DNA from: Thermodesulfobacteriota bacterium
GTDB lineage: Bacteria; Desulfobacterota_D; UBA1144; Nemesobacterales; JAJCZQ01
NCBI GenBank assembly: GCA_965203965.1
Contig: CBDBDR010000002.1
Span: 1-30,514, forward strand
Length of the DNA stretch: 30,514 nucleotides
Reading direction: 5' to 3'
Of this stretch, positions 1-30,514 are shown piece by piece. The translations under genes and the position numbers were made by a program. Positions within the stretch are counted from its first letter, which is position 1, and each line of letters starts with the position of its first letter. Below the pieces are notes generated by a model. It was not told the origin of the DNA. It saw only the letters and a program-made list of their open reading frames with translations, and did not search any database.

Positions 1-11951: not shown

Positions 11952-12302
11952 ATGGCGGCTGGACGTTTCTTCGTGTCGTTCACACCAGAAGCAGAGTCAA
12001 TTTCGTCGTACCTAGAAAGAATCAATCTCTTCATGACGGCAAGTGGGACAGCTGACGAGAAGAAAGTTGCAGTTCTCCTCAGTTCTGTGGGACTAGCAGC
12101 GTACACTGTCCTACGCGACCTCTGTAGGCCCGTTCTGCCGGAAACGAAGACCTACGGCGAGCTCACCGAACTCCTGGAACAGCAATACAAAGCCAAGCCA
12201 TTAGTCATTGCCGAAAGATTTTATTTTGGTCAAAGGAGCCAGAAAGAAGGAGAGACGATAGCTGAATACGTCGCCGAGCTTCGTCGTTTGTCGGCTAACT
12301 AG
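11952..12302 (+). pseudogene. Ty3/Gypsy (Mag/K02A2.6-like) gag N-terminal fragment, 3' truncated
   Basis: MAAG..F.PEAESISSYLERINLFMTASG..KKVAVLLSSVG..AYTVLRDLCRP..KTYGELTELLEQQY..VIAERFYF.QRSQKEGETIAEYVAELRRLSAN, including the major-homology-region Q..GE.I.EY..ELR.L. Ends abruptly at a T-tract; no pol follows. Confidence 0.88.
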
Positions 12303-14038
12303 TTTTTTTTGAAGGGGGGCATAAAATTTTAATTTAATGACAGATGTAGTACAGGAAATGAATTCAAAAATAATGAAGGTAATAGCAGAAATCAAATACA
12401 GCAGTCAGGAACGATACAACAGTCAGGCAGCTGCAGGGGCCATTCGGCACTCTGCAAGTGCACGATCAAAATCCAGGGAAAGATGGATAGGGCGAGAACG
12501 AGTGCCGCGGAGTACTGCGACTACGGAGAGCCGGGACGGGACGGGACACAGGCGGGATGTCCCGTCCCGTCCCGCATACTAAAATGCGGGACGCACTATA
12601 GTGCAGTGAGCATTCAATACAAGCTTTGCACATAGGCCTGGATGGGACTATGACTATATCTGTGTACTGCATTATACTGTGTGTCCTTGTTTTATGGTTA
12701 TCTTGTTGTCCTAGGCTACAATGATCAGTATAATGTGTTCTTCCACTCGGCTATACTCTTTATATCTCTATTGTGAATGGTAATTCCACCACTTCACGTT
12801 TCATTCTGACAACTTCAGAATCGTCTGGCATATATAATTTTGTGTGATATCTTCGGGGTTCAAACTAAAAGGCGATTGCAATTGTTTCCAGTGGTTAAGG
12901 TTTGTTTGTAATTGTATTGTGTACATTTTAACTCCACAGTATGAACTTGAGACCTCCACATTAATTTTAGCAACTGATCACAGTAAAACCTACTTGACAG
13001 CAACGTCTAGCTGTGTACTCCCAAGATGATCTTTTCACTGCCCGTTTGAGACATGTTTGTACTATTATAACCAGAAACAACTAGGCACCGAAGGTGCTTA
13101 TGCCTCGGTGGAATGTTATGCATACATGCCTGTCTGACTAAATACGCTGAACTGAAATACACAAGCAGTAATGAAAGTCTGCTGTTGCTAGTTGAACACT
13201 ATGCTAGTGGCTGACGACTTATAAAATTATTACGAAGTTCAGCACCTCATATGAGAGACAATAAATCTGACATGGTATTCAATAGTGGCAATGAATATTT
13301 TACATAATATTATACTAGTGAGATGTAAGGAGTAGAGAAAAGAAAATAAACATACACAGTAAAGTTAAACTGCAGCTGTTGTACCTTTCTGTATAGCCTC
13401 GCCTCCAGGCCACTCCCCCTGCTGAGGAGATGGCCTGGTCCAGACTGTCTGCGCATGCTCCAATATTACCAGTAAAACCTGGTAATCAGTAAAACATTGC
13501 ACACGATCGGGGCATTTAACGCACACTATCGAGACATGTCCGTTTCATCATCCTATTGAAACAGCTAGTTTAAACTATGCAAGAAGGCTTCTGGTGCAAA
13601 CATGCTGTTGTACCCAAAAGAAATGGCGTTTTTGGTCCGGAGAGAGTGATTCTAGCACACGGAAGTCTGTAGATTGTCAAGGGGGCGTGGCTAACTTCGC
13701 TCGCAAACCTTCGCGTAAGAATCACGTTGTGCAAGTTGATATTGCGTATTATCAGTGATCACAGCACTAGTTTGTACGTGTAATGGTTACAAAGGTTAGT
13801 GAAATGCACAGAAACAAAGGCTAGAATTACTGTCCGCACTTTGAGGGTAAACGGAAAATCTTCGCGCATGCGTATGCAGTCATTACCAGGCCATTTAGCC
13901 TCGTGACCAGGCTCGTATTAGAGCCTGGTTCATACTGCACGCGCATGCGTCAAATTTTCCTGGAATGTCAGGAAACCGTGTTATTATTAGTAAACTGCCG
14001 TGTTATGTTGACGTCATCAGAACAGCTGTAGCTTATGA

Positions 14039-15452
14039 ATGGAAGCTTTTGAAAGCGCCATCTCCCACGCACTTCAGCGCGTCTGTCCGGGAATTACTCC
14101 CAAACCAGAACAACTTGATGCCATACGTGCAGTTTACAACGGGAAAGACGTATTCGTATGGCTGCCAACTGGATTTGGGAAGTCATTCTGCTACGAGATG
14201 CTCCCGTTTGTGATGGATCACAAGCTTGGTCGAGTGAGTACTACATGCAGCAGCGTCGTTTTAGTGATCTCGCCCCTTATCGCTCTCATGGTTGACCAAG
14301 TTATCAGTTTGAGAAGGCGAGGTATTCGAGCAGCAGTACTGAGTACTGGAAGTGGCGTTGAGAAATCACTTATAGCCAGTGAAGAAGACCTTGCAGAGTG
14401 TAGCTTATTGTATAGTGCTCCAGAATCTCTAGTAATATCTAGATGGAAAGATGTCTTGGAAACTCCTGTGATTTCTAAGAGAATAGTGGCTGTAATTGTT
14501 GATGAAGCACACTGCGTGTCAATGTGGTACGTATATTTATCATGATTATTTTTTATGGTAATGCATGGACTATCAATTCATAGAATCTACTACACTGTAT
14601 AATTTTATTTAGGAGTAAAGACTTTAGACCAGCATACGGCCGCCTTCATGAAATCAGGGCACTTATGCCACCATGTACTCCATTGCTTGCTTGTACGGCT
14701 ACAGCAACCAAGAGCGTCAGGGAGCAACTAATCGTGAGTCTCAATATGGAAGGGTGTGAGCTAGTGTTCACTTCAGTAGACAGGCCCAAATATATACCAT
14801 GAAGTAAAAGGCCGCACTGACATAAAGTCTGACATGGAGCCATTTGTGAATAGTTTGAAGAAAAACAAGATCAGTTCTCCACGTGTGATTGTCTATTGCC
14901 AATCTCTGAATTTTTGTTCTGACTTATATGCACATTTCTTATTTGAACTGGGTGACAGAGCCTACTATCCCATGGGTAGTGAAAAGATCCCTGAAAATCG
15001 TGTTATTGCCATGTTTCACTCTCGGACCAATGAGGAAAACAAGAAGATTGTGCTAGCTAGCTTGACCAAGCCCAAAGGAACTGTACGGATAGTATTTGCT
15101 ACTGTAGCATTGGGCATGGGCATTCACTTAGCAGATGCAGATACCATATTGCATTATGGTGCCCCAACAAGCATTGATGACTACTGTCAAAGTAGTGGAA
15201 GAGGAGGTCGCAGTGGTGGACAAGCCAAGTCAATAATTTTTTGGAAACCTCGTGACTGCCCACGAAAAAAAAGATCCCACTACACCTCATGATCATGAGA
15301 TGGCTGCTGTAAGAAGCTACCTAGAACTTAAAACAACCTGTCGCCGCAAATGGTTACTGGGCTACTTTGGACAATCATCTATGTTTACTGGGGGTGCAAG
15401 TTTGTGTTGTGATATTTGTAGTGATGCATGTCAAACTCTGGATACTCAGTGA
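14039..15452 (+). CDS. RecQ-like superfamily-2 DEAH helicase of the AcademH element (intron 14527-14612; two 1-nt frameshifts in A-runs)
   Basis: Motifs KPEQ, LPTGFGKSFCY (Walker A), VISPLIALMVDQV, VDEAHC, W|SKDFRPAY, TATAT, DRPNI, IVYC, MFHS, VFATVALGMGI, HYGAP, QSSGRGGRSG, and the RecQ Zn module CRR..YFG..CCDIC. Frameshifts near 14788 and 15270. Confidence 0.9.
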
Positions 15453-15566
15453 TGTAATTTTTGTTATGGACAAAAAAGCAATTAATGTATAGTAAACAAA
15501 AATTGAATAGTAACAATAATAAAGTATGCTGTATACAGTAAACAAAAAACTAATTATAAAATGAAA

Positions 15567-17890
15567 CTAATCCTCATCACTATCGCATTCCTCCTCATCA
15601 CTTTCTGTTAGCCCAGCACCTTGGTAGTTTGCAAAAAGAGTTTGCTTCTTTTCAATCCACTCATGTGTTTTCTCTCTGTCCCAAGCATTGAGAGGATCTA
15701 AGGAGAAATTAGGACACGAGGAGTGCTTTCTTCCAGCGATTGGATAGAGCAGCTTTCTGTCTCTTACGACTGAGGCTACTTTAGCAACATCTTGTGCATC
15801 ATACCGAGTAAAGTGATAGCTTGACCCAGTAGGGACACCTGACTGCTTGTCAAAAGATTTGCATATATTTTTGTAAAGCGGTAACAGAACGTGCTGCACG
15901 CTGCAAGGCTTTCTTCCGTAAGGTTGGATCCATGTTGCCTACAATTTCTTTTATCAATTTATTGACATGCTCATTGTGAAGATCGCAGGGAATGTTACAG
16001 CCTATTCCACCCCTGGTGTTTATAAACCTGTCCCACACAATGTGATGAGCCAAATGTGGAGACAGATATGCTGCCACTTGGAATTGAAAGCGGAGTGCCT
16101 GCAAAGCATACTTGGTGTGCCCATAACAAATAAAGTGAGGCATGAGTAATCTATAGCAACGATAGATCCTGTCACCATCGCCCTCAGCCCATGCATCATA
16201 GAACTCTAAGACAATACCTCCAAAATGGCACAAGACGCGTGCGTAGTTGTAGACTCCATCTCCAGATTCATAATCTTGCTTTTTCGTCCAGTCTACTCCA
16301 ATCAATGAGACTCTGTCAACTACCTTAGTAGAAATTGATGTGACAAACGATGACTGTTGCTCCAAGGTGCCTTTGATGATACCTGAAGGTAACTGAAGTG
16401 GAGAATCGGGACTGCTGATTCCTAGAATGTCGCAAGCAGCTGCAACAAGATGACCTTTAACAACGGTAAGGAAAAAGTCAAGAGGTAGCATTGACTTCTT
16501 TCTTTGGCTTTGACGGAACTGTAGTGCGATTGAGTCGGCTCTTAAAATAACCAAGGGTGCCGTGATCACGTGAAGAGTGCTTCTTGTCATTGTAGAGACA
16601 TTTCCAGGCAGCCTATATAATCATTATAATAATTATAATAAAACATTATAGTAAAAATGTCAAAGTATATATTTACCGTAAGAGTGATTACAAGTGTGTG
16701 CCAGTCTTCAAGTTGAGGCTCTAGTAGCTGCAGTGATACGTCGTTGGTCTTGCCATCCATCATATGGCGCTGGGAAGATGCCTGTCGTTCGCAAGTGAGC
16801 TGATCTCCTCCTGACAATACTTTCTCTTCTAGAGAATAGTCATTGCCAAGGTATCCTTGCAGAGACTGCATGATGTCGATCATTTCTGGGCCACACCGCC
16901 TCATTCTTCATTAAAACATCCAGAACAACTACTACTTCAGACATTTTGCCCATCTCCTTCGAGCTATTTGTGCACTATGTGTTTAGGCACTGCCTTTGAG
17001 AGAGGAGCGAGGCATCTGATGTAGAAGGTAAGAAAGCGAGATACAATTGTTACAAGATTGCTCTTCACTGCCTCAAATATCATTTGAACTAGGTAAAAAC
17101 GATTTTGATGTAAATGACAACAAATCTGCAACCTCTCCGGAGTGAGACAGATCAGATGAGGGTAGACGGCTACGAGCTGCCAGTACACTATACATGTGAA
17201 GCATCTCTCCTTGGTTGTCAGAACGAACATCACGTACACGCCGTTTCTTGTCAACATTGTCGCCAATAAACTTGAACGTGGTGCCTTCTTTAATCCATTT
17301 TTGTATTGGATTTCTTATGGAGCTTGCTCACTTGGCCTATTAATGGTAGCGTAGCACTATAACTAATACAGATATTAAGATGATTTAGGCGTGAGTATAC
17401 CTAGACAAAATAGAAAAAAATAATATGTAGCAATAATAGCATAATAGCTATATAGCAGCTATAAACATAGAACATACCTTTTTCTCTACATGAGTGGAAA
17501 ACAGCAAGAGGGATACAAGTGATTGTATTGCAGGTGGTCTTTTCTCTTAAGGTGTCTGGTGTAAGATCAACTGCTGCTCCACTGGTTTCCTTTGGTCTCT
17601 TTGTGAGATTCTGATTGGCTCCTCTGGTCTAGCAGAGTCTTGTAACTCTGCGAAGCTTGTAATTGGAAGCTTTCAAGGTCTATTGCACACTTTTCTAGCT
17701 TTTCTACCCGCCTACAACACTTTGCACAGATGTGCTGAGGCAGGGAATCGTCTGAAGCCACTTGCACGCCAAGAAGATTGACAATTCTTTGGATCCAGTC
17801 TTGCTTCTTCCCAGTCTTGCTCATTAATGAAACACGGTGGTTTGATGGTACATTTGAAAGACACAAACGGCACTGCCATTGCGAGGCCAT
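15567..17890 (-). CDS. AcademH-type transposase (DUF6589-like) with an N-terminal C2-C2 (zf-AD-like) zinc finger; introns about 17401-17477 and 16613-16676; several frameshifts
   Basis: N-terminus CRLC..LPQHICAKC; then YSRLNHLNICISY, FKFIGDNVDKK..VRD.RSDNQGEMLHMYS, GGDQLTCER, LEDWH, AWAEGDGDRI, HTKYALQA, FINTRGG.GCNIPCDLHNEHVNK; acidic C-terminal tail. Confidence 0.85.
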
Positions 17891-18369
17891 GATGAAGACG
17901 GCAGGCGAATTCACGCATTATACGTCATAATCAATAAACAACGAACAGGAAGTACGTAATAATTGATTTTGGGAGCTCGCTCACGCTCTCCGCACGTTAA
18001 TATTTAGCGCATGCGCGTGCAGTATGAACCAGGCTCTAATACGAGCCTGGTCACGAGGCTACAGGCCATTATATAAAAATGGCCTGGATGCGAGGCTACT
18101 TTCTGTACAGCAATCACAATGCAGTATAATAGTTATGCAATCAGAAGCCAATCAGTGCTGACCACTAATTCAACTGGGCGTGTCTATGTTGTTCAGGGCA
18201 CAGCACGTACAGTACAACGAGCGAGATAGCGCGATAAGGGGTTACGGTTGTCATCCGCCTCCTCGCACAGGCCGGAAATCTCAATTACAGGCCGGAAGCT
18301 TCTATAAAGCTCCACCAAAGGTAGCACTACCTGGAGATTGCTTGGAAGATAGCTGATGCTCCTTGCTCC

Positions 18370-18681
18370 CATAGGCGGCTGCAGGAATAGGAAGTTGCCC
18401 GGGCTCATAGTAGCGGCGCGCTTGCGCGCCCGGAAAATTTTTGCATTAATGATATTCATATGGGGCGTGGTTCCATTATTTGAAGAAGATAAAGCTCTTG
18501 GTGAGATTCTGCGACGCGAAGAACGAGCTCATCTGCAGTTTCGAAGATAAGTTTCGTTACTACAAGCCAGTTTAGCCTTGAACACTGCACGTTATATACG
18601 TTGCGCACGCGCATCAACATTTCAGTTAGCCAAGCCAGCCCGGGCATAGCCCGGACATGCCCGGGCCTGCAGCCGCTTATG
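18370..18681. mobile_element. hAT-type MITE, 312 bp, 8-bp TSD CTTGCTCC
   Basis: TIR CATAGGCGGCTGCAGG / CCTGCAGCCGCTTATG (15 of 16 match). CTTGCTCC at 18362-18369 and 18682-18689. Subterminal GCCCGG repeats. Confidence 0.88.
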
Positions 18682-19876
18682 CTTGCTCCTGATGCTGGCG
18701 CTGCTGTTTAGCCGTCCTCACGTGTAAGTTAGTACTGTACGTGCATGTACCTAGTCTCGATTACCCTGCACCGTCTGCTATTAACGATTCCAGACGAAAA
18801 TTAAAAAACCCGATGTAAGCTTTTTCCAGATCTCCTTTAAACGGCCCTGTCTTCTGCGATCAGAATGGTGCTTGAATTGCAGGAATTGGCCAAGGGAGAG
18901 CAAAGTTACAACCTTGCAACTAAGTTGAATTGGTTAAAAAATTTCCGACTCGTTTTAATAGAAAAAACGGTATCAGTATGCTTTTCTATTAGCCATTATC
19001 ATTGGAACTACTGCAAGGATTTAAAACTTTTTTCGCCTTTTGTCGATTTTCTGAATAGTGAAAATTATACACTGACCTCTGAGACAATGATAGAGACTAG
19101 TTTACTTGACAAACGGCCTTCGTTGAACCGGGTTGACGCGGGAAAATTAGTCACTTGCACGCCGGCCCAGTGATATCTTCCAATTTCGCTACTGCTGTGT
19201 AGTTTGCAGGCATGAACCAATATCATAAAGTATGTCACATCCACCTACTTCGTCTTTTGCACGCACTTTGCAGCTCTGTTACAGTAGCAGTTAAGGGCGA
19301 AGCTACATGAAGTATTTTTTATGCAAAGTTGAATCTTTTCGCTGATTTGCGAAGTTACAACACATCTTATTGACGCGAAAGTCCCTCCCTAAGAAAGAGG
19401 AGGAAAATAGCTATCGAACGATGTATACCAAGCTGGGGAGCGTTCCTTTTTGCGGCAGCGAAAGCGAAGTACCATCTCACTAAGTCAGATTTGCCGGAAA
19501 TTTTTAAATAACTGAACTTAATAATTGGAATCGTTACTGCTATTCCCCACTGATCAACACACACCAACAGTGTGCTAAATATAATTTATACATACTAATG
19601 TCAAACGCCCTTGCTAATGTGTAGTGTATGTTGTGTGTATGCCTCGGTGTATATTGTGTGTGTACGTGCCTGCATAGATAATAAAGTAATTCAGACCTCC
19701 CCAATGTCAAAATGCAATACGTGCATGTACTAATCTATGTACATCATGATTCTACATAGAGCAAGGTTGATACAATGTGAATAGATGCCTAGTAGTTGAT
19801 GTGTAGGCATTAGAGGGTTAAGCATTTTGTTGTGTAGGTCAATATGTGTGTCGTCAATAGCATGACAGTTTATTAT

Positions 19877-19925
<49 letters not shown>

Positions 19926-20012
19926 CTCAATAACCAGTTGCCATAGCATCTTTGTGTGTCATAAGGATGCTGCTCCCTATTGGCTATGCTTGCAGTGCTA
20001 TGTTGGTGTAAT

Positions 20013-20677
20013 AGGCCTTTCCACCGTAAGGGAAAATATGCAAGGAATGTAGCGCAACGTAATTCTGCGTGTTATGACGTCATTTGCTGGAGTACATTGG
20101 CGATCACTACTACAGCGTTGTTTCTCTCATTAGAAGCGCATTTTAGTTCCCTTTCATTGTTTTCCTAGACTTTCACCGATGGCGAAGCTAGGACGATGAC
20201 TTGCTGCTGAAACCGCAAGGTAGTAATGCCATACAGTCGAGTTTGTTTGCTGCCATTTGTCCAAAAACGACTCTCACGCGGCTCCTGAGGAGTCTAGAAC
20301 TGTAGTTCTAGCAAGACAACTTATTTTTCAACTGTTTTACCTTAGCATAACAACTATAGCTTTAACAATGAACTGCATGGCTCTCTACAGGACTTTCAAG
20401 ACCGCTCCTGGGAGTCTTCTATGACCAAACTCAACACTCGTTGCCTACTACCAACTCACAATATTACCATGTGCTTCTTCATAAATAGATATGGCTATTT
20501 TTAGACTAGTGGGTGATGTATACAGTCTTAGCGCAGTGCAGTACTTGTTTGTTTCTGGCGTCCATGGCTCTGAGCGTACTCCAGCAAATGACGTCGCTCG
20601 CCGTCACTGCTCGTCATTTCTCGATGAATTTCATTAATTTTAATCAACATTCCTTATGCCTTATAATGGAAAGGCCT
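20013..20677. mobile_element. MITE of probable PIF/Harbinger-group origin, 665 bp, 3-bp TSD AAT
   Basis: Ends AGGCCTTTCCA..TAAGG..AAGGAATGT and ACATTCCTT..CCTTA..TGGAAAGGCCT; AAT on both flanks. Confidence 0.7.
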
Positions 20678-21430
20678 AATAGCTAAACCACAAACCAGCA
20701 ACAAAGTCACTACGTAGTCTGGACAGCAGTTGAGTAAAATGAATTGATGGCTACTGCACGCTAGACACTACCATGCATGCATGAACTTAATTATGTGATT
20801 GGTGGCCCGAACTGTTCATGGCTATGTACAGTAGCAGATGGCTTCACCTATAGCTGAATCTGTTTACTTGAGTCACTTGACATGGGTTGTCAGCTAGGGT
20901 GGCATGGATAGTGGTTAGAGTACTTGTCATCATGGAATCCGTAGCCATCAAAGAGTTAAATTATCGCTCTCCCTCTCCTCTCTCCTCTCTCTCTCTCTAA
21001 TTGTCTTTGTTTCAATGTTTCTATCTCTGTATTTTCATCTGTCTCTTACTCTATACATGTAGCTCTCTCCAAATCTGTCTGCTTTCACTCTCTATCTTAC
21101 ACACATTATAAGCAAAAGCAAAATCTGTGTATGCATGTGCATGAGTGCGTATGTGTGCATGAGTGCATGTGTGTGTGTGTGTGTGTAAAAATTCACCTCC
21201 TAAAATTTTTACAAATAAAACAAGCTCTACTAGAAAAACAAAAATATGATATTATGTGAGATGATGGAATAGTTATAAATGAGCTTCTGCTGATTGAAGG
21301 TCAATTATGAAACCTGAATGAAAGTCAGGTTTCATAATGCGTGCAAGTTTTCCTGCACGCACATTCTCAATCACTTACATAATTTGTGCTCATACTCTCT
21401 CTCTCACTAGTCTTCATCTCTCAAACTATG

Positions 21431-21509
21431 TCTGATTGACTGCACTGATGAGATCCGATAGATCGAAACAGTCTGATAACTCATGTTGTCAACTGTCTGC
21501 AGTTTCAGA
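21431..21509 (+). ncRNA. Type I hammerhead ribozyme
   Basis: Stem I TCTGA..ACTGCA / TGCAGT..TCAGA; core CTGATGA (21445-51); stem II GATC-cgata-GATC; GAAA (21465-68); stem III ACAGT.TGATAAC-tcat-GTTGTCA.ACTGT; GTC cleavage triplet ending at 21497. Confidence 0.88.
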
Positions 21510-21680
21510 TTCTATGTTTCTGTTCTCTCTTTTCAATTATTATTTTGTTCAGCAAAAATTAATGTGTTCACATTGTTAAAATGTAGATCTAATCATACGA
21601 TTGATTCAGCTGTGTTCTATCAATAATGTATTTCACATGTACTACACTAGCCTAGCCTCATCCCCAGGCCACACCCTCCT

Positions 21681-23296
21681 ACTACCTACTAACCTCAGTA
21701 TCTACTAACCTCAGTACCTACTAACCTCAGTACCTACTAACCTCAGTACCTACTAACCTCAGTATCTACTAACCTCAGTACCTACTAACCTCAGTATCTA
21801 CTAACCTCAGTACCTACTAACCTCAGTACCTACTAACCTCAGTATCTACTAACCTCAGTACCTACTAACCTCAGTACCTACTAACCTCAGTATCTACTAA
21901 CCTCAGTACCTACTAACCTCAGTACCTACTAACCTCAGTACCTACTAACCTCAGTATCTACTAACCTCAGTACCTACTAACCTCAGTACCTACTAACCTC
22001 AGTATCTACTAACCTCAGTACCTACTAACCTCAGTACCTACTAACCTCAGTACCTACTAACCTCAGTACCTACTAACCTCAGTATCTACTAACCTCAGTA
22101 CCTACTAGCCTCAGTATCTACTAACCTCAGTACCTACTAACCTCAGTACCTACTAACCTCAGTACCTACTAACCTCAGTATCTACTAACCTCAGTACCTA
22201 CTAACCTCTAACCTCAGTATCTACTAACCTCAGTACCTACTAACCTCTAACCTCAGTACCTGCTAACCTCAGTACCTACTAACCTCAGTACCTACTAACC
22301 TCAGTACCTACTAACCTCAGTACCTACTAACCTCAGTACCTACTAACCTCAGTACCTACTAATACCTACTAACCTCAGTATCTACTAACCTCAGTACCTA
22401 CTAACCTCAGTACCTACTAACCTCAGTATCTACTAACCTCAGTATCTACTAACCTCAGTATCTACTAACCTCAGTATCTACTAACCTCAGTATCTACTAA
22501 CCTCAGTATCTACTAACCTCAGTATCTACTAACCTCAGTACCTACTAACCTCAGTATCTACTAACCTCAGTACCTACTAACCTCAGTATCTACTAACCTC
22601 AGTATCTACTAACCTCAGTATCTACTAACCTCAGTATCTACTAACCTCAGTATCTACTAACCTCAGTATCTACTAACCTCAGTATCTACTAACCTCAGTA
22701 CCTACTAACCTCTAACCTCAGTACCTGCTAACCTCAGTACCTACTAACCTCAGTACCTACTAACCTCAGTACCTACTAACCTCAGTACCTACTAACCTCA
22801 GTATCTACTAACCTCAGTATCTACTAACCTCAGTACCTACTAACCTCAGTACCTACTAACCTCAGTATCTACTAACCTCAGTATCTACTAACCTGAGTAC
22901 CTACTAACCTCAGTACCTACTAACCTCAGTATCTACTAACCTCAGTATCTACTAACCTCAGTACCTACTAACCTCAGTACCTACTAACCTCAGTATCTAC
23001 TAACCTCAGTATCTACTAACCTCAGTATCTACTAACCTCAGTATCTACTAACCTCAGTATCTACTAACCTCAGTACCTACTAACCTCAGTATCTACTAAC
23101 CTCAGTATCTACTAACCTCAGTATCTACTAACCTCAGTATCTACTAACCTCAGTATCTACTAACCTCAGTATCTACTAACCTCAGTATCTACTAACCTCA
23201 GTACCTACTAACCTCAGTATCTACTAACCTCAGTATCTACTAACCTCAGTATCTACTAACCTCAGTATATACTAACCTCAGTATCTACTAACCTCA
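21681..23296. repeat. Tandem minisatellite, 16-bp unit CTACTAACCTCAGTA(C/T), about 100 copies
   Basis: Continuous array of ~1.6 kb with a C/T variant position and rare 7-bp TAACCTC slips. Confidence 0.97.
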
Positions 23297-23548
23297 TTCC
23301 AATGTGTACTCTTATGAACATTATACTCATTCACATCAGAACACTACAATGTATTCCTTGCCATGACGTTTTGTCTTGTGACTTCATAAATTATCTTGTA
23401 CAACAGAACAATACGCTGAATTATATTACTAGTTCATTGTGTGACAGAATGTGTATGCATTCCAAACTTGATATAGGAGAATAAATTAATTATGCACTTG
23501 CAAATTGCAGTGAAATGCATAATACTGCCTGCATGTACATACATTATG

Positions 23549-26500
23549 CTAGTTGTCGTCAACAATTCCAATAAGTGGCTCCCGTTCACTGTTGCTATCA
23601 TAGAGATGCACCTCTTGTACTGGTACATTTGGTGGTGATGGCAGTCGTTCCTCGTATCGCAGCTCCCTGCTGGCGGCTAATGGTTGCTGTCCTCTTTTGA
23701 TTATTATGCGATGTAGGTAACGGCACGCACCACATTTAATAAGAGACACACTCACAAACCAAGCAACAATTCCAAGTACTGGGAAGAGCACGAGTATATA
23801 AATTAACACGGGGTTAGTCCTGGACTGCATAAGAGCAAGGAGAAAGTCAATGTCAACAAGAATAAGAGTGTCTGTGATGTTTAATGCAGTACTCTGGTAT
23901 GGACGGATCAGGCAGTGAACACTGATCAAGACGACAAACAGTGTTTGTATGTAGATTATAGGCACTGCTTGACTTTGCATAGACACAAAAACAATCCACA
24001 CGATGAAGTATACAGTTGAGTACCAGCGACAGCTGTCCCTGTAGCACGACTGGAACTCGTCTAGAAATGGTTTGATCCTGGTCAGGTTAATGACTCGTGA
24101 TAGTGCTGGTGATACTAACAGGACTACCAGTAAAGGAATGATCACTATTAGTAGAACTAGCAATGCTAGAATTACTACTGGAATGTGCTCCCAGGAGAAG
24201 TATTTCAAGTTAGGTTCTAATGCCACCACTGAGAGTACCACATCATTGTTGTGTATTAGTCTGGTTGATGTGAGAATGTTGAAAGTGATGTTCATTGTAA
24301 TGTCTGCCAGTGACCAAAATGAGAGCAGCATTAGGATACAGAGTGCTCGTAGACGTGAGTTTTGCCATTTTAGTAGTGTTCTCGGGCACCATCGAGCTTT
24401 AAGTGTTGTGAAGCCAATTACCAACAGCACTGTTAGTGGACCGAGGTATCGTAATGAGTAATTGTAGATTTTGTTAAACTCAAAGAAACACCATGGGATG
24501 AGTCCGAATGGCTCAGGATTGAGGAGTGGTACAGCTGTAATGATCAATATGAATTTTCTTAAGATGAAGAAATTAGGATCAGTGTCTAGTGGTAGATGAC
24601 TGATGACTGCTAGTAGCAGCATTGGTCCATACAGAAATCCAGACCCAGTCGCTATTTTGAATCGTACAACTGACATAAGAGTCATTGCAATCATCAGTTG
24701 AAACACTAATGTGATGACCAGGACAAGGTAAGGCTGCCACCACTCACATGTGCTGCTAGCCACACAACTCACTGACAGGAAGGTGTACTGGTAGTCCTCT
24801 GCACAACTCTTACACAGCAGTCCACCTCTTCCTACTGAGCATTGCTCATCAGCATTGAAACCAAGTAGTTGGTAGTCGCCAGAAAATCCAAGGTTCAGCA
24901 TCTTAGCAGGACATGGCTCAAAAGAGTAGGAACAGTCAGGATACGAACATTGAGCAGAAACGTAGGTTGTTGTATTATCATTGCTATATGGACCATACCA
25001 GTAGCCTTGTGTGATGCAAGCAATACCGAGGTTTTCTGAGCATATCACAGTGCCATAGTTTGTGGCTATGTCAGCACACTTGCAAACACCTTCACTAATA
25101 TTGTACACAAAACCAAGTGGACATGTGTTGGAGATGTTCAATTTAATGGTCATTTCCGTTTGTAAATTATTTCTACACATGAATAGCATATGAACTGAAG
25201 TGCTCTCTGACATTCGTGGAGCAGACACGCTCAGTTTAGTATCCACGACTGCATACGCTACAATCTCTTTCTGTGCTAATACTACGTGTTCTGGTCCGTT
25301 GAGTCGTACATGTTTAAGTAAACAATTAAATACCCAATTGTCACACAATATGTACACATTTGCTGTACAAGAGGATGGCGACCCAAAATAGTCCATCACT
25401 GAAACACTGATGTAAATATTTTGACCTGGTATTAGCGATAAGCTGCCATCTCCTTCGTATTTCATGTTAATTGCTGGAGACCTAATGTCTGCAAGCTGGA
25501 CATTGTTAAACGAGCAGTTTGGAAGGACCCCTCGCGGTGTTGTAGCAAAATACACTGAATTTCCACTCGTGGTAGCAGTGTTGTAGATGAACTTTACATT
25601 CAATTTACATGTTGGATCGGATATGGTTGTATTGCTCAGGTACAGTGCCCCTCCATACACTCCCTTGTTTCCTTCAAAGATCACTTCTACTTCAGTGTTT
25701 GTTTCAACCGTCACATGTACACTATGAAGTTCACAAGCTCCTCCAAGCACACCTGTATTGTTTGTGAAACGAATTGCTCCTTTAAGTGACAGATGTGCTC
25801 TATTTGGTTTGACTATAAGAGGAGTTCCTTGATTATCTGAAAAACTCGAATCTTCGACTATAATTTTATCTACCAATGAGAAGCTAAATATCGAAGATTC
25901 CAGATCACCTATTGCTACTGCATTAGGCCGTTGAGTGTTGGACACTGTGTTGGAATCAACTAACATATCTTTTAGGACAACGATCATTGAGTAACAATGG
26001 TAATAGCAATTGACTTCCACAAGTACAGAAGTAGCCATGTTGTTCCTTATAGTTGTTTCACGTACAATTAAATGTACACTCACTGCATACTCAAATTCAC
26101 TACTAAAACTGTTTACCGATATTAGGATCAATTGATGATTGTTGATAAAATCACTTTTATTGATGAAAATAGTCAAACCATCGCCTTCTCCAATCGAAAT
26201 AAGTTGGGAATCTTCAATTTCTGTTTGATTTTTAGTTGTGGATACATCACTTGTTCTTTTTATACCTTTCAGTTTAGTGAAGGTACTATTCACGATGGTA
26301 TTTGACCCTGAGTTTGTATCAGCAAAAGAAATTATTGGTTTGTCAGTGCTGCAGTTAGAAATGATATTGTTCGAAAAGATAAAGTAAACTTGTCGAAAGA
26401 AGGAGCAATTCGCAGGGTAGGGCAAATTTCCACTTGCCCAAATTCGTTTTTATTGATCACTAACTTCTGTATACATCTGAATACCCAGTCAGCTGTCATG

Positions 26501-26955
26501 ATTCTGCAGTTAAGTATGGCCAGTGAATTGAACCCACCATGGTATATGCTTAAGTTAGTATGATCTGTGCCTGAAATGAATCCTAACCCTATCCAAGCCC
26601 AGTAGAGCTTGCTATTGTAATGATTCATCTTCATAGAAGAATTCAGTATGATGTAAACCTGGTTATGCCCTACTATTTTCACACTCAAGATATGTTGCTG
26701 AGAAAATGTATAGTTGGAGTAATTCTTAATGGTTTGATTGTAAGTGATGTTTACAGTGATGGCAGTGCTTTGATGAAAACTTGTTCTTGATAACAAACCC
26801 AGAAAGTAAGTCAGTGTTTTGCAAGTCTCATTTTTCATGCAGGAAGGGTCATCTATGCCAGTTTCACTCACTTGCACTGTGATTTGCAGTGTGTAGCTGC
26901 TACTAGCTCCAATCAGACCAAATATTAGTAGAACCTGGTAGAGTGGTGAAATCAT
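23549..26955 (-). CDS. Intronless membrane receptor-like protein: signal peptide, pectin-lyase/Pmp-like beta-helix repeats, Cys-rich region, multi-pass (7 or more) TM domain; one frameshift near 26380-26400
   Basis: ORFs 26332-26955 and 23549-26425 overlap in different frames. MISPLYQVLLIFGLIGASSS signal peptide; VSETGIDDPSC..CKTL; FTNNTGVLGGA, FEGNKGVYGGALY, FIYNTATTSGNSVY repeats; CPLGF..CKC, CITQGYWYG, QCSVGRGGLLCKSC; TM helices with KPFLDEFQSCYRD..RWY; C-terminal EREPLI. Confidence 0.85.
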
Positions 26956-27079
26956 TGCTGTAGACAGGCACCTTTGGTGAAACCTGTTATTCCAGTAACT
27001 TTGTTGACAGTATAGAGTAACATAGTGGATAAGAGCACAGTGGTAAACATTTTTTGTAGTCCGATTATTTGGTTAAACA

Positions 27080-27221
27080 CAGTGGCGGATCTAGCCTGAG
27101 GTGCTTGGGGGGGCCATAATTTATTCGTACTATAAGTTTGTACAAGGCTTGTTTACATTCCATTGTGTGGTTAATATTTTTTAAATTTTAGGGGGCCTGG
27201 CCCCCTGTAGATCCGCCACTG
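27080..27221. mobile_element. hAT-type MITE, 142 bp, 8-bp TSD GTTAAACA
   Basis: TIR CAGTGGCGGATCTA / TAGATCCGCCACTG; GTTAAACA at 27072-27079 and 27222-27229. Confidence 0.92.
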
Positions 27222-27547
27222 GTTAAACATGAACAATACAATAAGGCTGTTTTGCGAAACATTATTTCAAAACCAGTACATGTTGTTCCCTTGAGACAAT
27301 AGTATTCTCATTGATATACTCAGTTTGGTTTCACTTTTTAGTATACAGCAAATAATGTACAAGTATAGTTGAGTTCCTTACATCATTTATGGCACAAAAC
27401 CACACCCCTGATAGTCATATGAGGCACTTTACACTTAAGGGTGCTCGCTCGGTCATCATTAATATTCATTAGACGGTCAGTACTTGTGAAATCATTATGC
27501 GGTTGTAAATATCAGCCCTGAGTTGTAAATATTAATCCTTATATCTG

Positions 27548-28680
27548 ATGGAAATCGTGAATTCATTGAACATGCTGGATAAAGTGGTGTTAGATATCGG
27601 TGACAAGAAAGGTTCTTACTTCCCACCTATTGTATCATTTGGTTCGTATTAAAGATTTTATGACTTGTTTTCTCTTTAGCTGACAATGTAAACGGACAGC
27701 GAATACCATCAATATCGACTGAGGAGCTTGACAAAATGAGCACCAAGTTAGTTAATAGCGATCTGTAACACAGTCCATCCATGACTGATATAAAATCGTG
27801 CAAAAACTTGTATGCACAAATATTTTGGACGCATACAAGCACTAAAAGCTTGTGTTATGACAATAGGCTATTTAGTCTAGCTAGTACTGAATGTCAACTG
27901 CATGTACACGTATCAGTGTTATAGCATGCATGCATCTTCATTCCTGCACACATGAACTGTTAGTTGACTATTGTGCAATAGCTTGTATTTTCTGTACAAC
28001 AGTTTGCATAATCTGTACAACAGCTTGCACCATATTAGCCCTCTACTAAAACACTGTTGTCCTTTACGCAGAGAAGGAAGGGTACAGAAGAAACTACAAC
28101 CAGGGAAGGTTACTACAATAACATTAATTTTATTCAATGTACAGTATCTACATCAACAGGTGTTCAATGATCCAATTCATGGTCATTTTGAGCTCCACCC
28201 ACTTCTCGTAAAAGTGATCGATACGCCTCAGTTCCAACGATTGCGCAATATTAAGCAGCTAGGTATGCACCATGCAATGATTAAGTGTATGATCTTTATT
28301 ATAAGTTTAAATTAGGCGGAGTTTACTATGTATTTCCTGGAGCTTCTCACAATCGATTTGAGCATAGTCTTGGGTATAAGAGTAGTTATTTCAAATTATT
28401 TTATATTAAATTTGTCTCCTTTAGTGTATGTTACATTGCTGGTGAGTTTGTAGAGATTCTTCAGAGCAACCAACCAGAGCTGGATATCACTGATGTGGAT
28501 GTGCTGTGTGTTAAGATGGCTGGTCTCTGTCATGACTTAGGTAAGAGCATGAAACCTGTATGTTTACCTGAACTTTCTTTGTGACTCAGGTCATGGACCA
28601 TTCTCACACTTGTTTGACAAACAATTCATTCCGAAGCTCGTGTGAGGATTGGAGCCGATCCCAACCTCAAAAAGTGAAAG
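27548..28680 (+). CDS. SAMHD1: SAMHD1-like HD-domain dNTP triphosphohydrolase, 5' exons only (possibly a pseudogene or interrupted)
   Basis: Exons 28072-28108, 28160-28262, 28316-28373, 28425-28540 and 28590-~28680 splice to [90 protein letters not shown]. Upstream exons from ATG 27548 are tentative. Frame problem (TGA) near 28643. Confidence 0.85.
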
Positions 28681-29086
28681 TATGTCTAATGCTGACCATA
28701 AATTTCATTCTGCATGTGCTTGACAATAGTCAGTACCTACCCTGTGCCAACACAACTAATCGCTTTCTTTTAGGATGCAAATGTACTATAATTTGCTCAA
28801 AGAATGTTCAGAATTGAAAATATTAGGGAGACACGGTAGTGTCTCCCTATGTAGGGTTGAACGAGAAAACAAGATGGCGGCTACATACAATGTATTAGCG
28901 TTCAAACGCTGATATTTCGCCTGGTGATGAATTTTGTACGTCCAAAGACACTTAAATCTGCTATCTGGCGTTGCCCCATCTTACAGTAGCAAGGAGATTG
29001 CTCGAGATTGTTACTAAAGTAACGAACCTGGAAACGGTGAAAATCGAGTTTCGTCATCTTCGTTTTCTTCTTCTTCTTTCTTCTTT

Positions 29087-29188
29087 CCGGTGTCACGGTG
29101 ATATGCGACCCCCGGTGATGAGTGACCCCCGGTGATATGTGACCGGGGGTCACTCATCACCGGGGGTCGCATATCACCGTGACACCGG
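29087..29188. mobile_element. 102-bp almost fully palindromic MITE, candidate 4-bp TSD CTTT
   Basis: CCGGTGTCACGGTGATATGCGACCCCCGGTGATGAGTGACCCCCGGT..ACCGGGGGTCACTCATCACCGGGGGTCGCATATCACCGTGACACCGG; absent from the paralogous copy at about 3550. Confidence 0.8.
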
Positions 29189-29585
29189 CTTTCTTTCTTT
29201 CTTTCTTTCTTTCTTCCTTCCTTCCTTCCTTCCTTTCTTTCTTCCTTCCTTCCTTCCTTCCTTCCTTCCTTCCTTCCTTCTTTCCTTCTTTCTTTCTTTC
29301 CTTCCTTCCTTCCTTCCTTCCTTCCTTCCTTCCTTCCTTCCTTCCTTCCTTCCTTCCTTCCTTCCTTCCTTCCTTCCTTCCTTCCTTCCTTCCTTCCTTC
29401 CTTCCTTCCTTCCTTCCTTCCTTCCTTCCTTCCTTCCTTCCTTCCTTCCTTCCTTCCTTCCTTCCTTCCTTCCTTCCTTCCTTCCTTCCTTCCTTCCTTC
29501 CTTCCTTCCTTCCTTCCTTCCTTCCTTCCTTCCTTCCTTCCTTCCTTCCTTCCTTCCTTCCTTCCTTCCTTCCTTCCTTCCTTCC
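29189..29585. repeat. (TTCC)n/(TTTC)n microsatellite, ~400 bp
   Basis: Direct inspection; it generates the spurious RKEG/FLPS ORFs. Confidence 0.97.
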
Positions 29586-30173
29586 ACTCGCCTAGCACCT
29601 TTACGTGAGCAGTGCCGAGACCAAACACCCACGAACAGTCGTGAAATTCTCCTGGCATGTGCCTTTTGAACTTAGTTTTTAGCGAAACGGCGATATAAAT
29701 TCCGCGATTTCTCGATCGTGATCCATTGTCACAGTCTTCTCGCCAAATGTTAGAGTCACGTGAATTTATTTTCCTATGACGTAATTTTGGTGGGCAACAG
29801 CCGCGAAATCCAGCTAGCTGGTTGGTGTAAGGACGAGCCTTTGTACGCGTTTCTTTGTGAATTATACACCGTGTACGTTTGAAAAACTTGTTTACTAAGG
29901 TTAGTTGAAGCGTCTGTGTGTGTTTTGTGTACATGTCCGAGGAATACGCGTGTGATTTGGGCTATGTTTATCTTTGTATAGCGAAATGGCGTCTAGGTAG
30001 GGCGACATGTCTGGTTTGCTGGTACATTTGAAACGCGCTGGAACAACTCTAAATTCAGGTATGTCGTAGTATGACTATTACTTTAAATGTTGCATACGTT
30101 TAAAAGCTGCTGTGTTTGTCTGCAAATGTTTTCCTCACATAAAATACATTGTAAATGTATAATTGATTTCTAT

Positions 30174-30514
30174 AAACAGAACACACACCCAATTTGTTCA
30201 GTGCCTTGATCAAAAAAGCGGTCCCCCTTGACTTTCAACTAAGTCGGCTACCAGTATATGCAGTGGCATTGAACATTGATTGTTAGCACAGAACATAAGA
30301 GAGCATAATAGAAAGTAGGTTTTTGTCATGTTTTTGTCTAGAACTAGTTGTTTGCCTTCCATTTCTTTCTGAAGCTGACCTAGTAAGCATGTTCACAGCC
30401 TTCCACAATGTGGGATTTAATTGGTCAATTTCTTTTTCAATATCGAGTGTGCTGTATTCATCAACAAAAGCTTCCTCTCTGCTCAAATATTTCTGACATT
30501 GCTCTAAAACATGA
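30174..30514 (-). pseudogene. Fragment of another probable Academ-type transposase (runs off the window)
   Basis: LDIEKEIDQLNPTLWKAVNMLTRSASER..[frameshift]..NNQCSMPLHILVADLVESQGGTAFLIKALNKLGVCS resembles the 'L..LN.LG...SY' region preceding the Academ catalytic core. Confidence 0.55.

Follow-up and report, generated by a model that had tools for sequence, protein, structure and literature searches.

Organization of the locus

In a window of 30,514 nt we found two DNA elements, one inside the other (Table 1). The outer (13394-18098) is non-coding and non-autonomous, about 530 bp long without its insert, and has a 19-nt TIR; the inner has a TIR of 63 nt at 95%, its first 54 nt identical between the ends. 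Contigs of run X18 join 13385-13393 to 18099-18118, giving the flanking repeat without the outer element, and contigs from three public runs pass directly from 13893-13896 to 18075/18076. The latter are uninterrupted copies of the outer family, so the right end of the outer element, restored below by taking out the inner element with one copy of its TSD, is real. The outer element has the properties of a MITE, being short, non-coding, bounded by TIRs and a TSD, and high in copy number; run X18 has it at 10-50x the word depth of the inner element.

Table 1. Features of the nested elements, in window coordinates
Feature	Position	Strand	Basis
Outer TSD, left copy, CTTTCTGTA, 9 bp	13385..13393	.	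direct sequence inspection, TSD search
Outer element, left part: left end module and inner half of right end module	13394..13895	+	sequence, repeats, TSD
Outer left palindrome: CCAGGCCA, 18-nt interior (4 further pairs inside), TGGCCTGG	13405..13438	.	
CGCATGCG box, outer right end, 13 nt from palindrome	13865..13872	.	sequence
Outer right palindrome arm CCAGGCCATT; last 9 nt are the inner target	13886..13895	.	
Inner TSD CAGGCCATT, 9 bp, left and right copies	13887..13895, 18062..18070	.	sequence, TSD search
Inner AcademH-like element, 4166 bp, helicase and transposase	13896..18061	+	TIR, TSD
Inner left palindrome CCAGGCTC-GTATTA-GAGCCTGG, 11 nt from terminus	13907..13928	.	
CGCATGCG box, inner left end	13942..13949	.	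sequence
RecQ-like SF2 helicase gene, one intron near 14530-14615, frame broken	14039..15452	+	Pfam DEAD and Helicase_C, ORFs
Transposase gene, several exons, N-terminal zf-AD-like zinc finger and DUF6589 (PF20231), broken	15567..17891	-	
CGCATGCG box, inner right end	18008..18015	.	sequence
Inner right palindrome CCAGGCTC-TAATAC-GAGCCTGG	18029..18050	.	sequence, folding
Remainder of outer right end: loop ATATAAA, arm AATGGCCTGG, ATG, terminus CGAGGCTA	18071..18098	+	
Outer TSD, right copy, CTTTCTGTA, 9 bp	18099..18107	.	direct sequence inspection, TSD search

The inner element derives by internal deletion from one of roughly 5.1 kb: in public-run contigs, other copies of its family have 984 extra nt between 17528 and 17541, and other copies lack eight single bases that are present in the window copy. 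Its two genes are read inward from the element ends. The best solved relatives of the helicase are RecQ, RECQ5, RECQ1 and BLM (E about 1e-16). The transposase has 2244 homologues at E<=1e-3, its Pfam matches are DUF6589 and zf-AD only, and an XPG domain was found in none of eight long homologues scanned. The same gene pair is present in two other families, L165 and L069. The host is eukaryotic, and the genes of the element carry introns.

AcademH was reportedly set out by Kojima in Mobile DNA 11:15 (2020) as a lineage of the Academ DNA transposon superfamily. According to the available part of a citing paper its TSD is 9 or 10 bp, and its elements, as far as that part goes, resemble ours in being TIR-bounded, in carrying a transposase and a separate helicase, in the 9-bp TSD and in residing in an animal genome. 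The helicase, the TIRs and the 9-bp TSD are the features on which our assignment to AcademH rests, the transposase being known by its Pfam matches.

Architecture of the ends

All four ends in the window follow the order TAGCCTCG-N3-CCAGGC..GCCTGG-13 nt-CGCATGC and fold into a hairpin starting at nt 11/12; the terminal 8-mer, the palindrome base and the CGCATGC box of the outer ends thus recur at the ends of the inner, autonomous-type element. Both inner ends read TAGCCTCG-TGA-CCAGGCTC-GTATTA-GAGCCTGG-13 nt-CGCATGCG, and the left has a 9-bp stem including an A-T pair (predicted fold of the 60-nt end, -13.6 kcal/mol). The outer left end runs TAGCCTCG (13394-13401), CCT, CCAGGCCA (13405-12), an 18-nt loop, TGGCCTGG (13431-38), 13 nt and CGCATGC (13452-58), its 70-nt end having a predicted fold of -13.5 kcal/mol. 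The restored outer right end runs CGCATGCG (13865-72), 13 nt, CCAGGCCATT (13886-95), ATATAAA (18071-77), AATGGCCTGG (18078-87), ATG and CGAGGCTA (18091-98); it forms a 10-bp stem (70-nt end, -14.6 kcal/mol). The inner element sits in one arm of this right-end palindrome.

Much of this had been read correctly in the first-pass annotation, namely the subterminal stem-loop with its conserved stem, the GTATTA loop of the inner ends, the 18-nt and ATATAAA loops of the outer ones, and the choice of one arm of the outer hairpin as target of the inner element, whose TSD (13887-13895) indeed lies within the arm 13886-13895. The spacer, given there as three or four nucleotides, is 3 nt at all four window ends, and the distance of about 15 nt to CGCATGC is actually 13 nt. 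The loops, said to differ between the two ends of one element, do so in the outer element, whereas the inner ends are identical.

The palindrome was present in 10 of 10 ends of complete elements that had been found independently of it: the four in the window, two of the C6 MITE, and four of the L165 set, which came from a protein search. One member of the L165 set is a second autonomous family (transposase identity 56%), with a 70-nt TIR (97%) and a different inner stem, CCAGGCGC/GCGCCTGG. Among six partner ends, from elements found via their opposite end, the palindrome was clear in four, partial in one and not seen in one; the unbiased set as a whole is small, at 16 ends. Where the first 17 nt (TAGCCTCGNNNCCAGGC) are matched by chance in viral contigs, GCCTGG follows 17-70 nt downstream in 0 of 44 cases, which excludes chance as the source of the palindrome. 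TSDs of 9 bp, the sole length tried, are perfect at both window elements, at the C6 MITE and at both L165 elements, autonomous and MITE. The clade sampled is that with TAGCCT[CG]G ends, and it is for this clade that the earlier attribution of a stem-loop to every AcademH-type end holds.

Gene-less derivatives (290-760 bp) retain the palindrome at both ends, with covarying stems of their own. Like other MITEs, the outer, C6 (417 bp) and L165 (656 bp) elements are short, non-coding, bounded by TIRs and a TSD, and far commoner than the autonomous copy; they differ from other MITEs in that each end keeps its own palindrome, and within one element the two ends can differ in loop and inner stem.

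Covariation and decay of the stem

A larger set of ends was drawn from metagenome contigs; it was selected for both arms, and what is unbiased in it is the inner stem, the loops and the flanks. The MFE structure pairs nt 12-17 with a downstream arm in 116 of 131 unique ends. Positions 7-13 of the stem are Watson-Crick paired in 0.57-0.88 of all copies (116 ends), vs 0.26-0.50 when shuffled. In a 29-row alignment the covariation score is 0.165 vs 0.075+-0.015 for shuffled alignments, and none of 500 shuffles scored as high; position 8, for example, has nine UA, seven CG, five GC and one AU pair. After reduction to 53 sequence clusters, mean pairing at positions 7-13 is 0.61 vs 0.34 shuffled (maximum of 1000 shuffles, 0.43), though the clusters share ancestry and the shuffle tests overstate their independence. 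Each of these positions has 3-4 pair types and no sequence conservation, as opposed to the six basal pairs, which are fixed across the 53 clusters of this set selected for both arms. The covariation beyond a fixed CCAGGC motif for which the first-pass annotation had proposed to look is therefore there, and what is preserved across relatives, as judged from sequence, is the ability to fold back rather than the exact sequence.

The distance between the arms ranges from 10 to 63 nt, and the largest loop is at least 12 nt in 21 of 53 clusters. Of the 43 informative clusters, 40 have a 5′ arm rich in pyrimidines. Mismatches show no strand bias (five G.T vs six A.C), so there is no sign that one strand folds. 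Within families, stem, loop and flank of the copies decay alike, at 0.094 substitutions per site for stems, 0.111 for loops and 0.095 for the sequence outside.

Folded ends or duplex binding sites

The fixed offset of the palindrome in independent families, gene-less ones included, its covariation between families and its neutral decay in individual copies together argue that it is selected in the lineages that still transpose. It is probably a functional component of the transposition machinery, and probably a selected, structure-forming, cis-acting end module rather than a pair of binding sites at fixed spacing. Each end would then be a modular signal: terminal TAGCCT[C/G]G, a 3-nt spacer, and a palindrome with six invariant basal pairs (CCAGGC/GCCTGG), an inner stem in which pairing but not sequence is kept, arms rich in pyrimidines (5′) and purines (3′), and a loop unconstrained in both length and sequence. 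Inward of it would follow an ACTG block and then the palindromic box CGCATGCG, or CACGTG in some families.

Subterminal repeats of hAT elements are bound sequence-specifically by the transposase on duplex DNA. Here, correspondingly, the two arms and the terminal hexamer could be three GCCT[C/G]G transposase-binding motifs on ordinary duplex DNA, the inner complementarity being a by-product of an origin by inverted duplication and of template-switch "correction" in quasi-palindromes. We regard this as unlikely, with several observations in its favor: no un-ascertained end departs from the six basal pairs; each end has three copies of the hexamer GCCT[C/G]G, since one also stands at the terminus; the terminus of the L165 autonomous element, TAGCCTGG, has a hexamer identical to its 3′ arm, and one repeat family (D1) aligns termini with arms; G.T is not in excess over A.C; and correction within quasi-palindromes might, in the absence of selection, contribute to the likeness of the arms. 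The palindromes at piggyBac and piggyBat ends are moreover bound as duplex by two cysteine-rich domains, according to the available portion of PMC11707139.

Against duplex binding stand the covariation of positions 7-13, with 3-4 pair types and no conserved sequence, and an arm distance of 10-63 nt, which a dimer on B-DNA could not span in one fixed way and which therefore fits a rigid dimer on duplex DNA poorly. Since pairing in individual copies also erodes at the neutral rate, its maintenance is not due to in-place correction. The earlier alternative of extruded hairpins (or single-stranded DNA) and inverted binding sites is thus tipped toward the hairpin by the covariation and the variable spacing.

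At some step of transposition the end may accordingly be unwound or extruded, with the palindrome acting as a stem-loop or cruciform that would be recognized by sequence in its basal CCAGGC duplex and by shape in its stem. The RecQ-like helicase would be the obvious candidate for making or handling such a structure: it might open the duplex of each end, allowing the palindrome, 11 nt from the terminus, to fold into a stem-loop whose shape and invariant CCAGGC base would then be recognized by the transposase. That helicase-carrying Academ transposons recognize and process their ends as folded DNA is a tentative proposal, one we would call possible rather than expected; if true, it would explain why the lineage carries a helicase at all. 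For the region as a whole, the best explanation, and one we consider somewhat probable, is that it comprises a pair of cut-and-paste DNA transposons, one nested in the other and both of the helicase-carrying Academ type, whose end palindromes are used as structures, a short non-autonomous element having been struck by a defective copy of an autonomous one.

Insertion preference and expression

The nesting had also suggested that related ends are preferred targets, the outer hairpin having attracted the inner insertion. Besides the window case, one end (L102) begins directly after the 3′ arm of another family and a second (L123) is a possible case; a related terminal 8-mer lies in 12 of 145 flanks and an arm in 10 of 145, vs 2.2% and 2.4% of random windows, a null that ignores the clustering of transposons. 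This raw 3-4x excess mostly dissolved on inspection into tandem duplications of the element's own end (L137, two rows, and L164), the flanks of the window itself (two rows) and a chance match (L047), with L050 ambiguous; two or three insertions in or adjoining a relative's palindrome remain among 145 ends. Target-site preferences in the logo are weak (G at -9, C at -1 and GCW at -13..-11, none above 0.28 bit), the window TSD departs from them, and we judge a hotspot to be quite improbable.

A role in expression or host interaction rather than transposition, whether as part of inward promoters in the TIRs, as an insulating cruciform or terminator, or as a source of hairpin RNA, is more improbable still. 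Both genes are transcribed inward from the ends, and the CGCATGCG and CACGTG boxes presumably resemble common animal transcription-factor sites, but the palindrome would lie upstream of any promoter box, so that the element's own transcripts would be without it, and it is kept at both ends, with covarying stems, by gene-less derivatives, which are selected only for mobilization.

Comparison with known systems

One published parallel is with Helitrons. In Helraiser, according to the accessible part of PMC4778049, a 19-bp palindrome 11 nt from the end is the terminator for a helicase-containing transposase, and its stem sequence can be exchanged with about 90% of activity retained; the offset of 11 nt and the encoded helicase are shared with our elements, as far as that part describes them. 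Helitrons differ in having a HUH Rep-helicase fusion with a Pif1-like SF1 helicase, rolling-circle transposition through one strand, no TIRs or TSD, and a hairpin at one end, whereas here the helicase is RecQ-like SF2, TIRs and a 9-bp TSD are present, and each end has its hairpin. A Rep domain was absent from the seven ORF pieces scanned, and with the TIRs and 9-bp TSDs this led us to reject a Helitron identity.

In IS200/IS605 elements TnpA recognizes subterminal hairpins in single-stranded DNA, as stated in the available portion of PMC6006769, where such structures occur at both ends, as they do here, and are recognized by shape and a few bases. These elements are prokaryotic, with a HUH transposase and neither TSD nor TIRs, none of which is true here; the type was rejected on the seven Rep-less ORF pieces, the TIRs and TSDs, the eukaryotic host and the intron-bearing genes. 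PiggyBac and piggyBat, in the part of their description available, resemble our elements in that a palindrome lies a few bp inward of the terminal motif at the ends of a DDE transposon, and in that the transposase has a zinc-binding DNA-binding domain (here a predicted zf-AD-like one). Their palindrome is, by the same partial account, short, of fixed geometry and duplex-bound; a duplex site of this type was rejected given the 10-63 nt between arms and the 3-4 pair types at the covarying inner stem positions.

To our knowledge no subterminal palindrome has been described for AcademH. We found no work on cis requirements in the literature on AcademH, Academ and KolobokH, and nothing on end palindromes or hairpins in that on helicase-carrying DDE lineages. 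Recognition of folded ends, if true, would give a DDE cut-and-paste element a kind of structure-specific end recognition that has until now been associated with single-strand transposons of the HUH class (IS200/IS605, Helitrons). A covarying stem-loop at fixed offset in both ends is a concrete, cheaply testable handle on the role of the helicase, and the defined minimal end (terminal 8-mer, spacer, palindrome and box) could be used to rebuild an active element as a tool. Because the gene-less derivatives reach very high copy number, the module and its palindromic boxes are scattered widely through the host genome.

Nested elements in the window

Four copies of the terminal sequence TAGCCTCG, and no more, are present in the window: two on the + strand at 13394 and 13896, and two on the - strand ending at 18061 and 18098. 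They are the termini of two elements, one nested in the other. The window is contig C2 of an assembly of 2 Mb in 17 contigs, and the region is plainly eukaryotic, with introns. Terminal inverted repeats (TIRs) of the inner element span 63 nt at 95% identity, the initial 54 nt being identical. Among solved structures the closest relatives of its helicase are RecQ, RECQ5, RECQ1 and BLM. Relatives of the transposase were sought in viral contigs and none found, an XPG fusion (a candidate tie of DUF6589 to Academ) was found in 0 of 8 long homologues, the literature search met the term DUF6589 in a single paper on an unrelated subject, and PMC12730594 contains nothing about Academ. TIRs, a 9-bp target site duplication (TSD), and a transposase with a separate RecQ-like helicase are three features that fit AcademH as described in papers citing that group.

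Features of the elements and their ends
Feature	Location	Length	Remarks
Outer element	window 13394-18098		CTTTCTGTA flanking both sides
Inner element	window 13896-18061		CAGGCCATT flanking both sides
Helicase gene	inner element, inward from left end		DEAD and Helicase_C matches
Transposase gene	inner element, inward from right end		zf-AD-like zinc finger and DUF6589
Palindromic box	window 13942-13949, 18008-18015, 13452-13458, 13865-13872		
C6 element	contig C6		TSD GACCAAACC; palindrome at both ends; 417 bp
L165 derivative	locus L165		stem CCAGGCCTTC/GAAGGCCTGG; 656 bp

Nesting was checked by comparing contigs from four public runs with window 13200-18300. Joints from 13893-13896 to 18075/18076, with a few AT letters between, are found in runs X16, X18 and X20 and represent outer-family copies that lack the insert and bear one CAGGCCATT each; joints in X18 from 13385-13393 to 18099-18118 give the flanking repeat without the outer element. 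Word depth in the public runs is 10-50 times higher for the outer-family parts than for the inner element, marking the outer family as a high-copy non-autonomous one. The host DNA of the outer insertion (window 18099-18300) is itself a very high-copy repeat, with word depth in X18 up to ~750,000, against 3,000-9,000 for the inner element. Further inner-element copies in these runs carry an additional 984 nt between positions 17528 and 17541, and eight single bases of the window copy are missing from them (14788, 15472, 15868, 15910, 16484, 16897, 16964 and 17075), so that the window copy is a deleted, frame-broken derivative of a ~5.1-kb element; some of the eight differences may be assembly errors, as several sit in homopolymer runs. 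About 0.8 of the sampled words of the stretch, mostly from the inner element, are present in X16, X18 and X20, runs labelled as three different organisms (C, B and D); this could reflect recent activity, closely related hosts or between-host transfer.

Anatomy of the end module

All four ends in the window share one order: TAGCCTCG, 3 nt, CCAGGC plus 2-4 more stem bases, a loop, the complementary arm, 13 nt that include ACTG, and CGCATGC(G). Folding with DNA energy parameters places a hairpin from nt 11 or 12 in each of them. Sequence and folding bear out the stem-loop that the first-pass annotation had described at these ends, save for small points. The spacer, given there as 3 or 4 nt, is always 3 nt; the distance to CGCATGC is 13 nt rather than ~15; and the loops, said to differ between the two ends of one element, are identical at the inner element's ends. 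No such module is described in the limited set of literature searched on AcademH, Academ with helicase, KolobokH and palindromes or hairpins at transposon ends.

The palindromic box lies 13 nt inward of the hairpin, in the C6 element and metagenome-scan loci L089 and L157 as well as in the window. Most families have it as CGCATGCG, others as CACGTG(A). It resembles common animal transcription-factor sites, is retained in gene-less derivatives, and may be the transposase's own site. That such derivatives keep the module points to a role in mobilisation, not in expression.

Occurrence of the palindrome beyond chance

Complete elements with a verified TSD that were found without using the palindrome carry it at both ends in every case (10/10 ends: the window's two elements, the C6 element and two elements in locus L165). 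L165 was the one locus obtained when an 11-row transposase protein alignment was searched against genome contigs. Its autonomous element represents a second family, 5311 bp long, with TIRs of 70 nt at 97%, TSD GTCCCAGGG and a transposase exon 56% identical; the terminus is TAGCCTGG, the stem CCAGGCGC/GCGCCTGG and the loop 18 nt. Partner ends of elements ascertained through their other end had the same fold in four of six cases, a partial one in one and none in one. As a control, 44 chance matches in viral contigs to the 17-nt module start (terminus, NNN and 5′ arm) were never followed by GCCTGG 17-70 nt downstream.

Covariation of the inner stem

The metagenome scan pattern fixed the terminus and both arms but not the intervening sequence; finding a 3′ arm in these matches is therefore uninformative, whereas the inner stem was not selected by the pattern. 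At least 121 stretches were obtained, the matches listed comprising 120 loci with 135 ends, 127 of them unique over the first 70 nt. Among these matches the Watson-Crick run past the fixed six pairs averages 2.44, against 0.33 with each interior shuffled. Minimum free energy folds pair nt 12-17 with the downstream GCCTGG in 116 of 131 unique ends (metagenome matches listed plus local ends). In these 116 ends, ungapped and with the other 15 omitted, Watson-Crick pairs at positions 7-13, the inner stem beyond the six basal pairs, are present in 0.57-0.88 of ends; permuting the 3′ arms lowers this to 0.26-0.50. Each position uses 3-4 pair types.

Of the 30 unique ends with short hairpins, 22 went into a 29-end alignment together with both ends of the inner element, the left end of the outer one and the four ends of L165. 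It omitted six rows from hairpin-only mini elements (L067 and L134 twice each, L151, L109), two of doubtful origin (L140, L120), and the restored outer right end, which is a joined sequence. Paired cells amount to 82.8%, falling to 16-50% in shifted registers, and the covariation score is 0.165 against 0.075±0.015; none of 500 shuffles reached 0.165. Pair counts are CG 21, GC 2 and UA 2 at position 7, and UA 9, CG 7, GC 5 and AU 1 at position 8.

Copies were reduced by removing 20 mini-element ends and clustering the remaining 96 regular ends at 80% identity, which gave 53 clusters. Among the matches listed, positions 7-13 are paired at 0.61 in the cluster representatives, against 0.34 shuffled (highest of 1000 shuffles 0.43), and at 0.60 against 0.37 after removal of nine representatives from soil-type contigs; because the clusters still share ancestry, these values are not probabilities.

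The arms have a polarity: past CCAGGC, pyrimidines make up 79% of the 5′ arm and purines 79% of the 3′ arm (53 clusters, matches listed), the 5′ arm being pyrimidine-rich in 40 of 43 informative clusters. This is a further regularity, beyond what pairing alone explains. Unpaired interiors are 62% purine, and GGGGAGG-like tracts are frequent in loops.

The terminus-spacer-CCAGGC start is shared by other metagenome types: L100, L144 and L158 (JGI contigs), L056, L067, L105, L133, L138, L151 and L162. L100 has downstream sequence in common with L144/L158 and a different stem, each stem fully paired, and a GC-rich family with palindromes of 51-65 nt occurs in several samples.

Decay of inserted copies was counted as substitutions against cluster consensus in ten clusters with at least three members (46 sequences), excluding pattern-fixed positions. 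Stems (60/639), loops (63/567) and outside sequence (185/1943) are about equally substituted, and only 13 of the 60 in stems have a compensating partner change; inserted copies thus decay neutrally, with no in-place repair of pairing. Between families, stems differ and remain paired, as would be expected were transposition to continue only in lineages whose stem can pair.

Stem-loop or binding sites

The distance between arms ranges from 10 nt in the inner element to 63 nt (a pile-up at 36 nt is the limit of the search pattern), and the largest loop is at least 12 nt in 21 of the 53 clusters among the matches listed. With these variable distances and loops, and an inner stem without conserved sequence, we read the palindrome as a putative stem-loop or cruciform whose basal part would be recognized by sequence. 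The alternative is that the arms are plain protein-binding sites on duplex DNA. It would account for the six basal pairs, which lack any variation, and for the arm hexamer being repeated in the terminus (GCCTCG; GCCTGG in L165), so that each end has three copies; at piggyBac-type ends, PMC11707139 describes a duplex palindrome able to serve as a dimer's binding site. It sits poorly with an arm spacing of 10-63 nt, loops of varied size and the unconserved inner stem, which the stem-loop reading accommodates. Isolated mismatches show no strand asymmetry (5 G.T against 6 A.C).

Mini elements, 39-97 bp in length, are made up of a single long hairpin with two termini (contig C1 5516-5554; L045, L081, L087, L163 and others), about 6 of 11 having a 9-bp TSD with at most two mismatches. 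They were considered as evidence of folding in vivo and set aside, since deletion between two palindromes fits equally well.

For a role of the helicase, Helitrons offer a parallel that is suggestive only. According to PMC4778049, Helraiser has a palindrome of 19 bp, located 11 nt from its 3′ end, that acts as a terminator and tolerates stem exchange; Helitrons differ from the present elements in enzyme, ends and mechanism.

Insertion sites and remnants

Related ends had also been proposed as insertion hotspots. Among the ends listed, 12 of 145 flanks of 40 nt contain a related terminal 8-mer and 10 of 145 contain an arm; in random windows from the same loci the frequencies are 2.2% and 2.4%. 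Most of this excess dissolved when the rows were examined: two are flanks from the window itself, L047 is a chance match, and L137 (two rows), L164 and perhaps L050 are tandem duplications in which an element repeats its own end. Insertions into or next to the palindrome of a relative then come down to the window case, L102 and perhaps L123, to which the closely spaced pair of elements in L115 can be added. The target logo is weak and the window TSD departs from it; the hotspot claim is not established.

The tandem duplications comprise the terminal 18-54 nt plus flank bases and mimic nested insertion (L137 301-420; L164, - strand, ~280-320). The two related elements of L115 (2983-3008) are arranged tail to head with exactly 9 nt between them, CGAGGCTA-ACTAGCTAT-TAGCCTCG, and seem to have a single target duplication in common.

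At window 21653-23296 a truncated end, TAGCCTCATCCCCAGGCC, is fused directly to a satellite with a 16-bp unit, CTACTAACCTCAGTAT, repeated ~100 times; a search for its partner end found none, and as a satellite-fused end it was uninformative. Within the 417-bp C6 element lies a 23-bp remnant (C6 10110-10132) made of 5 nt of one end and 18 nt of the other; it is flanked by a perfect 9-bp repeat, CACCATGCC, and resembles either the scar of an excision or a derivative formed by extreme deletion.
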